In this document: piece after piece, positions 1 to 64,000 of the stretch | Numbering within the stretch: the stretch's first letter is position 1 | Layout: each line of letters opens with the position of its first letter | DNA from: Acidimicrobiia bacterium | GTDB lineage: Bacteria; Actinomycetota; Acidimicrobiia; Spongiisociales; JAENVV01 | DNA: 64,000 bases | Assembly (NCBI GenBank): GCA_016650365.1 | Contig: JAENVV010000313.1 | Location: 3,786 to 67,785 of the forward strand | Direction of reading: 5' to 3' | Notes under the pieces: generated by a model | Seen by the model: only the letters and a program-made list of their open reading frames with translations | Databases searched by the model: none | Told to the model about the DNA's origin: nothing | Program-made: the position numbers and the translations under genes

Positions 1-106
1 CAGGGCGAACCAAAGCCGCCAACCGCCGTCCGACCTGCATAGTCGCGGCAGCATCCTGTGTAGTGATCACAAACATGTGGCCTCTACTCTACGCCCTCTA
101 CGACTC

Positions 107-994
107 TCATCCACTGCTCTCCACAGCCGCTCTGATCGACCGGGCTACTGCGAGGAACACTGCCTCACCGAGGGCTTCGTCCTGGGATTCACCGGCTGTC
201 CCGGTTGAGACGAGAAAGACCGTGTCCCCATCAAATCGAGTGTGCACCGGCGAGATCATGGCTCCGAAGGCATCGTGCGCTCGGACCGCCAGTCGGGCGA
301 GGGTCGCTCGATCAGCCATGGCATCGGTGATGACGCACGACAGCGTCGTGTTGGTCAGTGCGGTAGACGAACCGAACGATCCAGGAGGCATCTGGCCCAT
401 CCCTGGTCCGCCCGTCAGCGGGGTTCCATCAAGTCCGTACACATCACCAAGCGCGTTGACCACTGAAAGAGCGGCCACCTGGACACCTCCAACTTTCACG
501 ATGCCCGAACCAAGGCCCGACGGCCTGGTCGCCTCGGGACCTCTCCATTTGGCAACGGTGGCCCCCGCCCCAGCTCCGACTGCCCCTGAAAGCACCGGTC
601 TATCGCTCGCCACCTCGTACGCGGCGCGCCCGTTGGCCGCCGTCGGACGGACGGAACCGTCCCCAACGGCCAGATCGTAGATGACGGCCGCAGGAACGAT
701 CGGAACGATCCCGGCCGGGGTGGGATGACCGCGACCGTCATCCTCACATGCGGCCATAACCCCGTCGGCGGCAGCCAGACCAAACGCTGAGCCGCCCGTC
801 AGAACAATCGCCGAAACCTCCTGGACCGTCATACCCACGCCAAGCAGCGCCAGTTCCCGGCTCCCCGGGGCGGCTCCTCGGACTTCAACCGCCGCCACGT
901 TGGGGACGGGAGGCACAATCACGGTGCAACCGGTTTGGGCTGTGGCGTGTGTCCAATGACCCACCCTGACTCCGGCAATCGACGTGAGGCTCAT
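107..994 (-). CDS. P1 family peptidase (DmpA/ArgJ-like, S58)
   Basis: 295 aa ORF. Gly/Ala-rich sequence resembling the self-processing L-aminopeptidase/D-esterase DmpA fold. Its start ATG overlaps the alr stop as ATGA. Confidence 0.55.
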   Translation of the reverse strand: MSLTSIAGVRVGHWTHATAQTGCTVIVPPVPNVAAVEVRGAAPGSRELALLGVGMTVQEVSAIVLTGGSAFGLAAADGVMAACEDDGRGHPTPAGIVPIVPAAVIYDLAVGDGSVRPTAANGRAAYEVASDRPVLSGAVGAGAGATVAKWRGPEATRPSGLGSGIVKVGGVQVAALSVVNALGDVYGLDGTPLTGGPGMGQMPPGSFGSSTALTNTTLSCVITDAMADRATLARLAVRAHDAFGAMISPVHTRFDGDTVFLVSTGTAGESQDEALGEAVFLAVARSIRAAVESSG

Positions 995-2082
995 GTCTCA
1001 TACACCCTTCTCAATCGGGGGCCCAGGCGGCAGACAACCTCATAATTGATCGTGCCAAGCTGACCGGCCAACTCCGTGGCGGTGATCTCCTCCCCTCCCT
1101 GGCGACCGAGGAGAACCACCGCATCGCCCAGTCGCACATCGGCATCACCGACGTCGACCATGATTTGATCCATCGTGACGGTCCCGGCCAAGGGATATCG
1201 TTGGCCGCCAATCAGCACCTCGGCGTCGCTCAGCCCTCGCCCATACCCGTCGGCATAGCCGATCGGTACGGTAACAACGGTCGAATCCACCTTGAGCGGG
1301 CGACGGCGACCGTACGAAGGTCGCTCCCCCGCTGACAATCGCTGAACATGCGAAACGGCCGACTCGACCCGCAGTGCGGGCACCAGATCAATCGGCCCGA
1401 CCGTCTCAGGGTGAGGTGAAAGGCCATAGACACCAATGCCGGGTCGCACCAGGTCGTACCAGTACTCACGGCCGAGGAATATCCCGGCCGTGTTGGCGAG
1501 ATGCCGAAGCGGCGGCTCAATACCGACCGATGCCAGTTCATCCAAAACGCCTACAAACCGGTCACGCTGGAGCGCGGTGTAGTCCGGGTCGGTATCGGCA
1601 ACCGCCAGATGTGACCACACTCCTTCAAGCACGAGGTTTGGTTGTCGGGCAACCGTCAGGGCGATCGCGACCGCCTGATCGAGCGCCGCACCGACCCGGT
1701 GCATGCCCGTATCGACCTTGAGATGGACCGACTTTGGCAAGGTGGTCACCGATGCCAGTGCTTCGACAAACCAGGGGCTGTATACCGTCGGCATCAAGTC
1801 CCAATCCACGACGGCCTTGACCATCCCGGCGATTGGTTCCGAAAGCAGCAGGATCGGCACCGAGATCCCCGCTTCCCGTAGGCGAATACCTTCATCGACC
1901 GTTGCGACACACAGGCGTTGCGCTCCACCGGCGATGGCGGCTTCGGCAACGGGCACATCCCCATGTCCGTAGCCGTCGGCTTTCACTGCCGGGCAAACCA
2001 GAGCCCCATCCACGTGATTGACGAATGCTGCGACATTGGCGGTGATAGCTGAAAGGTCGACGGTGACCCGCGAAGGCCTCAT
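991..2082 (-). CDS. alr: alanine racemase
   Basis: Carries the PLP-lysine motif AVKADGYGHG and overall Alr-like sequence. The start is placed at internal Met 30 (MRPSRVTVDLSAI), where ATG overlaps the nnr stop as ATGA; the longer ORF-track start is a GC-rich extension. Confidence 0.85.
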   Translation of the reverse strand: MRPSRVTVDLSAITANVAAFVNHVDGALVCPAVKADGYGHGDVPVAEAAIAGGAQRLCVATVDEGIRLREAGISVPILLLSEPIAGMVKAVVDWDLMPTVYSPWFVEALASVTTLPKSVHLKVDTGMHRVGAALDQAVAIALTVARQPNLVLEGVWSHLAVADTDPDYTALQRDRFVGVLDELASVGIEPPLRHLANTAGIFLGREYWYDLVRPGIGVYGLSPHPETVGPIDLVPALRVESAVSHVQRLSAGERPSYGRRRPLKVDSTVVTVPIGYADGYGRGLSDAEVLIGGQRYPLAGTVTMDQIMVDVGDADVRLGDAVVLLGRQGGEEITATELAGQLGTINYEVVCRLGPRLRRVYET

Positions 2083-3500
2083 CGGCCCCACCTGCCCAGT
2101 TCGGAGGCCAACCTTGCGGCCGTCACTGTGGTTTCTTCGGAGATCGCGGCGCCTGCCACGCCGTGCCAATACGCGGCCGACACCGCCGCTGACAGGGCGG
2201 AGTGCCCACCGGCCCAGCGGGCGGCAATCATTCCCGCCAAAACATCCCCCGTCCCGATGGTGGCCAGCTCTGGCCCCGGGGTGGTCACCGCAACGATCTT
2301 CGATCCTGCACGCCCCGATTCGGCGACGAACGTAGGCGAACCCTTGAGCAGAACCGTCGCGCCGGTCTCCTTGGCCAACCGTCCGGCCGAGCCATACGTC
2401 CCGACCTCCCCGGTCATCGCCTGAAACTCACCGGAATGGGGAGTCACCAGGGTCTCCCCTTCTCGCTGGGTGACAACGTCGATGAGGTTGGGAAGCCGCA
2501 AACCCCCGGCATCGAGCAGCACCGGACCTTTCCGGCGTTCAAGAATCTGCAGGATGAAATCATCGGACCCTTCTAATCCGGGCCCGACTACCAAGACACC
2601 AAATCGTGCAGCCGCATCGAGAAGCCGTGGCACATCTTCGCCCGTCCAGACCTCACGGCCTCCCAGCTCGGGTCGGAGAATCGCTGGAAACCCCCGATAG
2701 TCCTCCGCATTACCGCGGTTGACAGCAATGGCGACCGCTCCGGCCCCGCACTGCAGGGCCGCCTCGGCGGCCAGATACGCAGCGCCGGTCATTCCAGCCG
2801 ATCCGCCAACCACCATGACCGAACCAACCGACCATTTGTGGGCTTGCCGCGAGCGTTCCGGGCGAATGGCATCAGCCTCCTCGGCCACCCAGAACTCCGC
2901 CTCGCCGCCTTCGAGACCGATGTCGGCAATCGTCACTTCTCCGCACAGGTCCACCCCAGCTCCGACCAGGTGTCCGACTTTTAGGGCATGGAACGTAACG
3001 GTCCTAACCGCCCGAAACGCCGGGCCATCGACTACCCCAGTCGAAGCATCGACCCCGGAGGGGATATCAATGGCCAGAACCGGGAGGTTCGATCGGGTCC
3101 ATGGAACTATTCGATCGTGGAGCCGCCCGTGGAACCCCCCGCCGAACAACGCATCGATGACCAGATCCGCAGGAATGACCTGTTCGGACCATGGCTGGAC
3201 TTTGACGCCTGACCTGACCGCTCGGTCGGCCGCCCACCTGGCGAGCTGGCCGGCGGGCTGGGCAAACTCGAAGATCGTGACATCTACTCCCCGGCGAGCC
3301 AGGTAGTGGGCGGCGATGTACCCGTCACCACCGTTGTTGCCTGACCCGGCGAGTACCGCCACCCGGTGGCCGTAGGCGATGCCCATCTCGGCCGCCGCCA
3401 ATGCGACAGCCAGACCGGCCCGGTCCATGAGCACTTCAAGTGGGGTCGTGGATGCCTTGTCGAGCTGGGCCGAGGTGGCAGCAGTGTGAACGGGCCGCAT
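2079..3500 (-). CDS. nnr: bifunctional NAD(P)H-hydrate repair enzyme (epimerase/ADP-dependent dehydratase)
   Basis: 473 aa. N-terminal YjeF-N motif GSGNNGGDGY plus a C-terminal carbohydrate-kinase-like dehydratase domain. Confidence 0.8.
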   Translation of the reverse strand: MRPVHTAATSAQLDKASTTPLEVLMDRAGLAVALAAAEMGIAYGHRVAVLAGSGNNGGDGYIAAHYLARRGVDVTIFEFAQPAGQLARWAADRAVRSGVKVQPWSEQVIPADLVIDALFGGGFHGRLHDRIVPWTRSNLPVLAIDIPSGVDASTGVVDGPAFRAVRTVTFHALKVGHLVGAGVDLCGEVTIADIGLEGGEAEFWVAEEADAIRPERSRQAHKWSVGSVMVVGGSAGMTGAAYLAAEAALQCGAGAVAIAVNRGNAEDYRGFPAILRPELGGREVWTGEDVPRLLDAAARFGVLVVGPGLEGSDDFILQILERRKGPVLLDAGGLRLPNLIDVVTQREGETLVTPHSGEFQAMTGEVGTYGSAGRLAKETGATVLLKGSPTFVAESGRAGSKIVAVTTPGPELATIGTGDVLAGMIAARWAGGHSALSAAVSAAYWHGVAGAAISEETTVTAARLASELGRWGR

Positions 3501-3561
3501 AGCGCCAACGCTAGTGACTCATCACAGAAATAGCACCTGTGACGAAGTTGATCAACGCCGG

Positions 3562-3936
3562 TTAGTGATTACCTATGGCAATGGCGAACACCATCGCCTG
3601 ATCGTCCGTGTGCGTTATGGAGACCTCAAACCCGACGACCCCGATCATGGCCGCCCGGGCGGCCGCGGTGCCGAAGACATTCACTGTGGGCTTTCCGCCT
3701 CCGGTGATCTCGACATCGGTCCACCTGATCCGGCGCCAACCGGTCCCCATCGATTTCATCACAGCCTCTTTGCCTGCGAATCGGGCCGCCAATCGTCGGG
3801 CCGGATTCGCAAAACGAAATGCGTAGTCCTGCTCATGCTCGGTGAAACAACGCTGGGCGAAACGGGGATATCGTGTGAGAAGGTCGCCCACCCGAGAGAT
3901 ATCTGCCAAGTCAACGCCAACCCCGATAATTTGCAT
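3562..3936 (-). CDS. acpS: holo-[acyl-carrier-protein] synthase
   Basis: 124 aa, begins MQIIGVGVDLADISRV, matching the typical AcpS 4'-phosphopantetheinyl transferase N-terminus. Confidence 0.85.
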   Translation of the reverse strand: MQIIGVGVDLADISRVGDLLTRYPRFAQRCFTEHEQDYAFRFANPARRLAARFAGKEAVMKSMGTGWRRIRWTDVEITGGGKPTVNVFGTAAARAAMIGVVGFEVSITHTDDQAMVFAIAIGNH

Positions 3937-3957
3937 CCGGCCAGCCTAACGACCCGT

Positions 3958-5289
3958 CTATGCGAACGTAGCCCTGACTACCGCAATCAGTTCCTCGGTT
4001 TTCGACAGAGCGACCGACTTTTCGGCAGCTTCCACCATCACCCTGACGACCGGCTCGGTACCGGATGCACGCACCAACACCCGGCCGTTGTCTCCCAGTT
4101 CGCGTTCGACATCAGCTACCGCAGCCCACAACAAATCAGCCCCGGCCAGACCCGACGCGTCAGCGACCCGGACGTTTCGCAATATCTGAGGGAATTCTGT
4201 GATGACCTCGGCTCTGAGTTCTCGCAACTCCTTGCCGGTAGATGCCATCACGTCGGCCAGCTTCACCGCACTGAGCGTGCCGTCGCCGGTGGTAGACGTG
4301 TCAAGAAAGATCATGTGGCCGGATTGTTCGCCGCCCAGGACCGCCCCGTGTTCCTTCATCGATTCGAGAACATATCGGTCGCCAACGGCAGTCGAGATAA
4401 CGCCGATACCAAGATCGCGCATGGCCTTGTGGAACCCCAGGTTGGCCATGACAGTCGTCACGACGAGGTTGTTCGCGAGTACGTTTCGCTCTTTCATATA
4501 CCGGGCGAGGATCGCCATCACGACATCGCCGTTGGCCGGTATCCCGTTCTCGTCAATGGCTATCAATCGGTCGGCGTCGCCGTCAAAGGCGAATCCAACC
4601 CGGCCGCGAGCGGACCTGGCCAGAGCCTCTGGATGAGTGGCCCCGACTCCGTCATTGATATTGGTACCGTCGGGGTCGGCCGCTGTCACGTCGACCGATG
4701 CTTTGAGTCGGCGAAAGATCTCAGGGGCGGTCTTGAAGGCCGCCCCATTGGCAGTATCGAGGACGAACTCCATGCCCTGGAACGTATGGTCGGCGGCTTG
4801 AACCACTGACTGAACGTACGCCTCTGCCGCGTCGGCATGAACGAACCGGGTCCCTACGCCAGGGCCGACCGGAGTCCGCCAGGGTGCCCCCCGTCGAAGC
4901 CGCGCCTCAACCCGGTCCTCCTCGGCATCGGTCAATTTGAACCCGGCCGCCCCAAGTAGTTTTATTCCGTTGTCGGGAGCCGGATTGTGCGACGCCGAGA
5001 TCACAACGCCCATCATCGCCCCGGAGTGGGCGGTGGCGTGCGCAATCGCCGGCGAAGGCAACACTCCAGCGTCGAGGGTGTCAATGCCCACCGCATGGAA
5101 GCCTGCCTGGAGGGCGGTAGAAAGCATTTCGCCCGACCGACGCGTGTCACGCCCAACCACGACCGGCCCAAAGTCCAGAAGTTCGCCGGAGGCGCGACCG
5201 AGCGCGAGAGCAAATTCAGGAGTTAGTGCCGTGTTGGCGACGCCACGGATACCGTCCGTACCAAAAAGCCGGTGCCCTTCCCGGAGCAT
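3958..5289 (-). CDS. glmM: phosphoglucosamine mutase
   Basis: 443 aa with the GTDGIRG motif and the phosphoserine loop SASHNP. Confidence 0.9.
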   Translation of the reverse strand: MLREGHRLFGTDGIRGVANTALTPEFALALGRASGELLDFGPVVVGRDTRRSGEMLSTALQAGFHAVGIDTLDAGVLPSPAIAHATAHSGAMMGVVISASHNPAPDNGIKLLGAAGFKLTDAEEDRVEARLRRGAPWRTPVGPGVGTRFVHADAAEAYVQSVVQAADHTFQGMEFVLDTANGAAFKTAPEIFRRLKASVDVTAADPDGTNINDGVGATHPEALARSARGRVGFAFDGDADRLIAIDENGIPANGDVVMAILARYMKERNVLANNLVVTTVMANLGFHKAMRDLGIGVISTAVGDRYVLESMKEHGAVLGGEQSGHMIFLDTSTTGDGTLSAVKLADVMASTGKELRELRAEVITEFPQILRNVRVADASGLAGADLLWAAVADVERELGDNGRVLVRASGTEPVVRVMVEAAEKSVALSKTEELIAVVRATFA

Positions 5290-5295
5290 GCCGGT

Positions 5296-5694
5296 TTAGC
5301 GCTTGGTGTACTGCGGTGCCCGACGAGCCTTGCGAAGACCGTACTTCTTGCGCTCGACCTTGCGGCTGTCGCGAGTCAGAAGACCTTCCTTCTTCAACGC
5401 GGGTCGCAATTCGGGGTCGAGCAAGATGATGGCCCGAGCGATACCCAGCCGAATCGCATCGGCTTGCCCGGTGGTGCCCCCACCCTCGACTGAAGCAATT
5501 ACGTCGTACCTCTCGGCGAGGTCGACGACCTTCAACGGGGTGGTGACACGATTCTGCTGACCGGGAGTGCTGAAGTACTTGGATAGCGGCTTGCCGTTGA
5601 GAGTGACCTCACCGGTGCCGGGATAGAGACGAACACGCGCAACGGAACTCTTACGTCGGCCGGTTGCGATAGCCAGAGGCTGTGCTTTTGCCAT
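5296..5694 (-). CDS. rpsI: 30S ribosomal protein S9
   Basis: 132 aa ending ...YTKR with the GGGxTGQAxAIRLGIARA motif. Overlaps the rplM stop as ATGA. Confidence 0.95.
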   Translation of the reverse strand: MAKAQPLAIATGRRKSSVARVRLYPGTGEVTLNGKPLSKYFSTPGQQNRVTTPLKVVDLAERYDVIASVEGGGTTGQADAIRLGIARAIILLDPELRPALKKEGLLTRDSRKVERKKYGLRKARRAPQYTKR

Positions 5695-6149
5695 CAGGCT
5701 TCCACCTTTCGAATATCAAGAACTAGATCACGAGGCTGTTGAGCCTGGTGCGGATGGTCAGGGCCGGCATAGACCTTGAGCTTGCTTCCCATTTGGCGAC
5801 CAAGTCGGTTCTTGGGAAGCATGCCATTGATGGCCTTTTCGACAATACGTTCGGGGTACTTCTCCATAAGCTCCGCAAATGACTGTTCACGTAAACCACC
5901 GGGAAAACCGGAGTGCCGGTAGTAGATCTTGGATTCCGACTTGTTCGAGGTCACAGCAACCTTCTCGGCATTGATGACCACTACGTGATCACCGACGTCG
6001 AGGTGCGGAGCAAATTCTGGTTTGTGCTTGCCGCGCAAAATTCGGGCAACTTCGGACGAAAGCCGACCGAGCGGCAAGCCAGTCGCATCAACGACGAACC
6101 ACTCACGCTTGACGTTGGCAGGCCGGGTCGAATGTGTTTTTTGGAACTT
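5694..6149 (-). CDS. rplM: 50S ribosomal protein L13
   Basis: L13 signature REWFVVDA...GRLAS..LRGKHKP. The ORF-track N-terminal extension is probably spurious; the start is approximate (likely GTG near 6149). Confidence 0.85.
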
Positions 6150-6251
6150 CACGGTGAAACCTTTGCGGTATTTCGAAAAAAAGATCGACGCGCCACGAAC
6201 GCAGTCCACGTACGTGGGCTGGACCATGCTAGGCGATCGGCTAGAGGGCCG

Positions 6252-7673
6252 TCAAAGCGAGGGAACCGGCTGTCGTCCGGAACGCAGGGCGAGACCGGCC
6301 AGAAGCACACATCCAGCCACTCCCAGCAGGGCAGCATCGTGAAAAACGGTGAGCAGATCAGCGATCAATGCGTCGGCGGTGGTCACGGCCGGCACCTTCG
6401 AAAGCACAAAATTCGTAAGCGTGGCCGTGCCGATCGCCATGCCGACAAGACGACTGAGAATCACGACCGCCGATCCACCGCCACTGGACTCGGCCGGCAC
6501 AGCCTGTAACACCCGTTCGGCCAGTGGACCGAACCAGACCCCGAGCGACACACCCAGAACCAACAATCCGGGAACCAGTCCGGCCAATCGAGGTTCCCAC
6601 CGGCTCGCCATCACGAACCCAACAACCCCACCGATCGCGGCCACCCATTGCAGGCTGCGCCGCTGGGCACGGGAGCTCCACCAGGCCATGACCGCCATGG
6701 GGACCGTGAACGCGGACAACATCCATCCGGACAGCCAGCCCGCTCGTTCAGTGTCGGCTTCGATCAACACCGAGACGAACAACGGCACCAGGGCCAGAAC
6801 GAGAAACACAACAAATCCGAGCGTGACATTGGCCAGGAGTACCGCCGGGTTTCGCAGCGACGTGCGAAGTGGAACCAGCCCATTGACATCGCCGACGAAC
6901 CCGGCCACCGTGGCGACGACTCCGACCACCAGCCAGACCGGCTGAACGGCGGTTACGGAACCTTCGACGCCACCGATGCCGACCATCGTCGCGGCGATAC
7001 CAAATCCAATCAGGGCCACCCTCGTCCACGGCATTACGACCTGGCGTGAGGGGCTGGACTGCATCGACCTCAACATAAATAGCGACAACGCAACGAAGGG
7101 CAGGTTGATCCAAAAGGCCAATCGCCAATCGGCCAAACGAACGATGATGCCTCCATAGAGATGACCCAAAGTCCAGCCGGCCAGATCGACCGCGGCCACA
7201 AACCCCAGCCACCGCGACGACCCCAGCTGCTTCCATCCATAAGACATTCCTGCGGGAACGATGGCACCGGCGGCCAGTGCTTGGACGCTTCGGCTGGCCA
7301 CCAGTACCCACAGGCCAACGAACTCTGCGGCCGGACGAGCCTCGAGCGATCGATAGGCAACTTGTTGAACCAGGCGGGTTGACCACGGACCCGATACCGC
7401 CACAGCCACGGACCCGAGCGCAAAAAGAACCAGACCCCATCGAAGCACCGGTCCCGCACCATGACGATCGGACAGACGGCCGGCCGCCAGAATTCCAATC
7501 GCATAGGCAACGAGGTATCCCGTGACCAGCCAGGAGGCCTGTCGGATTCCGCCCGGCACGGGCAGATCAAGTTCAGAAACCACCGACGGAAGAATCGCCG
7601 AAATCACCGTCAGATCGAGGGCTCCCAGTAAGACCGGCAGCCCGATGGCGATCTGGAGTTGGCGCTCCGTCAC
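6252..7673 (-). CDS. MFS transporter (DHA family, P55-like)
   Basis: Predicted multi-TM protein (about 14 hydrophobic segments by eye) with MFS loop motifs. A GTG start at 7673 overlaps the TGA stop of the upstream lipoprotein as GTGA. Confidence 0.7.
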   Translation of the reverse strand: MTERQLQIAIGLPVLLGALDLTVISAILPSVVSELDLPVPGGIRQASWLVTGYLVAYAIGILAAGRLSDRHGAGPVLRWGLVLFALGSVAVAVSGPWSTRLVQQVAYRSLEARPAAEFVGLWVLVASRSVQALAAGAIVPAGMSYGWKQLGSSRWLGFVAAVDLAGWTLGHLYGGIIVRLADWRLAFWINLPFVALSLFMLRSMQSSPSRQVVMPWTRVALIGFGIAATMVGIGGVEGSVTAVQPVWLVVGVVATVAGFVGDVNGLVPLRTSLRNPAVLLANVTLGFVVFLVLALVPLFVSVLIEADTERAGWLSGWMLSAFTVPMAVMAWWSSRAQRRSLQWVAAIGGVVGFVMASRWEPRLAGLVPGLLVLGVSLGVWFGPLAERVLQAVPAESSGGGSAVVILSRLVGMAIGTATLTNFVLSKVPAVTTADALIADLLTVFHDAALLGVAGCVLLAGLALRSGRQPVPSL

Positions 7674-8344
7674 GGAATGACGATATCGACAGGTTGGCCG
7701 TAGGCCCAGATATCGATGGTCCACGTCCGGGCTGATTCAACCTCGGATTCGACAACGACGATCCGCCGCACCTCGTCACCCGTCAGATAGATGGTCACAT
7801 CGGCACCTTCGCCTTGCAAATATCCCAGGGTGAGTGTTTTGAGGCGCTCACCGAAAACGGCACCCGTGATGACTTTGAACGACTCACCGGGAAAGTCCTC
7901 GAGTTCCGCATCCTGGCCCCAGGTCAGACCGCTCAAGTCCTCACGAAGAAGCGCGCCGAGACCATCCTCGGCGAATATGTCCGTTCCGGTGATGAGGTTT
8001 CCACCGACCACCTCCTCAAAGTCCTCCGCAAACGGGACTCTCTGCCAGAGACGATCTCCCTCAGTGACGACTTCCAGGATGGCTGTCAGACCGAGCGTCT
8101 TGACCCGGACATCGGCCCTCGACCGGGTTGGCGCCTCAAACACTCCTTCCACCCGGTCCAATATGAGTCCGGGTTGGACTTCCACGACTTCGCCGACATA
8201 GGCCACCCGAAACGAAAACGACGGAGCTGACAACACCGCAGCCGAAGCGGCATTCATTGCCTCTTCAGGGGTGCGTTCGGCCGGCTCGTCTCCCGAACAT
8301 GCCACCAGGACGACGGCCAACGTCAGCCAGAGAATTTTTCGCAT
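7670..8344 (-). CDS. LprG/LppX-family lipoprotein
   Basis: Signal peptide plus lipobox (MRKILWLTLAVVLVAC|SG) and a mature domain of about 200 aa. It sits immediately upstream of, and is coupled to, an MFS gene, as in the actinobacterial lprG-p55 operon. The family assignment is by context and size. Confidence 0.5.
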   Translation of the reverse strand: MRKILWLTLAVVLVACSGDEPAERTPEEAMNAASAAVLSAPSFSFRVAYVGEVVEVQPGLILDRVEGVFEAPTRSRADVRVKTLGLTAILEVVTEGDRLWQRVPFAEDFEEVVGGNLITGTDIFAEDGLGALLREDLSGLTWGQDAELEDFPGESFKVITGAVFGERLKTLTLGYLQGEGADVTIYLTGDEVRRIVVVESEVESARTWTIDIWAYGQPVDIVIP

Positions 8345-8369
8345 CGTCACAGTCTATGAGAGTGATGCA

Positions 8370-10337
8370 CTATTCGTCGGAACCGCCATCCGCCTTGGCT
8401 TGTATCTCATGCACGATGTCAGCGTTGGCGAGGGTCGTGACATCACCAAGCTGGCGCTGCTCGGAGATATCCTGGAGAAGGCGGCGCATGATCTTTCCAG
8501 AACGGGTCTTCGGGAGATCGGGCGTAAACACAATCGACTTCGGCTTGGCAATTGGACCGATCACATTGGCGACGTGGTCCCGGAGTTCCTCGATCAACGC
8601 ATCGTCACCTTCGACCGTACCCCGAAGTGTCACGAACGCCGCAATTGCCTGACCGGTAATCGGGTCCTTGCGCCCGACAACTGCCGCCTCGGCCACCGCC
8701 GGGTGAGAAACAAGAGCTGATTCAACCTCGGTGGTCGAGATGTTGTGGCCGGAGATCAGCATGATGTCATCGACCCTGCCTAACAGCCAGTAGTAGCCGT
8801 CAGTATCTCGTTTGGCGCCATCGCCAGGGAAGTACCTGCCAGGGAATCGTGACCAGTAGGTGTCGACAAACCGGTCCGGATCGCCCCATATAGTCCGGGC
8901 CATGGACGGCCAAGGTCGCGTAAGTACCAGGAAGCCTCCCCCGCCGAGCGGCACCGATTCGCCGTCCGCGTCAACCACATCTGCCCCGATGCCGGGGAAC
9001 GGCAACGTGGCAGAACCAGGTTTGGTCTCGATGACGCCCGGCAATGGCGTAATCATGATTCCGCCCGTTTCGGTTTGCCACCACGTATCAACAATCGGGG
9101 CTGCCTGGGGACCGATGTGTTCCCGATACCACATCCACGCCTCCGGATTGATAGGTTCGCCAACCGTTCCCAACAGACGAATCGACGACAAGTCATGCCT
9201 CTGGGGGTACTCGTCTCCCCACTTCATGAACGCCCGGATCGCCGTCGGGGCAGTGTAGAAAATACTGACCCCGTACTCGGCGATGATCGACCAAAGCCGA
9301 TCCAGGTCCGGATGATTGGGGGCACCTTCGTACATCACCGAAGTCGTGCGATTGGCAAGTGGCCCGTACACGATGTAGGTATGGCCGGTGACCCATCCAA
9401 TGTCGGCCGCGCACCAATACACATCCACATCTGGCTTGAGATCGAACACATAGCTGTGCGTGGTCACCGCCCCCGTCAGGTAACCGCCCTGACTATGAAC
9501 GATGCCCTTCGGTTTTCCGGTCGTACCGGACGTATACAAAATGTACAACGGGTCCTCTGCGTTGAGGACGGCCGGCTCGAAGGAGGTTGGCTGATCAGCG
9601 ACGAGGTCGTGATACCAGTGGTCGCGACCTTCGACCATGAGAACATCGTTGCCAACCCGGTTGACGACCACAACCGAAGAAACTCCGGGGGTTCGAGCGA
9701 CCGCCACATCCGTGCTGGCTTTGAGGGGAACGATGTCACCGCGCCGCCAGGCGGCGTCCTGAGTGATGACGACTTTGGCATCGGCATCGAGGATCCGATC
9801 GGCCAGTGCGTCGGAGCTGAATCCTCCGAAGACCACCGAGTGAACTGCCCCGATTCGGGCACAGGCCAGCATGGCGATCGGAAGCTCCGGGATCATGCCC
9901 ATGTAGATGGCTACCCGATCACCCTTGACCACCCCCAGACCGGAGAGGGCGTTGGCAAACCGGCACACGGCGTCGTGCAAGTCCTGAAAGGTGATGGTCC
10001 GGGTATCGCCTGGCTCACCCACCCAGTGATAGGCGACCTTATCAGCCGAATCAGCCAGATGTCGATCGAGGCAGTTGTATGAGAGATTCAACTCCCCATC
10101 GGCAAACCACGTGTAGAACGGAGCGTTGGACTCGTCCAGTCCAACGGTTGGTTCTTTGAACCAGGTGATCCGATCCTTGGCCTGGGTCATCCAAAAAGCT
10201 TCGGGATCCGCTTCTGCTTCGGCGTGAATCCCGGCTTGAGCATTGGCCTGGGCTACAAAGGCAGGGGACGGCGCAAAGCGGCGGTCTTCCTGAAGCAGGT
10301 TCTCAAGGGTCTCTGACATGGTGGCCTCCTGAAGCAA
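8370..10337 (-). CDS. acs: acetyl-CoA synthetase (AMP-forming)
   Basis: 655 aa with the AMP-binding motif [11 protein letters not shown] and an Acs-like length and C-terminus. Confidence 0.9.
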
Positions 10338-10403
10338 TGATCAAAACCATCACCCACGCTATCAGCTCGCGGCATTCCTTGACCAACGGGGCCGCGGGCA
10401 TTG

Positions 10404-11129
10404 TCAGTAGTCGACGCCCCACAGGGTCAAGCCTTCAGGAGGAGCCGCGCCACTGGCAACATTTCGATCGCGGGCAGCCAGGATCGTTGGTGCATCGTTG
10501 GCCGCCTTCTTTCCGATGCCAACATCGACGCACAGGGCCACTATCGACCGAACCATTTGATGGCAGAAGGCTTTGGCGGTGATCGATAGCTGCACCACCT
10601 GGTCGATCCGTTCCCACTCCGCCTCAAGAACGGTCCGCTCTCTGGTCTTATCCTCAGCTTTGCGACAGAACGACGTGAAGTCATGCTGCCCGATGAGATG
10701 GCCAACGGCTTCGTTCATAGCCCCGACGTCGAGCGGCGTAGGCACGTGCCAGTAGGTCCTGCGCAAGAGCGGGTCCCGCAATGGGCTGTTCCAGATCCGA
10801 TATCGGTAAGTCCGGCTCTTCGCCGAAAACCTGGCGTGAAAATCCGGCTCGGTGTCGGACGCCGACAGGACGACCATGTCCGGGTCCAGGATGCGGTTCA
10901 ACCTGCCGACCACCCGGCGCTCAAGAATCGGTACCGGGGCATCGAAGCTGACAACCTGGCGTCGAGCGTGCACACCGGCATCGGTGCGGCCGGCCACAGC
11001 CGTTTCAATAGGCATCTGGAATACCACCGCCAGCGCCTTCTCGAGCTCACCCTGGACGGTGCGCACATCAGGCTGACGGGCATATCCGAAGTAGTCGGTT
11101 CCGTCGTAAGAAATCTCCAGCCGGGCCAT
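10404..11129 (-). CDS. truA: tRNA pseudouridine(38-40) synthase
   Basis: 241 aa with the RTDAGVHA catalytic Asp motif; begins MARLEISYDGTDY. Confidence 0.9.
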   Translation of the reverse strand: MARLEISYDGTDYFGYARQPDVRTVQGELEKALAVVFQMPIETAVAGRTDAGVHARRQVVSFDAPVPILERRVVGRLNRILDPDMVVLSASDTEPDFHARFSAKSRTYRYRIWNSPLRDPLLRRTYWHVPTPLDVGAMNEAVGHLIGQHDFTSFCRKAEDKTRERTVLEAEWERIDQVVQLSITAKAFCHQMVRSIVALCVDVGIGKKAANDAPTILAARDRNVASGAAPPEGLTLWGVDY

Positions 11130-11678
11130 CTACCCTCCCGAAGACAGCAGTCCGACGAGCTTGGCAACCGGCCGGGCAACACTCCCATCGACCCCATACT
11201 CATCCAGGTCACCGAACGGTACCCATCGGGCGTCCGTGACCCCATCGAGGGCGGACAGTTGTTCTGTCTCACTCCTGAATGCGAATCGGAGATCGTAGTG
11301 AAGATGCTCTGGTGTCCCGGGCCGCTCGGGGAACCTATGAATATCGATGTCGAAGAGGCCTAGGCAAGACAGGTTGGACAGGCCGATCTCCTCGGCGACC
11401 TCCCGGCGTGCCGCCGCTTCAAGGTCGGCGTCCCCTGGCTCCAAGTGGCCACCAGGCTGGAGCCATCTTTGAAGCTTGCGATGATGGATCAACGCCACCG
11501 AATCCTGCGTCGGAGAGGTGACAAAACCGCTCGCCGTGACATGGCCGGGAACAAAGTGATCGAACGATGTCACATCCCCCGGCAGATCCAATAGCGCGAG
11601 AAACTCCGGCACATACGAGCGATCCGCTCCTTGGATAGAACCCAAGTGCCGACTCAGGTCGGCCCGATCGAGCTTCAT
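11130..11678 (-). CDS. NUDIX hydrolase
   Basis: Carries the Nudix box [24 protein letters not shown]. The start is placed at Met 41 of the ORF, where ATG overlaps the coaA stop as ATGA. Confidence 0.7.
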
Positions 11679-12589
11679 ATTCGTCGGAGGCGGACTTGCC
11701 GGACGGAGTGATCGGCGTCCTTGGCGACAATCAGATGAGCCCGCTCTCTGGTGGGAAGTATGTTCTCTTTGAGGTTCAACCCGTTGATCGTATCCCAAAT
11801 GGTGGTCGCCACCTCGTAGGCCGCCGAGTCGGACAGGTCGGAATATCGGTGGAAGTACGACTCAGGGTCACGAAACAGGGTTTCACGAAGCGTCATGAAC
11901 CGATCAACGTACCAGCGGCGGATGTCCGCCTCCTCTGCGTCGACGTACACCGAGAAATCAAAGAAATCGGACACGACCACCCGTCCCTCACCGGTCTGGA
12001 GAACGTTGAGGCCCTCCACGATGACAATGTCAGGCTGAGCCACCATGGTGGTCGCCCCGGGAATGATGTCATAGGCTTCATGCGAATACACCGGCGCTTC
12101 GACCTCAGGATGACCCGATTTCACAGCTGCCACAAAATCCAGCAACGCTCGCTGGTCGTAGCTCTCCGGGAATCCCTTCCGGTCAAGAATCCCTCGTTCC
12201 TCGAGCACCGAATTCGGGTACAGGAATCCGTCGGTCGTCACTATGTCCACCTGGGGGTGGGCCGGCCATCGAGACAAGAGCGCTTGGAGCACCCTGGATG
12301 TCGTGCTCTTGCCTACGGCCACCGAACCGGCAACTCCTATGATGTATGGCACTTTGGCCGCCGGTCGCCCTAGAAACGTGTCGGTGACCGTGTAGAGGCC
12401 CTGTGAGGCCGTCACATAGAGGTTGAGGAGCCTGGAGAGCGGCAAATACACAATGGCGACTTCTTCGAGCGAAATCCGCTCGTTGATGCCTCGCAGCTTC
12501 TCGACATCTCCTTCGTCGAGCGTCATGGGAGTGTTGGCGCGCAGCGAAGCCCATTCGTCATGGGTAAAGGACAGGAAACGGTCGTTCAT
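11675..12589 (-). CDS. coaA: type I pantothenate kinase
   Basis: 304 aa with the P-loop [23 protein letters not shown] characteristic of CoaA/PanK-I. Confidence 0.9.
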
Positions 12590-12673
12590 ACGGCGGCCAG
12601 GCTAGCGCTCACAATTCGGGTATCTGGACAAACCCCTCCCCGAGGGACTCCTCCGCCGACCCGCCCCGCAAAC

Positions 12674-12703
12674 AGATGAACCGACCCTGCGGTCGGTTCA
12701 TCT
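12674..12703 (-). terminator. intrinsic terminator downstream of rplQ (alpha operon end)
   Basis: Perfect 13-bp stem AGATGAACCGACC / GGTCGGTTCATCT with a 4-nt loop, about 20 nt past the rplQ stop. Confidence 0.6.
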
Positions 12704-12724
12704 GACTTGACAATTGCTACCTGG

Positions 12725-13075
12725 TCACACCAGTTCGATGACAGCCATCTCTGTGCCGTCGCCACGACGGGGGCCGAGGCGAGTGATCCTGGTGTAGCCA
12801 CCTGGACGCTCGGCATAGCGGGGACCTACCTCGTCAAACAGCTTCGTGACGATTTCCGTATCGGTGATCGTCCTCAGAACCTGCCGGCGATCGTGCAACG
12901 TCCCGCTCTTGGCTTTGGTGATGATCTTTTCGGCATATGGGCGAACGGCTTTCGCCTTCGATATCGTCGTGGTGATCTTCCCGTCCCAGATGAGAGCGGC
13001 CGCCAAGTTCGACATGATGGCCTTCTGGTGGGACGAGCTCCCTCCGAATCGTTTGCCCTTGGTGGGCTGAGGCAT
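12725..13075 (-). CDS. rplQ: 50S ribosomal protein L17
   Basis: 116 aa, begins [18 protein letters not shown]. Confidence 0.95.
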
Positions 13076-14022
13076 CAGCCGGCCTCGCGATCGCTGCCGG
13101 TGCTGACGCTCAAACCGAGTTCGTCCAGCTTGGCGATAACCTCTTCGAGGCTCTTCTGACCAAAGTTGGTGATATTGAGGAGTTCCTCTTCGGTCTTCTG
13201 GACCAGCTCACCAACGGTCTTCACCTGAGCACGTCGCAGACAGTTGCGAGGGCGCTCCGACAGATCGAGGGCTTCGATGGGAAGGTCAAGATCCGGTGAA
13301 CCGGTTTCGGGCTGGTTCACTTCACCAAGCTCAAGGCCGATGCCTTCGCCCATGTCGGCAAACAAGCCGAGCAGCTCACGAAGGGTCTTCCCGGCTGACG
13401 ATACCGCCTCACTGGGCGACATCGATCCGTCGGTTTCGACGTCGATCACGAGGCGGTCGAAGTCGGTCCGCTGGCCAACCTGGGTCGGCTCGACACGGTA
13501 GGCAACTTTGCGCACCGGCGAATAGATGGCGTCGACCGGAATGACCCCGATCGCATCGGATCCATGCATCTTCTGCGCAGTCCGGTAGCCGACCCCGCGC
13601 TCGACGGTAAGTTCCATCTCAAGGCGTCCGGTGGAGGACAACGTTGCGATGTGAAGATCCTTGTTGATGACCTCGACGCCCGAAGGAAGCTTGAGTGATC
13701 CGGCCGTAACGTCGCCGGGACCCTTGGCCGAGAGGTACATCGTCTGAACCTCGGAATCTTCCATGCTCACGACAATCTGCTTGACGTTGAGAATGATGTC
13801 GACGACGTCTTCGACGACGCCTTTCACGGTCGTGAACTCGTGCTGGATGCCCTCGATCTGGAGGGTGGTTACAGCCGCACCTGGCACGCGGGACAGCAGG
13901 GCACGACGAAGCGTGTTCCCCAGTGTGTATCCGAAGCCGGGTTCGAGAGGTTCGACAATAAAGTGTGAGCGGGTGTCTGAGACAACCTCTTCTTGGATAT
14001 GAGGACGCTGAACAATAAGCAC
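13075..14022 (-). CDS. rpoA: DNA-directed RNA polymerase subunit alpha
   Basis: 315 aa with RpoA N- and C-terminal domains, begins MLIVQRP. Confidence 0.95.
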
Positions 14023-14034
14023 GATGGTTCCCCG

Positions 14035-14640
14035 TTACTTCGAGTAGAGCTCGACGATGAGCTGTTCTTGGATTTGTGTGTCGATCTGGGCGCGGTTTGG
14101 CAGGTCGGAAATAGACACCTTCCGGTCGCCGGCGTCAACCGACATCCATTCGGGAACGGACCGATCGCCAGTGTCCACCGCATGCTGCACGATGAGCAAA
14201 TTGCGGCTTCGTTCGCGCATGGTGATCACGTCACCGCTGCGAACCCGGTAGGAAGGAATATCGACCTTCTTACCGTTGACAAGGAAATGACCATGGTTGA
14301 CCAGCTGCCGGGACTGGGGGCGGGTGGCGGCAAAACCAGCCCGCCAAACTACGTTGTCGAGACGGCTCTCGAGGATTCGCAGCAAGTTCTCGCCGGTAAT
14401 CCCCTTCTGGTTGTTCGCCAGTTCGTAATAGTTGCGGAACTGACGCTCCAGGATGCCGTACATCATGCGAAGCTTCTGCTTCTCGCGCAGCTGGATCAGG
14501 TAATCGGTCTCGCGGACACGACCCTTGCCATGTTCACCGGGAGGGTACGGACGCTTGTCGACCGGACATTTCTTCGACTGACAAAGGGGCGTACCTGCGC
14601 GGCGGCAGGGCTTGTGTCGCGGTCCTGTATAGCGCGCCAT
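14035..14640 (-). CDS. rpsD: 30S ribosomal protein S4
   Basis: Begins [10 protein letters not shown] at ORF Met 11; overlaps the rpsK stop. Confidence 0.95.
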   Translation of the reverse strand: MARYTGPRHKPCRRAGTPLCQSKKCPVDKRPYPPGEHGKGRVRETDYLIQLREKQKLRMMYGILERQFRNYYELANNQKGITGENLLRILESRLDNVVWRAGFAATRPQSRQLVNHGHFLVNGKKVDIPSYRVRSGDVITMRERSRNLLIVQHAVDTGDRSVPEWMSVDAGDRKVSISDLPNRAQIDTQIQEQLIVELYSK

Positions 14641-15029
14641 TAGCCTCTCCTCCGCTTCTTCAGGCGACACCCATTATGCGGTGATGGCGTGATGTCGTTG
14701 ATGCCGGTCACTTCCATCCCCATGTTTTGGAGGGTGCGCACGGCAGTATCGCGACCAGAGCCGGAGCCAGAAACGATGACATCAAGCTTGCGGATACCGT
14801 GTTCGCCTGCCCGGCGAGCGGCTTCTTCAGCAGCCACCTGAGCCGCATAGGGGGTCGACTTACGAGAACCCTTGAAACCGACAGAACCGCCAGACGTCCA
14901 CACGACGGTGTTACCCGACTGGTCGCTGATGTTGATGATGGTGTTGTTAAAACTTGCTTTCACGTGTGCCACGCCATGAGCGATGTTTTTTCGCTCGCGT
15001 CGACGAACGCGTCGTTGCTGATCAGTCAC
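14640..15029 (-). CDS. rpsK: 30S ribosomal protein S11
   Basis: 129 aa S11 sequence. Confidence 0.95.
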
Positions 15030-15047
15030 AGGAATCCTCCGCCGACA

Positions 15048-15425
15048 TTACTTGGTTACCTTCTTCTTACCGGCAATGGCCACACGCTTGCCTTTTCGGG
15101 TACGCGCATTGGTATGAGTGCGCTGACCGTGTACGGGGAGACCGCGGCGATGCCGGATACCCTGGTACGAACCAATCTCAACCTTGCGTTTGATGTTCTG
15201 GCTTATCTCGCGACGTAGGTCGCCTTCGATGCGGTAGTTCTGATCGATGTAGCGGCGGATCTTGAGGATTTCATCCTCAGTGAGGTCGCGCACTTTTGTG
15301 CCAGGATCCAGACCTAGTTCGGCAATCATCTTGAGCGAACGGGTCTGTCCGATTCCAAAAATATAGGTGAGGGCGATTTCGAGCCGTTTCTCCCTCGGAA
15401 GGTCGACTCCTGCGATACGAGCCAT
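15048..15425 (-). CDS. rpsM: 30S ribosomal protein S13
   Basis: Begins [14 protein letters not shown]. Confidence 0.95.
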
Positions 15426-15431
15426 CTGTCA

Positions 15432-15545
15432 CTACCCCTGTCGCTGCTTGTGGCGTGGGTTGGGGCAGATCACCCATACGCGGCCACGCCGCCGGATGAT
15501 CCGACACTTTTCACACATCTTCTTGGCTGAAGGACGTACCTTCAT
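15432..15545 (-). CDS. rpmJ: 50S ribosomal protein L36 (zinc type)
   Basis: 37 aa, [37 protein letters not shown], with a C-x2-C...C...H zinc ribbon. Confidence 0.9.
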
Positions 15546-15716
15546 TTCAATCTCCAGTTCCGTGGCGCCCGCCCAAAACACACGCCTCGGGTCATGTACG
15601 AAGCTATGGTGGCAGGGCGCTTGACCTGTGGTCCGATCAGGATTTCGTAGAGGGCGCCACATCAATGGAGGCACAACAAAAACGGGGTCCAGGACCGAAC
15701 GTTGAGGTTAGCCGCC

Positions 15717-16496
15717 TTAGTCGCTCCCCCACAAATCCGCTCGTAATTCGGGTTGGGCCGTCAAGACCTTGACCCCTTCTTCGGTCAGTGCCACCGTGTG
15801 TTCCCAGTGGGCTGACAAAGAACCATCGGCGGTTTTGACGGTCCATTCGTCATCCTCGACAAATGTCTCATGCGTGCCCAGGTTGAACATTGGCTCAATG
15901 CAGATGGCCATACCTTCGCGCAATTTCATGCCAGAACCAGCCTTGCCGAAGTTGGGAACGTTGGGCTTCTCATGCATGTTGAGGCCAATCCCGTGTCCAA
16001 CGTACTCCTGGACAATTCCATAGCCGTGGCGATCTCCCACTGCCTGAACCGCCGCGCCAATATCGCCGATCCGGGCCCCTGGAGCGACCGCTTTGATACC
16101 GGCCCACATGGCTTCCTCGGTTGCGTCGATCAAGGTTTGGACCTCGGCAGATATCTCACCTACACCGAAGGTGATGGCGGCGTCGGCATGATATCGATCG
16201 AAGATGGCTCCGGCATCGATCGAAAGCACGTCGCCGTCCTGCAATGGACGGTCGTTCGGGATGCCGTGGACGATCACGTCGTTGGGAGACGTACAGATGT
16301 GCGCAGGGAAACCGTGGTAGTGCAAAAACGAGGGAATACATCCGTGATCGCGCAGTACCGACGCGGCGACATCATCGAGGTGCCGGGTCGTGACACCCGG
16401 TTTGGCGGCCCGTCGCACGGCACGGTGTACCGCGGCGACCGCTTCGCCTGCCCTGGCCATGCGAGCAAAGTGATCCGGTTTCTTGATCGTGATCAT
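15717..16496 (-). CDS. map: type I methionyl aminopeptidase
   Basis: 259 aa MetAP-I fold with metal ligands in conserved positions. Confidence 0.9.
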   Translation of the reverse strand: MITIKKPDHFARMARAGEAVAAVHRAVRRAAKPGVTTRHLDDVAASVLRDHGCIPSFLHYHGFPAHICTSPNDVIVHGIPNDRPLQDGDVLSIDAGAIFDRYHADAAITFGVGEISAEVQTLIDATEEAMWAGIKAVAPGARIGDIGAAVQAVGDRHGYGIVQEYVGHGIGLNMHEKPNVPNFGKAGSGMKLREGMAICIEPMFNLGTHETFVEDDEWTVKTADGSLSAHWEHTVALTEEGVKVLTAQPELRADLWGSD

Positions 16497-17134
16497 CAGA
16501 TATCGAGCGTAGCCACGATGGCGGCCTCGACTTCGTCCAGATCTCCGAGTCCGTTGACAGGATGAATCCTCAGCCCCCGACTTGTGTAGAACTCCACGAG
16601 GGGTTCGGTCTGTTCTCGATACACCCTCAGCCGATTGCGCACAACGTCTTCGGCGTCGTCTTCACGCTGTACAAGAGTCTCGTTGTCGATGTCACAGACG
16701 CCGAATACCTCAGGTGGATTGTCGTCCACGTGATAGACATGCTGATTTGGGCACGTACGGCGACCCGATATGCGACGAACGATCTCATCATCCTCAACGC
16801 CGATGTAGACCGCACCATCCAGGGCGCTGTCGCCCATACGGTCGGCCAGAGCCTCACCCTGAGCGATCGTACGCGGGAATCCGTCGAGAATAAATCCCCT
16901 CTCGGCGTCCGGTTTTTCGATCCGTTCCTCAAGCATCGCGATGACAAGGTCATCTGAAACGAGGTCGCCGCGAGCCATAACTTCTTTGGCGAGGAGTCCC
17001 AGTTCGGTTCCGGCGGCCACAGCTTCGCGAAGCATGTTTCCGGTCGCGATGTGGGGAATGTTCAATCGACCGGCAATCCGAACGGCTTGCGTGCCTTTAC
17101 CCGCCCCAGGGGGACCGAGAAACAGAAGCTTCAT
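16496..17134 (-). CDS. adk: adenylate kinase
   Basis: P-loop GPPGAGKGTQA with a zinc-type LID region. Confidence 0.95.
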   Translation of the reverse strand: MKLLFLGPPGAGKGTQAVRIAGRLNIPHIATGNMLREAVAAGTELGLLAKEVMARGDLVSDDLVIAMLEERIEKPDAERGFILDGFPRTIAQGEALADRMGDSALDGAVYIGVEDDEIVRRISGRRTCPNQHVYHVDDNPPEVFGVCDIDNETLVQREDDAEDVVRNRLRVYREQTEPLVEFYTSRGLRIHPVNGLGDLDEVEAAIVATLDI

Positions 17135-18462
17135 CAGGTCAGGAAGCCTTCATAGTTGCGGAGCGTGAGTTGAGACTCGATCTGTTTCATCGTCTCCAAA
17201 GCGACACCGACGACAATCAGCAGCGAGACGCCAGAGAAGGCCACCGTGATGTTGTAGGCGAGTCCGACGAGAGACGGGGCGATCGTGATGAAACCGAGGA
17301 ACAACGCTCCTGGCAGGGTGATCCGGTTGAGGATGTGCTCAAGATGCCGCTCCGTAGCCGTTCCAGGGCGAACACCGGGAACGAAGCCACCCTGTCGCTG
17401 AAGGATATCGGCCTGCTTCTTCGGGTCGAACTGAATGGCCGTATAGAAGTAGGTGAAGAACACAACAAGCGAGAACAGCAAGATGATGTAGAACCAGGTC
17501 GTACCTCGTTGAAGTCCCAGGTTCTCATCCACCCAGGCCCGTATCGACAGGAGAATGCGGTTCTCGTCCGAGGGAATCAAGGTTACGAGCAGGGCAGGGA
17601 AGGTAAGCACGGACGAAGCGAAAATGACCGGAATCACCCCTGCCGTATTCACTTTCAACGGAATGTAGGTCGAGTTTCCGCCGTACACCCGACGACCACG
17701 GACCCGCTTGGCAAACTGAATCGGGATACGACGCTGACCCTGGTCGACATACAAGATCGCCACGACCATGATGGCGAAGATGGCCATGATCAGGATGAAG
17801 GGGGTCCACCTGGCGGCCGGGTTGTTCAGCGACCCAACGGTTTGGGTGAAGATGAAGCCGAACTGAGTTGGAAGCTGGCTGATGATCGAGATGAAGATGA
17901 GCAACGACATACCGTTGCCAACTCCCCGGGCGGTGATCTGTTCACCGAGCCACATGATGAGGGCTGTACCGGCGGTCATGGTGAGAACGATGATCGACGC
18001 TCGCCACCAGTTCCATTCGGACACGAGTTGAAAGCCGCCCGTCAACTGTCCCCGGCTGAACAAGAACGAGATCGTCGTTGACTGAAGCAGGGCGAGAATG
18101 ACCGTCAGGTACCGGGTCCACTGCGTGATGACCTTGGTCCCTGACTGACCTTCCTCCTGAAGCTTCTGGAGTCGGGGAATCACGACGGTAAGCAGCTGCA
18201 TGATGATGCTTGACGTGATGTAGGGGAGAATTCCCAGCGCGAACACCGAGAACTGTTGGAGCCCACCACCCGAGAACAGGTTTAGCAACCCGACGATACC
18301 CAGATCGTTGGCCGACTCTTGGAAGGCTTTCAGTTGGGCAAGATCGGCGCCAGGAACCGTAACGGCTGCACCGAAGCGATAGATCACGAAGACCATCAGG
18401 GTGAACAGAATCTTCTTACGAAGATCCGGGATCGTGAACATGTGACGGTAAACAGCGAGCAT
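17134..18462 (-). CDS. secY: preprotein translocase subunit SecY
   Basis: 442 aa, 10-TM SecY sequence. Confidence 0.95.
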   Translation of the reverse strand: MLAVYRHMFTIPDLRKKILFTLMVFVIYRFGAAVTVPGADLAQLKAFQESANDLGIVGLLNLFSGGGLQQFSVFALGILPYITSSIIMQLLTVVIPRLQKLQEEGQSGTKVITQWTRYLTVILALLQSTTISFLFSRGQLTGGFQLVSEWNWWRASIIVLTMTAGTALIMWLGEQITARGVGNGMSLLIFISIISQLPTQFGFIFTQTVGSLNNPAARWTPFILIMAIFAIMVVAILYVDQGQRRIPIQFAKRVRGRRVYGGNSTYIPLKVNTAGVIPVIFASSVLTFPALLVTLIPSDENRILLSIRAWVDENLGLQRGTTWFYIILLFSLVVFFTYFYTAIQFDPKKQADILQRQGGFVPGVRPGTATERHLEHILNRITLPGALFLGFITIAPSLVGLAYNITVAFSGVSLLIVVGVALETMKQIESQLTLRNYEGFLT

Positions 18463-18509
18463 ATTTCTTAGGGCCCTTCTCCAAGCCGGTCTTGACGTCC
18501 GAGACGTCG

Positions 18510-18956
18510 TTAGTCGATGGTCTCTACCGAGCCACCGGCTGCTTCGATCTTGGCTTTCGCCGCCGCAGACACCGCATCGACCTGCACCTTGAGTGCCCGA
18601 TCGATCTCGCCGTCACCCAAAACCTTAACACGCCCCTTCTTCTTGGCCAGACCGGCGGCCTTCAAGCCGGCCGATGTGACCACCGAGTTGGCAGCAAACA
18701 CGTTCAGGTCCTCGACGTTGACGACAGCAAAGGTTTCGTTATTGGGATTCTTGAATCCACGCAACGTCGGGATACGACGCTGCAACGGGACGCGTCCACC
18801 CTCAAAGCCGGGCCGGACCGTATTACGGGCTTTCGTGCCCTTGGTGCCGCGACCGGCGGTCTTGCCCCGTCGGCCACCCTCGCCACGACCGACACGGATC
18901 TTGGTCTTTTTTGACCCATCCGGGGGTCGAAGATGATGAAGTTGTAGTTGTCCCAT
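18510..18956 (-). CDS. rplO: 50S ribosomal protein L15
   Basis: 148 aa with the Gly/Arg/Lys-rich L15 N-terminus. Confidence 0.95.
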   Translation of the reverse strand: MGQLQLHHLRPPDGSKKTKIRVGRGEGGRRGKTAGRGTKGTKARNTVRPGFEGGRVPLQRRIPTLRGFKNPNNETFAVVNVEDLNVFAANSVVTSAGLKAAGLAKKKGRVKVLGDGEIDRALKVQVDAVSAAAKAKIEAAGGSVETID

Positions 18957-18964
18957 GTTGTTCC

Positions 18965-19147
18965 TTACTTCTCTTCCACGGTCACGAGGTGCGCGACGGC
19001 ATGGATCATGCCCCGGATCACCGGAGAATCGTCGTGCTCGACGGTCTGATGCATCCGGCGTAGGCCGAGTCCCCGGACCGTAGCCCGATTCTTCGGCTTT
19101 TCGCCGATCGTGCTTTTCGTGAGGGTCACTTTGAGTGCTTTGGCCAT
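18965..19147 (-). CDS. rpmD: 50S ribosomal protein L30
   Basis: 60 aa, begins [12 protein letters not shown]. Confidence 0.9.
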
Positions 19148-19150
19148 GTC

Positions 19151-19702
19151 CTATTTACCTTCGTGGGCTCGCACCATCTCGGTGGAGCGATAGGCGGCGA
19201 GCAACCCGGGAGGCGTTACCTCTTCGGGTGTCTTGCCACGGAGTCGGGCGATCACGTCGGGTCGACGCTGACCGAGCAAACCATGCATGGTTGCTTTGGC
19301 AGTGTTGAGATGGCTGGGCGATCCGAGGGACTTGGCAAGCACGTCCTTGATGCCGGCCGCCTCAAGGATCTGACGGACCGACCCGCCAGCGATGACACCG
19401 GTACCGGGAGCGGCGGGCTGCAAAAGGACCCGGGAAGCGCCATGCTCACCGATCACTTTGTGAATGAGCGTCTGACCGGCCATCGGGACGAGGATCATGG
19501 CTCGACGAGCATTCTCCATACCCTTCTGAATCGCAGCCGGGACTTCCTTGGCTTTCCCGTAGCCGATCCCAACCTTGCCGTTGCCGTCACCGACGACACA
19601 CAGTGCCGTGAAGGAGAACCGGCGGCCACCCTTGACGACCTTGGCAACCCGGTTGATCTCGACGACTCGTTCGTCGAATGATGAATCTTCCTGACGTGCC
19701 AT
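19151..19702 (-). CDS. rpsE: 30S ribosomal protein S5
   Basis: 183 aa S5 sequence. Confidence 0.95.
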
Positions 19703-19704
19703 GG

Positions 19705-20064
19705 TTAGAACTCCAATCCTGCGGCGCGAGCTGCGTCGGCGAGTGCCTTGACCCGGCCGTGATACGGATACCCGCCGCGATCAAACACGACGGCCGTAAC
19801 TCCGGCCTCTTTGGCACGCGTGGCGAGCAACGTCCCTACCTCTGCGGCGGTTTCGACTGTCAAACCTTTGCCACCGACGGCCGACTCCTTGGAAGAGGCA
19901 GCTACCAACGTGTGGCCCTGGTTGTCGTCGATGACCTGGGCGTAGATGAACTTGTTCGATCGGAATACCGCCAGACGAGGACGCTGGGGGGTACCAAGCA
20001 ACTTCTTGCGGACCCGACGGTGCCGGCGTACTCTCGCCGCCGAGCGGGTTTTAAGTCTACTCAT
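19705..20064 (-). CDS. rplR: 50S ribosomal protein L18
   Basis: 119 aa L18 sequence. Confidence 0.95.
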
Positions 20065-20603
20065 CGGGCAACACCTGCCTTGCCTGCCTTGCGGCGGACG
20101 TATTCACCGACATACCGGATACCCTTGCCTTTGTAGGGCTCGGGCGGGCGGACGCTACGGATATCAGCCGCAACTTGTCCAACCAACTCCTTGTCGATTC
20201 CGGAAACATTGATCTTCGTTGGCTCAGGAACTTCGATGGTGATTCCCTCGGGTGGATCCATAAGAACCGGATGACTGAAGCCGACCTGCAGCTCCAGGCT
20301 CTCGCCCTTCATGGCCGCCCGGTAGCCAACGCCCTCCAGCGACAGGTTCTTCACGAACCCGTCTGAAACGCCGGCAACCATATTGGCGGTCAGCGCCCGG
20401 ACAAGTCCATGATGGGCACGATCACGCGGCTCATCGGTTGCCCGGGTGACCAGCACCTGATCAGCTTCGACGACAATGGCGATGCGGTCGGAGAATGTTC
20501 GCTCCATCGACCCTCTTGGGCCTTTGACGGCCACCGTCGAGCCATTGACGGTCACGTCAACTCCTGACGGAATCGTGATGGGAGCTTTACCTACCCGTGA
20601 CAT
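20061..20603 (-). CDS. rplF: 50S ribosomal protein L6
   Basis: Starts at internal [12 protein letters not shown]; the ORF-track extension overlaps rpsH. Confidence 0.9.
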
Positions 20604-20604
20604 A

Positions 20605-21000
20605 TCACCACACCTCGCAAATGAGCTCGCCACCAAGCTTGCGGCGACGTGCTTCACGGTCCGGCATCAGGCCCTGTGAGGTCGAGACGACAACGACTCC
20701 AAGTCCACCTTGAGCCCGGGGCAGTTTCGAGGCCGACGCATATACCCGTCGACCTGGAGTGGAAATCCGTCGGATCCCCTGAATAACCCGCTCCTGGTTT
20801 GCTCCATAACGGAGCATCACCTTGAGCTCGCGACCAGGGCCGGCCGGCTTCACTTCGTAACCATCGAGATACCCTTCGGCAACCAGCAGGTCAGCGATGG
20901 TCTCTTTGAGCTTTGAGGACGGCATACCCGTCTGCTCCTGGCTGACGGCATTCGCGTTGCGAATACGAGTCAGCATGTCTGCGATCGGATCAGTCATCAT
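20605..21000 (-). CDS. rpsH: 30S ribosomal protein S8
   Basis: 131 aa S8 sequence. Confidence 0.95.
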   Translation of the reverse strand: MMTDPIADMLTRIRNANAVSQEQTGMPSSKLKETIADLLVAEGYLDGYEVKPAGPGRELKVMLRYGANQERVIQGIRRISTPGRRVYASASKLPRAQGGLGVVVVSTSQGLMPDREARRRKLGGELICEVW

Positions 21001-21003
21001 GAT

Positions 21004-21189
21004 CTACCACGAAGCCTTTCGCACGCCAGGCAGCTCGCCGCGCAGCGCCAGCTCACGCACGCAGATACGGCACATACCGAATTTCCGCAGATAGGCGCGA
21101 GGCCGGCCGCAGCGCTGGCACCGGTTGTAGCCGCGTACTTCAAACTTCGGCTTCCGTTGCTGCTTTGCGATCATTGATTTTTTTGCCAT
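21004..21189 (-). CDS. rpsZ: 30S ribosomal protein S14 type Z (zinc-binding)
   Basis: 61 aa with C-x2-C...C-x2-C. Confidence 0.9.
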
Positions 21190-21201
21190 ATGATTTCTCC
21201 C

Positions 21202-21759
21202 CTACGCCTGAACCGTCTGCTTGCGGAACGGAAAGCCATATGCGTCCAGGAGGGCTTTGCCGTGTGCGTCCGTCTGGGCCGACGTCACAATCGTGATGTC
21301 CATGCCCCGGATGGCACTGACTTTGTCATAATCGATTTCCGGAAAGATCAACTGCTCGGTTACCCCGAAGGTGTAATTGCCGCGACCATCAAACGATTGA
21401 GGATTCAACCCGCGGAAGTCACGGATTCTCGGAATGGCGATGGCGATCAACCGATCAAGAAATTCCCACATACGGTCTCCACGCATCGTCACCGAAGCAC
21501 CGACCGACTGGCCATCTCGAAGCTTGAAATTGGCAATCGACTTGCGGGCGAGGTTCACGCGCGGCTTCTGACCCGTGATGGTCGACAAGTCTTCCATGAC
21601 GCCGTCAATGACCTTACGGTCTGCCGAGCCTTCTCCACATCCCACGTTGACGACGATCTTCTTGAAGGTCGGTACGAGCATACGATTCGCAACGCCGAGT
21701 GACTCGAACAATGCCGGAGCCACTTCTTCGTTGTACTTGACCTTTAGGCGAGGCGTCAT
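21202..21759 (-). CDS. rplE: 50S ribosomal protein L5
   Basis: Starts at internal [13 protein letters not shown] and overlaps the rplX stop as ATGA. Confidence 0.9.
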
Positions 21760-22061
21760 AGCGCTGCTCCACATCTGCGACATACCCGGGTCTTCACCGA
21801 ACCGGTCACTTTCATGCTGATCCGGGTCGGACCGCACTTCTTGCATACGATCATCACGTTGGAGGCATCGATCGGCATGTCTTTGTCGATGATTCCACCG
21901 CTGTTTTGCACCTGAGGGTTGACCTTTTGGTGCCGCTTGGCGGTCGCCACATTTTCAACGATGATCTTGTTGCGGTCCGGATAGACCTTGGCGATCTTTG
22001 ACTCTTTGCCGAGATCCTTGCCGGCGATGACCTTTACGGTGTCTCCAACTCTCAACCGCAC
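21756..22061 (-). CDS. rplX: 50S ribosomal protein L24
   Basis: 101 aa with a KOW motif. Confidence 0.95.
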
Positions 22062-22430
22062 TTAGATCACCTCCGGGGCAAGCGAGACGATTCGCATGAA
22101 CTTGGCGTCACGCAGTTCACGTCCCACAGGGCCGAAGATACGGGTGCCGCGGGGCTGGCGATTGTCGTCGATGACCACGCAAGCATTGTCGTCAAAACGA
22201 ATGTACGTCCCATCTGACCGGCGGCTCTCCTTGGCGGTCCGAACGACAACGGCTTTTACGACGTCACCCTTCTTGACATTGGCACCAGGAAGGGCTTCCT
22301 TGACACTGGCCACAATCACGTCACCAACCCGGGCGTACCGGCGCTTGGAGCCACCGAGTACCCGGATACAAAGAACTTCGCGGGCACCGCTGTTGTCGGC
22401 GACCTTGAGTCGGGATTCCTGCTGAATCAT
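22062..22430 (-). CDS. rplN: 50S ribosomal protein L14
   Basis: Begins [19 protein letters not shown]. Confidence 0.95.
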
Positions 22431-22687
22431 CGGGCACGCTCCACGACTTCTTCGATCCGCCAGCGCTTCGACTTCGAAAGCGGACGGGTCTCGACGATGC
22501 GAACCGTATCGCCATTGCGGGCGTCGTTCGTCTCGTCGTGCACGTGGAACTTCTTGGACCGACGCATGACTTTTCCATACTTCGGGTGTCGAACAGAGTC
22601 AACCACCTCGACCGTCACGGTCTTGTCACGAGCGTCACTGACGACGATGCCCTGCCGCACCTTGCGAGCGTTGCGATCAGTCATCAC
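22427..22687 (-). CDS. rpsQ: 30S ribosomal protein S17
   Basis: 86 aa S17 sequence. Confidence 0.95.
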
Positions 22688-22911
22688 GCACCTTCCTTAC
22701 CGAGCTGTGAGGCAGCCCACCTTTTGATTTCAGATTCGCGGGCAACGCTAAGAATGCGAGCGATGTCTTTTTTGACCTGTCCGAGACGGGCAGTGTTGTC
22801 GAGCTGGTTTGTGGCCAGCTGAAAGCGGAGATTGAACAGCTCACGCTTCGCTTCGACGAGCTGGACATCCAACTCTTCGTCCGACAGTTCCCGTAGTTTG
22901 TTGGCGTTCAC
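22684..22911 (-). CDS. rpmC: 50S ribosomal protein L29
   Basis: 75 aa L29 sequence. Confidence 0.9.
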
Positions 22912-23321
22912 GAGTCCTCCCGTGTCACAAAGCGAGTCTTGACGGGCATCTTGTGTCCGGCCTTGCGCATTGCTTCTCGAGCCAAGTCCTCGGGTACGCC
23001 CGATAGCTCGAAAAGGACCCGACCCGGCTTGACAACGGCCACCCAGAACTCCGGGCTACCTTTACCGGACCCCATACGGGTTTCAGCAGGCTTCGCGGTG
23101 ACCGGCTTGTCCGGGAAGATCGGGATCCACACCTTGCCACCACGGCGGATGGTTCGAGTGATCGCAATACGAGAAGACTCGATCTGGCGGGCGGTAATCC
23201 AGCCGGCCTCCAGCGCCTGCAACCCGTAGTCACCGAACGACACCTTGGTGCCTCCCTTGGCCGGGCCACGGCGTTTGCCGCGATGAACTTTGCGGTACTT
23301 GGTCCGCTTAGGCATCAACAT
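22908..23321 (-). CDS. rplP: 50S ribosomal protein L16
   Basis: 137 aa L16 sequence. Confidence 0.95.
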
Positions 23322-23324
23322 GGG

Positions 23325-24434
23325 CTACTTATCTCCTTCGGTGTCCGCATCGGCGGCCGCATCGGCGGCGTCTGCTTCTGGAGCAACTGCCGGGGCGGCT
23401 TCAACGACGGCCTCTTTCTCAACTGCTGCCTCTTCGACAACTGCCTCGGGGGTGGCTTCGGCAACGACGACGTCAGTTTCAAGCATGTCCGTTGTCTCGT
23501 CGTCATTGCCGTCGGCAACGTTGACGTCGACAATCGGAGTGTCAACGTCTGACATCTCTTCCTTGTATACCGATTCGGCTTCATCTGCACTCATCTTGCG
23601 GGGCTCTTCAGCCTCGGTTTTGGCAAATTCCTTGCGCTTGCCACCACCGGCTTCGATGAGACGCTTGCCACCACCGGCTTCGATGAGACGTGGCTTCTTC
23701 TCACCACCAGCAGCAAGCTCGGCCCGTGCCTTGGCCGGGACAACCCGACCGCGGTTACCAGAGGCGAGCTGCGCCTCGGCGGCAATTTTTTCACGCGTTG
23801 CCTTGAGAGTGGTCACCAGGTCGCCCTTGTAGACCCAAACCTTTACACCGATCGCCCCGACGGTCGTCCGGGCAGTTGCCATTCCGTAGTCGATGTCGGC
23901 GCGCAACGTATGCAACGGAACCCGGCCTTCGCGATACCATTCGCGCCGACCCATCTCGGCCCCGCCGAGACGGCCCTTGCATTCAACCTTGACGCCCTGT
24001 GCACCCGACTTCATGGCCGTCTGCACGGCCCTTTTCATGGCCCGTCGGAAGGCAACCCGATTGGCGATCTGATCGGCAATCCCCCGAGCCAACAACGTGG
24101 CGTCGGTTTCGGCATCCTTGATCTCGTTGATGTTCAGTTTGACCTGACGACCGGTGAGTTTCTCCAGGCCGCCGCGCAAGCGCTCGGCTTCGGCGCCCTT
24201 GCGGCCGATAACGACGCCAGGACGAGCCGTGAACAGCTCGATCTCGACGCGACCGCGGCTTCGCTCAAGTTCGATCCGGGACACCGCGCCACGCTCGAGT
24301 TCGCCGAATAGGTAGTCGCGAATCTTCCAGTCCTCGTTGACGAGTTCCGTATATTCCTTCTCGGCATACCAACGCGATTTCCAGTCGTTGACGATGCCAA
24401 GACGGAACGCGTAAGGATGTGTTTTCTGACCCAC
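23325..24434 (-). CDS. rpsC: 30S ribosomal protein S3 with long acidic low-complexity C-terminal extension
   Basis: N-terminal KH and S3-C domains of about 230 aa, followed by about 140 aa of Ala/Glu/Asp/Val-rich tail. Confidence 0.9.
23637..23690 (-). repeat. perfect 27-bp in-frame tandem duplication inside the rpsC tail
   Basis: Unit CTTGCCACCACCGGCTTCGATGAGACG occurs twice back to back, encoding KRLIEAGGG twice. Confidence 0.8.
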
Positions 24435-24436
24435 GG

Positions 24437-24778
24437 TCAGTCCTCCTCGTTCGCTGATAAAACAATCGTGATATGGCTCGTCCGCTTGTGAATCGGAGTA
24501 GCCCGCCCACGAGCACGAGGCCGGAAACGCTTGAGCGTTGGGCCCTCGTCGGCGAACGCCTCGGCAACCACCAACTCTTCGGGATCGAACCCGAAGTTGT
24601 TGGATGCATTGGCAATGGCGGAGTTCAGAACCTTCGAAATCGGCTCAGCCGCCCGGCGCGTCGTGAACTGCAAAACCTGCTGAGCTTCGATAACCGGAAG
24701 GCCGCGCACGTGATCAAGTACAAAGCGAACCTTGTTCGGGGCCTGTCGAATATATTTGGCCTGAGCGCGTACTTTCAT
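24437..24778 (-). CDS. rplV: 50S ribosomal protein L22
   Basis: 113 aa L22 sequence. Confidence 0.95.
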
Positions 24779-25053
24779 CGTTTCTTCGCTCCCCTGTCAC
24801 CTGCGTGACCGCGGAACGTACGGGTCGGCGCAAATTCGCCCAACTTATGTCCCACCATCGATTCGGTGATGTAAACCGGCACGTGCTTGCGTCCGTCGTG
24901 GACGGCAATCGTGTGTCCGACCATCTCCGGGAAAACGGTTGATCGCCGGCTCCAGGTCCGGATGACTTTCTTGTCGCCCGAATCGTTGAGCGCATCCACC
25001 TTTTTCATGAGGTGATCGTCGACAAATGGGCCCTTTTTGAGACTACGAGCCAT
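24775..25053 (-). CDS. rpsS: 30S ribosomal protein S19
   Basis: 92 aa, begins [12 protein letters not shown]. Confidence 0.95.
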
Positions 25054-25149
25054 TGCGGCGTCCCTTCTTCTTTAGGCGGCGGATCTTCGGGTCTTCATGG
25101 AAGCGGAACTTCTGCAGCGACCCTCCGGTAACAACAACTGACGGAATCA

Positions 25150-25986
25150 TTAGCGACGTCCCTTCTTGGAGCGGCGACGCACGATTTCTTTGTTGCTCGC
25201 TTTGTTCTTCTTGCGGGTCCTGGCCTCTGGCTTACCCCAGGGGCTCACAGGATGGCGACCACCAGAAGTCTTGCCCTCACCACCACCGAGTGGGTGGTCG
25301 ACCGGGTTCATGGCAACACCACGGCTTTGCGGCCGGACGCCCTTCCAGCGGTTACGTCCCGCTTTTCCGAGCTTGACCAATTCCGCTTCCGGGTTACCAA
25401 CTTCGCCAACCGTCGCCCGACAATCGAGCGACACGGTGCGCATCTCGCCAGAGGGCAGACGAAGCAAAGCTTTGTCGCTCTCTTTGGACATGAGCTGGGC
25501 CGAGTTACCGGCGGATCGCACCATCTTGGCACCGCCGCCGGGACGCATCTCGATGGCGTGAATAACCGTACCACCGGGGATATTGCGCATTGGCAGGGCG
25601 TTCCCTGGCCGGATATCGGCTCGCGGACCAGATTCGACCATGTCGCCGACCTTGACACCGAGCGGCGCCAGAATGTAGCGCTTCTCCCCATCGACATAAT
25701 GCAGCAGAGCCAACCGGGCGTTGCGATTCGGATCGTATTCGATGGCCGCAACCTTGGCGGGAATCCCGTCCTTGGTGCGACGGAAGTCGACAACCCGGTA
25801 ACGCTGCTTGTGGCCACCGCCACGATGGCGAGACGTGATCCGGCCCTTGCTGTTGCGACCGGCCGTAGCCTTCTTCTTCTCGAGCAATGCCTTTTCGGGC
25901 TTTTTGCCTTTGGTCAGTTCCGCAAAATCCGAAACCGTCTGAAATCGGCGACCTGGCGAGGTCGGCTTGTGTTTTTTCACAGCCAT
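25150..25986 (-). CDS. rplB: 50S ribosomal protein L2
   Basis: 278 aa L2 sequence. Confidence 0.95.
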
Positions 25987-25990
25987 TTCG

Positions 25991-26278
25991 TCACACTCCG
26001 AAAATGTCTATTGAATCGCCGGCCGCCAACGTAACGTAGGCCCGCTTCGTGCTTCTGCGCTTGCCCAGGGCGTTGCCGGTCCGCTTGACTTTGCCTTTGC
26101 GGTTGGCGGTATTCACGTTGAGTACGGTCACATCAAAGAGACCGGCTACCGCCAGGCGAATCTCGGTCTTATTGGCGCGAGGATCAACCACAAAGGTGTA
26201 CGTGTTGGACCTTTCGATCAGTTCGTACGTCTTCTCAGATACGACCGGAGCGAAAATCACGTCTTCAGCGAATTTCAT
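25991..26278 (-). CDS. rplW: 50S ribosomal protein L23
   Basis: 95 aa L23 sequence. Confidence 0.95.
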
Positions 26279-26955
26279 TCTTCCTCCCCTGCCGTCTCAC
26301 GTACAAAGTCGTCATCGGCCTTGGCGTGGGTACCCACCCCGGCCGCTCCGCCAATCGTGTCCGTCGTGAATACGATTCGCGACGCCCACAACACGTCATA
26401 CGTGGTGAGTTGACCCGGATTGGCGATCATGATGTTTGACAAGTTACGGAAGGACTTGAGAGCTACGGCATCTCCGCGCCCGAGGACCACCAGGGTCTTT
26501 CCGTCACACCCCATGGCGTGGAGCAGCGACTTGGCCGACTTCGTTTTGGGCTCGGTCCAGTCGATGGTCTGCACGACTCGTACGGCCGATTCCGAGGCCC
26601 GGGCCGACAACGCAGAACGAAGAGCTAGCGCTTTCATCTTGCGAGGAGTCCGCTGAGCGTACGACCGCGGTTTCGGTCCCCAGGCGACACCGCCACCCTT
26701 CCACTGTGGGGAACGGATCGAACCATGGCGAGCCCGGCCAAGGCCTTTCTGCCTCCATGGTTTCCGCCCACCACCGGCCACGTCGGCCCTGGTCTTGGTC
26801 GAATGGGTGCCGGCGCGAGCACCAGCGAGTTGAGCAGTTACCACCTGATGCATGACCGAGTGATTCGGCTCAATACCAAACACGAACTCGTCGAGGGGCA
26901 TCGTGCCCTGTTCTTTGCCATCAGGTGCGTACAAGGGTGCTGCGAGTCCAGCCAT
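26275..26955 (-). CDS. rplD: 50S ribosomal protein L4
   Basis: 226 aa L4 sequence. Confidence 0.95.
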
Positions 26956-27587
26956 TATGACTTCACCGCCTCTCGGACAAGAATGACCGATCCTTTGGGA
27001 CCGGGGACGGCACCGCCAAGCAGCAACAAGCCACGCTCGACGTCGATGTCGACGACACTTAAGTTCATTACCGTCACCTTTTCACTGCCCATGCGACCAG
27101 GCAGCTTGGTGCCTTTGAAGACACGAGCCGGCGTCGCGCAAGCCCCGATCGAACCAGGGGCACGATGGACTTTGTGGGCGCCGTGGCTGGCAGGCATACC
27201 TTTGAAATTGTGGCGCTTCATGACGCCCTGGAAACCCTTACCCTTGGAAACGCCACTCACATCGGCCTTGTCGCCTTTTGCAAGCACATCGGCGATGGTG
27301 ATTTTCTGACCAAGTTCGAATTCGGACGAATCAGCGACCCGCAGTTCGACGAGGTACTTGTTCGGGGCAACGCCGGCGGCTTCAAAATGGCCCTGCATCG
27401 GCTGGTTCACTTTGCGGGAAGGGAGCTCCTTGTAGGCGATCTGGATAGCCGAGTAGCCGTCCTTTTCCACAGTCTTGAGCTGAGTCACGGTGCAAGGACC
27501 GGCCTTGATGACGGTGACGGGAATCGCCTGTGCTGCATCATTGAAGACCTGGGTCATCCCAAGCTTCTCTCCAAGAATCGCTTTCAT
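26955..27587 (-). CDS. rplC: 50S ribosomal protein L3
   Basis: 210 aa L3 sequence. Confidence 0.95.
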
Positions 27588-27898
27588 AACTTGATCTCGA
27601 CTTCCACACCTGCCGGCAAGTCAAGACGCATGAGCGAGTCGACCGTCTTGGGGGTCGGCTCGAGAATGTCGATCAAGCGCTTGTGAATGCGCAACTCGAA
27701 ATGCTCACGCGAGTCCTTGTCGACATGCGGTCCGCGGATGACGCAGTAGCGGTGAATGCGGGTAGGGAGCGGAATAGGGCCTTTGATCTTCGCCTGAGTG
27801 CGAAGGACCGTTTCCGCGATCTTGCGGGCTGACTCGTCAACCACGTGATGATCGTAGGCTTTGAGCCGGATCCGAATCTTCTGCTCGTTGTCTGCCAC
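27584..27898 (-). CDS. rpsJ: 30S ribosomal protein S10
   Basis: S10 sequence beginning (V)[16 protein letters not shown]. The GTG start at 27898 is inferred from codon counting; the ORF-track extension is spurious. Confidence 0.9.
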
Positions 27899-28045
27899 GC
27901 TGGCCTTCCTGATAAATCGTCGAGGCACATCCGCGCAGGCAGCGAAAGCGTCTGTATGAGACGCCATGCTGACCACCTGGCGAGAGGTACCCCGTCTGAT
28001 ACCGCTAACGGTTTCTTGGGTACGTCGCGGGTCTGGCCGCAACAT

Positions 28046-28067
28046 CGGGCACGCGCAAACGTGCCCG
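28046..28067 (-). promoter_or_regulatory. stem-loop in the S10 operon leader
   Basis: CGGGCACG-cgcaaa-CGTGCCCG, 8-bp stem, about 150 nt upstream of the rpsJ start. Function unknown. Confidence 0.3.
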
Positions 28068-28151
28068 GCAACTTCTTAGTTGGAGGTGTCGACGGGAAGC
28101 CGACGATGGGAGTGTAGAGAGGCCATCACCGGCGTGTCAAAAGCTGGACTC

Positions 28152-28541
28152 TCACGGGGTCAGCAGGCTCAACTCCAACGGATTCCCACACTCCCCCAAT
28201 ACCGAATCATTCGCCGTGATCACAGCAACGGTGGCGCCGTCGGGAACAACCACGCCCGACAATGATCGGGTAAACGGCTGTTCGTCTGCATGAGGGTGGG
28301 TGAGTTCTCGCCGACCTATCTCGACGCCGTCGACCCGGACAATCCACGCATCTGCATACTTGTCCCAGCCGTGGTCGTCCGAGGCCACCGTGACCGTAAA
28401 GGTGTGGGTACCGTTGTACGAAGTTTCGACGTCGGCCCTGATGACATCGGCGCACCCCTCATCGCCAACCAGTTCCGGCGCTCCGGCGGTCGACACGGGG
28501 CCACACCCGGTCAAAATGACGACGAGCAAGGCGCTGGCCAT
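28152..28541 (-). CDS. hypothetical lipoprotein
   Basis: Lipobox MASALLVVILTGC|G, about 129 aa, four Cys in the mature part. Occupies the position between fusA and rpsJ where tuf usually lies. Confidence 0.45.
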   Translation of the reverse strand: MASALLVVILTGCGPVSTAGAPELVGDEGCADVIRADVETSYNGTHTFTVTVASDDHGWDKYADAWIVRVDGVEIGRRELTHPHADEQPFTRSLSGVVVPDGATVAVITANDSVLGECGNPLELSLLTP

Positions 28542-28618
28542 TGGGCGATACGATGAGTTCCGACGCACCGGCCAAGACTACTCGGACAGGCACCATTACG
28601 GGGTTCGGGTTCTAATTG

Positions 28619-28645
28619 GAAGACCCCGGGCAGGCCGGGGTCTTC
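28619..28645 (-). terminator. intrinsic terminator downstream of fusA (str operon end)
   Basis: 11-bp stem GAAGACCCCGG / CCGGGGTCTTC with a 5-nt loop, about 45 nt after the fusA stop. On the minus-strand RNA it is followed by UUCCAAUUAG. Confidence 0.6.
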
Positions 28646-28690
28646 TTCATTCGTACATCGCCCGAACGACGACTCTTAGACGAATAGCGA

Positions 28691-30781
28691 CTACTCGCCG
28701 CGAACCTTGGCAACGATCTCCTTGGCAATTCCGTCTGGAACATCCTGATAGGAGTGGAACTGCATGGAGTAGTTGGCGCGACCCTGCGTCTTGGAGCGGA
28801 GGTCCGATACGTAGCCGAACATCTCGGCGAGCGGGACCATCGCCCGAACCACCCGGGCTGCCCCACGATGGCCCATCTCCTCGATCTTGCCGCGACGTGA
28901 GGAAAGGTCACCGATGACATCACCCATGTAATCCTCAGGCGTGGTCACTTCGACTTCCATGATCGGTTCAAGCAGCTTCACGCCGGCCTGGCGGGCGGCT
29001 TCCTGGAAACCCATCGAACCGGCCAACCGGAACGCCATCTCGGAAGAGTCAACGTCGTGGTACGAACCGTCGGTAAGGATGGCCCGAATATCAACCATCG
29101 GATAACCGGCAAGGACGCCTTGTTCCATGGCGCCACGGATACCGAAGTCGACCGAAGGGATATATTCTTTCGGGACGTTGCCACCCTTGATCGAGTCGAC
29201 AAATTCGTAGCCACCACCTGGCTCAGCCGGCTCAAGGCTGATGATGATGTCCGCGAACTGGCCTTTTCCACCGGTCTGCTTCTTATGGGTGTAGCGCACC
29301 TTCGTGACCGACTTTTTAATCGTTTCGCGGTAGGCGACCTGCGGGCGACCAACATTGGCCTCCACCCGGAACTCGCGAACCAGCCGATCAACCAGAATAT
29401 CTAGATGCAATTCGCCCATCCCGGCGATGATGGTTTGACCCGTTTCTTCGTCGGTGTTCACCCGGAAGGTTGGATCCTCTTCGGCCAACCGCTGTAAGGC
29501 GTCACCGAGCTTGTCCGAATCAACCTTGGTTTTCGGCTCGATGGCCACCGAGATAACCGGTTCGGGGAACGTCATCGATTCGAGCTGGATCGGAGAACTC
29601 GGGTCGGCCAGGGTATCGCCGGTCGTGGTCTGCTTCAGGCCGACGGCGGCGACGATGTCACCCGTAAAAATATCGCTGATCTCTTCACGGGCGTTGGCAT
29701 GCATCCGCAGCAAACGCCCCAGGCGTTCCTTCTTCCCGGTGGAGGTATTCACGATCGAATCGCCCTGGGACATGTGGCCGGAGTAGACCCGGAAGTATGT
29801 CAACTTGCCGACGTGCGGATCAGACTGAATTTTGAAAGCGAGAGCCGAGAACGGCTCGTCATCGGTCGCCTTGCGCTCAATGGTCACATCTTCGCTGCCT
29901 GGCCGGAAGCCTTCGACGGGCGGCAAGTCAGACGGGGCCGGGAGATATCGAACAATGGCATTGAGCAGAAGCTGGACACCTTTGTTCTTGAACGCCGAAC
30001 CCGTGAACACGGCCGTGAAGAGCTGCTCGATAACTGCATGGCGAACCGCCGCGTGAATCTCATCGGTCGTCAGTGACTCAGGGTCTTCAAGGTATTTGTC
30101 CAAAAGAGTTTCATTGGTCTCGGCGACCGCTTCGAGCAGCAGGTGACGATATTCGGCCGCCTGGGCAGCCATATCATCGGGTATTGGACCGGTCGTATAT
30201 TCCTTGCCGTCGTCATCAAGCCAAAAATGGGCTTCCATCGTGACCAGGTCGACGATGCCATGGAAGCCAGCTTCCTTTCCGATGGGAAGCTGCATGACGA
30301 CTGGCTGGGCTCCGAGGCGCTCGCGGATCGAGTCGACGCCGGCGAAGAAGTCGGCACCGGTGCGGTCGAGTTTGTTGATGAAGCACATGCGCGGCACGTT
30401 GTATTTGTCGGCCTGGCGCCAGACGGTCTCAGACTGTGGCTCTACACCGGCGACCCCATCAAAAACGGCAACCGCCCCATCGAGCACCCGCAACGAACGC
30501 TCCACCTCAACGGTGAAGTCCACGTGACCGGGCGTGTCGATGATGTTGATCGTGTGGCCATCCCACTTGCAGGTCGTGGCCGCCGAAGTGATGGTGATAC
30601 CGCGTTCTTGCTCCTGCTCCATCCAGTCCATGGTGGCACCGCCATCGTGGACCTCGCCGATCTTGTAGGTACGGCCGGTGTAATAGAGAATACGTTCGGT
30701 GAGCGTCGTTTTACCGGCATCGATGTGAGCCATGATGCCGATATTGCGGATCTTGTTCAGTGGTTCGCTGCGCGTTGCCAC
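28691..30781 (-). CDS. fusA: elongation factor G
   Basis: 696 aa with GTPase motifs AHIDAGKTT and [11 protein letters not shown] start with an AAGGA Shine-Dalgarno. Confidence 0.95.
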
Positions 30782-30870
30782 GATATGTCCTTCGTTGTCA
30801 ATGACCGCCGACCAGGCCGGAGATCGCGGATTCTTTCTCGTTAGACAACCGGGCCTTGCCGGGGGTCTGG

Positions 30871-30938
30871 CTACCAGCGGTAGGGGCCCTACCAGCGGTA
30901 GCGGCTGCTACCAGCGGTAATGCCCACTACCAGCGGTA
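30871..30938 (-). repeat. 4-copy tandem array of the 12-mer CTACCAGCGGTA (18-19 bp period) from the rpsG stop into the rpsG-fusA spacer
   Basis: Copies at 30871, 30889, 30908 and 30927. The last copy encodes the YRW-stop of S7, and each RNA copy UACCGCUGGUAG contains UAG. Confidence 0.8.
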
Positions 30939-31397
30939 GTGGGCAAATGCCTTGTTGGATTCAGCCATCTTGTGGATGTCTTCACGGCGCTTCATCGCAG
31001 AACCCGTCCGGTTGCTGGCGTCCATGATTTCGTTTGCAAGGCGCTCAGACATGGTTTTTTCTTTTCGTCGACGGGAATAGTCGACGAGCCAGCGAATGGC
31101 CAGCGTGTTGGCGCGACGGGGGGGAACCTCAACCGGCACCTGGTAGGTGGATCCACCGACACGACGTGAGCGAACCTCGAGGTGCGGCTTCAGATTGTCG
31201 ATGGCTCGTTTGAGCACCACACTGGGGTCTTGCCCCGAGCGTCGCTCAACAGTTTCAAGCGCCGTGTACACGATGGCTCGTGCGGTTTCTTTCTTACCGG
31301 CCAGCAAGACCTTGTTCGTAAGCTGACTGACGGCCAACGAGCCGTAGACGGGATCTGGTTCGATATGACGTTTCTGGGCGGGTCCGCGACGTGCCAT
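30927..31397 (-). CDS. rpsG: 30S ribosomal protein S7
   Basis: Starts at internal [18 protein letters not shown] (156 aa) and overlaps the rpsL stop. The ORF-track extension is spurious. Confidence 0.95.
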
Positions 31398-31399
31398 GG

Positions 31400-31768
31400 T
31401 TAACCCTTCTTCGTTCCATAGCGGGAACGGGCTTGCTTGCGGCCTTGAACCGAACCGGTATCGAGGGCACCACGAATGACTTTGTAGCGAACACCAGGAA
31501 GGTCCTTTACACGACCACCACGAACCAGGACGATGCTGTGCTCCTGGAGGTTGTGACCTTCGCCGGGGATATAGGCGGTTACTTCGACGCCCGAGGTGAG
31601 GCGCACACGGCAAACCTTACGAATGGCGGAGTTCGGCTTCTTGGGGGTGACGGCGTATACACGCGTGCATACCCCGCGACGCTGCGGTGCCCCTTTGAGG
31701 CCCGGCGTCTTTTCCTTCTTCGACTTTGCCTGTCGGCCCTGTCGAACCAACTGGTTAATCGTCGGCAT
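31400..31768 (-). CDS. rpsL: 30S ribosomal protein S12
   Basis: Begins [13 protein letters not shown], 122 aa. Confidence 0.95.
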
Positions 31769-32105
31769 TCTGCTCCCTTATCAAAGGCCCCTGAATCGAG
31801 GCTTACGCGTATAGCGGTCCGTTGGAACGGACCTTTTCAAGACCTACCACACCCACCATGTATTCCAAGGAGGGACATACGAGGGCAGGTTTCAAAAACC
31901 TGAGTCGCCAGTATATGGCCACCAGGTGCTGGCGCCAAAACGGCAGCACCTGCCAAGTCGAACGAAATCCGACCGACCGTTTGCGAAGTGTACGCCCATC
32001 TGACGTTTCCGGTCAACCCGGGACTCCGTCCTCATTGAGAGCTAGGCCATTCGGACCTACCGGATGGCGCCTCCATGAGCGAGAATCTAAGTGAGAAAGG
32101 ACATA

Positions 32106-32336
32106 ATGCCCGGCACGTTGCAGAGCGTCTGGTCGGTATTCACACACGATGGCCGTTCTCGCCGACGGGTTGACGGTAGTCATGTCGACTGCCCGTACGA
32201 CGGTCGAGTCTCGGTGGATCGATGCCTGAGTTGTGATCGACTACGTGACATCAAGCTCGATGGCAAGTCAGGTTGGGTGGCATGCGGTGCACCGGATCCA
32301 AACGATCCGTTGTTGCTCTATCGGCCGCTGTACTGA
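32106..32336 (+). CDS. hypothetical small Cys-rich protein
   Basis: 76 aa from an ATG preceded by AAAGGA-N5. Contains C-P-Y-D...C-L-S-C...C. No recognised family, and it lies in the unusually long rpsL upstream region. Confidence 0.3.
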   Translation: MPGTLQSVWSVFTHDGRSRRRVDGSHVDCPYDGRVSVDRCLSCDRLRDIKLDGKSGWVACGAPDPNDPLLLYRPLY

Positions 32337-32399
32337 CATATCGTCCGCCGCCCTGGCAGGCGACTGCCGGGCGACCAGGCACTGCTACCGTCCCGGCCG

Positions 32400-32996
32400 A
32401 TGTTCATTTCCCTCGCCCAGCCCAGGATGACGGTTCGGTTGCTCCGCCTGCTGGTCGGTCTGTCGATCTATGGTATCGGGATCGGCCTCATGAACCAGTC
32501 GGGTCTGGGAGTGCCTCCCTGGGACGTCCTTCATCAGGGCCTCGCCAAACACCTGGGCGGCACCATCGGTCTCTGGTCAATCCTGGTTGGTCTGGTCGTG
32601 ATGATCCCGTGGATTCCGCTCCGCCAACCATTTGGAATTGGAACAATTCTCAATGCCCTCATCATCGGCACCATGATCGATCTGACGATTGGCCGGGTTC
32701 CCGTCGCTGACACGCTCACTACAGCCTGGGTGTTTCTGTTGGGAGGTGTCCTGGCGATCGGGGTAACCTCCGGCCTGTACATCGGGGCAAATCTCGGACC
32801 GGGACCACGCGACGGCTTGATGACCGGCATTGCCAAGCGTGGCCCCTCAATCCGGTTGGTTCGGTCCCTGCTCGAAGTGGCCGTGCTCATAATGGGCATC
32901 ATCCTCGGGGGCACTTTCGGCGTTGGTACGATCGTGTTCGCGTTCTCGATCGGCCCGTTGATTCACTACTTCCTGCCTCGCCTCACCCTCCGGTAG
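32400..32996 (+). CDS. YczE/YitT-like integral membrane protein
   Basis: 198 aa, predicted 6 TM segments, with a [11 protein letters not shown] motif. The family assignment is from memory of YczE-like proteins. Confidence 0.45.
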
Positions 32997-33048
32997 AGCA
33001 CCTTCGCCAATATCCACATCCCGCCCTGCCTATCCTGACAAGGGTCAC

Positions 33049-34368
33049 ATGCCTCGATCATCATGCAGTTTCTGCGGAAAATCTGAATCCGAAGTCCGCC
33101 AGATCGTGGCGGGACCCGATCGGGTAGGCGTGTGCAATGAGTGTGTGGTCTTGTTCGGTGACATCACAAAGGAAGAGTTCGCCGGCGGGGTCCTCGTCTC
33201 TGGCATCGGCGAACTCGTAACCAACGACCCGCTCGTGCCCGGATTACTCGGGGTCCTCGAACACGCCGCGCTAGCCGTGGTCCATGGGGTGGTCGCCTGG
33301 GCGGGACCGGCAGACTCTGTCCCTGAACGCTGGCGTGACTTGCCGACGCTCGACGTGGAGGGACGGGCGGTCATCCCCGGATTTGTCGACGCCCACACCC
33401 ACGCCATTTTCGGTGGTGACACAGCCGATGACTACGCCGACCAGTTGGCCATGTTCGCCGACCCCCCCATGACAGATCTCGGCGCCATTGTCAGGGCCAC
33501 GAGCGCCACCAGTGACGACCACCTTCTTCGTGAGACCAGCGACCGGCTGGAACGGATGTTGCGCATGGGGACCACCACGGTCGAGGTCAAGTCCGGCTTT
33601 GGTATGACGACGATCGGCGAACGCAGGCTCTTGGAGGTGCTCAACCGGGTGGCCGATCAGCACCTCATCGACGTTGTGCCCACACTTTTCTTTCGAGGGA
33701 TCCCGAGCCATGTGGGGCGGTCCGACCATATCCAGACGATCACCGAAGAGACACTTGCCATCTGCGCCCCCCTGGCCACCTACTGTGACGTCTACTGCGA
33801 CGAGACAGGTTTTTCACCTGAGGAGGCCCAGGTGATTCTCGACGCAGCCGCTTCTCACGGTCTACCCGCCCGGGTTCACGCTCAGCGGTTCGGGGCTGAC
33901 GAAAGCGTCATGGTTGCCGTATCGGCGCGGGCAGTGAGCGCCGATCATCTTGATCACGTGACCCGCTCCGAGGCCGGCCGGCTCGCTGAGTCAGGCACCG
34001 TGGCCGTTCTTTTGCCGGGTTCATCATTTGGTATTCGATCGGGCCATGCCCCGGCCAGGATGTTGTGGGAGTCGGGTGTTACCGTAGCGCTTGGCACCGA
34101 CTGCGGCCCGGAAAGCGCCGCCGTCGAGTCCATGCAGTTCGTGGTGGCCCTCGCCAGTGTTGAGATGGGCCTTACTCCGGCCCAGGCTGTGTGGTCGGCC
34201 ACCCGGGGCGGTGCCCTGGCGTTGCAGGAACCGGAAAAGGGCTGGCTCGGTCGGGGGGCGGTTGGCGACTTTGTCGTCCTCGATGCCCCGCGCGCCAACC
34301 ACCTCGTAGCGAGACCCGGCAACAACCTCGCCTGGCACGTCTTCAAAGACGGCCACACCGTCTCCTGA
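33049..34368 (+). CDS. ClpX-type C4 zinc-finger domain fused to imidazolonepropionase-like amidohydrolase
   Basis: The N-terminus [28 protein letters not shown] matches the ClpX N-domain zinc ribbon (CSFCGKSQHEVRKLIAGP..ICDECV). The remainder carries HutI-like motifs [41 protein letters not shown] and LGTDCGP. ATG start with an AAGGG Shine-Dalgarno. Confidence 0.7.
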
Positions 34369-34372
34369 GATC

Positions 34373-34437
34373 GAACCCAGGGTTGAACCCTGGGTTCCTA
34401 CGCCCGAAAACGGGAGCTGGGGCCCCAGGAACGGGTC
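34373..34437. repeat. REP-like compound palindromic element, copy A
   Basis: 25-nt palindrome GAACCCAGGGTT-G-AACCCTGGGTTC, then CCCGAAAACGGG and CTGGGGCCCCAG dyads. Near-identical copies occur at 62.9 kb. Confidence 0.7.
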
Positions 34438-34444
34438 AACAAAT

Positions 34445-34470
34445 CAGGGCCCCGCCGAAGCGGGGCCCTG
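34445..34470 (-). terminator. intrinsic terminator downstream of rpoC
   Basis: 11-bp stem CAGGGCCCCGC / GCGGGGCCCTG with loop CGAA, 20 nt after the rpoC stop. Followed on the minus strand by AUUUGUUG. Confidence 0.55.
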
Positions 34471-34489
34471 ATCCACTAAGTTGGCTCGC

Positions 34490-38398
<3,909 letters not shown>

Positions 38399-38415
38399 GT
38401 TTCCTCCAGCGCTCG

Positions 38416-41400
38416 CTATGACTCGCGTCGTTCGGGACGGGACAGATCAATGCCGAGTGACTCGGCGGTGCGGAACGCGTCTTCATCGAGTTCACGAAGC
38501 TGCACTTCCTCACCGGCCGAGAGCATCTCCACGTTCAAGCAGAGACTCTGCATTTCTTTGATCAGCACCTTGAATGACTCCGGTATACCGGGTTCGGGGA
38601 TGTTCTCCCCTTTGACGATGGCCTCGTAGACCTTGACACGGCCCTGCACATCATCGGATTTGATGGTGAGTACTTCCTGCAACGCATAGGCAGCGCCATA
38701 TGCTTCGAGGGCCCACACTTCCATCTCACCGAATCTCTGGCCACCGAACTGTGCTTTACCACCGAGCGGCTGCTGGGTGATCATCGAGTACGGGCCAGTT
38801 GAACGAGCGTGAATCTTCTCATCAACCAGATGGACCAGCTTGAGGATATAGATGTATCCAACGGTGATCGGCGTGTCGAATTGCTCGCCGGTCCGACCGT
38901 CGAACAACATCGCCTTGCCGGACTCACCGATGAGCTGGGTACCGTCACGATTGACCTTCGAATGGCTCAGGACCTCGGCAATTTCACCTTCGCGGGCCCC
39001 GTCGAAGACGGGAGTCGCAATCTTGGTCCACGGCCCGGCGCCATCCTTGGCAGGACTGAAGTCCATGTACTTTTCGAGTGGTTCCCAACCGACGGCAGCC
39101 GCCCAACCAAGGTGCGTCTCAAGGACCTGACCCAGGTTCATTCGGGACGGCACACCGAGCGGCGACAAAATGATGTCGACCGGTGTCCCGTCTTCCATGA
39201 ACGGCATGTCTTCTTCAGGCAAGATCTTGGAGATAACGCCCTTGTTGCCGTGGCGACCGGCCAGCTTGTCTCCTTCGGAGATCTTGCGCTGGCTGGCGAC
39301 GTACACCCGGACCAGTTCGTTGACCCCGGGAGGCAAGTCGTAACCCTCGTCGCGTTTGAAGACCTTCACGTCGATGACCTTGCCGGCTTCACCGTGAGGC
39401 ACCTTCAGTGATGTGTCACGAACTTCCCGAGCCTTCTCACCGAAAATAGCTCGCAGGAGACGCTCTTCAGGCGTGAGCTCGGTCTCGCCTTTGGGAGTGA
39501 CCTTGCCGACCAGATAGTCGCCAGGACCGACTTCGGCCCCGACCCGGATGATCCCGTTTTCGTCAAGGTCCATGAGGGCCTCTTCGGCAACGTTCGGAAT
39601 GTCACGGGTGATTTCCTCGGCGCCCAGTTTCGTGTCCCTGGCGTCGACCTCATGCTCCTCGATGTGAATCGAGGTGAGGACATCGTCTTTGACCAGACGT
39701 TCGCTCAAGATGATGGCGTCTTCGTAGTTGTAGCCCTTCCATGGCATGAACGCTACAAGCAGGTTACGTCCCAGCGCGAGTTCGCCCTGATCGGTCGAAG
39801 GGCCATCGGCCAGAACGGTGCCGACCGTGATCTTGTCGCCTTCTTTGGCGAGAGGCTTCTGGTTGACGCAGGTGCCCTGGTTGGAGCGCTCGAACTTCTT
39901 CAGAGGGAAGGTGTGCTTTTTGTTGGTCCCTGTTTCCTTGACGACGATTTCGTCACCGGTGATCTCAACGACTTCTCCATCAACCGGCGAAACGATCATG
40001 TCGCCCGAATCCTGGGCAGCCCGCTGTTCAACGCCGGTGCCGATCAATGGGGCATCGGCCCGAAGGAGTGGAACCGCCTGACGCTGCATGTTCGAACCCA
40101 TCAAGGCCCGGTTGGCATCGTCGTGCTCAAGGAACGGAATGAGAGCCGTGGAAACCGAAACCATCTGCTTCGGAGATACGTCCATGTAATCGACGTTCTC
40201 GGCCAAGACGTAGTCGACCTCGCCGCCAGCACGACGGACCAGAACACGCTCATTCGCAAAGGCGAACTTGTCGGTCAGTGGTGCGTTGGCCTGAGCGATG
40301 ACGTATCGCTCTTCCTCGGTGGCCGTGAGGTAATCGACCTTCGTGGTCACCGTTCCCATTTCGACCTTACGGTAAGGCGTTTCAATGAATCCAAACCGGT
40401 TCACTCTGGCGTAGGACGATAGAGAACCGATCAGGCCAATGTTGGGTCCTTCCGGCGTTTCAATCGGGCACATACGACCGTAATGAGACGGATGGACGTC
40501 ACGGACCTCAAACCCGGCCCGCTCACGTGACAGACCGCCAGGGCCGAGCGCCGAAAGACGACGACGATGGGTGAGACCGGCGAGGGGGTTCGGTTGGTCC
40601 ATGAACTGGCTCAACTGGCTGGTTCCGAAGAACTCCTTGATGGCCGCCGTGACCGGCCGGATGTTGATGAGGGACTGCGGCGTGATCGCCTCAGGATCCT
40701 GCGTCGTCATCCGCTCCCGAACCACCCGCTCCAATCGAGTCAAGCCGACCCGAATCTGGTTCTGGATGAGTTCGCCGACCGTACGAATACGGCGGTTACC
40801 GAAGTGGTCGATGTCATCGGTCTGGACCGGGACTTCCACCCCGGCACTTGTCATATACATGGCGTCGCCGGCGTGAAGGGCAACGAGATATCGAATGGTG
40901 TCAAGGATGTCATCGTCGGAGAGCAGTTGCTGGCCCTCCAGGCGATAGTTCTCCGGGACCTCGTGGCCAAACCGGGTGTTCACCTTGTAGCGACCGACCC
41001 TGGTGAGGTCGTAGCGCTTCGTGTTGCGGAACAACGTCTGGATCAACCCGCGGGCCGAGTCGACCGTGGTTGGCTCACCAGGACGCAGCTTTCGGTACAG
41101 ATCGAGGAGAGCTTCCTCTTTGGACTGGGCTGGGTCCTTGTCAATGGTGGCCTGAATCGCCGGGGCACCCCTGAACAATCCGAGGATCTCTTCGTCGGTC
41201 TCGGCGATACCAAGAGCCTTGAGGAAGCCGGTGATGTACTGGCGGCGTTTGCGGTCAACCCGGACGCCGATCGTTCCACGCTTGTCGGTGTCGAACTCCA
41301 ACCAGGCTCCCCGGCCGGGGATGACCTTGGATGCGTAGATCAGTGCGTCAGAGGTTTTGTCGCGAGTGACATCGAAGTAGACGCCAGGCGAACGCACCAA

Positions 41401-41793
41401 CTGGGACACAACGACTCGTTCGGTGCCGTTGATGATGAAGACACCGTTGTCGGTCATCATCGGGAAATCGCCAAGGAAGACTTGCTGTTCCTTGATCTCG
41501 CCGGTTTCCTTGTTGACAAAGCGGGCCGTCACATGAAGCGGGCGCGAATAGTTCTCGTCGCGTTCCTTGGCCTCTTCAATGGTGCGAGATGGATCGCCGA
41601 AACGATGGTCTACGAGTTCGAGGGCGAGGCTGCCGGTGAAATCTTCAATCGGCGAAATTTCGTCGAAGATCTCCTGAAGACCTTCCTCAAGAAACCATCG
41701 GAATGATTCGTGCTGAACGGCTAATAGATCAGGCAGGGGTAGTACTTCAGGGATCTTTGCGAACGATAAACGTTCAGCGACGCGCGAGACCAA
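38416..41793 (-). CDS. rpoB: DNA-directed RNA polymerase subunit beta
   Basis: RpoB sequence. The start is assigned to a TTG (L)[16 protein letters not shown] preceded by GGAGGA-N6; the ORF-track start at 41862 is a GTG further upstream. Confidence 0.93.
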
Positions 41794-42029
41794 CGGCGTT
41801 CCTCCTCGAAAAGGGGTTGTGAGACGACAAGCGAATAGGCAGCTTAGCAAAAGCCAGCGCACCTAGCAAAAGATGAACATGCGCCAATGTCCCGGGGGGA
41901 CGGCTCGACGATTTTGTGGCCGAGTTGTCCTGGAGACCGCTCGAACCGACTTCGTTGTCAGTGGGGGGAATATACCTGTGAATCGATACGAACGTCAAGC
42001 ACCTACGCCCCGACAAGCTGCCGGTGTCG

Positions 42030-42051
42030 ACCCGGCCGTTTTCGGCCGGGT
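42030..42051 (+). promoter_or_regulatory. perfect 9-bp stem-loop in the bioY 5' region / rpoB divergent leader
   Basis: ACCCGGCCG-tttt-CGGCCGGGT, 55 nt upstream of the bioY ATG. Not followed by a T-run. Confidence 0.3.
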
Positions 42052-42105
42052 AACGTGAATGACGCCTACCCGGTCCAATGTTGCACATCACAGGAGGAAA
42101 ACCGC

Positions 42106-42684
42106 ATGCTCGCTCATCCCGCCGTTCTCGGAACCCGGGTTCTACCCCGCTCGAAGATTGTCGCGGTGGCGTCCATAATCGGGTTCGCATTCGCCACTGC
42201 CTTCCTGGCGCAGTGGGAGATCCCGCTGGGATTCACACCCGTTCCCATCACCGGCCAGACGCTGGGAGTGGTGCTGGCGGGAGCCGCACTGGGAAGCCGA
42301 AACGGGGCGGCCAGCATGCTCTTGTACTGGATCCTTGGAGCGGTAGGCCTTCCGTTTTATGCCGGCGGCGGCTCCGGTTGGGAAACTGCCACGGGCTCAA
42401 CTGCCGGCTACCTGGTTGGATTCGTGGTGGCCGCCTGGCTGATCGGCAAGTTGGCCGAGACCCGTCAGGATCGTCATGTCCTCACGGCGATCCCTGCCAT
42501 CCTGGCCGGGTCGGTCGTCATCTACCTCTTCGGAGTCAGCTGGCTCATGTTCTCGCTCGACGTCGATCTCGCCCAGGGTCTTGAGTGGGGATTCACACCG
42601 TTTGTGGTCGGCGACCTCATCAAGGTCGCCGCCGGCGGCACGATGCTACCAGGCATATGGAAGCTGGTCGGAGAAAAGAACTAG
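42106..42684 (+). CDS. bioY: biotin transporter BioY (ECF S component)
   Basis: 192 aa from an ATG with an AGGAGG Shine-Dalgarno. Carries the BioY motif PITGQTLGVVLAGAALG and 5-6 TM segments. Confidence 0.8.
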   Translation: MLAHPAVLGTRVLPRSKIVAVASIIGFAFATAFLAQWEIPLGFTPVPITGQTLGVVLAGAALGSRNGAASMLLYWILGAVGLPFYAGGGSGWETATGSTAGYLVGFVVAAWLIGKLAETRQDRHVLTAIPAILAGSVVIYLFGVSWLMFSLDVDLAQGLEWGFTPFVVGDLIKVAAGGTMLPGIWKLVGEKN

Positions 42685-42710
42685 CCCGCTTCGGTTGGCA
42701 TCGGAGACAA

Positions 42711-42742
42711 AGAGAGGGGCTGCCGTGCGCCAGCCCCTCTCT
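42711..42742. terminator. bidirectional intrinsic terminator between convergent bioY and the SBP gene
   Basis: 12-bp perfect stem AGAGAGGGGCTG / CAGCCCCTCTCT with an 8-nt loop, followed by CTATTTACCTATTG. Confidence 0.65.
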
Positions 42743-42776
42743 CTATTTACCTATTGATGTTCGTCTGTCCGTTTGA

Positions 42777-44183
42777 CTAACCGCCGCAAGCCGCCGTGAA
42801 CTCGTAGGCGGAAGCCGTCGGGCCCACGAAGAATTCCTGAATCGTGGCGATGCCCGTCGAAGCATCGGCCGAGTAAGCACCGATCACCGCTTCGCGCGGG
42901 GTGATGTCGTTGGCGTCACCAGCGAACGAGCGTTCCGGCATCATGCCCTCGTAGTCAACCGTTTCGAGCGACCAGGCGGCTGCTTCGATACCGGCTTTGG
43001 TCAAGTCACCAGCCGCGTACGCACCCTCAAGGGCAGCCTTGAGTCCGTACTGCGAGACCCAACCTGAGATCCAGAAGTCGTTGGGTGGCTGGCCGATGGA
43101 ATCAACGGCCGCACGCATCTTGCCATGACCGACCGAATCCGTGTCCCAACCAGGAACAAACGAGGACTGGAAGAAGATGCCCGCCTGGAAAGCCGGGGCG
43201 GCTGGCGAAGCCAGCAACGCCGAGTTCCAGGATGGAGCAGCCCCGATGAACAGCGGAACCGTTGCACCCATCTGGGCGGCAGCCCCACCAACGATGGCTG
43301 CGGTCTCACTTGGACCAACCACGAGAATGACCAGGTCTGTTGGGTCACCAACAATCTTGGCTACGGCTTCGGTTTGGGTGGCATCGCCACCGGCCGACGC
43401 CGGGATCACGGCCTGCTCCCAGGCGATCTCGATGCCATTCGCCTCGGCAGCGAGCTTGACCCCGGCCGAATAGTCGGCACCGTAGTCATTGGGAATAGCC
43501 AGGATTCCGATCGTCGTCAGCTCACGACTTTGCGCAGGGAAGGCTCCAGCTGCCCAGTCGATGGCGTTCATCGCCTCGAAGCAGTAGTTGGTTCCGAACT
43601 CAATGATGTTGTCTTCGAACGACCAGCCTGACCACCACGACATCGGAGCGGCGACCGTATGGTCGCGCTCATAATCGGCCATCGCCGCAATGGACTGCGA
43701 CGTCCCGAGCGACTGGGCAACGGCGGCTACCTCTCCAGCGATCTGGTTGTAGTCGGCCACGAACTTGTCCGGCTGATAGGCCGTGTCCTTCTTCAGTTCT
43801 TCCGGAAGCGCAACGTCGTAAGCCCCACCAATACCGTCACCGGCATTCACCGTTGCCCAGAACAGCTGCTGACCCCCGTAAAGGGCCGGAGCCGCCGCCT
43901 GGAATGGTCCGGACTCGTCCGTCAAGACACCGAGATAGATGCACCCGCGATCCGGATTACCGCCCGGACATGGCTCTTCGGTCACCCCGATGTCGGTGGC
44001 GATCGTCATGTCTGGCATCGTTGTGTCGGGCGTTGCCTCGGTGGTATCCGGGGTTGGCGCTGCCGTCGTTACTGTGGTAGCAGGAGCGGCGGTAGTCGTT
44101 GTCTCCGCCTCCTGCGCGCACGCAGCCATGACGAGCGACAGTACCGCCACCCATGCCAGGGCCTTTCGATTGCTGGATCTCAT
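42777..44183 (-). CDS. ABC transporter substrate-binding lipoprotein (LivJ/LivK family)
   Basis: Start MRSSNRKALAWVAVLSLVMAAC|AQ (lipobox) with a GGAGGAG Shine-Dalgarno. Has a Thr/Ala-rich linker, then a type I periplasmic-binding-fold sequence. Confidence 0.8.
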   Translation of the reverse strand: MRSSNRKALAWVAVLSLVMAACAQEAETTTTAAPATTVTTAAPTPDTTEATPDTTMPDMTIATDIGVTEEPCPGGNPDRGCIYLGVLTDESGPFQAAAPALYGGQQLFWATVNAGDGIGGAYDVALPEELKKDTAYQPDKFVADYNQIAGEVAAVAQSLGTSQSIAAMADYERDHTVAAPMSWWSGWSFEDNIIEFGTNYCFEAMNAIDWAAGAFPAQSRELTTIGILAIPNDYGADYSAGVKLAAEANGIEIAWEQAVIPASAGGDATQTEAVAKIVGDPTDLVILVVGPSETAAIVGGAAAQMGATVPLFIGAAPSWNSALLASPAAPAFQAGIFFQSSFVPGWDTDSVGHGKMRAAVDSIGQPPNDFWISGWVSQYGLKAALEGAYAAGDLTKAGIEAAAWSLETVDYEGMMPERSFAGDANDITPREAVIGAYSADASTGIATIQEFFVGPTASAYEFTAACGG

Positions 44184-44235
44184 ATGTCTCCTCCATTGGG
44201 TTCTGCCGACCGGGGGTCGGAAGCATTCTGATGAG

Positions 44236-45345
44236 CTAGTAGCTGAATGGCCAGGCCTTCCAGTAATTCCGTATCCGCATCCATATCCCGTTGAGCCCAC
44301 GCGGCTCAAAGATAAGAAAACCAATGATAAGCGCCCCGAACACGATCCGTTCGAGTTGGGACGTGCTGAGTAACCCCTGCGAGCTCACCTTGAGAAAGGG
44401 TAAAACGCCCCCCGCTCCATCGATCAACCTCGGGAGCAACGTCAAGAAGGTGGCGCCCATGATCGAGCCAGTGATGCTGGCCGCCCCACCAATGACCACC
44501 ATGGCGATGTAGGCGAACGACAACAGAAGATTGAACGAGTTCGTATTCACGAAACCCGTCACCGTAAAGAGCATCGATCCCGCCACCCCCGCATAAAACG
44601 ACGAGACCGCAAAGGCGAGCACTTTGTAGCGGGTGAGGTCGATGCCCATTACTTCGGCAGCGATATCACGATCGCGAATGGCGGCGAATGCCCGCCCAAT
44701 CCGCGACCGAACAATGTTCTTGGCTGCGAACGCCATGATGATCAAGACGATCAATGCCAACCAGTAGATCTGTTGTTCGCGAGTAACCGCGTACCCGGCA
44801 ATCTCACCATCGAGATCGAACCGCCATCCCGCCAACCTGAGAACTCCTGGCTTTCGGCCGATGCCGGGTCCGCCGGTCACGGACTCCCACTCACGGAAAA
44901 CATGTTCCCCGAGGAACACGAGGCCGAGCGTCAAGAAGGCGAGATACAGTCCCCGCAGCCGAACCGCAATCGGGGCGATGGCGGCCCCGATGACCGCCGC
45001 GACCAGACCGGCGAGTGGGATCCACAGGACAACGTCGAGTCCGAACCCGACCAGCTTGTCGGTCGCTTCACCACCAAACGCTGCCCCGGCATATGCCCCG
45101 ACACCAAGGAAGAAGGCATGGCCGAGCGAGACCTGACCTGCATAGCCGGTCACCAGGTTGAGTCCGATCACCCCGACCGAAGCAATAAACGCGGTAGCGA
45201 TGAGGATCAACCAATCCCGGGGCAGCCACACTGCGGCTCCGGCGACGACCAGGAGACCGACGAGCAGCCAGACCCGCTGTGTCGTGGTTGGGAGCATGGC
45301 CGAGTCTGACTCGTACCGGGTGAACAGCGCCGGTCGCCCTCTCAT
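44236..45345 (-). CDS. livM: branched-chain amino acid-type ABC permease LivM
   Basis: LivM-like TM core. The start is assigned to an ATG overlapping the livH stop (ATGA); the 175-aa ORF-track extension is GC-rich and spurious. Confidence 0.75.
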   Translation of the reverse strand: MRGRPALFTRYESDSAMLPTTTQRVWLLVGLLVVAGAAVWLPRDWLILIATAFIASVGVIGLNLVTGYAGQVSLGHAFFLGVGAYAGAAFGGEATDKLVGFGLDVVLWIPLAGLVAAVIGAAIAPIAVRLRGLYLAFLTLGLVFLGEHVFREWESVTGGPGIGRKPGVLRLAGWRFDLDGEIAGYAVTREQQIYWLALIVLIIMAFAAKNIVRSRIGRAFAAIRDRDIAAEVMGIDLTRYKVLAFAVSSFYAGVAGSMLFTVTGFVNTNSFNLLLSFAYIAMVVIGGAASITGSIMGATFLTLLPRLIDGAGGVLPFLKVSSQGLLSTSQLERIVFGALIIGFLIFEPRGLNGIWMRIRNYWKAWPFSY

Positions 45346-46238
45346 ACGCGTTCGACCTCTGCCGACCCGAACAGACCGTATGGTCGGATAAGGAGCACCG
45401 CCAACAGCACCACGTACGGGACCACCTGGCTGAAATTGCTGCCCAGCCAGGGCGCCGCGCTGCTCTGGTAGGTGGCGGTGTATGCCTCGGCCAGGCCAAC
45501 CACCAGGGCACCAACGACCGCCCCGTTGATGGAGTCGAGCCCACCCACGACAATGGCTGGCAACGCCTTGATGCCAACGATATAGGTGGACGCCGATAAA
45601 CCGGCCAGGTCGGACGCTGCGAACATGCCAGCCACGGCGGCCATGGCGCCGGCCATCATCCAGGCAAGCGCAAAGATCCGACCGACGTTGATCCCTTGGG
45701 CCAGGGCAACTTCCTGGTCCATCGCCGTCGCCCTCATGGCCAGTCCAACCCGGGTGTACCTGAAGAAGAGAAAGAGAAGCAAGGTAATGACGAGAGCCGT
45801 GACGATCATCGCGACACTCCGGTGCGGCAAGTTGGCACCACCCACAGTCCACGAGTTGAAACCCCAGGGAGAACCTACGCCCCTGATATCAAGGCCAATG
45901 AGGTTGTTGATCGGGGTTCGGATGACAACATCCAATCCGATGGTCACGATGGCGATCGAGAAGAGCGGTTTCCCGATCATGGGTCGGATGGCGATTCGTT
46001 CTGAGAGATAGCCGAGCAGAGCTGTGGCCAGAGCGCCGAGTACCACCGCCAGGACGAACGGCACCCCCAAGTCGACTGCAAACCATGAAACCATGTAGGC
46101 GCCGAAGAGCATCACGGCGGGGTGGGCAAAACTCACCACTTGCATCGCCTTGTAGATGATCACAAACCCGAGAGCCAACAGCGCATAGATCGACGCCAAC
46201 GACAGTCCGGCAATGGTCGCCTGGAGAAAGGTCGTCAT
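45342..46238 (-). CDS. livH: branched-chain amino acid-type ABC permease LivH
   Basis: 298 aa LivH-like permease. Confidence 0.85.
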   Translation of the reverse strand: MTTFLQATIAGLSLASIYALLALGFVIIYKAMQVVSFAHPAVMLFGAYMVSWFAVDLGVPFVLAVVLGALATALLGYLSERIAIRPMIGKPLFSIAIVTIGLDVVIRTPINNLIGLDIRGVGSPWGFNSWTVGGANLPHRSVAMIVTALVITLLLFLFFRYTRVGLAMRATAMDQEVALAQGINVGRIFALAWMMAGAMAAVAGMFAASDLAGLSASTYIVGIKALPAIVVGGLDSINGAVVGALVVGLAEAYTATYQSSAAPWLGSNFSQVVPYVVLLAVLLIRPYGLFGSAEVERV

Positions 46239-48088
46239 CAGTACATCTGCTCAATCAGGTCTGAGAATCGATCCTCGAGTACTTTCCGCTTCAGCTTTTG
46301 AGTGGCGGTCAGTTCTCCCTCTTCGTGATCGAGTTCCTTGGGAATGAGCACGAACCGCTTGACGGTCTCCACCCTGGCGAAATGCTCGTTGGCGGCATCG
46401 ACCTGTTTCTGGATGAGCGCGATCACCTCCGACTTTTCGGAAAGGTCCCGATAGGTGGTGAACGTGATGCCTTTACGTTGGGCCCAGTTCGAGGTCGTGT
46501 CGAGTTCGATACCGATGAGGGCGGTGAGATACTTCCTTCGATCACCAATCACCATGGCTTCTTTGATGAATGGTGACACCTTGAGCTGGTTTTCGATCTC
46601 GGACGGGGACACGTTCTTGCCTCCGGCAGTAATAATGATGTCCTTCTTGCGATCGATGATCCGGAGAAAGTCGCCGTCCCATTCTCCGACATCACCGGTG
46701 TGCATCCACCCGTCCGCGTCGATCGTCTCTGCGGTAGCCCCGGGATTCTTGAAATAGCCCTGAAAGATGCCCGGTGATTTGATAAGAATCTCACCGTCAT
46801 CTTCCAATCGGATTAGGACGTCCTCATTGACAGCTTTGCCGATCGTCCCCAGTCGGGCGCTGCCCGGGAGGTTTCCCGTACCCAGGGCAGTCGTCTCGGT
46901 CATGCCCCATCCTTCGTAGAGCGGGATGCCGATGGCGAGGAAGAACTTGATCACCTCTGGAGCGATCGGGGCAGCCCCGCTGGTGGCCTGGCGGCACCGC
47001 TGCATGCCAAGCTTGCGCTGCAACGACCGGTATACGAGTACGTAACCAGTCTTGTGCAGAATCTCCCCAACAAACCCCCGTGAGCCGGTGGCGAGGAGAC
47101 GCTCGGCGTTCCTCATGCCAACTTTCAAAAACACCGCGTAAAGGGTCCTCTTGATGAACGACGCGTCCGACATCCGGATATTCACCAACGCATGCATCTT
47201 CTCCCAGATGCGCGGCGGCGCCGGGAAATAGGTGGGTTGGATCTCGGCGAGATCAGCGACCACGGTCTCGATCGACTCGGCGAAATTGACGCACGAACCC
47301 ATCGCCAGGGCCCCACACACGTCATAGAGACGGCCGAACACATGGCAGAGCGGAAGGTAGCTAAGCAGCTGCGGCTGACCTTTGGGAAGCCCACCTGCGG
47401 CGATCAGGTCCTCCGCCGATTCCGAGGCCCACGTCAGGTTGCGATGCGACAACATCGCACCTTTGGGCGGGCCGGTGGTTCCCGATGTGTAGACGAGGGT
47501 TGCGGTGGATTCTGGGTCGATCGTGTCGACCAGGCCGTTGACCCGATGCGGGTCTTCTCCCAGGGCGGCACGTCCTGCAGCCATAAACGCGGTCCACGAC
47601 ATGAGTCGCGGATCGGTGTAGTCCCGGACACCTCGCGGCTCGACATACACGATCTTCTCGAGGTCTGGAAGATCCTGCACGGCGAGCGCCTTATCGACCT
47701 GCTCCTGATCTTCGGCGATGAGAACCTTCGACTCAGAGTGGCGGAGCAGATACGCGACCTCGGCGGTGGGGTTCGTCGCATACAGACCGACCGAGACCGC
47801 CTGGATCGCCTGGGCGGCGAGGTCGGTGATCACCCAGGCTTCCCGATTCTCGGATTGAACGGCCACTTTGTCTCCTGGACGTACTCCGAGCTGCCACAGG
47901 GCCATGGCGGCTGCCTGGACATCGTGCCAGTACTCGCCATAGGTCGTTTCGTGCCAGATCCCGAACTCCTTTTCGCGAAGGGCGATGCTCTCCGGCTGGC
48001 GGCTCGCCAATTCACGAAGTCGCCCGGGCAGCGACGAGACCCTGATCGACCCATCCGGTCGGCTCGGTCGATCAATCGTGGCTGTCAA
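46238..48088 (-). CDS. AMP-dependent acyl-CoA synthetase (long-chain fatty acid-CoA ligase-like)
   Basis: 616 aa with the AMP-binding motif YTSGTTGPPKG. Embedded between the liv ATPase and permease genes. Confidence 0.8.
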   Translation of the reverse strand: MTATIDRPSRPDGSIRVSSLPGRLRELASRQPESIALREKEFGIWHETTYGEYWHDVQAAAMALWQLGVRPGDKVAVQSENREAWVITDLAAQAIQAVSVGLYATNPTAEVAYLLRHSESKVLIAEDQEQVDKALAVQDLPDLEKIVYVEPRGVRDYTDPRLMSWTAFMAAGRAALGEDPHRVNGLVDTIDPESTATLVYTSGTTGPPKGAMLSHRNLTWASESAEDLIAAGGLPKGQPQLLSYLPLCHVFGRLYDVCGALAMGSCVNFAESIETVVADLAEIQPTYFPAPPRIWEKMHALVNIRMSDASFIKRTLYAVFLKVGMRNAERLLATGSRGFVGEILHKTGYVLVYRSLQRKLGMQRCRQATSGAAPIAPEVIKFFLAIGIPLYEGWGMTETTALGTGNLPGSARLGTIGKAVNEDVLIRLEDDGEILIKSPGIFQGYFKNPGATAETIDADGWMHTGDVGEWDGDFLRIIDRKKDIIITAGGKNVSPSEIENQLKVSPFIKEAMVIGDRRKYLTALIGIELDTTSNWAQRKGITFTTYRDLSEKSEVIALIQKQVDAANEHFARVETVKRFVLIPKELDHEEGELTATQKLKRKVLEDRFSDLIEQMY

Positions 48089-48912
48089 AGTCGTCCCCCT
48101 TCGCTCGCCTCAGATTGTTCAATCTCCAACCCAACGAATTCTTCGCCGAGGTAGGCGCGGATGACATCCGGGTTCGTCTGGATGTCGTGAGGGGTGCCCT
48201 CGGCGATTTTCTTTCCGAAGTCGATGACCATGACCCGGTCGGCGATGTCCATCACGAGGCCCATGTCATGCTCAACGAGAATCATCGTGATTTGGAGTTC
48301 CTCCTGAATGTCGAGGATGAACCGAGCCGTGTCCTCGGTCTCTTCGAGGTTCATGCCTGCCACCGGTTCGTCGAGGAGCAGGATTCGCGGATCCATCGCC
48401 AGGGCTCGACCGAGTTCGACCCGTTTCTGAATGCCGTACGGGAGCATGCCAACCAGGCTCTTGCGATATTGGGCGATCTCCAAGAAATCGATGATCTCCT
48501 CGGCCCGTCGGCGATGCACGGTCTCTTCTCGCTTGGCTTTCCCTGCGTAGATGGCCGCTGACAGGATCCCGGCGCGCATATGCAGGTTCCGGCCGAGAAG
48601 AATATTGTCGAGGGTGGTCAAGTTCGAAAAGAGCTCGATGTTTTGAAACATGCGCGCCACCCCGAGTCCGGCGATCTTGTCCGGTTTCATGGCGAGCAAG
48701 CTGGTCCCATCGAGGGCAATGGACCCCTCCTGCGGTCGATAGACCCCGTTCAGGCAGTTGAAAATCGACGTCTTTCCTGCACCATTCGGGCCGATGATCG
48801 CAAACAGCTCACCTTCGTTGACCTCAAAGCTGACCCCGTCCACGGCGATCACACCGGCGAACGACAACCGAACATCATCGAATACGAGAAGTGGGGTGCT
48901 CACGACAGCCAT
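48085..48912 (-). CDS. livG: ABC transporter ATP-binding protein LivG
   Basis: Walker A motif GPNGAGKTS and LivG-like sequence. Confidence 0.85.
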   Translation of the reverse strand: MAVVSTPLLVFDDVRLSFAGVIAVDGVSFEVNEGELFAIIGPNGAGKTSIFNCLNGVYRPQEGSIALDGTSLLAMKPDKIAGLGVARMFQNIELFSNLTTLDNILLGRNLHMRAGILSAAIYAGKAKREETVHRRRAEEIIDFLEIAQYRKSLVGMLPYGIQKRVELGRALAMDPRILLLDEPVAGMNLEETEDTARFILDIQEELQITMILVEHDMGLVMDIADRVMVIDFGKKIAEGTPHDIQTNPDVIRAYLGEEFVGLEIEQSEASEGGRL

Positions 48913-49706
48913 CGCTTCCGGCGTTTGTAGTGCTTGACGTCCCGGAACGACTTTCGTTCTTCGCCGCCGGAATGAAGGCCGAGATAGAACTCCTGGACGT
49001 CTTCGTCCTTCATGAGTTCGGCGGCCGGCTTATCCATGACGATCTTGCCGGTTTCCATGATGTAGCCGTGTTGGGCGATCGACAGCGCCATCGTGGCGTT
49101 CTGCTCGACCAGGAGAATGCTGGTGCCGTGTTTGTTGATGTCGACGATGAGGTCACGGATTCGTTGGACAAGAATCGGTGCGAGGCCCAGGCTGGGCTCA
49201 TCGAGGATCAGGTAGCGAGGGTTGGACATCATCGCCCTGCCCATGGCAAGCATCTGTTGCTCGCCACCCGAGAGGTACCCTGCCGTGGATTTCCTCCGAT
49301 CGGCCAAAATGGGAAACAACTCATAAACCCGATCCATCTGCCCTGAAAGATCACCCCTGGTGGTGTGGGCCCCGACCCGGAGGTTCTCCTCGACAGTGAA
49401 CTCGCCGAACACCCGCCGACCTTCCAACACCTGTGTTACACCCCGCCCGACGATTGCGGCAGCCGATGCCTTGTGGATCGGAGTGCCGTCGAGACTGATC
49501 TCGCCCTTGGTGATGTCGCCGTCGTGAACGTCGAGCAGCCCGGAGATTGCTCGCAAGACGGTCGTCTTGCCGGCGCCGTTGGCGCCGAGGAGAGCCACGA
49601 TCTGGCCATCGGGAACCTGAAATGAAACGCCGCGCAGCACGAGAATGACGTCGTGATATACGACCTCCAAGTTCGCGACTTCAAGCAATCCCGGCTCCTC
49701 CGTCAA
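48900..49706 (-). CDS. livF: ABC transporter ATP-binding protein LivF
   Basis: Walker A motif GANGAGKTT and LivF-like sequence. Confidence 0.85.
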   Translation of the reverse strand: MTEEPGLLEVANLEVVYHDVILVLRGVSFQVPDGQIVALLGANGAGKTTVLRAISGLLDVHDGDITKGEISLDGTPIHKASAAAIVGRGVTQVLEGRRVFGEFTVEENLRVGAHTTRGDLSGQMDRVYELFPILADRRKSTAGYLSGGEQQMLAMGRAMMSNPRYLILDEPSLGLAPILVQRIRDLIVDINKHGTSILLVEQNATMALSIAQHGYIMETGKIVMDKPAAELMKDEDVQEFYLGLHSGGEERKSFRDVKHYKRRKRWLS

Positions 49707-49803
49707 TCGCTAGCACCCGCCATGGTAGGCGACTCACTTGTCCGATCAGAGGGTTGAGCGTCAAATTTCTACGTCGGGCTTGGCGCGGCTAGAGCCGATT
49801 CCC

Positions 49804-50238
49804 TCAGGCGCCTTCCACCCATTCGGCTCCCCCCGGCCAGTGCTCTTTCTTCCAGATGGGAGCTCGCTTCTTGAGCTCGTCAATGATGTAACGCGCCGCG
49901 TCAAAGGCTTCTCCTCGGTGAACCGAAGAAACCGCCACGAGCACTGACACCCCCCGCACGCCAACTACCCCGGTTCGGTGTTCGGCGACGATATGGAGGA
50001 GGTCCCACTCCCGGCGAGCCTCCTCGACGATCCTCTGTATCTTTCCGACCACCTGCTCGGCATAGGCTTCGTACTCAAGACGATCGATGTCGTTCTTCCC
50101 GGGTGAATGGTTTCGAACCGTCCCGGAGAACAGAACGGTCGCCCCGGCCCGGTCATCAGCCACCTCGGCGTACACCGCCGCGGGGTCGAGTGGCTCGGCA
50201 GAAAGACCAACACGGGTTCGAAGCGTTTCATCGTTCAT
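49804..50238 (-). CDS. moaE: molybdopterin synthase catalytic subunit MoaE
   Basis: 144 aa from an internal ATG (MNDETLRT). Contains LEYEAYAEQ and the C-terminal KKRAPIWKKEHW characteristic of MoaE. The ORF-track extension is spurious. Confidence 0.7.
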   Translation of the reverse strand: MNDETLRTRVGLSAEPLDPAAVYAEVADDRAGATVLFSGTVRNHSPGKNDIDRLEYEAYAEQVVGKIQRIVEEARREWDLLHIVAEHRTGVVGVRGVSVLVAVSSVHRGEAFDAARYIIDELKKRAPIWKKEHWPGGAEWVEGA

Positions 50239-50249
50239 ACAATGATCAT

Positions 50250-51395
50250 ATGCCAGATGAGCCGTCCGACGATCTTCCAATGCCCGATCCATTCTCGGGT
50301 CGGTCCGGTGACACCCCGCCCCCGTCGCCCACCAACCAAGCCGGAGAGAGGTCCGAGCCGGACCCAACGCCGCCGCCCGGCCAGGGAGCCAGCACCCATC
50401 GCCAGCCGAGTTCACCCCGTCGCTGGCCGAAGTGGGCAGGCTGGTTGAGCGCTCTCCTGGTACTCGGGATCGGCACATCAGTAGCGTTTACGCAACTGCG
50501 CGCGCCCGTCCCGGTGGCCAATCCGGTTACAACTACGACACTCCCGCCGCCTCCGGAAACCACCATCGCCGCCGTCCCGGCTCCATTCGCGGTAACCATC
50601 GAGGTCACTGGCGACGTGAGTGACGAGATCGGATTCGGTTCGGGAATCGCCATCAACGACGGAACGTACATTCTCACCAACTCTCATGTCGTCGAGACCG
50701 CCGAGTCGATCAATGTGATCGACGACGAACAGAACCGACACATGGCGACCGTGGTCGGCACCGATGCTGTTACGAATCTGGCGGTACTTCGGATTGACGG
50801 GTCGCCGCTCGTTGTGATGGGCGAACCCTCAGAGGAACCACTCACCATCGGCTCGATTGTCACTACCGTTCTGGGTTTTTCGGATCGAGCAACCGTGATC
50901 GGGACAGCTCAGAGGCTCAACATCAACGACACCTGGCGGCTATATGACCTCATTGAGCTCGATCATGGGTTCCCCACCGAGATGACCGGCGGACCTCTTC
51001 TCGACCTTGACCAACGGGTAGCCGGCGTCCTCACCATCGTGGCGGAGGTCAACGGACCCGGGTATGCCATCCCGATAGCGACCGGCCTCGCCATCGCTGA
51101 CGAGCTGATCGCGAGTGGTCAGGTCCCCCACGGGTACCTGGGACTGCAAGGCATCGACTCCTTACTCGGTGGTGTCGAGGTTTTCGCGTTACCCGCCGGT
51201 TCACCGCTGCGAGCTGGCGGCGCCCGCGAAGGGGACGTCATCGTCGGCATCGACGCAAACGAAATTACGTCAACAGCCGAACTAGTAGCGCTGCTACGGA
51301 CCTATCGTGAAGGTGACAACGTCACAGTTGACATTCTGCGAGAGTTCGAAACGATCGCAATCGAAGTGACCCTTGACCGCCATCCGGAATCGTGA
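50250..51395 (+). CDS. HtrA/DegP-like trypsin-fold protein with C-terminal PDZ domain (catalytic triad apparently degenerate)
   Basis: Pro-rich N-terminus, one TM segment and the His box GSGIAINDGTYILTNSHVV. Aligning by the conserved flanking motifs places N at the catalytic Asp position (TNLAVLRI versus DLAVLKI) and T at the Ser position (EMTGGPL versus GNSGGPL). Ends in a PDZ domain. The start codon is uncertain (50250 or 50280). Confidence 0.6.
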   Translation: MPDEPSDDLPMPDPFSGRSGDTPPPSPTNQAGERSEPDPTPPPGQGASTHRQPSSPRRWPKWAGWLSALLVLGIGTSVAFTQLRAPVPVANPVTTTTLPPPPETTIAAVPAPFAVTIEVTGDVSDEIGFGSGIAINDGTYILTNSHVVETAESINVIDDEQNRHMATVVGTDAVTNLAVLRIDGSPLVVMGEPSEEPLTIGSIVTTVLGFSDRATVIGTAQRLNINDTWRLYDLIELDHGFPTEMTGGPLLDLDQRVAGVLTIVAEVNGPGYAIPIATGLAIADELIASGQVPHGYLGLQGIDSLLGGVEVFALPAGSPLRAGGAREGDVIVGIDANEITSTAELVALLRTYREGDNVTVDILREFETIAIEVTLDRHPES

Positions 51396-52493
51396 TTGCA
51401 CATGGCAGATGACATCTTTTCCCAACTTATCGAACTGTTCAACCAGCCGGGCCCGGTGAATTGGAAATTGGCCCGGGAGGTCGCCGTTCAATTAGCCGGT
51501 GACCGGGAGCCGATCGACCCCTGGTTGGCTGATGAGTACATCGAACTGGGCCGACTCGCCCAACTTCAGATCCAAGCCGCCACTCACCTCCGGGCGCCCG
51601 ACTCACTCGATGTCGTTCCGACCGACCGCCACGACTGGGCAACTCAGCGACTGCAAGCGTTCTCATACCTCGTCGAGCCGCTCGCCAGCCAGTACGACGA
51701 CCTCGGCGGCGGTTCGGATCCGATGAGTCAGTTGCTCAAACCACTCGGCCCTGCACTACTCGGCATGCAGATCGGGTCAACGATCGGATTCCTTGCACAC
51801 CGGGCGATCGGCCAGTTCGATATCGGCCTACCGGCCAACCCGGCGGGGGCCCGTTATGTCATCGTCGACAACGTCGAAGATTTCGCCTCGGACTACCAAC
51901 TGGAACCTCGGCAGGTCCGATTGTGGGTGGCCCTGCGAAACGGTATCCACGACGCGGCCTTCGCAGGGCCTTGGTTACGGCAATACGTCATCGACCTGGT
52001 TGAGGAGCACCTGGCCGGTGTCACCTTCGACACATCCCATCTCATGGAGACGCTGCAAAATCTGAGCGATCCGAACAACATCCAGCAGATGATGGCCGAC
52101 GCAGATGGCCTCAGTGGCTTTCTCTCCCCAACCTCGACATCAGAAGCTCAGGCAAAGGCCCGGGCGGCGATCGGGTTCGTGAGCGGGTATGCCGACCATG
52201 TCTTGGGGGCTGCGGCGGGCAGCCTGATCCCTGACCGCGGCGCGATCGAGACCGCCCACCGCGTCAAACAATCTGAACCTGGAATCCCTGAACAGCTACT
52301 GACCAGACTCATCGGCATCGAACTCACCGAAGAACTCCACCAGGAAGGCGTCGAGTTCTGTGATGAGGTCGGCCGGCGGTGGGGATCCGAAGCTCTCGAA
52401 AGCGTCTGGGAAGAGCCAGCCAACCTCCCGATCGGCGAAGAACTAAGCGATCAGGTCGCCTGGGCCGCCCGGGTCTTGTTGCCAGACTTCTAG
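51396..52493 (+). CDS. conserved hypothetical protein
   Basis: 365 aa, contiguous with the upstream HtrA-like gene. No motif recognised with confidence; it may belong to an actinobacterial DUF family. Confidence 0.4.
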   Translation: MHMADDIFSQLIELFNQPGPVNWKLAREVAVQLAGDREPIDPWLADEYIELGRLAQLQIQAATHLRAPDSLDVVPTDRHDWATQRLQAFSYLVEPLASQYDDLGGGSDPMSQLLKPLGPALLGMQIGSTIGFLAHRAIGQFDIGLPANPAGARYVIVDNVEDFASDYQLEPRQVRLWVALRNGIHDAAFAGPWLRQYVIDLVEEHLAGVTFDTSHLMETLQNLSDPNNIQQMMADADGLSGFLSPTSTSEAQAKARAAIGFVSGYADHVLGAAAGSLIPDRGAIETAHRVKQSEPGIPEQLLTRLIGIELTEELHQEGVEFCDEVGRRWGSEALESVWEEPANLPIGEELSDQVAWAARVLLPDF

Positions 52494-52497
52494 GAAC

Positions 52498-53004
52498 ATC
52501 GCTACATTCGCCGGCGCACCAGAAATCAACAGAATCGGACCCGACACGACCGCCGAGATTGGGAACCCAGCACCGGACTTTGAACTGGTCGACCAGACCC
52601 GGTCGCTCGTATCACTTGAATCGCTGCTCGGTAAAAAGGCCCTGATCAAGTTCATTCCTTTCCCCTTCACAGCTGTCTGTGAGGACGAGGTGTGTGAAGT
52701 ACGTGACAACCTCTCCTCCCTCACCGACCTTGATACCAATATCGTTGTCATCACCTGTGACCCGATGCCGTCCAATGCAAGATGGGCGGCCGAACTCGGC
52801 GTTTCCTTCCCGATCCTGTCGGACTTCTGGCCGCATGGGGCCGTGGCACAGGCGTACGGATGTTTCAACGAGGCGATCGGCGTTGCCATGCGTTCAACGT
52901 ACGTCCTCGACGCCGACGGGATTGTTCGAGACATCGTTGCTACGCCAATCCTGAGAGAAGCTCGCTCGATGGCGGCGTACCACGAAAGTCTGTTGTCCAT
53001 CTGA
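52498..53004 (+). CDS. AhpC/TSA-family peroxiredoxin (start codon unresolved)
   Basis: The in-frame translation from 52498 reads IGNPAPDFELVDQ...LIKFIPFPFTAVCEDE (peroxidatic Cys) ...CDPMPSNARWAAELGVSFPILSDFWPHGAVAQAYG. The first ATG/GTG/TTG in frame is at 52690, after the catalytic motifs, so the 5' end is reported from 52498 provisionally. The in-frame stop upstream is at 52444. Confidence 0.55.
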   Translation: MATFAGAPEINRIGPDTTAEIGNPAPDFELVDQTRSLVSLESLLGKKALIKFIPFPFTAVCEDEVCEVRDNLSSLTDLDTNIVVITCDPMPSNARWAAELGVSFPILSDFWPHGAVAQAYGCFNEAIGVAMRSTYVLDADGIVRDIVATPILREARSMAAYHESLLSI

Positions 53005-53020
53005 CCGACCGTCCTAACGG

Positions 53021-53926
53021 TTAGCCGAACAGACCGTCCCAGAGTCGCTCGAAGAATCCCCGACTGTCGGGGTCAGCGAGTTCAGACAACACCCTGACTT
53101 GCACATCGACCGGCAACTCACCGACGAGCACGTACCCACCGAGGTCGCTGTGCCATGCGTACACGGCTCGACCCAACTCGAAAATTCGCTGGTACTCGTG
53201 GCCTTCGATAATTACCCGTGGCTGATCGTCCAGTTCTGGTATCGAGATCGGCCGACTCGAATTGGTGAGCTGAAACGTGAATAACCCGTCACCGTAGAAG
53301 GCCGACGACAGGTCCGATTCAGACCCGCCCCGCACCTGCAATCGCTTGAACCCGGCCAGCTGGAGCGGAAGCGTCCGATCAACATCGTCAGCCTGAACGG
53401 CACCAACAGGCTCGTGGCCATCGACCGTCGACACCCCCCGGGCTGGACCTGGCGTTCCAAGATTGAACTCGATAAACCGCGTCGTGCAATAAGTCGAACC
53501 GTCACTATTGAAAATTTCAGACATCAGGAGGACGCTGGATTCGACATCGAACGACAATCGGACTCGAAGCGTGTCACCGTCGAGCACCTCGATGACCTCG
53601 ACGGGACGGCCCAGAACTTCTCCTTCAGCGGATAGCCCGATTTCATACTGAGAACCGAGACCGGTCGAAAGGGCACCGGCTTTCGCAGCCCGGATCGTCC
53701 CGGCCGGGTCGACGGTGACGGTGATCCCGAGGTCATTCTGCCCGACGTCGAATAATTCTGAGTGCCGCCCATCTGACTGATTACATACGACCGATTGTTC
53801 GCCCGAATAGGCAACGCCCGCACTGTCGCCCAGGCGGTCGGTCAATTCGTTGGCCATCGCCGCCGTCGCCGATCCGACCGTCGCAGCCAGAACCATGAAA
53901 ACCATTACCAGCGACCGACCGATCAT
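53021..53926 (-). CDS. secreted protein of unknown function, co-operonic with sigma/anti-sigma
   Basis: 301 aa from an ATG overlapping the anti-sigma stop (ATGA), with signal peptide MIGRSLVMVFMVLAATVGSATAAMA. An RseB/LolA-like role is speculative. Confidence 0.4.
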   Translation of the reverse strand: MIGRSLVMVFMVLAATVGSATAAMANELTDRLGDSAGVAYSGEQSVVCNQSDGRHSELFDVGQNDLGITVTVDPAGTIRAAKAGALSTGLGSQYEIGLSAEGEVLGRPVEVIEVLDGDTLRVRLSFDVESSVLLMSEIFNSDGSTYCTTRFIEFNLGTPGPARGVSTVDGHEPVGAVQADDVDRTLPLQLAGFKRLQVRGGSESDLSSAFYGDGLFTFQLTNSSRPISIPELDDQPRVIIEGHEYQRIFELGRAVYAWHSDLGGYVLVGELPVDVQVRVLSELADPDSRGFFERLWDGLFG

Positions 53927-54336
53927 TGCCCGCCCCCGGCCTGGACGACACCGACGACCGGGAGGACCCCACCGTCGATCAGGGTCTGCTGTTCGTACTG
54001 GATTGAAACCTCGCGCAGTGAAAGCCCGACGGGGTCGGGCGCCGTGGCCGTCGCCGCCACGATGAAGATCATGACGGCTGCCGCGGCTGCACCCACCCAG
54101 GTGAGTGGCCGCCTGGCCAGAGGAACCACGTTTGGCACGAGTCCGAGATCGATCCGGATTGACTCGGGCATCTCCAGGACCGGGAGGGAGCGAAGCAGGG
54201 ACCGAGCAGCATGGAGGTCTTCCATCTCCCGTTGACAAGCCTGACAGCTACCCAGGTGGGCCACGAGTTTGGCGGCCTCCTGCTCGGTGGTCTCCCCGTC
54301 AAGGTATGCGGAAGCAAGTTCGCCAAGATGGATCAT
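53923..54336 (-). CDS. zinc-binding (ZAS, HxxxCxxC) transmembrane anti-sigma factor
   Basis: MIHLGELASAYLDGE...AHLGSCQACQREMEDL, then one TM helix. Its ATG overlaps the sigma stop as ATGA. Confidence 0.65.
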   Translation of the reverse strand: MIHLGELASAYLDGETTEQEAAKLVAHLGSCQACQREMEDLHAARSLLRSLPVLEMPESIRIDLGLVPNVVPLARRPLTWVGAAAAAVMIFIVAATATAPDPVGLSLREVSIQYEQQTLIDGGVLPVVGVVQAGGGQ

Positions 54337-54836
54337 GTCAATGCTTCCCGCATCATCTTGCGCCCCCGGTGAATCCGACTTCGGACCGTCCCGACCGGTG
54401 CGGCCACGGCCCGGGCGATCTCGTCGTACGAGAGACCGACCACATCGCACAGCACGACCGCCTCGCGAAAGTCATACGGGAGACCGAGCAGGGCCTTCTG
54501 GACATCGTCTCCGAGTCTGATCGAGGCGAGCACCTCGTCAGGGGCCGGGGTCGAACCAAGATTGGTCCGGTCGAAGTCGTCGGGCAGGGAGGTGGTCGGT
54601 CGCCGCTTCTTGCGACGAACATCGTCCAGGAATGCGTTGCGGGTGATCCGCCACAGCCAGCCCTCAAAGGAGCCGGGCGTGTAATTGGCGAGGCCTCGCT
54701 CGACGCGCAGCAGCACATCTTGCGCCAGGTCTTTGGCGTCGTCGGGATTGCCGGTGAGGCGATACGCGAAGTTGTAGATCTTGCGCCCATGTGTTCTGGC
54801 AACGTCTTCCCACGAGAGTGGCACGCCGTCTATCAC
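54333..54836 (-). CDS. ECF sigma-70 family RNA polymerase sigma factor
   Basis: 167 aa with region 2 (GRKIYNFAYRLTGNPDDAKDLAQDV) and region 4 (DEIARAVAAPVGTVRSRIHRGR). Confidence 0.85.
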   Translation of the reverse strand: MIDGVPLSWEDVARTHGRKIYNFAYRLTGNPDDAKDLAQDVLLRVERGLANYTPGSFEGWLWRITRNAFLDDVRRKKRRPTTSLPDDFDRTNLGSTPAPDEVLASIRLGDDVQKALLGLPYDFREAVVLCDVVGLSYDEIARAVAAPVGTVRSRIHRGRKMMREALT

Positions 54837-54926
54837 GGCTCATACCTCTCAACGGAGCGCGACGCGCAAGAGTTCCCGAATGAAGGGAGAAATTGTGTGC
54901 GGCCCAAGGCCAACTGGTAGAGGAGG

Positions 54927-55118
54927 TTAGGACTCTGGTGTGGAAGAATCGCTTGGCTTGGCGCTTTCGTCTGACTTGGCGCCTTCTTCGATACCCTTGC
55001 GGAATTCCTTGGTCGAGGCGCCCAACGAGCGAGCCAGATCAGGGAGCTTGCGGGCACCGAAGAGCAGGAGAACCACGATGAGAATGACGATCCATTCTCC
55101 GCCTTTTGGAATACCCAT
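54927..55118 (-). CDS. tatA: twin-arginine translocase subunit TatA/E family
   Basis: 63 aa from internal MGIPKGGEWIVILIVVLLLFGARKLPDLARSLG. Confidence 0.8.
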   Translation of the reverse strand: MGIPKGGEWIVILIVVLLLFGARKLPDLARSLGASTKEFRKGIEEGAKSDESAKPSDSSTPES

Positions 55119-55246
55119 GCTGATGTCCTTTCGTCTCGCATAGCCTAGCTGCCTCCGGCGGCCTAGATGCAATGCCATCAACATGGCTCTTCCAAGCTAG
55201 GACGTAGCGAACCGCCAGATCGGTTCCCGGATTCTCTTTCGGAGGT

Positions 55247-56212
55247 CTAGTTCAGGGCGAGAGCGTCAATGAACTTCTGAAGACGTTCACGAGTTACGAA
55301 CTGGATACGCGGTTCAGCCTTTTCCATCTGATATACGCTGAACGGTCCGTATTTGTCCGAGACCAGTAGGCCACGGTCGGCTCTCGAAGATAGAAAGTCA
55401 ACCAGAAAGGTTCGCATGTCTTTCTCGTCTAGCTCCGGAGAATCATCGGCCTCGTGGGATACCTGACGGACAAACGTGACAGACCCGCCTTTGTCGGCGG
55501 TGTAGGTATCAGGTATGCCCCCGTCGACGACGGCATACCCAAACAACCTCAGCAGACCGGCCACCAGTTGACCCGAGTCCATCTCAGCCGGATCGATTCC
55601 CTGACCGCGTAAGCCAACTTCAACCGCCTTTGGGATACGAAGCTCGCCGCCAATCGGACCAAGCGTGTCCGAGCGGGACTTCGTAACGGTGGAGGGCACT
55701 TCGCTGTCACCCTCGAACTGTGCATCAATCGGGTCGAATCCCACGTGCCCGAGGTGGAGTTGTGGGGCGGCCACGAGCGGTGGAGGAAGCTCTCCTCGCG
55801 TCGGTAGCTCCATCGTACCGACCTTGATCGGATCGCCGCCGCGACCTGCAAAGGCGGTCACTTTGCTGACTTGAGTGATGGGAAGGGTGTGTTGCTTCTC
55901 GCGCACAACCTCAAGCGCTTCGGCGACCAGGAGTTCTTGCATGACCTCATCGGCGCCGCCCGCCGGCAGGGGCACGTCGAACGTCACCTCGGCAACATCA
56001 TCACGAACATGGAAAGCAACCACCGTCGGGCGGGGCCGCTCATGGACAACGATGTCGCGGTCTTTGGAACCGGCCTTGGAACGAACCGGCATCCCGGCGT
56101 CTTTGAGAGCGGCTTTGCGAGCTTCGGAACTACGCCTGAGCAGAAACCACACCACCAGCAGGGCAAAGGCAAAAATCAACGTCGGCGTCAGCAACTCCAC
56201 AGGTTCCTCCAT
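55247..56212 (-). CDS. hypothetical membrane-anchored protein
   Basis: N-terminal TM segment (LLTPTLIFAFALLVVWFLL) plus a soluble domain of about 280 aa of unknown family. Confidence 0.4.
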   Translation of the reverse strand: MEEPVELLTPTLIFAFALLVVWFLLRRSSEARKAALKDAGMPVRSKAGSKDRDIVVHERPRPTVVAFHVRDDVAEVTFDVPLPAGGADEVMQELLVAEALEVVREKQHTLPITQVSKVTAFAGRGGDPIKVGTMELPTRGELPPPLVAAPQLHLGHVGFDPIDAQFEGDSEVPSTVTKSRSDTLGPIGGELRIPKAVEVGLRGQGIDPAEMDSGQLVAGLLRLFGYAVVDGGIPDTYTADKGGSVTFVRQVSHEADDSPELDEKDMRTFLVDFLSSRADRGLLVSDKYGPFSVYQMEKAEPRIQFVTRERLQKFIDALALN

Positions 56213-56275
56213 TTGACTGCGTGTGGTCAGTCTAGAGGCCCTCCCCGAGGGCCTGGTTACAGCGCGATAAGAAGG

Positions 56276-56617
56276 CTAGGAGGCCCTACGAATTCGAGCT
56301 GCGATGGACCGTTCTTTTCGAATCTTGCGACGTTCGCGTTCGGAAAGGCCACCCCAAATACCAAACTTCTCCGACTGCGTGATGGCGAACTCGAGACACT
56401 CGGTTTGGACGTCGCACGCGTTGCAGATCGCTTTGGCTTTTCGGGTAGATGCGCCTCGCTCGGGGAAGAACAAGTCGGCGTCTGCCCCACGGCAGTTTGA
56501 ATAGTCCTGCCAGGACAGATCGTCGACTGCGAGCGCGTCAATCAATGTTCGATGCAAAGGTAAACCCCTAAACCTTGTAATTACACCGATGTGATTGTGC
56601 ATGGTCCCGCGCGACAT
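56276..56617 (-). CDS. WhiB-family transcriptional regulator (4Fe-4S)
   Basis: Four Cys in CRGADADLFFPERG...AKAICNACDVQTECLEFAI, plus GIWGGLSERERR. Confidence 0.8.
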   Translation of the reverse strand: MSRGTMHNHIGVITRFRGLPLHRTLIDALAVDDLSWQDYSNCRGADADLFFPERGASTRKAKAICNACDVQTECLEFAITQSEKFGIWGGLSERERRKIRKERSIAARIRRAS

Positions 56618-56751
56618 GTCAAGACGGATTCTCTCAAACGGCCGCTACCGTTCTAGAGTTTTGCGGGCAGTCAACAAATCGCGACGCAAAGCGCCCCCCA
56701 ATCCCATCGGGTGTTGTAGGTTTGACGCCGAGCTTCACCTAGGAGGACCCA

Positions 56752-57468
56752 GTGGCCGTAACCGATTCTCCCGCTAGGAGTCGCCGGAGCTATTGGCTCC
56801 TCGACTTATATGGATCGGGGGTCGGAAAGAAGTGGGCCATGGCCCTTTCTGGAATCGTGCTCCTCGGATTTGTGGTGGCCCACATGATCGGAAACCTGCA
56901 CATGTACCAGGGTGCGGCCGAGATGAATGAATACGGCGAGTACCTGCGTGAGATTGGGGCACCGATCATCCCCCACACCGTGTTTCTCTGGCTGATCCGC
57001 CTCCCCCTGGCTGCGGCCTTCGTCATCCACATTCATGCGGCCTACGCCCTGACCGTCACCAATCACCACGCCACCATCGACAAGTACAAACAACCGAGGG
57101 AGTGGCTGGCTGCCAGCTATGCGTCACGTACGATGCGGTATTCAGGCGTGATCGTTCTTCTGTTCGTTGCCTGGCATTTGGCCGACCTCACCCTCGGATG
57201 GCTCAACCCTGACTTCATCCCAGGCGCGCCGTACGAGAACGCCGTGGTGAGCCTTTCGAACGTTGGAATCGGGATCCTTTACATCATCGCCAACATCGCG
57301 CTTGGCATGCACATCTTCCATGGCGCCTGGAGCTTGTTCCAGTCGATCGGAGTGAATAACCCCCGGTTCAATCAATGGCGCAGATGGCTGGCACAAGGCC
57401 TCGCCACCCTCATCGTCATTGGCAACATCAGCTTTCCGGTCATGATCATGACCGGCCAGGTCAGCTAG
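56752..57468 (+). CDS. sdhC: succinate dehydrogenase / fumarate reductase cytochrome b subunit
   Basis: 238 aa, 5 TM segments, conserved His. GTG start with an AGGAGG Shine-Dalgarno, immediately upstream of sdhA. Confidence 0.75.
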
Positions 57469-57481
57469 AGGAGCCCCGACC

Positions 57482-59404
57482 ATGCCCTTGGAACTCGACT
57501 CGAAAGTTCCCGACGGTGACATCGACACCATGTGGGAGAACCACAAGTTCGACATGAAACTGGTGAACCCGAACAACAAACGCAAGTTCAACATCATCGT
57601 CGTAGGGACCGGTCTGGCCGGCGCCTCGGCGGCTGCTTCGTTGGCCGAGCTTGGCTACAACGTCAAGGCATTCACCTATCACGACTCCCCCCGTCGGGCC
57701 CACTCGATTGCCGCCCAGGGTGGCATCAATGCGGCCAAGAACTACCACGGTGACGGTGACTCCGTGTTCCGCTTGTTCTATGACACGGTCAAGGGAGGTG
57801 ACTACCGGTCCCGTGAAGAAAACGTGTACCGGCTCGCCGAGGTGAGTTTGAACATCATCGACCAGGCCACTGCCCAGGGAGTGCCGTTTGCCCGCGAGTA
57901 TGGCGGCAAACTCGATAACCGTTCGTTTGGTGGAGCCCAGGTGTCGCGGACCTTCTATGCCAGGGGCCAGACCGGACAGCAACTTCTGCTCGGCGCCTAC
58001 CAGTCCCTCGCCAGAGTGGTGGGGTTGGGTCAGGTCGAAATGCACACCCGCACCGAGATGCTCGATGTGGTCGTCAAAGACGGACGGGCGGTCGGCATTG
58101 TTACCCGCAACCTGATCACCGGTGAGATCGAATCACATTCGGCTCATGCGGTTGTCCTGGCGACCGGGGGCTACTCCAACGTCTACTACCTGTCGACCAA
58201 CGCCATGGCCTGCAACGCAACTGCCATCTGGCGAGCTCATCGGCGCGGGGCGGCTTTCGCCAACCCGTGTTACACCCAGATTCATCCGACGTGCATTCCG
58301 TCGGCCGAAGAGTTCCAGTCCAAGCTAACGCTTATGTCCGAATCGTTGCGCAACGACGGTCGCATCTGGGTCTCCAAGAAGGCCGGCGACACCCGCAAGG
58401 CAAAAGAGATTCCAGAAGACGAGCGGGACTACTACCTCGAGCGCCGCTACCCGGCGTTCGGCAACCTGGTGCCCCGCGACGTTGCATCTCGCAATGCCGA
58501 ATCGATGATCAACGAGGGCAAAGGGGTGGGGCCGCTCAAGAACGGCGTGTATCTCGATTTCGCCGACCCGATCAAGCGTCTCGGGGAAGACACCATCCGG
58601 GAACGCTACGGCAACCTGTTCGAGATGTACCACCGCATCACCGATGAAAACCCATACGAGACTCCGATGCGCATCTACCCAGCTCCGCACTACACGATGG
58701 GCGGCCTGTGGGTGGACTATCACCTGATGACCAACATTCCCGGTCTCTATGCCATCGGCGAGGCCAACTTCTCAGATCACGGTGCCAACCGCCTGGGCGC
58801 CTCGGCACTCATGCAGGGACTGGCGGACGGATACTTCGTGCTGCCATACACGATCAGCGATTACCTGGCGGGCATGCTCGGCGACCCGGTTGTCCCGACG
58901 GATGATCCGGCTTTCACGGAAATCGAGGCAGAAGTCGCCGACCGAACCAACCATTGGCTCTCGATCAAAGGCACTCGCTCGGCCGACTACTTCCATCGGG
59001 AACTCGGCAAGATCATGATTGCCCACTGTGGCATGTCCCGCAACGAAGCCGGTCTCAAGCAGGCACTCATCGAGATTCCGGCGCTCTATGAGGAGTTCAA
59101 GAAGGACGTGAAGGTGCTCGGCAGCGCCGAGACCTTCAACCAGTCGCTCGAGAACGTCCAACGGGTCGATGACTATTTCCAGCTTGCCGAACTGATGTGC
59201 CTGGATGCTCTCGAACGAGCCGAATCATGTGGTGGTCATTACCGGGAGGAGTCCCAGACCGAAGACGGCGAAGCGTTGCGCAACGACGACGACTTCGCCT
59301 ACGTCGCCGCCTGGGGCTGGACCGGTGATCCCGGCAAAGCCGATCTCACCAAAGAACCGCTCGAGTTCAAATACGTGAAACTATCACAGAGGAGCTACAA
59401 GTAA
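57482..59404 (+). CDS. sdhA: succinate dehydrogenase / fumarate reductase flavoprotein subunit
   Basis: 640 aa with FAD-binding [10 protein letters not shown] and the catalytic RSHS-type motifs. Confidence 0.95.
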
Positions 59405-60168
59405 TGGACCTCACGCTTCAGGTATGGCGCCAGTCAGGACCAAACGCCCCCGGGCGGCTTGTGGAGTATCCAGCCAAGGACATCAGCCCCGACATGTCGT
59501 TCCTCGAAATGCTCGACATCGTCAACGAGGGTCTCAATACCCAGGGGATCGAACCAATCAGCTTTGACCACGACTGCCGTGAGGGAATCTGCGGCATGTG
59601 CGGGCTCATGATCAATGGCCTGGCTCACGGTCCGCAGCTCGGGACCGCAACCTGCCAGCTCCACATGCGAAAGTTCAAGGATGGCGACACGATTGTCATC
59701 GAGCCATGGAAGGCAACCGGGTTCCCGATCGTGCGCGACCTGGCCGTGGACCGGAGCACCTTCGATCGGATCATCGAAGCCGGAGGTTTCATCACGGTAC
59801 CGACCGGATCGGCCTCGGAAGCCAACCTGACCCTGGTTCCCAAAGAAGTTGCCGAGTGGTCGATGGATGCAGCGGCCTGCATCGGATGTGGCGCTTGCGT
59901 GGCTGCCTGCCCCAACTCTGCCGCGCAGCTGTTCACAGCCGCCAAGATCGCTCACCTCTCGCTGCTCCCCCAGGGTCAGCCAGAGCGCTGGACCAGGGTG
60001 GAGGCGATGGTCGACAAGATGGAAGAGTTCTTCGGCTCCTGCACGAACACTGGCGAGTGCGAAACGGCCTGCCCGAAGGAAATCTCGATTGATTTCATCG
60101 CCCTCATGAACAAGGACTACATGAAGGCCAAGTTCAAGAATCGACGCTTGGTCTCTCAGACCGGCTGA
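59404..60168 (+). CDS. sdhB: succinate dehydrogenase / fumarate reductase iron-sulfur subunit
   Basis: 254 aa with 2Fe-2S and 4Fe-4S/3Fe-4S Cys clusters (CxxGxCGxC; [12 protein letters not shown]; [12 protein letters not shown]). Confidence 0.9.
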
Positions 60169-60421
60169 TCGCTCGGGGCCGCCTGGGCTGCTGGCAGATT
60201 TTGCCTATGTAACAGTTGGCCGGCTGCGTCCACTGATTTGATAGAAACCGCTTGAGGAAACTGGCAGATTGCCGATTATTTGAGTATTGGTTAAGCCACA
60301 AGCTGCGACTACTCTGCGTAGCGCTGGGCCGGACGTATGGAACCGATGGCGGTACCGACTCCGGCTGATGTCGGAACAGGGACGGACGGAATAGGGGGAG
60401 CGCTGTCAAGGCGCTGGACGG

Positions 60422-60868
60422 ATGAGAACACTTTTGAAGAAACTTCGTAACCGTGGCAAAGACGAACGCGGCGCCGCCCTCGTCGAGTTTGCAATCATCA
60501 TGCCTCTCTTACTTACTCTGGTTCTTGGAATCGTGGAATTCGGCTGGCTTCTGTCCAACGACCTCGACATCCGCCATGGAGCCCGGGAAGCCGCCCGGCA
60601 AGCCGCTGTCAACGCTGGCTCTGTGGCGACAATGGGGGCCACGACCTGCGATTCGATGAACCTGGCAACCGGCGAAGTTATTACCTTCACACAAATCGGA
60701 GGCTCGGGAATTGGCTCAGAGGCTGAGGTAAAGGTCAGACTCGACCCCTTCAACTCCCTGACAAGCTTCTTTGGGGGGCTCATGCCGGCTGACAGGGAAC
60801 AGGTCGTACGGATCAGACTTGAGCAGCCTGCGACATGGGCGAGTGGAGGAACCTACACATGTCCCTAG
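60422..60868 (+). CDS. TadE/TadG-like pilus assembly protein
   Basis: ERGAALVEFAIIMPLLLTLVLGIVEFG, the TadE-like N-terminal hydrophobic segment. Confidence 0.6.
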   Translation: MRTLLKKLRNRGKDERGAALVEFAIIMPLLLTLVLGIVEFGWLLSNDLDIRHGAREAARQAAVNAGSVATMGATTCDSMNLATGEVITFTQIGGSGIGSEAEVKVRLDPFNSLTSFFGGLMPADREQVVRIRLEQPATWASGGTYTCP

Positions 60869-62364
60869 CTCGTCTCAAGGACGAACGTGGCGCAACCGCC
60901 ATTCTGGTGGCCACCATGATGATCTTCCTCCTCGGGATGGCAGCCTTGGCCATTGACGTAGGATTTGGCTTCAACGAACGCCGGCAGGACCAAACCGCCG
61001 CCGACGCTGGGGCGCTCGCAGCAGCCGTCGAAGCGAAGGTGCTCGGCAACACGAACGGTGTCGTTACCGAAGCTCTCGACTACGTCCGAGCGAACCTCGA
61101 CACCACGTACACCAACGCCGAATGGGAGGCCATGTGGCTCGCCTGCACGGACCCCGAAAAGAGCGTTGCTCCTCTGGCTGCCTACAACTTCATCCCTGTA
61201 AGTACGCCGACATCATGGACGTCCTCAGGCACGTTGGACTGCATGAGCATCTCGTCGGCCGGGTACTTCCGCGTCAACGTCCCTGACCAAATCGTCGAGA
61301 CAACTTTCGGCAAGGTGTTAGGAGTCAGCCAACTGACGACGAGCGCTGATGCTATCAGTCGCCTAGCCGGGGTCGGTACGGGCGGCATCCTTCCCTTCGG
61401 ACTCCCTGCATCCATCGGCGAAGGAAACCACTCCTGTTTGAGCTCGGGACCAAAAGGAAATGCTGAGCCGCCGTGTGATGGCGCCGCGAACGGGAACTTT
61501 GGTGTGCTCAAAGCGAGATTGTTCGGCAATACGACCATGGGTACACCACAGAACTGCACAGCATCCCCGCTGGGCCAAGTCCTCGCAGTAAACATTGCTG
61601 CGGGCCTTGATCACTGGGTAACACTCGACGGAGACGGCCTCAACAGCAACGAGGTCCGAGATGTATGCGCCAACGAAGGCCAGGGTGTCGACACCCTGAA
61701 CACGGATACAGGATTCCCAGGCAACGGTGCCGAGGAGGGTCTCGCGACCGGTCCGGTCAACTACGGTTTTGCGCCTCGCCTACAGCAAGGCCCCCCAGGT
61801 GACCGCGCCAGCCGATTCGGATACCAGTTGAACGATAAACCGCTGTGGGCTTATCTGGTGGGCGGCCTCCAATCAATCACTCCGGGTCCTACGTTCGTGC
61901 CCGCCGCCTGCCTTGGGTTCGACAACGTCACAGAGTCGGACTTCGATTGGGACAGTGACGGAACGCTAGACCGCCCCGAGTCGTGGCAGCACATGGCCAC
62001 TTGTTTGACTAATTACGTGGCAGGGTCCTACTCCGCTGTCATGTTCACCGAGACCTTGGAGACCAACCCCAGGTTCGCCTATGTACCTCAATTCTATGAA
62101 GACGCCCTCGGCAATGGCAGTTCCTGGCTGCACATAAAACGCTTCAAAGCCATTTTCATCCAGGGAACCTGGTGGAAAAAGAGCGGGGCGACCCTGGCTT
62201 TTCATCCGGGCGAGATATGTGCTGGATGCAGCGCCAACGGCTACTCGATGCTTCAGCTTTCGGGATTCATCATGCCAGACAATGCTCTCCCGACATCGTT
62301 ACGCGCTGACCCCCCACCGGGTGGGGGCTTCGGACCCTACGACGACGTCGAACTCTGGCGTTAG
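60859..62364 (+). CDS. TadG-like (Tad N-terminal domain) protein with Cys-containing C-terminal region
   Basis: ERGATAILVATMMIFLLGMAALAIDVG, then about 440 aa of unknown fold. Overlaps the TadE-like gene by 10 nt. Confidence 0.5.
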   Translation: MSLARLKDERGATAILVATMMIFLLGMAALAIDVGFGFNERRQDQTAADAGALAAAVEAKVLGNTNGVVTEALDYVRANLDTTYTNAEWEAMWLACTDPEKSVAPLAAYNFIPVSTPTSWTSSGTLDCMSISSAGYFRVNVPDQIVETTFGKVLGVSQLTTSADAISRLAGVGTGGILPFGLPASIGEGNHSCLSSGPKGNAEPPCDGAANGNFGVLKARLFGNTTMGTPQNCTASPLGQVLAVNIAAGLDHWVTLDGDGLNSNEVRDVCANEGQGVDTLNTDTGFPGNGAEEGLATGPVNYGFAPRLQQGPPGDRASRFGYQLNDKPLWAYLVGGLQSITPGPTFVPAACLGFDNVTESDFDWDSDGTLDRPESWQHMATCLTNYVAGSYSAVMFTETLETNPRFAYVPQFYEDALGNGSSWLHIKRFKAIFIQGTWWKKSGATLAFHPGEICAGCSANGYSMLQLSGFIMPDNALPTSLRADPPPGGGFGPYDDVELWR

Positions 62365-62456
62365 CTGGACTGATTAACTCGGGTGCTCTCGCGGTTGCGA
62401 AGTTAACCGCTGCTAACCTTGCCGCGGTTCAAGACACCAATGAGGAGAAGCCGGTT

Positions 62457-62843
62457 ATGGCCGTACAGTTTTTGAGTGAAGAGTGGGCGGCTGCCTACAG
62501 CGAAGCCCTTGCATCGCATGACGGGTTTCAAGGTGCCATTGCGAGCGCCAACCTGGGTCTGCAGTTCAATGTGAGTGACGCGCCCTCCGGGCCGGTTGGC
62601 TACTACATCTCGATTTCGAACGGGTCGGCCAATGTCGCCCTCGGCGAACTCGAAGCTGCCGACGCCACGATCGCTTCCGATTATGAGACAGCTGCTGGCA
62701 TTTCCAAAGGTGACATGAACACGCAGACCGCCTTTATGACCGGCAAAATCAAGGTCACCGGCAACCTGGCAGTCCTCATGATGAACCAAAACATCATCAG
62801 CCAATGGGGCTCCGCCGGCGAATCCCTCGACGTCGCCTACTAA
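62457..62843 (+). CDS. SCP-2 sterol-transfer family protein
   Basis: 128 aa, with the C-terminus AFMTGKIKVTGNLAVLMM typical of SCP2 domains. Confidence 0.7.
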   Translation: MAVQFLSEEWAAAYSEALASHDGFQGAIASANLGLQFNVSDAPSGPVGYYISISNGSANVALGELEAADATIASDYETAAGISKGDMNTQTAFMTGKIKVTGNLAVLMMNQNIISQWGSAGESLDVAY

Positions 62844-62857
62844 CCCACACAAGTACT

Positions 62858-62914
62858 GGAACCCTGGGTTCAACCCCGGGTTCCAACACCCACTATCGGG
62901 CGCTGGGGCCCTCA
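62858..62914. repeat. REP-like compound palindromic element, copy B (degenerate)
   Basis: GGAACCCTGGGTTCAACCCCGGGTTCC...CGCTGGGGCCC, related to the element at 34373. Confidence 0.6.
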
Positions 62915-62940
62915 GAAGAGACAGAAGCACCCGTGTTTTC

Positions 62941-62995
62941 AACCCTGGGTTGAACCCAGGGTTCACGCGCCCGAAATCGGGAGCTGGGGCCCACA
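62941..62995. repeat. REP-like compound palindromic element, copy C
   Basis: AACCCTGGGTTGAACCCAGGGTTCACGCGCCCGAAATCGGGAGCTGGGGCCC, a near-identical arrangement to copy A. Confidence 0.7.
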
Positions 62996-63006
62996 GTATG
63001 GGAGGG

Positions 63007-63921
63007 TCAGGCTGCCGACCTGGCCGCGAGCGCTTTGACGACCTGTTCGGCCACCTCATCCGGTCGATCTTTTACGTCTTCCATCGTGAACCGGATCACG
63101 ACCCAACCATTGGTCGCGGCTACCCGGTCACGTTGCCGATCCCTATCGAAGTCGTCGACTCGGGTGTGCCAACGACGCGAATCCCACTCGATTGCCAGAC
63201 GTCGATCGGGAAAGGCCACATCAAAACGCCAGGTCGGCGCGAAGGCCGGAGAATATTGAGTTTCGGACCCACTGATTCCCGCCATGCTCAAAGCGGCGAG
63301 GCCCAGACGTTCAAGAGGAGTGGCGTCCGGATCGGTACCTGCCTGGCGTGACTCTACGAGTTCGCGCATGACTGATGTGCCGACTCTGCCGCGACGACCG
63401 ACATCGAGAAGCACCGTCTCAAGCCGAGCGATGCTCGTACGGCCGCCAGTCACCAAATCGTCGACTATCTGTGCCAACGCCAGTGCACCGACTCGCGACG
63501 CAAGGTCGAAGACCGTGCGCTCGAGGTTGGTGACCGAGCACCCGGACAGCCTTGCGACGTGGCTGGTCAACAAGTCATCTGTCCGATGAACGATCACCCC
63601 CGGAAACCGATGAGTCGCCGAACGCGGCACCGTAACCGAACATCGGCCGTGGCTGAAGCCGGCAATATTGTGAAGCATCGCAGCCGACTCATGAGACACC
63701 ACGGATCCAGGAAGAGCCGCGAGCGCTCCTCGCAAAGTCTCAAGTCGGTCGCCGGGTTCAAAGACGCGATACACCCCGTTGGCCACTTTTCGAATATCTC
63801 CGACCTCGAGCCGTCGAGAAATCGCAGAGGACGTAAGCCCCAATTCGAGGAGCTGATCACGTCGGACGACCCCACCTTGGCGGGCGGCTAGTTGAGCGAA
63901 TGCCTGATTCGTTGATGCCAT
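63007..63921 (-). CDS. DUF559 (Vsr-like endonuclease fold) protein with AbiEi-like N-terminal domain
   Basis: The C-terminus RRLAIEWDSRRWHTRVDDFDRDRQRDRVAATNGWVVIRFT is typical of the DUF559 family abundant in Actinobacteria. The start is assigned to internal MASTNQAF. Confidence 0.5.
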   Translation of the reverse strand: MASTNQAFAQLAARQGGVVRRDQLLELGLTSSAISRRLEVGDIRKVANGVYRVFEPGDRLETLRGALAALPGSVVSHESAAMLHNIAGFSHGRCSVTVPRSATHRFPGVIVHRTDDLLTSHVARLSGCSVTNLERTVFDLASRVGALALAQIVDDLVTGGRTSIARLETVLLDVGRRGRVGTSVMRELVESRQAGTDPDATPLERLGLAALSMAGISGSETQYSPAFAPTWRFDVAFPDRRLAIEWDSRRWHTRVDDFDRDRQRDRVAATNGWVVIRFTMEDVKDRPDEVAEQVVKALAARSAA

Positions 63922-64000
63922 GCGCCATGTTCCGGCATCTCGCGCCAGAAATCTAGAGGGTCGCCACAAACAACCGAGGGCTGGAGCGCCCGATAACGGG

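Follow-up and report, generated by a model that had tools for sequence, protein, structure and literature searches.

A hairpin-forming tandem repeat at the rpsG-fusA junction of an uncultured Acidimicrobiia bacterium, probably a lineage-specific minisatellite

The window, by which we mean the whole stretch of 64,000 nucleotides analysed here, contains on its minus strand a str-type operon encoding S12 (rpsL), S7 (rpsG) and EF-G (fusA) (Table 1). Only 2 nt separate the rpsL stop codon from the rpsG start codon (31398-31399; 0-3 nt in relatives), which suggests tight translational coupling and leaves no space for an S7 operator like that of E. coli. The SD sequence of fusA, GAAGGA, lies 6 nt upstream of its GUG start codon. 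Downstream of fusA is a hypothetical ORF of 138 aa (28152-28568, minus strand), followed by rpsJ. In the classical str operon tuf is linked to fusA, in contrast to the window, where the EF-Tu signature GHVDHGKTT was not found in the whole 64 kb, indicating that tuf is unlinked to fusA here. Two sigma-70-like promoter matches upstream of rpsL (31910-32016, minus strand; TTGACC-18-TACACT and TTGGCG-17-TATACT) are candidate operon promoters. A sequence scan of the rpsG-fusA spacer revealed no promoter-like or terminator-like site.

Table 1. Genes, repeat copies and predicted hairpins around the rpsG-fusA junction (window coordinates)
Feature	Position	Strand	Remarks
rpsL (S12)	31400-31768	−	First gene of the str-type operon; ORF list; the identical protein in L001-L006 matches Pfam Ribosom_S12_S23
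rpsG (S7), 156 aa	30927-31397	−	ORF list; PF00177; C-terminus ...AFAHYRW-UAG (CAC UAC CGC UGG UAG)
Perfect hairpin UGCCCACUACC-GCU-GGUAGUGGGCA	30921-30945	−	11 bp, 3-nt loop, 100% complementary; encloses the rpsG stop; in MFE structures
Copy 1, UAC CGC UGG UAG	30927-30938	−	Tyr-Arg-Trp-stop of rpsG; constant through coding selection
rpsG-fusA spacer, 145 nt	30782-30926	−	
Inter-copy spacer 1, UGGGCAU	30920-30926	−	Combines with upstream coding bases to complete the perfect 11-bp stem-loop of copy 1
Copy 2	30908-30919	−	Non-coding; UAG in frame +1
Inter-copy spacer 2, CAGCCGC	30901-30907	−	Segment diverging most between alleles
Copy 3	30889-30900	−	Non-coding; UAG in frame +2
Inter-copy spacer 3, GGCCCC	30883-30888	−	Apex of the copy 3/copy 4 hairpin
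Copy 4	30871-30882	−	Non-coding; UAG in frame +2
Long hairpin, copies 3 and 4 paired together	30870-30902	−	14 pairs, one mismatch; inverted repeat; in MFE structures
fusA leader, conserved 3' part of the spacer	30782-30865	−	SD GAAGGA; near-invariant in alleles A-E, independent of the array
fusA (EF-G), GUG start, 696 aa	28691-30781	−	ORF list; Pfam domains on homologous genes in L001-L003

The sequence TACCGCTGGTAG (mRNA sense, minus strand) occurs in four exact copies within 30871-30938. As the earlier note on this DNA had described, the 12-mer UACCGCUGGUAG recurs in tandem, with start-to-start distances of 19, 19 and 18 nt in mRNA order. With 100 dinucleotide-preserving shuffles of the window as the background, 0.00 exact matches are expected. 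Elsewhere in the 64 kb there is a single match with at most two mismatches, an unrelated one at 25342. TRF reported the array at 30871-30944 with a period of 19, 3.9 copies and a score of 86. The array is 68 nt long, and its 3' end lies 89 nt before the fusA start. It is not an assembly artefact, because the same or allelic arrays were found in independent ENA, NCBI and Logan assemblies and 68 nt is shorter than a typical sequencing read.

The copy that supplies the end of rpsG had been taken for the most downstream one; it is in fact the 5'-most in the mRNA, and merely has the highest plus-strand coordinate. The inverted symmetry (TACC..GGTA) remarked on in each unit is present, and is extended by the flanking C and G, so that the unit reads C-UACC-GCU-GGUA-G and can form a hairpin of 5 bp with a 3-nt loop. 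Each unit also contains a UAG, as had been claimed, but only that of the first copy is in phase with rpsG: the UAGs of copies 2-4 lie at offsets of +19, +38 and +56, corresponding to frames 1, 2 and 2. The next stop codon in the rpsG frame is a UGA 41 codons further on. A GUG overlapping the rpsG stop (UAGUG) starts a mini-ORF of 12 codons that ends at the UAG of copy 3 (30889-30927, minus strand); the same frame relation exists in two further alleles (B and C, Table 2), and probably follows from the 19-nt period.

Relatives of the window were retrieved by exact look-ups of its S7 and S12 proteins, which returned contigs from independent assemblies. Exact look-ups of EF-G, of a 76-aa neighbour and of a DUF6198 neighbour gave no further genomes of this lineage, and the S7 of the nearest species-representative genome was 71% identical among the matches listed. 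The closest S7 proteins are attributed to Acidimicrobiia by their sources. The rpsG-fusA junctions of the close relatives form an allelic series (Table 2).

Table 2. Alleles of the array in the window and its close relatives
Allele	Sequences	Array
A	Window, L006	Four perfect 12-mers; spacers UGGGCAU (UGGCCAU in L006), CAGCCGC, GGCCCC
B	L004	Four copies, two mutated (copy 3 CACC..., copy 4 ...GCCGG...); spacers UGGCGAC, UGCCGAA, GGCCUC
C	L132 (GCA_024641305.1), L134	Four copies, three mutated (as allele B, plus copy 2 UGCC...)
D	L135-L140	Two copies, the second UACUGCUGGUAG; rpsG-fusA spacer 106 nt, against 145 nt in the window
E	L001, L002, L003, L005	S7 100% identical; UAUCGCUGGUAG then CCA(A/G)CCUGCCUGAU(A/G)G; spacer 105 nt; no above-chance duplicate

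Neighbour-joining of rpsG gave the topology (E,((B,C),(A,D))), which indicates that four copies are ancestral to alleles A-D and that allele D is a contraction by 39 nt. The relic in allele E matches at 7 of 12 positions, within the chance level for a direct repeat. Further out, the array is absent where S7 is 96%, 92%, 91%, 86% or 85% identical (L133, L141-L157), with no copy above the control level. As the control, the terminal 12-mer of each of 130 unrelated rpsG loci was compared with the next 120 nt of its own locus, and the best match was recorded; these loci came from a metagenome scan anchored on the end of rpsG, and are mostly unrelated bacteria sharing a common 24-mer. The best match was 6/12 in 28 loci, 7/12 in 66, 8/12 in 30, 9/12 in 5 and 10/12 in 1. 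None of the 130 reached 11/12 or more in the region downstream of rpsG, so that the matches of 11-12/12 in alleles A-D are unique. Concerted evolution in the distant relatives was considered on account of degenerate downstream pseudo-copies in L133 and L141-L148 (8/12 in L133 and L141), which seemed to echo the Arg codon of the gene itself (CGG and CGA). It was rejected as lying at the chance level, since self-matches of at least 8/12 occur in 28% of the control spacers.

The earlier note had offered a slippage-prone minisatellite as one reading of the array, and the allelic series bears this out: four, two or one copies are found at identical or near-identical S7, and the copies decay by point mutation. 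It had also proposed aligning the spacers of related genomes, with absence from close relatives and a lack of covariation speaking for a slippage product; the array is indeed lacking in four contigs (L001, L002, L003 and L005) whose S7 is 100% identical to that of the window.

Substitution rates on the A-D tree were estimated as parsimony steps, with the fourfold degenerate sites of rpsG, at 0.28 steps per site on a five-taxon tree and 0.19 on a four-taxon tree, as the reference. The repeat units are without significant constraint (copies 2-4 show 4 steps in 36 sites, 0.11 per site, versus 8.0 expected at the fourfold rate; P = 0.10), and the inter-copy spacers are hypermutable (8-10 steps in 20 sites, 0.4-0.5 per site, versus 4.5 expected). 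Purifying selection clearly acts on the fusA leader, independently of the array, with about 0.05 steps per site in the 84 nt that precede fusA. Units and spacers differ significantly, with a Fisher P of about 0.003 in ungapped form, and of about 0.02 with the changes in inter-copy spacer 2 counted as indels. In the lineage of the window, all 36 non-coding repeat positions are perfect and the 20 spacer positions have changed several times. This contrast is the sole feature that possibly points to selection on the units, and homogenisation by template switching could also produce it: two published accounts describe template switching at quasi-palindromes as homogenising repeat arms and yielding clustered multinucleotide changes (PMC7202029, PMC8604942).

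Between allele A and alleles B and C, the four-copy state has been retained over a divergence of about 19% at fourfold sites. Of the four changes in copies 2-4, three leave the RNA hairpin intact (A-U to G.U, C-G to U.G, and one change in the loop). A C-to-G change in an inter-copy spacer, specific to the window, perfects the 11-bp stem of copy 1, which fits the pattern of template switching. An inversion of inter-copy spacer 2 was examined as proof of that process and set aside as not decisive, the reverse complement matching at 11 of 16 positions and the direct sequence at 10 of 16.

Relatives whose S7 is as little as 91% identical still share a recognisable version of the last ~50 nt of the rpsG-fusA spacer. 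We considered whether this 3' part forms a structured, covarying fusA leader, and rejected the idea, the sole structure predicted being a small hairpin with a single compensatory pair. The conserved 3' part looks like a translation-initiation region rather than a riboswitch-like leader.

Since the units are quasi-palindromic, the direct repeats double as inverted repeats, and the array in the mRNA is predicted to fold into hairpins after the rpsG stop. Folding of the spacer RNA, as the earlier note had suggested, gave a strongly structured array, with predicted energies of −46.6 (window), −44.0, −38.8 and −43.3 kcal/mol in the four-copy alleles, versus −18.6 kcal/mol for the two-copy allele and −10.0 kcal/mol for the one-copy allele. 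The full spacer folded with z = −3.8 against shuffles. In sister alleles the whole array is predicted to form one nested hairpin, in which copy 1 pairs with copy 4 and copy 2 with copy 3.

The stop-proximal MFE (−18..+30) in the window was −27.7 kcal/mol, in the 1% tail of the 130 control rpsG ends (mean −13.4, sd 5.3). Values of −20.5 to −22.6 kcal/mol were obtained for L006 and alleles B, C, D and F, and of −9.9 to −14.6 kcal/mol for alleles E and G, which are ordinary compared with the controls. On the strength of these ordinary values, a hairpin at the rpsG stop conserved throughout the clade was rejected. We likewise rejected the idea that the array sequesters the fusA SD, whose unpaired probability in the partition function differs little, being 0.57-0.58 with four copies, 0.54 with two and 0.64-0.69 with one. 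No U-tract follows the hairpins, CCAGACCCCC coming after copy 4, and this, together with the scan for terminator-like sites in the spacer, led us to reject a rho-independent terminator. A known RNA family was rejected as well, as the window contained no gathering-level match to Rfam 15; a permissive Rfam search over the array gave as its best hit a spurious miRNA model (E = 0.97).

Among the control loci, an independent tandem repeat was found in another Acidimicrobiia MAG (L068, JAJDTF010000100.1), whose S7 is 66% identical. TRF reported it at 1956-1991 with a period of 15 and 2.5 copies, and it begins in the last rpsG codons (CAC UACCGCUGGUAA CA GUCCGCUGGUGA GCA GUUCGCUGGCGA). Local repeats thus seem to have formed more than once at the rpsG terminus. 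This recurrence is most simply explained by the palindrome UAC-CGC-UGG-UA(A/G) in a very highly transcribed operon, and the independent repeat in L068 is in line with a mutational hotspot at this palindrome; it could equally reflect recurrent selection.

Several other local repeats were noted. In L117 (JADKLW010000100.1), the 0-40 nt past the rpsG stop contain a borderline duplicate, UACCGCUGGUAGGC ... UACUGCCGGUAGGC, with 12 of 14 matches at a distance of 24 nt, and in an Acidobacteriota MAG (L027) a (UCGG)n microsatellite lies directly 3' of the rpsG stop. Within the window itself, the S3 gene (23325-24434, minus strand) contains a perfect tandem duplication of 27 nt in two copies (23635-23690, TRF score 112), an in-frame 9-aa repeat in the long C-terminal tail of the 369-aa protein; this is the second recent tandem duplication in the r-protein cluster of the window. 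Three S7 proteins of 217 aa (P0002, P0005 and P0008, on contigs of less than 1.1 kb) were considered as read-through products and rejected, since their extra length is an internal duplication of ~60 residues; their halves resemble different lineages, and they are probably chimeric assemblies.

We considered whether the array is a selected RNA module, in which a strong post-stop hairpin, acting as an insulator of the ribosome termination structure (RTS) type, an RNase barrier or an RNase III-type site, sets the S7:EF-G ratio and is tuned by copy number. Alleles E and G fold ordinarily (−9.9 to −14.6 kcal/mol), and allele E, one of the two, has the S7 and the fusA leader of the window, so that no hairpin is required at this site. 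Against this stands the stop-proximal fold of the window itself, which lies in the 1% tail of the 130 controls (−27.7 versus a mean of −13.4 kcal/mol). That the 12-mers change less than the spacers between them also argues for selection, as does the retention of pairing by most unit mutations through G.U pairs, which are relevant in RNA only; however, the rate of the 12-mers is not significantly under the synonymous rate (P = 0.10), and template switching at quasi-palindromes gives perfect arms without selection, according to the two accounts (PMC7202029, PMC8604942). The four-copy state has persisted over substantial synonymous divergence, a similar repeat arose independently in L068, and RTS structures lower re-initiation (PMC7518266), all of which would suit such a module; the predicted accessibility of the fusA SD, being nearly independent of copy number, would not. 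On balance we consider a selected module of this kind unlikely, if still worth keeping in view. A more specific version, in which the array is a selected, copy-number-tunable post-stop module, made from copies of the palindrome at the rpsG stop, that as an insulator or processing site would control the flow of translation or transcript from S12-S7 to EF-G and would have arisen more than once in the Acidimicrobiia (in this clade and in L068), strikes us as quite unlikely.

The earlier note had also offered a binding platform or structured RNA element through which fusA translation would be regulated, with S7 as the implied regulator. Four identical, regularly spaced hairpin motifs within an r-protein operon would indeed suit multi-site binding by S7, in autogenous control of fusA, or by another RNA-binding protein, but most of the comparisons tell against it: genomes with a 100% identical S7 and the same leader do without the array, its conservation is limited to one sub-clade, no Rfam r-protein leader was found, and the predicted accessibility of the SD is nearly unchanged. 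Moreover, the uS7 site of E. coli lies 5' of its own cistron and not in the rpsG-fusA gap (PMC10931766), and the 13-mer CTACCGCTGGTAG has no match with three or fewer mismatches in the 16S rRNA of E. coli (rrsB). We hold this reading to be highly improbable. At the DNA level, the palindrome CTACC-N3-GGTAG, repeated four times at regular spacing, could be read as a set of operator or iteron-like half-sites for a DNA-binding protein. Such a role is extremely improbable given a period of 18-19 bp that is out of helical phase, a motif that is found nowhere else in the 64 kb, copies that decay or vanish in sister lineages, mutations that tolerate G.U pairs, meaningless in DNA, and a spacer with no promoter. 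Hardly any weight attaches, finally, to a role in translational recoding or safety, with the repeated UAGs as back-up stops or the UGG-UAG hairpins as take-off and landing sites for ribosome hopping. The extra UAGs are all out of the rpsG frame, in which read-through would run 41 codons to the UGA, and the array is absent in relatives; each unit does hold UGG-UAG inside a hairpin, yet every later UGG directly precedes UAG, so that hopping would yield no new product, and the coverage of all three frames by the UAGs is due to the period of 19 nt.

The array is therefore best explained, in our judgement, as a lineage-specific, copy-number-variable minisatellite derived from the 3' end of rpsG, and this reading is probably correct; any function would be at most modulatory. 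The rpsG codons UAC-CGC-UGG and the UAG stop spell the small palindrome by chance, and a unit of ~19 nt that contains it was tandemly duplicated, up to four copies, in the common ancestor of a sub-clade within an uncultured, Acidimicrobiia-like actinobacterium. The sequences show the duplication itself; its probable mechanism is slippage in replication, or an intrastrand template switch, at the hairpin. A deletion of 39 nt later contracted the array to two copies in one descendant lineage. In the mRNA, the array would fold as one long nested hairpin or as two to three shorter ones after the rpsG stop. The folded array might shield fusA from ribosomes once they have terminated at rpsG, and/or might separate the rpsL-rpsG segment of the mRNA from that of fusA by forming a barrier or a processing site; an insulating or uncoupling effect, if any, would be modulatory and not essential. 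Judged by the sequences of the alleles, neither S7 nor EF-G needs the array in order to be expressed at all, since it is missing from sister lineages whose S7 and fusA leader are the same.

The minisatellite reading makes the locus a natural example of how a chance codon palindrome (Tyr-Arg-Trp-stop) may seed a hairpin-forming tandem repeat in an essential, highly expressed operon. As the array expands, contracts and decays among close relatives, it offers a case study for slippage and template-switch mutagenesis, and it could be a strain-typing marker for this uncultured Acidimicrobiia clade. It would gain weight if its copy number tunes the S7:EF-G ratio. The analysis reveals no new regulatory system, and removes the idea of S7 autoregulation through the array.

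On the features tested, the array stands outside the uS7 operator, MIRU, REP and terminator families. REP/BIME palindromes stabilise upstream mRNA segments, for example in malE-malF. Like them, the array consists of GC-rich intercistronic stem-loops, and it could protect the upstream message from 3' exonucleases; unlike REP elements, with hundreds of dispersed copies per genome, its motif occupies a single locus in the 64 kb and comes from local coding sequence. In E. coli the uS7 site is located between rpsL and rpsG and is similar to the S7 site of 16S rRNA (PMC10931766). The array shares with it the operon and the character of an intercistronic RNA hairpin region, but is situated between rpsG and fusA and is not conserved with S7.

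The array resembles VNTR or minisatellite loci, such as the mycobacterial intercistronic MIRU-VNTR loci, in being a head-to-tail series of repeats between two cistrons of an actinobacterial operon. Its copy number varies between close relatives (1, 2 or 4) at the same locus with identical flanking genes, its units degenerate by point mutation, and its first unit overlaps a gene boundary. Unlike in MIRU-VNTR loci, the unit is just 18-19 nt long and is derived from the 3' end of rpsG itself, not from an element that is mobile and dispersed. MIRUs are inserted at start codons together with a coupled small ORF (PMC12548453), whereas the array is a single locus in the 64 kb that abuts the upstream stop and ends well before the fusA start. 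With the quasi-palindromic hotspots of template switching, as described in the two accounts (PMC7202029, PMC8604942), it shares imperfect inverted repeats, perfected arms in the window, and clustered changes in loops and spacers. It differs from the classical cases, in which a single inverted repeat is perfected, in that it was also amplified in tandem to four units.

Stable structures just 3' of stop codons, termed RTS, were shown to inhibit re-initiation in a synthetic operon of E. coli; they are enriched at intergenic distances of at least 25 nt (Chemla et al. 2020, PMC7518266). The array is likewise a stable predicted mRNA structure immediately 3' of a stop codon, with a gap of 145 nt to a cistron that has its own SD. 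In contrast to RTS, which are a statistical class of structures and not a repeat family, it is built of tandem copies of the stop region, is far stronger than is typical, and is absent in sister lineages. If the array is active, it would most likely work like a ribosome termination structure or a REP-type mRNA barrier.

What the first reader, a model, noticed from the sequence alone, without database searches (positions are those of the whole stretch)
33049..34368. ClpX-type zinc finger fused to an orphan HutI-like amidohydrolase
Seen in sequence: the first ~45 aa ([34 protein letters not shown]) closely match the C4 zinc-ribbon N-domain of ClpX. ClpX normally precedes an AAA+ unfoldase and mediates dimerisation and adaptor binding. 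Here the reading frame continues, with an ATG and a good Shine-Dalgarno, directly into a full imidazolonepropionase-like metal-dependent amidohydrolase. No hutH, hutU or hutG is nearby. Inference: an unusual domain architecture. The zinc finger could target the enzyme to ClpP-associated machinery or mediate oligomerisation, or the product could be a degradation-coupled hydrolase.
Basis: partly seen in the sequence, partly recalled or inferred. Interest (0 to 1): 0.6.

Follow-up and report, generated by a model that had tools for sequence, protein, structure and literature searches.

The report
ClpX-type zinc finger on diverged HutI-like hydrolase
This is a real, conserved gene in uncultured Acidimicrobiia that joins a ClpX-type zinc finger to a histidine-pathway-like metal hydrolase, and this copy has lost its pathway partners and its substrate-binding residues, so it probably acts on a different, unknown compound.

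Summary
ORF 33049-34368 (+, 439 aa) carries a ClpX-type C4 zinc finger at residues 5-42 (Pfam 51 bits, cut-off 27). It runs without interruption into a HutI-fold amidohydrolase at residues 48-439.

The fusion is not an assembly artefact and not a one-off. At least 58 of the 121 closest proteins carry it. In other Acidimicrobiia it is the genuine imidazolonepropionase, placed right after hutH and hutU. In one relative (L012) a complete hutG-hutH-hutU-ZnF-hutI operon sits in the same rpsL-rpoC slot as the window gene.

The window copy belongs to a derived clade, found in eight loci at 68-97% identity. That clade:
- has no hutG, hutH or hutU nearby;
- keeps all five metal-site residues;
- has replaced all five residues that, as I recall, contact the substrate analogue in B. 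subtilis HutI;
- deviates at 17 of 66 universally conserved HutI positions, against 0-3 for true HutI;
- falls below the NCBIfam hutI cut-off (283 vs 298 bits; canonical relatives score 415-442).

dN/dS of 0.06-0.12 shows the gene is under selection. It travels with a yczE-like membrane-protein gene and, in most clade loci, a small Cys-rich ORF.

My reading is a re-purposed metal hydrolase with an unknown substrate. The zinc finger is inherited and most likely serves dimerisation or protein interaction. A link to ClpP is untested. This is a new variant of a known kind, of moderate interest.

The parts
33049..34368 (+). Complete ORF (439 aa plus stop): ClpX-type zinc finger fused to a HutI-family amidohydrolase
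   Evidence: ORF listing; Pfam and NCBIfam hits; dN/dS 0.06-0.12 across 8 orthologous loci
33040..33044 (+). Shine-Dalgarno-like AAGGG, 4 nt before the ATG
   Evidence: Read directly from the sequence
33061..33174 (+). ClpX-type C4 zinc-binding domain, residues 5-42. Cys ligands are C6 (33064-33066), C9 (33073-33075), C29 (33133-33135) and C32 (33142-33144)
   Evidence: PF06689 at 51-56 bits vs cut-off 27; PDB ClpX ZBD hits; 60.5% identity to E. coli ClpX ZBD; motif CSFCG..V..AGP..V..C.EC is at least 90% conserved in 58 fused homologues
33175..33189 (+). Short linker, residues 43-47 (EFAGG)
   Evidence: The distance from the last Cys to the IGELVTN strand is 20-24 residues in all fused homologues, and 20 in the 10 proteins with the shortest spacing. 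Lowest pLDDT block is about 70
33190..34365 (+). HutI-fold amidohydrolase domain, residues 48-439 (beta-sandwich plus TIM barrel)
   Evidence: TIGR01224 at 283 bits, residues 71-436; Foldseek top hits 2GOK, 2G3F, 2BB0, 2Q09, 2OOF
33394..33402 (+). HxH metal ligands H116 and H118 (B. subtilis H80 and H82)
   Evidence: Alignment mapping; invariant in all 72 aligned sequences
33877..33879 (+). Metal ligand H277 (B. subtilis H249)
33946..33948 (+). Conserved active-site H300 (B. subtilis H272)
34099..34101 (+). Metal ligand D351 (B. subtilis D324)
33421..33423 (+). T125, replacing the universal HutI Arg (B. subtilis R89)
33460..33462 (+). D138, replacing the universal HutI Tyr (B. subtilis Y102). 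It is immediately followed by a 4-residue deletion that removes the GGGI loop
   Evidence: Asp is fixed in all 11 clade members
33598..33600 (+). F184, replacing the universal HutI Tyr (B. subtilis Y152)
33694..33696 (+). R216, replacing the universal HutI His (B. subtilis H185). The motif GAH becomes FFR
   Evidence: Arg is fixed in all 11 clade members
33886..33888 (+). R280 at the position of B. subtilis E252 (Gln in canonical Acidimicrobiia HutI)
34105..34119 (+). GPESA, replacing the universal NPG(T/S)S after the metal-binding Asp (N353G, G355E, S357A)
32400..32996 (+). yczE-like polytopic membrane protein gene, 52 bp upstream on the same strand. It is a conserved partner in every clade locus
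   Evidence: NCBIfam NF052291 at 219.9 bits vs cut-off 205; 62-98% aa identity at the same position in L001, L002 and L004-L009
32091..32336 (+). Conserved 81-aa Cys-rich ORF upstream of yczE, possibly part of the same unit
   Evidence: 54-96% aa identity in L004-L009; no Pfam family
34373..34397 (.). Perfect 12-bp hairpin 5 nt after the stop codon, a possible terminator for the + strand unit
34443..34472 (.). Perfect 13-bp GC-rich hairpin between the convergent genes, probably the rpoC terminator

Best explanation
The ORF is a single functional gene for a two-domain protein: an N-terminal ClpX-type zinc-binding domain (ZBD), a 5-residue linker, and a mononuclear-metal amidohydrolase of the HutI fold.

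The fusion arose in an ancestor of several Acidimicrobiia HutI clades. There it is the ordinary imidazolonepropionase, translated immediately after hutU. In the lineage of this window a hut operon once occupied the slot between rpsL and rpoC, as it still does in relative L012. hutG, hutH and hutU were lost from that slot. The ZnF-hutI gene stayed, became linked to a yczE-like membrane-protein gene (and, in most clade loci, to a small Cys-rich ORF), and was remodelled.

The metal-binding and catalytic residues H116, H118, H277, H300 and D351 are intact. The residues that hold imidazolone-propionate are replaced: R to T125, Y to D138, GGGI loop deleted, Y to F184, H to R216, Q/E to R280, NPGTS to GPESA. 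The protein is therefore most likely still a metal-dependent C-N hydrolase, but for a different and so far unidentified small polar substrate. That substrate may be handled together with the YczE membrane protein.

The zinc finger is inherited from the HutI ancestor and is not specific to the new function. Its most likely role is the one intrinsic to this fold in ClpX, namely zinc-stabilised dimerisation or protein-protein contact, which would here tie two enzyme subunits together.

Shown: gene integrity, domain identities, distribution, synteny, residue replacements and purifying selection. Inferred: change of substrate, retained catalysis and the zinc finger's role.
For: Domains:
- Pfam, NCBIfam and PDB hits.
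- AlphaFold2 model with pLDDT 93.5 whose top matches are the solved HutI structures.

Fusion is widespread:
- 58 of 121 aligned close homologues carry the CxxC...CxxC finger, with a constrained 20-24-residue spacing to the first barrel-domain strand.

Canonical fused copies sit in hut operons:
- L003 (hutH-x-hutU-ZnF-hutI), L013 and L014.
- L011, where the fused gene is preceded by the hutU C-terminus.
- L012, with hutG-hutH-hutU-ZnF-hutI-u471 between rpsL/MgtC and rpoC. The ZnF start codon overlaps the hutU stop.

Positional descent:
- All eight clade loci have rpsL(-) | yczE, ZnF gene (+). rpoC(-) follows wherever the contig extends that far, which is six of the eight; L006 and L008 end first.
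- L006 still has the u471 homologue directly downstream, as in L012.
- In the NJ tree the clade plus the P0017 group is sister to canonical P0011/P0012.

Divergence:
- TIGR01224 scores are 277-292 bits for the clade (window 283) and 241-289 for the P0017 group. Canonical fused and unfused HutI score 415-442. The cut-off is 298.
- At 66 columns conserved in 109 reference HutI and identical in the A. tumefaciens and B. subtilis enzymes, references deviate at 0-3. The window protein deviates at 17, the clade at 15-20 and P0011/P0012 at 1-2.
- All five B. subtilis substrate-analogue contact positions are changed, while H80, H82, H249, H272 and D324 equivalents are invariant.

Paralogy precedent:
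- In L015 a divergent ZnF copy (P0017) coexists with a canonical unfused hutI in a hutH-hutU-hutI-DUF6198 cluster in the same island.

Selection:
- dN/dS is 0.06-0.12 for both domains, including unsaturated pairs with dS 0.20-0.36.
- The alternative residues D138 and R216 are fixed in all 11 clade members.

Finger as a general module:
- 5565 representatives, tandem arrays, and fusions to Hsp70, TPR and OTCase.
Against: - No biochemical data exist and the new substrate is not identified.
- The roles of the five contact residues (R89, Y102, Y152, H185, E252) rest on my recollection of Yu et al. 2006 (J Biol Chem 281:36929). The residue identities at those numbers were checked, but the paper could not be read here.
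- I could not search the rest of the genome, so hut genes, or a second canonical hutI, may or may not exist elsewhere.
- The dimerisation role of the finger is extrapolated from ClpX and could not be modelled, because only monomer prediction was available.
- The NJ tree is a simple distance tree without support values.
- YczE has no known function (PMC4944035), so the partner gives no pathway clue.
- The small ORF was not detected in L001.
Confidence: 0.6

Rival explanations
1. It is still the organism's ordinary imidazolonepropionase. hutH, hutU and hutG simply lie elsewhere in the genome, and the substitutions are tolerated or compensated.
For: HutI is by far the best match in sequence and fold. 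The metal ligands are intact. Two new arginines (R216, R280) could in principle replace the lost R125 and R152 in binding the substrate carboxylate. Public pipelines name relatives 'imidazolonepropionase'.
Against: It fails the curated hutI equivalog cut-off, while all canonical relatives pass by more than 115 bits. It deviates at 17 of 66 universal positions, against at most 3 in 109 true HutI. All five analogue-contact positions are changed and the GGGI loop is deleted. The hut genes are gone from the very slot that holds them in L012. In L015 a similarly diverged ZnF copy sits beside a canonical hutI.
Confidence: 0.15
2. The zinc finger links the enzyme to the ClpXP machinery. It could pair with the ClpX N-domain or capture ClpX adaptors, so that enzyme level or activity is coupled to proteolysis.
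For: The finger is 60.5% identical to the E. coli ClpX ZBD and keeps its signature motif. The ClpX ZBD is a dimerising, adaptor- and substrate-binding domain (established knowledge of ClpX; PDB 1OVX, 2DS5-2DS8 listed). The finger is under purifying selection.
Against: There is no clpX, clpP or adaptor gene next to any of the 16 loci examined that carry the fused gene. The same module occurs in thousands of non-ClpX proteins of many architectures, so it is a generic module. No literature was found on such a role.
Confidence: 0.1
3. It is a decaying relic of the lost hut operon, or a non-catalytic pseudoenzyme kept for a structural or regulatory role.
For: The pathway partners are lost from the locus and many family-invariant residues are replaced.
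Against: dN/dS is 0.06-0.12 over both domains. The reading frame is intact in eight loci spanning 68-97% identity. All five metal and catalytic residues are invariant. The replacement residues D138 and R216 are themselves fixed. The model is confident and well folded.
Confidence: 0.07
4. The fusion is an artefact: an assembly error or frameshift joined a small zinc-finger gene to a separate amidohydrolase gene.
For: None found. It was considered only because the window is a single assembly.
Against: The same continuous frame occurs in independent MAGs and metagenome assemblies from several sources. The linker length is constrained. No stop or alternative start lies at the junction.
Confidence: 0.01

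Closest known systems
Imidazolonepropionase HutI (EC 3.5.2.7; TIGR01224; structures 2BB0/2G3F B. subtilis, 2GOK/2PUZ A. tumefaciens, 2OOF/2Q09 environmental)
   Same: Same two-domain fold (TM 0.81-0.91). Same metal site: HxH, His, His, Asp. It clearly descends from a hut-operon hutI.
   Different: It has an added N-terminal ClpX-type zinc finger. It scores below the equivalog cut-off. The substrate-contact residues R89, Y102, Y152, H185 and E/Q252 are replaced, the GGGI loop is deleted and the NPGTS motif is changed. There is no hut context.
Canonical ZnF-HutI fusions of Acidimicrobiia (e.g. P0070 in L003, P0013 in L013, P0012 in L012)
   Same: Same domain architecture and the same finger motif and spacing. 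L012 occupies the same rpsL-rpoC chromosomal slot.
   Different: Those proteins keep all HutI signature residues, score 415-423 bits on TIGR01224 and follow hutU. The window protein does none of these.
N-terminal zinc-binding domain of ClpX (PF06689; 1OVX, 2DS5-2DS8)
   Same: Same C4 motif CSFCGK..EV..L/IAGP...IC.ECV, at 60.5% identity to E. coli.
   Different: It is not followed by an AAA+ module. It has one extra residue between the AGP turn and the second Cys pair. Its function in this context is unknown.
Other non-ClpX proteins with ClpX-type fingers (tandem-finger small proteins; 2xZnF-OTCase P0255; Hsp70-Sel1-2xZnF P0132; TPR-5xZnF P0160; cyanobacterial sigma factors, PMC11119718)
   Same: The finger is used as an accessory module at a protein terminus, including on another metabolic enzyme.
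   Different: Different partner domains, and usually two or more fingers rather than one. None has been characterised, as far as the literature I could search shows.
Divergent ZnF-HutI-like group P0017/P0018/P0020
   Same: It is the sister lineage. It also carries the finger, also fails TIGR01224, also keeps the metal ligands and also has lost the contact residues.
   Different: The replacement residues differ (R to Q, Y to N/A/P, H to A/M). The neighbours differ too: MgtC, MBOAT and HAD hydrolase instead of yczE.

Membership tests
zf-C4_ClpX (PF06689) zinc-binding domain | Profile score above the Pfam gathering threshold | tested here: met
   51.0 bits in the whole protein and 56.1 bits for residues 1-50, vs cut-off 27
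zf-C4_ClpX (PF06689) zinc-binding domain | Four zinc-ligand cysteines in CxxC...CxxC arrangement | tested here: met
   C6, C9, C29 and C32 are conserved in all 58 fused homologues
zf-C4_ClpX (PF06689) zinc-binding domain | Zinc binding and constitutive dimer formation | not testable with these tools
   Only monomer structure prediction was available. This needs metal analysis and SEC-MALS
ClpX unfoldase | Zinc-binding domain followed by an AAA+ ATPase module | tested here: not met
   NCBIfam ClpX models match only residues 4-44 (29.5 and 26.2 bits vs cut-offs 359 and 371). The rest is amidohydrolase
Amidohydrolase superfamily (PF01979/PF07969) | Profile score above threshold, TIM-barrel fold and metal ligands | tested here: met
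   66.0 and 69.9 bits vs cut-offs 25 and 29.7; fold; HxH, H, H, D present
Imidazolonepropionase HutI (TIGR01224 equivalog) | Score at or above the curated equivalog cut-off of 298.15 bits | tested here: not met
   Window 283.4 bits and clade 277-292. Canonical relatives score 415-442
Imidazolonepropionase HutI (TIGR01224 equivalog) | HutI fold: beta-sandwich plus TIM barrel with two insertions | tested here: met
   Foldseek top five hits are all HutI, TM 0.81-0.91, E from 1e-37 to 1e-40
Imidazolonepropionase HutI (TIGR01224 equivalog) | Metal ligands His80, His82, His249, Asp324 and His272 (B. subtilis numbering) | tested here: met
   They correspond to H116, H118, H277, D351 and H300
Imidazolonepropionase HutI (TIGR01224 equivalog) | Substrate-analogue contact residues Arg89, Tyr102, Tyr152, His185, Glu/Gln252, and the universal GGGI and NPG(T/S)S motifs | tested here: not met
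   The window protein has T125, D138, F184, R216 and R280, the GGGI loop is deleted, and the motif reads GPESA. That is 17 of 66 universal columns changed, vs 0-3 in 109 HutI. The residue roles come from my memory of Yu et al. 2006
Imidazolonepropionase HutI (TIGR01224 equivalog) | Genomic association with hutH and hutU (and hutG or hutF) | tested here: not met
   No homologue in the 64-kb window or within about 10 kb (less where a contig ends) in the clade loci. The rest of the genome was not searchable
Imidazolonepropionase HutI (TIGR01224 equivalog) | Hydrolysis of 4-imidazolone-5-propionate to N-formimino-L-glutamate | not testable with these tools
   Requires an enzyme assay
YczE membrane protein family (NF052291), for the neighbouring gene 32400-32996 | Score above the curated cut-off | tested here: met
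   219.9 bits vs cut-off 205

The most novel reading that the evidence does not exclude
The ClpX-type zinc-binding domain on HutI-family enzymes of Acidimicrobiia could be a built-in handle that pairs with the N-domain of ClpX or with its adaptors. The amount of a catabolic enzyme would then be set directly by ClpXP. In the window's clade this handle would have been carried over to a re-purposed hydrolase that, together with the YczE membrane protein and a small Cys-rich protein, processes a nitrogen heterocycle or amide not yet known as a bacterial nutrient.
Probability: 0.08. Interest if true: 0.75.

Novelty: new variant of a known kind. Interest (0 to 1): 0.42.

Why it matters
- It corrects an annotation. 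Close relatives are auto-named imidazolonepropionase, yet this clade and its sister group fail the HutI signature and sit outside hut operons. Metabolic reconstructions of these uncultured Acidimicrobiia should not count this gene as evidence for histidine catabolism.
- It offers a clean natural series for studying how an amidohydrolase changes substrate while keeping its metal site. The series runs from unfused HutI, to ZnF-HutI in a hut operon, to the operon in the rpsL-rpoC slot, to the orphaned and remodelled copy.
- It documents that the ClpX zinc-binding domain is a common accessory module on metabolic enzymes and small proteins. I found no discussion of this role in the literature I could search. 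The HutI fusions, with fused and unfused orthologues in identical operons, are a convenient system for testing what the module does.

Tried and rejected
- The exact-sequence look-up of the window protein found nothing on record.
- An Rfam scan of 31500-34600 for a riboswitch that might name the ligand gave only sub-threshold chance hits.
- The promoter and terminator scans gave nothing decisive.
- Literature searches for ClpX finger plus imidazolonepropionase, zf-C4_ClpX and 'ClpX zinc finger' phrases found no discussion of this fusion.
- The key HutI mechanism paper (Tyagi 2008, PMC3232013) is not held. A search by residue names found nothing relevant.
- A first divergence measure counted deviations at columns conserved among Acidimicrobiia HutI. 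I dropped it because genuine HutI from Agrobacterium and Bacillus deviate just as much (24 and 32). I replaced it with columns that are also identical in those two enzymes.
- The idea that all 'unfused' about-402-aa hits are start-codon miscalls was tested. It is true for P0012. It is false for L016 and L017, where hutI overlaps the hutU stop by 4 nt.
- P0137, a 1445-aa hit to the finger, is a saposin-repeat protein and so a Cys-rich false match.
- The genome-contig scan returned only the clade itself plus one Anaerolineales HutI. It therefore could not show whether clade genomes hold hut genes elsewhere.
- Pfam gave no family for YczE, the small ORF, u471 or the 370-aa hut-operon protein.
Full report
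**1. The observation**

The window holds one uninterrupted ORF at 33049-34368 on the + strand (439 aa). It begins at the first start codon after the upstream stop. AAGGG lies 4 nt before the ATG.

The zinc finger:
- Pfam places a ClpX C4-type zinc finger at residues 5-42. It scores 51.0 bits in the whole protein and 56.1 bits for residues 1-50 alone, against a cut-off of 27.
- The same stretch hits the solved ClpX zinc-binding domains 2DS7, 2DS5 and 1OVX.
- It is 60.5% identical to the E. coli ClpX N-domain over 38 residues.

The rest of the protein:
- It is an amidohydrolase (Amidohydro_1, residues 108-436).
- Its best family match is TIGR01224 hutI, at 283.4 bits over residues 71-436, just under the curated cut-off of 298.15.
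- An AlphaFold2 model built on a 72-sequence alignment is confident (mean pLDDT 93.5; finger 77-88; linker about 70).
- The model's five best matches among solved structures are all imidazolonepropionases (TM 0.81-0.91).

No hutG, hutH or hutU homologue is present anywhere in the 64-kb window.

**2. The fusion is real and common in one bacterial class**

- The homology search returned dozens of 90%-identity clusters with the same Pfam pair, from 98% down to 44% identity. Where they are named, they are 'imidazolonepropionase' from Acidimicrobiia or Actinomycetota MAGs.
- In an alignment of the window protein with the 120 best hits, 58 sequences carry the CxxC...CxxC finger.
- The signature CSFCG..V..AGP..V..C.EC is at least 90% conserved.
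- The distance from the last cysteine to the first strand of the enzyme is held at 20-24 residues.
- Eight independent loci of the window's own clade keep the same continuous frame.

A frameshift or chimeric assembly is excluded for practical purposes.

**3. In other Acidimicrobiia the fused protein is the ordinary HutI**

- Locus L003 (P0070, 47% identity) reads hutH, a 370-aa unknown, hutU, ZnF-hutI.
- L013 reads hutH, hutU, ZnF-hutI with a 1-nt overlap.
- L014 is similar.
- L011 has the hutU C-terminus directly upstream.

These proteins keep every HutI signature and score 415-423 bits on TIGR01224.

Truly unfused HutI also exist in the class. In L016 and L017 hutI overlaps the hutU stop by 4 nt, which leaves no room for a finger. 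These unfused proteins form their own clades in a distance tree.

One 'unfused' database protein, P0012, is a start-codon miscall. The frame upstream reads [35 protein letters not shown]..., and its ATG overlaps the hutU stop.

**4. The window gene is the positional descendant of such a hutI**

L012, the closest canonical relative (57% identity), has this order:

rpsG-rpsL(-), MgtC(-), hutG, hutH, hutU, ZnF-hutI, a 471-aa membrane protein (all +), then rpoC-rpoB(-)

The window and clade loci L001, L002, L004, L005, L007 and L009 have this order:

rpsG-rpsL(-), yczE(+), ZnF-amidohydrolase(+), rpoC-rpoB(-)

- L006 and L008 show the same rpsL, yczE, ZnF gene order, but their contigs end before rpoC.
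- L006 still has the 471-aa membrane protein homologue right after the ZnF gene.
- The distance tree places the window clade (P0001-P0010) next to a second divergent fused group (P0017, P0018, P0020). Both together are sister to canonical P0011/P0012.
- In L015 the divergent P0017 lies in the same island as a complete hutH-hutU-hutI(unfused)-DUF6198 cluster. A diverged ZnF copy can therefore coexist with a canonical HutI.
- L018 confirms the MgtC(-) | ZnF gene, HAD context for that sister group.

**5. The active site has been remodelled but not destroyed**

I mapped the alignment onto B. subtilis numbering.

| B. subtilis HutI | Window protein | State |
|---|---|---|
| H80 | H116 | metal ligand, kept |
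| H82 | H118 | metal ligand, kept |
| H249 | H277 | metal ligand, kept |
| D324 | D351 | metal ligand, kept |
| H272 | H300 | conserved active-site His, kept |
| R89 | T125 | analogue contact, replaced |
| Y102 | D138 | analogue contact, replaced |
| Y152 | F184 | analogue contact, replaced |
| H185 | R216 | analogue contact, replaced |
| E252 (Gln in Acidimicrobiia) | R280 | analogue contact, replaced |

- All five kept residues are invariant in all aligned sequences.
- The 'analogue contact' rows are the five residues that, by my recollection of Yu et al. 2006, contact the substrate analogue. The residue identities at those numbers were confirmed.
- In addition, the GGGI loop is deleted and the NPG(T/S)S motif after the metal-binding Asp reads GPESA.

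I then took the 66 columns that are at least 95% conserved in 109 reference HutI and identical in the A. tumefaciens and B. subtilis enzymes. Deviations at those columns:

| Group | Columns deviating (of 66) |
|---|---|
| Reference HutI (109) | 0-3 (mean 0.6) |
| P0011 / P0012 | 1-2 |
| Window protein | 17 |
| Window clade | 15-20 |
| P0017 group | 14-19 |

Every clade and sister-group member tested scores below the hutI cut-off (241-292 bits).

**6. The gene is under selection**

- Pairwise dN/dS within the clade is 0.06-0.12 for both the finger (codons 1-47) and the enzyme part.
- This includes pairs far from saturation: window-L004 has dS 0.20 and ratio 0.067, and L007-L009 has dS 0.21 and ratio 0.061.
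- Several replacement residues (D138, R216, Y129, F281) are fixed in all 11 clade members.

This pattern fits a new constraint, not decay.

**7. Neighbours**

- A yczE-like membrane-protein gene at 32400-32996 (NF052291, 219.9 bits vs cut-off 205) lies 52 bp upstream on the same strand. It is present in every clade locus.
- An 81-aa Cys-rich ORF at 32091-32336 is conserved in L004-L009 and has no Pfam family.
- No riboswitch was found.
- Two perfect hairpins separate the gene from the convergent rpoC.

**8. What the zinc finger is likely to do**

An exhaustive profile-free search with residues 1-50 found 5565 cluster representatives at E up to 0.001. The best are 90-300-aa proteins with two to four tandem fingers. 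Pfam scans of longer hits show fingers on Hsp70+Sel1, TPR proteins and an aspartate/ornithine carbamoyltransferase. Cyanobacterial sigma factors also carry the domain (PMC11119718).

The module is therefore a general accessory domain, not a marker of Clp proteolysis. Its one well-established intrinsic property, from ClpX biochemistry and the solved domain structures listed, is zinc-stabilised dimerisation and peptide binding. With only a 5-residue linker here, the simplest role is to tie subunits together or to bind a partner.

No clpX, clpP or adaptor gene accompanies the fused gene in any locus examined. A ClpXP link remains possible but unsupported.

**9. Comparison with what is known, and novelty**

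- The protein works like a HutI-fold mononuclear amidohydrolase. It fails three of the defining tests for membership in the imidazolonepropionase equivalog: score, substrate residues and context.
- It contains a true ClpX-type zinc-binding domain but is not a ClpX.
- The fusion exists in public databases under the name imidazolonepropionase. I found no paper that discusses it.
- I rate it a new variant of a known kind. Interest is moderate, because the substrate and the finger's role are unknown and nothing here overturns an established view.

**10. Limits**

- The rest of the genome could not be searched.
- The roles of the contact residues rest on memory of one paper.
- The tree has no support values.
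- No dimer could be modelled.

Noticed in passing
window 32091-32336 (+): An 81-aa Cys-rich ORF (…VDCPYDG…RCLSCD…WVACG…) lies upstream of yczE. It is conserved at 54-96% aa identity in L004-L009 and matches no Pfam family. It is probably a real small gene that belongs to the same unit.
   Followed up: partly
L012 8112-8241: Database protein P0012 (404 aa, 'unfused') was called from an internal ATG. The true ORF includes the ClpX-type finger, and its ATG overlaps the hutU stop codon. Counts of unfused HutI in databases are therefore inflated by start miscalls.
   Followed up: yes
L012 9452-10867; L015 11293-12810; L006 11320-12729: A family of polytopic membrane proteins of about 470-505 aa, with no Pfam hit, directly follows ZnF-hutI or its derivatives. 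In L012 it overlaps ZnF-hutI by 4 nt.
   Followed up: partly
L003 7189-8301; L014 6294-7136: Pro/Ala-rich proteins (370 and 280 aa) sit between hutH and hutU in two Acidimicrobiia hut operons. The L003 protein matched no Pfam family in my scan and the L014 protein has none on record.
   Followed up: no
P0121-P0270; P0132, P0160, P0255, P0264: The ClpX-type zinc finger is abundant outside ClpX. Many 90-300-aa proteins consist of 2-4 tandem fingers. There are also fusions to Hsp70+Sel1, to TPR repeats and to an aspartate/ornithine carbamoyltransferase.
   Followed up: partly
L015 959-6083 and 10001-13526: One rpsL-rpoC island holds both a canonical hutH-hutU-hutI-DUF6198 cluster and a divergent ZnF-HutI-like gene followed by a HAD hydrolase. 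Many genes on this contig are split into pieces, which is typical of long-read indel errors.
   Followed up: partly
window 28691-31768 and 34490-41862 (-): The gene sits in the core transcription/translation region: fusA, rpsG and rpsL on one side, rpoC and rpoB on the other. RpoC is 99.4% identical to that of MAG JAHEDI01 (isolate Ww197), so the window is probably from the same or a very close Acidimicrobiia species.
   Followed up: partly
window 34373-34397 and 34443-34472: Two perfect hairpins (12 and 13 bp) lie in the 121-bp gap between the convergent ZnF gene and rpoC. They are likely terminators. The second gave a sub-threshold Rfam RsmY/SorY hit that is just the hairpin.
   Followed up: partly

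What the first reader, a model, noticed from the sequence alone, without database searches (positions are those of the whole stretch)
34373..34437. Family of compound palindromic intergenic elements (REP/MITE-like), three copies in the window
Seen in sequence: a roughly 60-nt module made of a 25-nt near-perfect palindrome (GAACCCAGGGTT-N-AACCCTGGGTTC), then the dyads CCCGAAAACGGG and CTGGGGCCCCAG. It occurs after the stop of the HutI-like gene (34373-34437) and twice in tandem after the SCP2 gene (62858-62914, 62941-62995). The copies share more than 85% identity in the core. All three sit in convergent or 3' intergenic spaces. Copies B and C abut the stop of the DUF559 gene.
Basis: seen in the sequence. 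Interest (0 to 1): 0.5.

Follow-up and report, generated by a model that had tools for sequence, protein, structure and literature searches.

The report
Palindromic repeats bracketing a nuclease gene
The three copies belong to a real family of 60-base palindromic repeats scattered between genes in uncultured Acidimicrobiia, and inverted copies always bracket one fast-evolving DNA-binding nuclease gene, an arrangement like the known REP/RAYT repeat systems but with a different kind of enzyme.

Summary
The window holds three full copies of a 60-nt element (34374-34433, 62860-62919, 62941-63000). A fourth, inverted copy is cut by the window end (63971-64000). Each copy has two AACCC-N-GGGTT palindromes, a middle hairpin and a tail, GCCC-N3-G-W-W-C.

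The family is dispersed. I found 61 full-length copies at about 27 independent intergenic sites in at least 9 Acidimicrobiia MAGs. Copies sit in convergent, divergent and tandem spacers alike. They show no orientation bias, no RNA-type covariation and no T-tract, so they are not terminators. They have no TIRs or TSDs, so they are not MITEs. No RAYT was found.

Copies B, C and D bracket a gene for an AbiEi-like DNA-binding domain fused to a Vsr/DUF559-like nuclease. Homologues at 40-95% identity lie in six different genomic contexts, and every one is bracketed by inverted copies of a lineage-specific variant. In all of them the palindrome-to-tail spacing is 31-32 nt. In three lineages, and in Tsukamurella with an unrelated palindrome, the same variant also occurs away from the gene.

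My best reading is a REP/RAYT-like repeat-plus-cognate-gene system built on a different enzyme. The link is comparative only; binding, cleavage and mobilisation are inferred.

The parts
34374..34433 (+). Copy A, a dispersed (solo) copy. Palindromes at 34374-34384 and 34386-34396, degenerate middle hairpin at 34397-34420, tail GCCCCAGGAAC from 34422. It lies between the amidohydrolase stop (34368) and the rpoC 3' end (34490).
   Evidence: (nhmmer 63 bits); flanking genes
62860..62919 (+). Copy B, the outer of two tandem copies between the SCP2 gene stop (62843) and the DUF559 gene. Its second palindrome is AACCCCGGGTT.
   Evidence: (61 bits). Relatives L020, L030, L062 and L064 have one copy here, while L063 keeps a second, degenerate copy, so the second copy is a local tandem duplication.
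62941..63000 (+). Copy C, the inner bracket copy. Its tail ends 6 nt before the stop codon of the DUF559 gene (63007-63009 on the - strand).
   Evidence: (58.7 bits)
63007..63921 (-). Gene for a 304-aa fusion protein. The N-terminal ~200 aa are AbiEi-like (wHTH DNA-binding). The C-terminal ~100 aa are a Vsr/DUF559-type PD-(D/E)XK nuclease. This is the proposed cognate protein of the repeats.
   Evidence: Pfam AbiEi_4 at 37 bits and DUF559 at 26.5 bits, both above cut-off. PADLOC AbiEi models cover residues 4-200. AF2 model pLDDT 92.7. Foldseek hits: 6y8q AbiEi, 1zel Rv2827c, 3r3p I-Bth0305I (TM 0.81), 3hrl, 1cw0 Vsr. D234, E245, D247, H252, D261 and R264 are invariant in 30 homologues.
63971..64000 (-). 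Copy D, an inverted copy upstream of the DUF559 gene, cut by the window end. Only the tail and half of the hairpin are visible; the palindromes lie beyond position 64000.
   Evidence: It matches the complete upstream copy in the 95%-identical relative L063 at 1368-1431 and in L062, L064, L020 and L030.

Best explanation
The copies are members of a REP-like family of 60-nt modular palindromic DNA elements. The family is tied to one gene, the AbiEi-wHTH/Vsr-like nuclease gene at 63007-63921, which inverted copies bracket with their tails facing the gene.

Proposed mechanism:
- The protein binds the AACCC-N-GGGTT palindromes as a dimer through its AbiEi-like domain. AbiEi and Rv2827c are known to bind inverted repeats.
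- This places the Vsr-like nuclease domain at the conserved tail, GCCC-N3-G-W-W-C, exactly 31-32 bp (three helical turns) away.
- The upstream copy probably also acts as an autoregulatory operator.
- Nicks or breaks at the elements, followed by repair, would produce the recurrent tandem duplications at the bracket. Occasionally they would copy the element into other intergenic spacers, where copies persist for long periods.

Shown: family membership, dispersal, intergenic location, the bracket in every lineage tested at 40% identity or more, the fixed spacing, the protein fold and the conserved catalytic residues.

Inferred: binding, cleavage site, and that this protein disperses the copies.
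For: Dispersal: about 50 loci in at least 9 Acidimicrobiia MAGs; 61 full-length copies, 60 of them intergenic; about 27 independent sites.

DNA-level signature rather than RNA-level: palindrome arms are invariant while the central base and spacer vary freely, even between orthologous copies. The two central bases do not covary (AU 12, UA 9, other 21). G-U and A-C mismatches are symmetric, 34 against 33.

Orthologous copies are about 80% identical, while codon third positions of the flanking genes are 46-68% identical.

Bracket: inverted copies lie on both sides of the gene in the window, L020, L030 and L062-L064. The same holds for 40-49% identical homologues in other contexts: proC|Macro (L065-69, L075), CTP synthase|AMP-binding (L070), peptidase M1|6PGD (L072), SerA (L073), CBS|DUF87 (L087), and Mdh|SCP2 at 42% identity (L071). 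Upstream spacer against the reverse-complemented downstream spacer gives z = 12-34, and 0 of 300 shuffles reach the observed score.

Shared geometry: palindrome centre to tail GCCC is 31-32 nt in 22 of 22 elements with a recognisable tail, although the middle sequence is unrelated between lineages.

Lineage-specific variants also occur away from the gene: copy A in the window, L065 1371-1428, L071 294-335.

In Tsukamurella tyrosinosolvens, a 29.5%-identical DUF559 gene is bracketed by an unrelated 42-nt palindrome (39/42 identical). That palindrome recurs in other intergenic regions of the same strain.

Protein. AbiEi and Rv2827c bind inverted repeats (PMC7319586). A Vsr-fold enzyme is a homing endonuclease (PMC3239194).

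Tandem duplication of bracket copies is seen in the window, L063, L065, L071 and L073, and extra palindrome units flank the gene in L072.
Against: - All evidence is comparative. No binding, cleavage or transposition data exist.
- I found no filled-versus-empty site pair, so movement is not demonstrated. Many sites are old and shared between species, which fits stable functional sites as well as mobile ones.
- An ordinary tRNA-editing gene is also flanked by inverted copies in L042/L043. Flanking alone is therefore weak within the window's clade, and the argument rests on recurrence across lineages.
- One distant homologue (L074, 32% identity) has no bracket.
- In L070, L072, L073 and L087 no dispersed copy was seen in the 7-13 kb held.
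- Only 8-kb pieces of incomplete MAGs were available. Copy number per genome and the number of DUF559 genes per genome are unknown, and a RAYT or other transposase elsewhere cannot be excluded.
- Vsr-type enzymes are nickases of duplex mismatches. No transposition chemistry is known for this fold.
Confidence: 0.5

Rival explanations
1. The elements are protein-binding sites only. The palindromes are operators for the AbiEi-like domain: autoregulation of its own gene, possibly with looping between the two brackets. The dispersed copies form a regulon or act as nucleoid-organising sites. The nuclease domain has another role such as defence or repair and does not propagate the repeats.
For: AbiEi and Rv2827c autoregulate by binding inverted repeats in their promoters (PMC7319586; structural match). 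The upstream bracket lies 50-110 nt before the start codon. Palindrome arms are strictly conserved with a free central base, and the 31-32 nt spacing is fixed, both typical of duplex protein sites. A quarter of the independent sites are in divergent promoter regions. Sites are retained between species and are more conserved than synonymous positions.
Against: Transcription-factor sites do not normally carry a 60-nt module that is 80-90% identical at non-homologous loci, including a tail and a hairpin. The downstream bracket abuts the stop codon in every lineage. Tandem duplication recurs, and each genome's dispersed copies match its own bracket variant, which points to copying from a common source.
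Confidence: 0.22
2. [Inverted repeat - AbiEi/DUF559 gene - inverted repeat] is an autonomous, IS-like or homing-type selfish unit. The nuclease moves its own gene, and the solo elements are left-over or abortive ends rather than a maintained population.
For: The gene is bounded tightly by inverted repeats in six contexts. The L087 repeats are 49/50 identical, which suggests recent copying or homogenisation. The protein evolves much faster than its neighbours, for example Mdh 96% against DUF559 72% and Mdh 82% against 43%. The nearest solved nuclease fold is a homing endonuclease (PMC3239194).
Against: The gene keeps the same neighbours over deep divergence: Mdh|SCP2 down to 42% identity, and proC|Macro at 58-66%. 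No second copy of the gene was found in the window or in about 45 element-bearing loci. There are no target-site duplications. This pattern resembles single-copy, vertically inherited RAYTs (PMC3116915) more than an active IS.
Confidence: 0.15
3. These are classical REPs mobilised by a RAYT (Y1 HUH transposase) encoded elsewhere in the genome, or MITEs of a DDE insertion sequence. The DUF559 bracket would be a coincidence of dense repeats.
For: The general look fits: short, palindromic, intergenic, dispersed, in tandem clusters. Whole genomes could not be searched.
Against: No Y1_Tnp or transposase family appears among the families hit by at least 3 of the 150 neighbouring genes. The only gene bracketed recurrently is AbiEi/DUF559. 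There is no 5' GTAG, no TIRs and no TSD. The bracket recurs with lineage-specific variants, including an unrelated palindrome in Tsukamurella, which chance does not explain.
Confidence: 0.06
4. The elements act at the RNA level, as intrinsic terminators, mRNA 3'-end stabilisers or a small RNA.
For: All window copies follow gene 3' ends. The copies fold into two stem-loops, with z between -2.2 and -5.6.
Against: There is no T-tract, and the terminator scan does not call them. The hit nearest copy A (34449-34461, - strand) lies inside the separate hairpin at 34446-34472 next to it. About a quarter of sites are between divergent genes, and orientation is 12 co-oriented to 8 opposed. There is no covariation beyond shuffles, and G-U and A-C mismatches are symmetric. 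There is no Rfam match. Bracket elements of other lineages fold no better than shuffles.
Confidence: 0.04

Closest known systems
REP / REPIN elements with their RAYT genes (Proteobacteria)
   Same: Short palindromic intergenic repeats in many copies, often in tandem clusters. [quoted passage not shown] That gene appears to be single-copy and vertically inherited. Each gene lineage has its own repeat variant (PMC3116915).
   Different: The associated protein is an AbiEi-wHTH plus Vsr/DUF559 PD-(D/E)XK nuclease, not a Y1 HUH transposase. The element is a 60-nt composite with two unlike ends and a fixed 31-32 nt spacing. It has no GTAG. Copies occur mostly as singlets or direct tandems, not inverted doublets. 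The hosts are Actinomycetota.
AbiEi / Rv2827c antitoxin-operator systems (type IV TA)
   Same: The N-terminal two-thirds of the protein has the AbiEi fold (PADLOC). AbiEi and Rv2827c bind inverted repeats upstream of their own genes (PMC7319586), and palindromes sit upstream of this gene.
   Different: There is no AbiEii (DUF1814) toxin gene next door; the neighbours are SCP2 and Mdh. A nuclease domain is fused instead. The repeats also lie downstream of the gene and elsewhere in the genome.
Vsr endonuclease and EDxHD homing endonucleases (I-Bth0305I)
   Same: The C-terminal domain matches 3r3p (TM 0.81), 3hrl and 1cw0, with a conserved D...E-x-D...H...D-R motif. The palindrome core contains CCWGG, the sequence context of E. 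coli Vsr (from established knowledge).
   Different: The gene is free-standing, not inside an intron or intein. The central base can be any of the four, so the site is CCNGG. CCWGG is not depleted in the window, with observed/expected 1.13. Nothing indicates mismatch repair.
MITEs such as Correia elements, and E. coli BIMEs
   Same: Small non-coding repeats in intergenic DNA, with a mosaic arrangement of sub-units in singles, doubles and triples.
   Different: There are no terminal inverted repeats, no target-site duplication and no parent DDE IS. No alternating REP orientation as in BIMEs.

Membership tests
REP/REPIN-RAYT system | Associated gene encodes a Y1 HUH transposase (Pfam Y1_Tnp) | tested here: not met
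   The bracketed gene is AbiEi_4 + DUF559/MTES_1575. No transposase family appears among the families hit by at least 3 of 150 neighbours. Whole genomes were not searchable.
REP/REPIN-RAYT system | The repeat found in the non-coding flanks of the associated gene is the repeat dispersed in that genome | tested here: met
   Met in the window clade, L065 and L071 and Tsukamurella. No dispersed copy was seen in the short stretches held for L070, L072, L073 and L087.
REP/REPIN-RAYT system | 20-40 nt imperfect palindrome with a conserved 5' GTAG, mostly as inverted doublets | tested here: not met
   The element is a 60-nt composite without GTAG. Copies are mostly singlets or direct tandems.
REP/REPIN-RAYT system | High copy number, extragenic | tested here: inconclusive
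   60 of 61 copies are intergenic. There are 4 copies in this 64-kb window and up to 16 exact palindrome pairs per MAG. No complete genome was available for a count.
MITE | Terminal inverted repeats and target-site duplication | tested here: not met
   The ends differ (palindrome against tail), there is no conserved flank, and there are no direct repeats at the borders.
Intrinsic terminator | GC-rich hairpin followed by a T-tract, oriented with the upstream gene | tested here: not met
   Searches give no hit on the elements. Orientation is 12 co-oriented to 8 opposed, and 6-8 of about 27 sites are between divergent genes.
Structured RNA | Compensatory base changes and strand-specific G-U tolerance | tested here: not met
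   Covariation does not exceed shuffles. G-U 34 against A-C 33. No Rfam match.
Type IV AbiE toxin-antitoxin pair | AbiEi antitoxin gene followed by an AbiEii (DUF1814) nucleotidyltransferase toxin gene | tested here: not met
   The AbiEi fold is present. The adjacent genes are SCP2 and Mdh, and no DUF1814 gene is present in any of the loci.
Vsr/DUF559 PD-(D/E)XK nucleases | Vsr-like fold with conserved acidic and histidine catalytic residues | tested here: met
   DUF559 scores 26.5 bits against a cut-off of 20.6. Matches to 3r3p, 3hrl and 1cw0. D234, E245, D247 and H252 are invariant. Activity was not tested.

The most novel reading that the evidence does not exclude
AbiEi-wHTH/Vsr-like (DUF559) fusion proteins form a large uncharacterised family of Actinomycetota: 239 cluster representatives at E<=1e-30 and 6,684 at E<=1e-10. 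They may be the cognate, domesticated nucleases of their own palindromic repeat families. That would be a second, independently evolved repeat-plus-enzyme partnership like REPIN-RAYT, using a PD-(D/E)XK nickase guided by a duplex-binding wHTH instead of a single-strand HUH transposase.
Probability: 0.35. Interest if true: 0.8.

Novelty: new variant of a known kind. Interest (0 to 1): 0.66.

Why it matters
REP-type repeats and their RAYT genes are the only well-described case of a short repeat population living long-term with a single-copy enzyme in bacterial genomes. They are known mainly from Proteobacteria. Here the same genomic logic appears in Actinomycetota with an unrelated enzyme.

This assigns a concrete, testable DNA target to a large family of 'DUF559 / AbiEi domain-containing' proteins that have no known function. 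The target is the AACCC-N-GGGTT palindromes plus a tail 31-32 bp away.

It would also explain recurrent intergenic palindromes in Acidimicrobiia MAGs, which are likely to break assemblies.

If the nuclease turns out only to bind the elements, the result still defines an operator and regulon for an AbiEi-like regulator.

Tried and rejected
- **RNA structure.** Named-structure pair counts on 43 copies showed no covariation beyond shuffles and no strand asymmetry. Rfam gave nothing at gathering or E-value level.
- **Terminator role.** The scans do not call the elements, and context and orientation statistics argue against it.
- **One long hairpin from the two 11-mers.** Their central bases are complementary in only 21 of 42 copies.
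- **Restriction or Dcm link.** CCWGG and other palindromes are not depleted in the window.
- **RAYT or transposase nearby.** A Pfam scan of 150 neighbouring genes returned housekeeping families. That tool lists only the 25 commonest families, so single hits cannot be excluded.
- **Bracketing as proof on its own.** A tRNA-editing gene is also flanked by inverted copies.
- **Source genome of the window.** The exact SCP2 product is not on record.
- **Metagenome scan with the DUF559 protein.** It gave only one locus.
- **Plasmid and viral collections.** The element has no plasmid match. The viral and Segatella hits are an unrelated tRNA-adjacent hairpin that shares the 23-mer by chance.
- **PDB search by sequence.** Nothing was found; the fold search was needed.
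- **Middle hairpin as a universal feature.** Bracket elements of other lineages fold no better than shuffles.

Full report
**1. Observation**

The sequence described is present. The 25-nt palindrome GAACCCAGGGTTGAACCCTGGGTTC occurs at 34373-34397 with no mismatch. It occurs at 62859-62883 and 62940-62964 with 2-3 mismatches. No match appeared in 100 dinucleotide-preserving shuffles. AACCCWGGGTT occurs six times, all inside the three copies, against 0.81 expected. A repeat search returns the three copies as the top family: 52 nt, with B and C 81% and 88% identical to A.

A fourth copy in reverse orientation begins at 63971 and is cut by the window end. Its complete counterpart is seen in close relatives.

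**2. Anatomy**

Forty-three copies from the window and from related genomes align without gaps. Information content on 29 copies from independent sites puts the conserved element at 60 nt, with a weak 10-nt 5' extension and no conserved flank. Each element has four parts:

- Two 11-nt palindromes, AACCC-N-GGGTT, 1 nt apart.
- A middle segment that in this clade forms a hairpin, consensus CCAGCGCCCGATATCGGGCGCTGG. It is degenerate in the window copies.
- A tail, GGCCCC-AAGAAC or CAGCCC-N-GGTTC.

The palindromes also occur singly, in threes, or 8 nt apart, and arrays can fill a whole spacer.

**3. A dispersed family**

An exact-pattern scan of one genome per species gave 61 stretches. About 50 of them are in at least 9 Acidimicrobiia MAGs, with up to 16 exact pairs in one MAG. 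The rest are one conserved hairpin next to a tRNA gene in Segatella copri and its phages, plus a few singletons. These share only the 23-mer.

A profile search finds 61 full-length copies in the window plus these loci. The window is 82-89% identical in coding DNA to some of these loci, so it comes from a related, uncultured Acidimicrobiia species.

**4. What the elements are not**

- *Not confined to gene 3' ends.* 60 of 61 copies are intergenic. After grouping orthologous sites there are about 27 independent sites: 13 tandem, 6-8 divergent, 6-7 convergent. In tandem contexts the element is co-oriented with the genes 12 times and opposed 8 times.
- *Not terminators.* There is no T-tract, and the terminator scan does not call them.
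- *Not structured RNA.* The central bases of the two palindromes are complementary in only 21 of 42 copies. The hairpin shows no covariation beyond shuffles. G-U and A-C mismatches are equal, 34 against 33. Rfam has nothing.
- *Not MITEs.* There are no TIRs, no TSD and no conserved target.
- *No transposase neighbours found.* The neighbours are housekeeping genes, and no transposase-type family is among those hit by at least 3 of 150 neighbours.
- *No restriction or Dcm signal.* CCWGG is not depleted, with observed/expected 1.13.

**5. Signs of constraint at the DNA level**

The ten arm positions of each palindrome are invariant, while the central base and the spacer vary, even between orthologous copies. 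Caveat: the copies were found with a pattern that fixes the arms.

Orthologous copies are about 80% identical, while third codon positions of the flanking genes are 46-68% identical. Orthologous sites are filled in 2-5 species, with copy number varying from 1 to 3.

**6. The bracketed gene**

Copies B and C on one side, and D on the other, bracket the gene at 63007-63921 on the - strand, with their tails facing the gene. The same arrangement is seen in L020, L030, L062, L063 and L064.

- The protein has AbiEi_4 and DUF559 domains.
- A confident model (pLDDT 92.7) matches the AbiEi antitoxin 6y8q and Rv2827c 1zel over the first ~200 residues.
- The last ~100 residues match the I-Bth0305I homing endonuclease 3r3p (TM 0.81), NGO0050 3hrl and Vsr 1cw0.
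- D234, E245, D247, H252, D261 and R264 are invariant in 30 homologues.
- No AbiEii toxin gene is adjacent.

**7. The bracket recurs across lineages**

| Context | Loci | Identity to the window protein |
|---|---|---|
| Mdh \| SCP2 | L071 | 42% |
| proC \| Macro | L065-69, L075 | 43-47% |
| CTP synthase \| AMP-binding | L070 | 44% |
| peptidase M1 \| 6PGD | L072 | 42% |
| SerA \| contig end | L073 | 43% |
| CBS \| DUF87 | L087 | 40% |

Sources for the contexts are.

In every one, the upstream spacer and the reverse complement of the downstream spacer share a 45-60 nt element. The score gives z = 12-34 against dinucleotide shuffles, and 0 of 300 shuffles reach it. In L087 the two copies are 49/50 identical.

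The variants differ between lineages but keep one plan:

- An outer CCC-N-GGG-centred palindrome.
- An unrelated middle segment.
- An inner tail, R-GCCC-A/C-N-R-G-W-W-C, which abuts the stop codon.

The distance from the palindrome centre to the tail GCCC is 31-32 nt in 22 of 22 elements with a recognisable tail. The middle segment does not fold better than shuffles outside the window's clade. The constant spacing therefore points to phasing on duplex DNA, about three helical turns.

Tandem duplication of a bracket copy has happened separately in the window, L063, L065, L071 and L073, and extra palindrome units flank the gene in L072.

**8. Each lineage's dispersed copies match its own bracket**

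- Copy A in the window, and the about 27 sites in the MAGs, are of the window type.
- L065 has a full copy of its own variant 2.6 kb from the gene, in another spacer (1371-1428).
- L071 has one 5.7 kb away (294-335).
- In Tsukamurella tyrosinosolvens NCTC13231, a cultured member of a different class, a 29.5%-identical DUF559 gene is bracketed by an unrelated 42-nt palindrome. The two copies are 39/42 identical, scoring 69 against a shuffle maximum of 25. The same palindrome lies in ordinary intergenic regions on two other records of that strain.

One 32%-identical homologue (L074) has no bracket.

**9. Behaviour of the gene**

The gene evolves much faster than its neighbours. Mdh is 96% identical where DUF559 is 72%, and Mdh is 82% where DUF559 is 43%. 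Even so, it stays between the same neighbours. No second copy was found in the window or in about 45 element-bearing loci. RAYTs are described in the same terms: single-copy, vertically inherited, with REPs in their flanks (PMC3116915).

**10. Interpretation**

The best-supported reading is a REP/RAYT-like partnership between a palindromic repeat family and one cognate gene. The enzyme, however, is an AbiEi-wHTH/Vsr-like nuclease.

Binding of the palindromes by the AbiEi-like domain is a reasonable inference from AbiEi and Rv2827c, which bind inverted repeats (PMC7319586). Cutting near the tail, and a role in duplicating or dispersing copies, are inferences from geometry, conserved catalytic residues and the recurrent duplications.

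The main rival is that the elements are only operators or binding sites of this protein. An autonomous IS-like unit, a hidden RAYT, and RNA-level roles are less likely, for the reasons given under each rival.

**11. Limits**

- Only fragments of incomplete MAGs were available.
- No empty site was found.
- Within the window's clade, another small gene is also flanked by inverted copies.
- Nothing here has been tested by experiment.

**12. Literature**

Full-text searches found no bacterial paper containing the motif. None link DUF559, MTES_1575 or AbiEi_4 proteins to flanking or dispersed repeats, and none describe REP elements in Acidimicrobiia. The protein family is large: 17,437, 6,684 and 239 cluster representatives at E<=1e-3, 1e-10 and 1e-30.

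Noticed in passing
window 34446-34472: A perfect GC-rich hairpin (CAGGGCCCCGC-CGAA-GCGGGGCCCTG) lies between copy A and the rpoC stop codon (34490). On the - strand, T-rich sequence follows it, and the terminator scan flags 34461-34449. It is probably the rpoC terminator and is separate from the repeat element.
   Followed up: partly
window 33049-34368 (+): The 'HutI-like' ORF is an amidohydrolase (Amidohydro_1/3). If the upstream ATG is used, it carries an N-terminal ClpX-type C4 zinc finger (residues 5-42, 51 bits). This is an unusual fusion. My codon-usage caller prefers a start at 33106, which removes half of the zinc finger.
   Followed up: no
L001, L005, L010 and others (Segatella copri); L076-L086 (IMG/VR): The same 23-nt double palindrome AACCCAGGGTTGAACCCTGGGTT sits directly after a tRNA gene 3' end, followed by a T-run, in Segatella copri genomes and in gut viral contigs with GC about 0.42. 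It lacks the rest of the element. This looks like a terminator or attachment-site hairpin that shares the 23-mer by chance.
   Followed up: partly
window 60613-62384: The stretch holding most of the 509-aa Tad/Flp-pilus-like gene (60835-62364) gives no nucleotide match at E<=1e-10 to the syntenic relatives L020 and L030. These align on both sides of it (57838-60613 and 62384 onward). The region is either a variable insert or strongly diverged.
   Followed up: no
L088 1380-2443, L089 2501-2542, L090 2501-2542 (Tsukamurella tyrosinosolvens NCTC13231): A 42-nt palindromic element (TGCGGTGGATTCTCACCGCTCAGCGGGCAATATCCACCGCA) brackets a DUF559 gene and recurs in other intergenic regions. The assembly is deposited as more than 20 'plasmids' that look like chromosome fragments carrying housekeeping genes such as nrdF and pntB.
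   Followed up: partly
window 63922-63970; L063 1432-1482; L064 3898-3950: A conserved CTCTAGATT motif lies between the upstream bracket copy and the start codon of the DUF559 gene in the window's clade. It may be part of the promoter or a further binding site. No sigma-70-like promoter was called.
   Followed up: no
L004 1390-1482; L050 2957-3045: Some dispersed copies are compound. In L004, one pair of palindromes has hairpin-and-tail modules on both sides. In L050, one hairpin-and-tail module has palindrome pairs on both sides. This suggests recombination between copies.
   Followed up: no

Follow-up and report, generated by a model that had tools for sequence, protein, structure and literature searches.

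The HtrA-like gene at 50250..51395 probably encodes, to judge from its sequence, a maintained, catalytically crippled HtrA-fold/PDZ protein with a binding or regulatory role, coupled to a pseudo-zincin. It lies in a 64,000-nucleotide stretch of DNA, here called the window, of an uncultured member of the Acidimicrobiia. The protein most likely has lost its catalytic role or is badly impaired in it, because the active site varies within the clade while it is invariant in its relatives, because the gene is under purifying selection, and because the protein carries the MamO-type combination E193/T195. In one monophyletic sub-clade, which includes the window, the HtrA-like and the Zincin_2 proteins both lack the consensus catalytic machinery. 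The features of the HtrA-like gene are as follows.

50250..51395 (+): HtrA-like gene, 381 aa; degenerate protease domain and a single PDZ behind a tail and a TM helix
50250..50432 (+): N-terminal tail rich in Pro/Ser/Thr, aa 1-61, with the clade-specific MPDEPS...PDPF motif; predicted cytoplasmic
50433..50498 (+): single predicted TM helix, aa 62-83, WAGWLSALLVLGIGTSVAFTQL (Kyte-Doolittle)
50637..51029 (+): Trypsin_2 (chymotrypsin-fold) domain, PF13365
50685..50687 (+): codon CAT of His146, catalytic His retained; TNSHVV aligned to TNsHVV
50775..50777 (+): codon AAT of Asn176 at the catalytic Asp position; VTNLAVL aligned to TDLAV
50979..50987 (+): Glu244-Met245-Thr246 replacing Gly-Asn/Ser-Ser; TEMTGGPLL aligned to PGNSGGPL
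51165..51374 (+): PDZ domain, YLGL carboxylate-binding loop kept; PF13180

The ORF runs from the ATG at 50250 to the TGA stop at 51393-51395. We favour this start because the N-terminal MPDEPS...PDPF motif is kept among the orthologues (P0001-P0012 and the L-loci of the clade). A longer ORF from a GTG at 50103 was dropped, since it runs into moaE and the orthologues begin with MPDEPS. The tail is 48% P/S/T and disordered in the AF2 model, and the TM helix (19-residue Kyte-Doolittle mean 1.64) is the sole segment of the protein above 1.6. As R/K residues precede this helix, an N-in topology is predicted. We infer that the protein is membrane-anchored and exposes the protease-fold and PDZ domains on the extracytoplasmic side.

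Performing Pfam searches, we found Trypsin_2 at aa 130-260 (54 bits, E 3.5e-14); the canonical syntenic partner in L004 reaches 105 bits for this domain. PDZ_2 (PF13180) matched aa 306-375 (E 3.7e-9), in agreement with the C-terminal PDZ domain proposed in a preliminary description of this DNA. The protein also matched solved HtrA/DegP/DegS structures in a phmmer search of the PDB (best E 1.5e-26). Its AF2 model has a pLDDT >90 across aa 112-381, and the best Foldseek matches of the model were DegP, M. tuberculosis HtrA1 and DegS (TMt 0.68-0.80, E ~1e-22). Thus, structure prediction by AF2 with Foldseek confirms the HtrA fold of the product. The protein scored below the NCBIfam equivalog and subfamily cutoffs, the best being NF047968 with 120.6 bits (cutoff 470) and TIGR02037 with 118 (cutoff 416).

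The triad positions were set in two ways, which agreed: by phmmer, aligning the protein with solved HtrA/DegP/DegQ structures, and by profile-profile comparison in hhalign (prob 100%, E 1.5e-49). The preliminary description had claimed an intact His box, TNSHVV, within a degenerate triad, and both claims were borne out: His146 aligns with the catalytic His, Asn176 falls at the Asp position and Thr246 at the nucleophile Ser. At the level of sequence and profile alignment, the triad equivalence of His146/Asn176/Thr246 is confirmed, and the protein does not have the His-Asp-Ser triad of HtrA/DegP (MEROPS S1C). A further change, absent from that description, is that Glu244 occupies the place of the oxyanion-hole Gly (position 193); the protein reads E-M-T-G-G where the L1 loop of HtrA/DegP reads G-N/S-S-G-G. 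In addition, the G-x-P-F-G loop segment is missing through a 6-residue deletion.

We also checked the same positions in a clade sample of 21 distinct orthologous HtrA-like sequences. The Asp position toggles between D and N at least four times and is always one of the two, Asn being the usual state. The nucleophile position toggles between S and T at least three times and always holds a hydroxyl residue. Position 193 underwent at least seven changes among E, Q, H and D and is never Gly. The His is kept in 20/21 sequences and is lost as well in one lineage, L002. Three orthologues (P0007, P0010 and L016) have the full H-D-S triad, with the Gly alone missing. Outside the clade, the ~65 syntenic Acidimicrobiia relatives all have H-D-S with GSSGGAL. 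Whether orthologues share the substitutions, a point raised in the preliminary description, has a divided answer: the non-canonical site is common to the clade, but the Ser-to-Thr change is not, since most orthologues keep Ser, and some also keep Asp. The clade is monophyletic in 60/60 bootstrap replicates and nested among canonical lineages, and the catalytic residues of the window protein recur unchanged in P0001, a 99%-identical independent protein. As a hydroxyl nucleophile and D or N are invariably present, the active-site geometry remains under constraint, and the cause could be residual catalysis and not structure alone.

The HtrA-like and the Zincin_2 genes are both intact and under purifying selection. 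Across the protease and PDZ region of the HtrA-like gene, the clade showed a median omega of 0.18 (0.11-0.24), and the canonical pairs 0.15. Within the clade, omega was 0.11-0.27 for the protease domain; the values were 0.07-0.20 for the PDZ domain and 0.2-0.7 for the N-terminal tail. For Zincin_2, the clade gave 0.049 and the canonical pairs 0.088. As omega in the clade is not above that of canonical relatives, constraint has not been relaxed in general.

The gene directly downstream, listed earlier as a conserved hypothetical, turned out to be a Zincin_2/TIGR03624 protein, and a zincin-fold partner with a destroyed HExxH had thus been overlooked.

51402..52493 (+): Zincin_2/DUF2342/TIGR03624 gene, 363 aa, degenerate HExxH (PF10103, TIGR03624, PDB 3CMN)
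51936..51962 (+): RNGIHDAAF replacing HEVTHQAEF (HExxH zinc/catalytic motif), aligned to HEMTH of 3CMN

The match is full-length (PF10103, 230.6 bits with a cutoff of 25; TIGR03624, 222.5 bits with a cutoff of 136), and PDB 3CMN was matched with an E of 1.2e-38. The earlier account of a 365-aa ORF abutting the HtrA-like gene was correct in that a TTG at 51396 directly follows the stop. However, we rejected this start, as the start kept among orthologues is the ATG at 51402 (MADDIFSQL), which leaves a spacer of 6 bp. The partner is predicted to be soluble, without a TM helix, because its maximum KD19 is 1.19.

The motif RN(G/V)xH was present in 9/9 of the closest Zincin_2 orthologues. This form is restricted to the clade; the Glu of HExxH is kept in all >170 other Zincin_2 homologues seen, including variants such as HEMLF, REVTN and QEVTH. 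Broken motifs are already common in the family, with HExxH present in only 43% of DUF2342/Zincin_2 members (PMC3650047), but the clade proteins differ from the other variants seen in that the Glu is gone too. 3CMN, the Zincin_2 structure from Chloroflexus (Caur_0242), has HEMTH where the window partner has RNGIH. Searching the literature, we found no functional study of DUF2342/PF10103/Zincin_2 or of an Acidimicrobiia HtrA, and no description of the class-wide HtrA-DUF2342 pair.

This pair belongs to a class-wide unit of the Acidimicrobiia, in which a divergent moaE is followed by HtrA, Zincin_2/DUF2342 and AhpC/TSA. The outer members of the unit in the window are as follows.

49804..50238 (-): moaE (PF02391, E 1.1e-35); reverse ATG at 50238
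52546..53004 (+): third gene of the unit, AhpC/TSA peroxiredoxin-like (PF00578)

moaE lies upstream of HtrA in 68/71 loci, and in the window 11 bp separate the two starts (reverse ATG at 50238, HtrA-like ATG at 50250), exactly as first described. Zincin_2 is directly preceded by an HtrA ORF in 74/80 species-level genomes, with a gap mostly of -7 to +27 bp, and the HtrA-like/Zincin_2 pair is predicted to be translationally coupled. AhpC/TSA follows downstream in 44/60 loci; the gene in the window carries ACG at the orthologous start codon position. Scanning 49.7-53.2 kb for promoters and terminators, we found nothing above the shuffled expectation. By synteny, the HtrA-like gene stands at the ancestral HtrA position and is no duplicated copy, and no second HtrA gene was found within the 64-kb window.

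The joint degeneration of HtrA and zincin is a single evolutionary event. We rejected coupled loss as a statistical claim on account of this single origin, of the His ligands of Zincin_2 that were lost repeatedly outside the clade beside an intact HtrA partner, and of a counterexample, L012, where a dead HtrA (H-N-A) stands beside a canonical HEVTH zincin. In view of L012 and these repeated His losses, a functional link between the losses in HtrA and zincin is no more than suggested. A placement of L012 as sister of the clade was not adopted either: it came out in 60/60 with HtrA and in 58/60 with the concatenation, but in 0/60 with Zincin_2. Its grouping with the clade possibly arose through long-branch attraction.

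For the HtrA-like protein, we propose a binding role; its tail may interact with the zincin, and any link with the nearby sigma module is conjectural. A non-Gly residue at position 193 would block the active conformation of the L1 loop, as in MamO, and Asn together with Thr would impair the charge relay and the nucleophile still more. Such a protein would no longer be an efficient protease and would act by binding. As a holdase or a sensor, it may take up C-termini or unfolded polypeptides of the envelope; otherwise, it may regulate a partner. The soluble pseudo-zincin would be made in fixed proportion with the HtrA-like protein and may work with its conserved cytoplasmic tail.

The pseudo-protease assignment in the preliminary description is thus favoured by the non-canonical triad and by selection, but orthologues with Ser or Asp and the conservative nature of the swaps leave room for activity. 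Residual atypical proteolysis appears possible because only D/N and S/T swaps occurred and the His is almost always kept. This raised a question of whether the protein is a working atypical protease, using a His-Ser/Thr dyad with the Asn orienting the His, to cut one specific substrate slowly or under tight regulation, for example the neighbouring membrane anti-sigma in a DegS-like manner. The sigma module concerned is encoded as follows.

53021-53950 (-): secreted 300-aa protein, borderline MucB/RseB match (Pfam)
53923-54336 (-): zf-HC2 membrane anti-sigma (Pfam)
54333-54836 (-): ECF sigma (Pfam)

The module spans 53021..54836 (-), is convergent with the HtrA-like gene and lies 2.5 kb away. 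It is found within 6 kb of HtrA in 29-31/60 Acidimicrobiia loci with enough flank. The earlier statement that the module lacks an htrA gene is therefore literally true, but it passes over the HtrA-like gene 2.5 kb off and this recurrent neighbourhood. The RseB-like neighbour was set aside as support for a DegS role, since the MucB/RseB match is borderline, with 22.8 bits (cutoff 22.3), and did not recur in L002 or L004.

We regard a working protease as possible, although unlikely. The ZAS-type membrane anti-sigma and ECF sigma nearby fit it, as does the DegS-like architecture of TM anchor, protease and one PDZ. The strong purifying selection on the protease domain, the near-constant His, the constant Ser/Thr and D/N, and the H-D-S triad of three orthologues also argue for it. 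Moreover, TSP50 is reported as a trypsin-fold threonine protease (PMC3344824). On the other hand, every clade member has E, Q, H or D where the oxyanion-hole Gly is expected, and in MamO a non-Gly residue at this position is by itself enough to disallow the active conformation. The D/N and S/T flips are repeated at positions that are invariant in canonical relatives, the His is lost as well in L002, and the G-x-P-F-G segment is gone. The S195T change greatly compromises trypsin and thrombin (PMC8695361). In addition, the sigma module accompanies HtrA in no more than about half of the loci.

A distinctly unlikely alternative is that the protein, without catalysis of its own, activates or assists another HtrA paralogue that is active and encoded elsewhere in the genome, much as MamO is required for proteolysis by MamE. 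The retained fold and PDZ are consistent with this idea, and HtrA proteins oligomerise. The window protein also shares E193/T195 with MamO, whose presence, not its triad, promotes MamE. However, the 64-kb window holds no second HtrA gene, and a gene in the ancestral HtrA slot gives no support to a redundancy under which activity could have been lost. A long shot is that HtrA and Zincin_2 form an obligate two-compartment device throughout the class, in which the extracytoplasmic HtrA-fold/PDZ module senses envelope polypeptides and signals via the tail to the soluble zincin, and which in this clade would be a wholly non-catalytic pseudoprotease-pseudometallopeptidase pair. If so, the core function of DUF2342 would be binding or regulation, not hydrolysis, with a possible output into the adjacent ECF sigma/anti-sigma module. 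A decaying pseudogene or an alignment or sequencing artefact, which the non-canonical catalytic residues and the ACG at the start of the neighbouring AhpC/TSA might suggest, is effectively refuted by the ORFs, which are intact in independent assemblies and in no fewer than 21 distinct sequences, the low omega of the protease domain, the same residues in the independent P0001, and the hhalign alignment with flanking motifs in register.

If a maintained, catalytically crippled binding or regulatory protein is the right reading, an HtrA-family pseudoprotease would have arisen independently for the fourth time, and for the first time in Actinomycetota. The protein would have reached the same Glu193/Thr195 solution as MamO, with an inactivated copy that is the ancestral single-locus gene and not a spare duplicate. 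Zincin_2 is a large actinobacterial family of unknown function, and the question is whether it works together with HtrA and whether its role requires hydrolysis. The class-wide pair, in which both partners lost catalytic residues in one clade, offers a handle on it.

Comparing the window protein with known systems, we find that E. coli DegS, the site-1 protease of the sigmaE/RseA/RseB pathway, shares the membrane anchor, the protease domain and the single PDZ (3gdv, TMt 0.78-0.80 in Foldseek). The membrane anti-sigma and the borderline RseB-like protein encoded near the window gene recall that pathway. However, the triad and oxyanion hole of DegS are canonical, while the window protein has H-N-T with Glu at the oxyanion-hole Gly, and it scores 91.7 bits against TIGR02038 (cutoff 423). 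Mycobacterial HtrA (Rv1223/MSMEG_5070) and PepD (Rv0983) are likewise actinobacterial, with a tail, a TM helix, an extracytoplasmic protease and one PDZ, and the mycobacterial structures 5zvj and 7vyz are among the best Foldseek matches (TMt ~0.75). Unlike the window protein, mycobacterial HtrA has canonical H-D-S and GNSGGPL. Its gene is located with sigE (PMC6538288), inside the sigE operon and with no Zincin_2 behind, whereas the window gene is followed by Zincin_2; the score against NF050055 was 80.7 bits (cutoff 800).

A close parallel is MamO, a magnetosome protein of the HtrA family from Magnetospirillum, in which Thr stands in for the nucleophile Ser and Glu for Gly193, and which was shown by experiment to be a pseudoprotease that acts non-catalytically. 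Its active L1 conformation is sterically disallowed by the non-Gly residue at 193, and MamO promotes MamE activity by being present, with no need of its triad (PMC4794232). The window protein is not a MamO orthologue, as indicated by its NF040961 score of 24.6 bits (cutoff 800), its lack of TauE and its moaE/Zincin_2 context. Instead of the TauE transporter domain and di-His metal site of MamO, the window protein carries a TM anchor at its N-terminus and a PDZ. The window protein further differs in having Asn at the Asp position and in sitting at the ancestral HtrA locus and not in a duplicated copy. Both have the HtrA/trypsin fold with Glu193, Thr195 and a retained His, and both are kept by selection; with Glu244 and Thr246 set in a retained, selected HtrA fold, the window protein has the features that define a MamO-like pseudoprotease.

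We placed the catalytic triad of the HtrA-like protein by phmmer alignments to solved HtrA-family chains and by an hhalign comparison of its clade profile (15 sequences) with a canonical HtrA profile (40 sequences); the two methods agreed (hhalign probability 100%, E 1.5e-49). His146 is kept (ILTNSHVV opposite IlTNsHVV), Asn176 occupies the Asp position (VTNLAVL opposite TDLAVi), and Thr246 occupies the Ser position (PTEMTGGPLLD opposite NPGNSGGPLvd). The profile alignment thus confirms the preliminary description, which had an intact His with Asn for Asp and Thr for Ser. That account was right about the triad but overlooked Glu244 at the oxyanion-hole Gly (position 193 in chymotrypsin numbering, where Asn176 is 102 and Thr246 is 195).

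The gene, its neighbour and its domains lie as follows.

Start at 50238, minus strand: moaE, 11 bp from the HtrA-like start (50250)
ATG 50250 to stop 51393-51395, plus strand: HtrA-like gene, ORF of 381 aa
aa 130-260: Trypsin_2 domain of the HtrA-like protein (Pfam, E 3.5e-14)
aa 306-375: PDZ_2 domain of the HtrA-like protein (Pfam, E 3.7e-9)

The C-terminal PDZ domain and the 11 bp between the divergent starts had both been described correctly. A longer GTG-initiated ORF from 50103 was rejected, as it overlaps moaE and the orthologues all start with MPDEPS...PDPF at the equivalent of 50250. Divergent moaE and HtrA starts are 0-14 bp apart class-wide (window 50239-50249; L004 6712-6723; L002 6743), so both promoters must lie within the adjoining coding regions; both mRNAs are probably leaderless. 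The HtrA-like protein has only one TM segment (aa 62-83; hydropathy, KD19 = 1.64), preceded by a Pro/Ser/Thr-rich tail with Arg/Lys immediately ahead of the helix. From this we infer an N-in topology that puts the protease and PDZ domains outside the cytoplasm, the same layout as in mycobacterial HtrA/PepD and DegS. The AlphaFold2 model (101 sequences) showed pLDDT >90 across aa 112-381, with disordered residues upstream. Searching the PDB with this model by Foldseek, we retrieved DegP, M. tuberculosis HtrA1, DegQ and DegS (E about 1e-22; target-normalised TM-scores 0.68-0.80).

Ortholog-bearing contigs share a gene order in which HtrA, divergent from moaE, is followed by Zincin_2 and AhpC/TSA, and then by a convergent block encoding a 300-aa secreted protein, a zf-HC2 anti-sigma factor, an ECF sigma factor, TatA, a 313-aa protein and WhiB. 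Scanning the Zincin_2 alignment against GTDB species representatives, we collected 80 Acidimicrobiia MAG loci. An HtrA ORF lies immediately 5' of Zincin_2 in 74 of the 80, at -7 to +27 bp except in five loci with a gap of >27 bp. Upstream, moaE is present in 68 of the 71 loci having enough flank; AhpC/TSA follows in 44/60, and the sigma/anti-sigma module lies ≤6 kb away in 29-31/60. HtrA partners outside the window clade (the orthologue group with altered catalytic machinery) are H-D-S, with TNxHV, TDLAV and GSSGGAL invariant in about 65 loci; the exceptions are L012, the frameshifted L022 and L023, and the contig-end-cut L029 and L033. In L022 (5050-5995) and L023 (4997-5999), a canonical-type partner is broken into two frames, either by a frameshift that made it a pseudogene or through misassembly. 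The window clade (window, L007, L011, L016, L008, L001, L009 and L002) was monophyletic in 60/60 bootstrap replicates, on a long branch nested within canonical HtrA lineages. Because of this nesting and the conserved synteny, the HtrA-like gene is the class's ancestral syntenic HtrA, altered in one lineage, and no stray paralogue.

The sigma module had been described as lacking htrA. This is true of the operon itself, but the HtrA-like gene lies 2.5 kb off in convergent orientation, and the two stay neighbours in roughly half of the class as sampled. In mycobacteria, htrA is located with sigE (PMC6538288). A link between the HtrA-like gene and the sigma module is plausible. The third gene of the ECF sigma/zf-HC2 operon (53021-53950, minus strand) encodes the secreted 300-aa protein, which is conserved in position beside the sigma/anti-sigma pair. 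Its match to the MucB/RseB N-domain is borderline (22.8 bits vs 22.3; 21.1 in L001), with none in L002 or L004. The AhpC/TSA gene (52546-53004, plus strand) has ACG where orthologues (L011 7146, L007 3278) start with ATG. Beginning instead at GTG 52690, the first canonical in-frame start after it, would remove the PFPFTAVCEDEVC cysteine region; a mutated start codon, use of a non-canonical start or an error in sequencing could each explain the ACG.

Performing a protein search with the HtrA-like protein, we found a small, sharply set-off orthologue group (P0001-P0013, 52-99% identity), separated from ordinary HtrAs by an E-value gap from 1e-98 to 1e-25. Together with genome and metagenome loci, these gave 21 distinct clade sequences, on whose neighbour-joining tree we counted substitutions by minimum parsimony. 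The Asp site switches between D and N at least 4 times and the nucleophile site between S and T at least 3 times. Position 193, where no sequence has Gly, shifts at least 7 times among E, Q, H and D; the catalytic His was lost once (L002, TTHTTV). The window's substitutions recur in part: 193 is never Gly and the Asp site is D or N, but Thr is common only to P0001, P0004, P0005/L087 and L002, and most orthologues have Ser. P0007, P0010 and L016 have the H-D-S triad, yet Gly at 193 is missing. Clade HtrAs are also ~6 residues shorter after 'IAIG', where canonical HtrAs carry G-x-P-F/Y-G, which we take to be part of the LD activation loop.

In this clade, positions of the catalytic machinery that were absolutely invariant before have become freely, though conservatively, variable. 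The remainder of the protein is still constrained, including the PDZ carboxylate-binding loop YLGL/V. Nei-Gojobori omega for unsaturated clade pairs was 0.12-0.27 in the protease domain, 0.07-0.20 in the PDZ domain and 0.2-0.7 in the N-terminal tail. The median for protease plus PDZ was 0.18 in the clade and 0.15 in canonical HtrAs (49 pairs); for Zincin_2, it was 0.049 in the clade and 0.088 in canonical pairs. Both genes are maintained, and a decaying pseudogene was rejected for either of them.

D102N damages trypsin similarly to S195T. The latter greatly compromises trypsin and thrombin (PMC8695361). In MamO, which has the same Glu193/Thr195 pair, a non-Gly residue at 193 sterically disallows the active L1 conformation, the Thr is dispensable, and MamO works by binding (PMC4794232). 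The window protein has precisely this pair. Because of the MamO precedent, the effects of S195T and D102N, and variable catalytic positions in an otherwise constrained protein, we consider the HtrA-like protein to be probably an HtrA-fold/PDZ binding protein that is maintained and has very weak catalytic activity or none. It could act as a holdase or sensor, or as a regulator of a partner. The pseudo-protease or regulatory PDZ scaffold proposed earlier is thus favoured by the residue changes, the retained selection and MamO, with residual proteolysis by a His-Ser/Thr dyad kept as the main rival. Such atypical activity, a possible but clearly less probable reading, is supported by the near-universal His, the hydroxyl residue at the nucleophile position of every clade sequence, and H-D-S in three orthologues. 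MamO-style activation of another HtrA is unlikely; the 64-kb window, the part of this genome at hand, holds no second HtrA.

The downstream gene, previously called a 365-aa conserved hypothetical abutting without spacing, turned out to encode a Zincin_2/DUF2342/TIGR03624 protein (230 and 222 bits), and its conserved start, ATG 51402, leaves a 6-bp spacer after the HtrA-like stop. The two ORFs share one reading frame (51393-51404), with only TGA and TTG CAC before this ATG; many other loci, unlike the window, have a 4-nt overlap (ATGA). No TM segment was found in the Zincin_2 partner. Against 3CMN, the sole solved member (E 1.2e-38), RNGIH stands opposite HEMTH; each of the nine nearest homologues, at 57-92% identity, carries RN(G/V)(V/I)H and then D(A/S)AF. 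HEVTHQAEF is found in the majority of other Acidimicrobiia Zincin_2 proteins; HExxH occurs in only 43% of the family (PMC3650047). Other lineages have HEM(L/V)F, REVTN, REVAF, QEVTH and similar motifs, and their HtrA partner is fully canonical in every case; HEM(L/V)F, REVTN or REVAF typify large sub-clades within L034-L083 (e.g. L053, L072, L040). The Glu is retained in all these variants despite the broken His motifs and is lost solely in the window clade, which suggests that it has a function that does not depend on classical zinc binding.

That both members of this translationally coupled pair have lost catalytic residues within one clade is striking, but it represents a single evolutionary event. 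Zincin_2 His ligands were lost repeatedly without change in HtrA. In L012/P0014 (JBFKPQ010000130.1 ~2717-3913), an H-N-A HtrA (AAGAVL, no nucleophile) adjoins a canonical HEVTH Zincin_2, representing an inactivation that was either separate or earlier. Both the HtrA tree and the concatenated tree place L012 with the window clade; the Zincin_2 tree does not, so either loss, HtrA or zincin, may have come first. Four loci (L036, L037, L046, L077) are missing HtrA; there moaE is the upstream neighbour of Zincin_2, at a distance of 32-154 bp, and the Zincin_2 motif is NEVTH, QEVAH or HEVAH. We hypothesize a physical or functional HtrA-Zincin_2 link, e.g. via the conserved cytoplasmic tail.

HtrA-family pseudoproteases are an already known kind, as are zincins with a broken HExxH. 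Literature searches on DUF2342, PF10103, Zincin_2, or Acidimicrobiia with HtrA returned nothing relevant, so three items appear new: the HtrA-DUF2342 gene pair across the whole class, a clade with both partners degenerate, and convergence on the MamO solution in an ancestral, non-duplicated HtrA locus.
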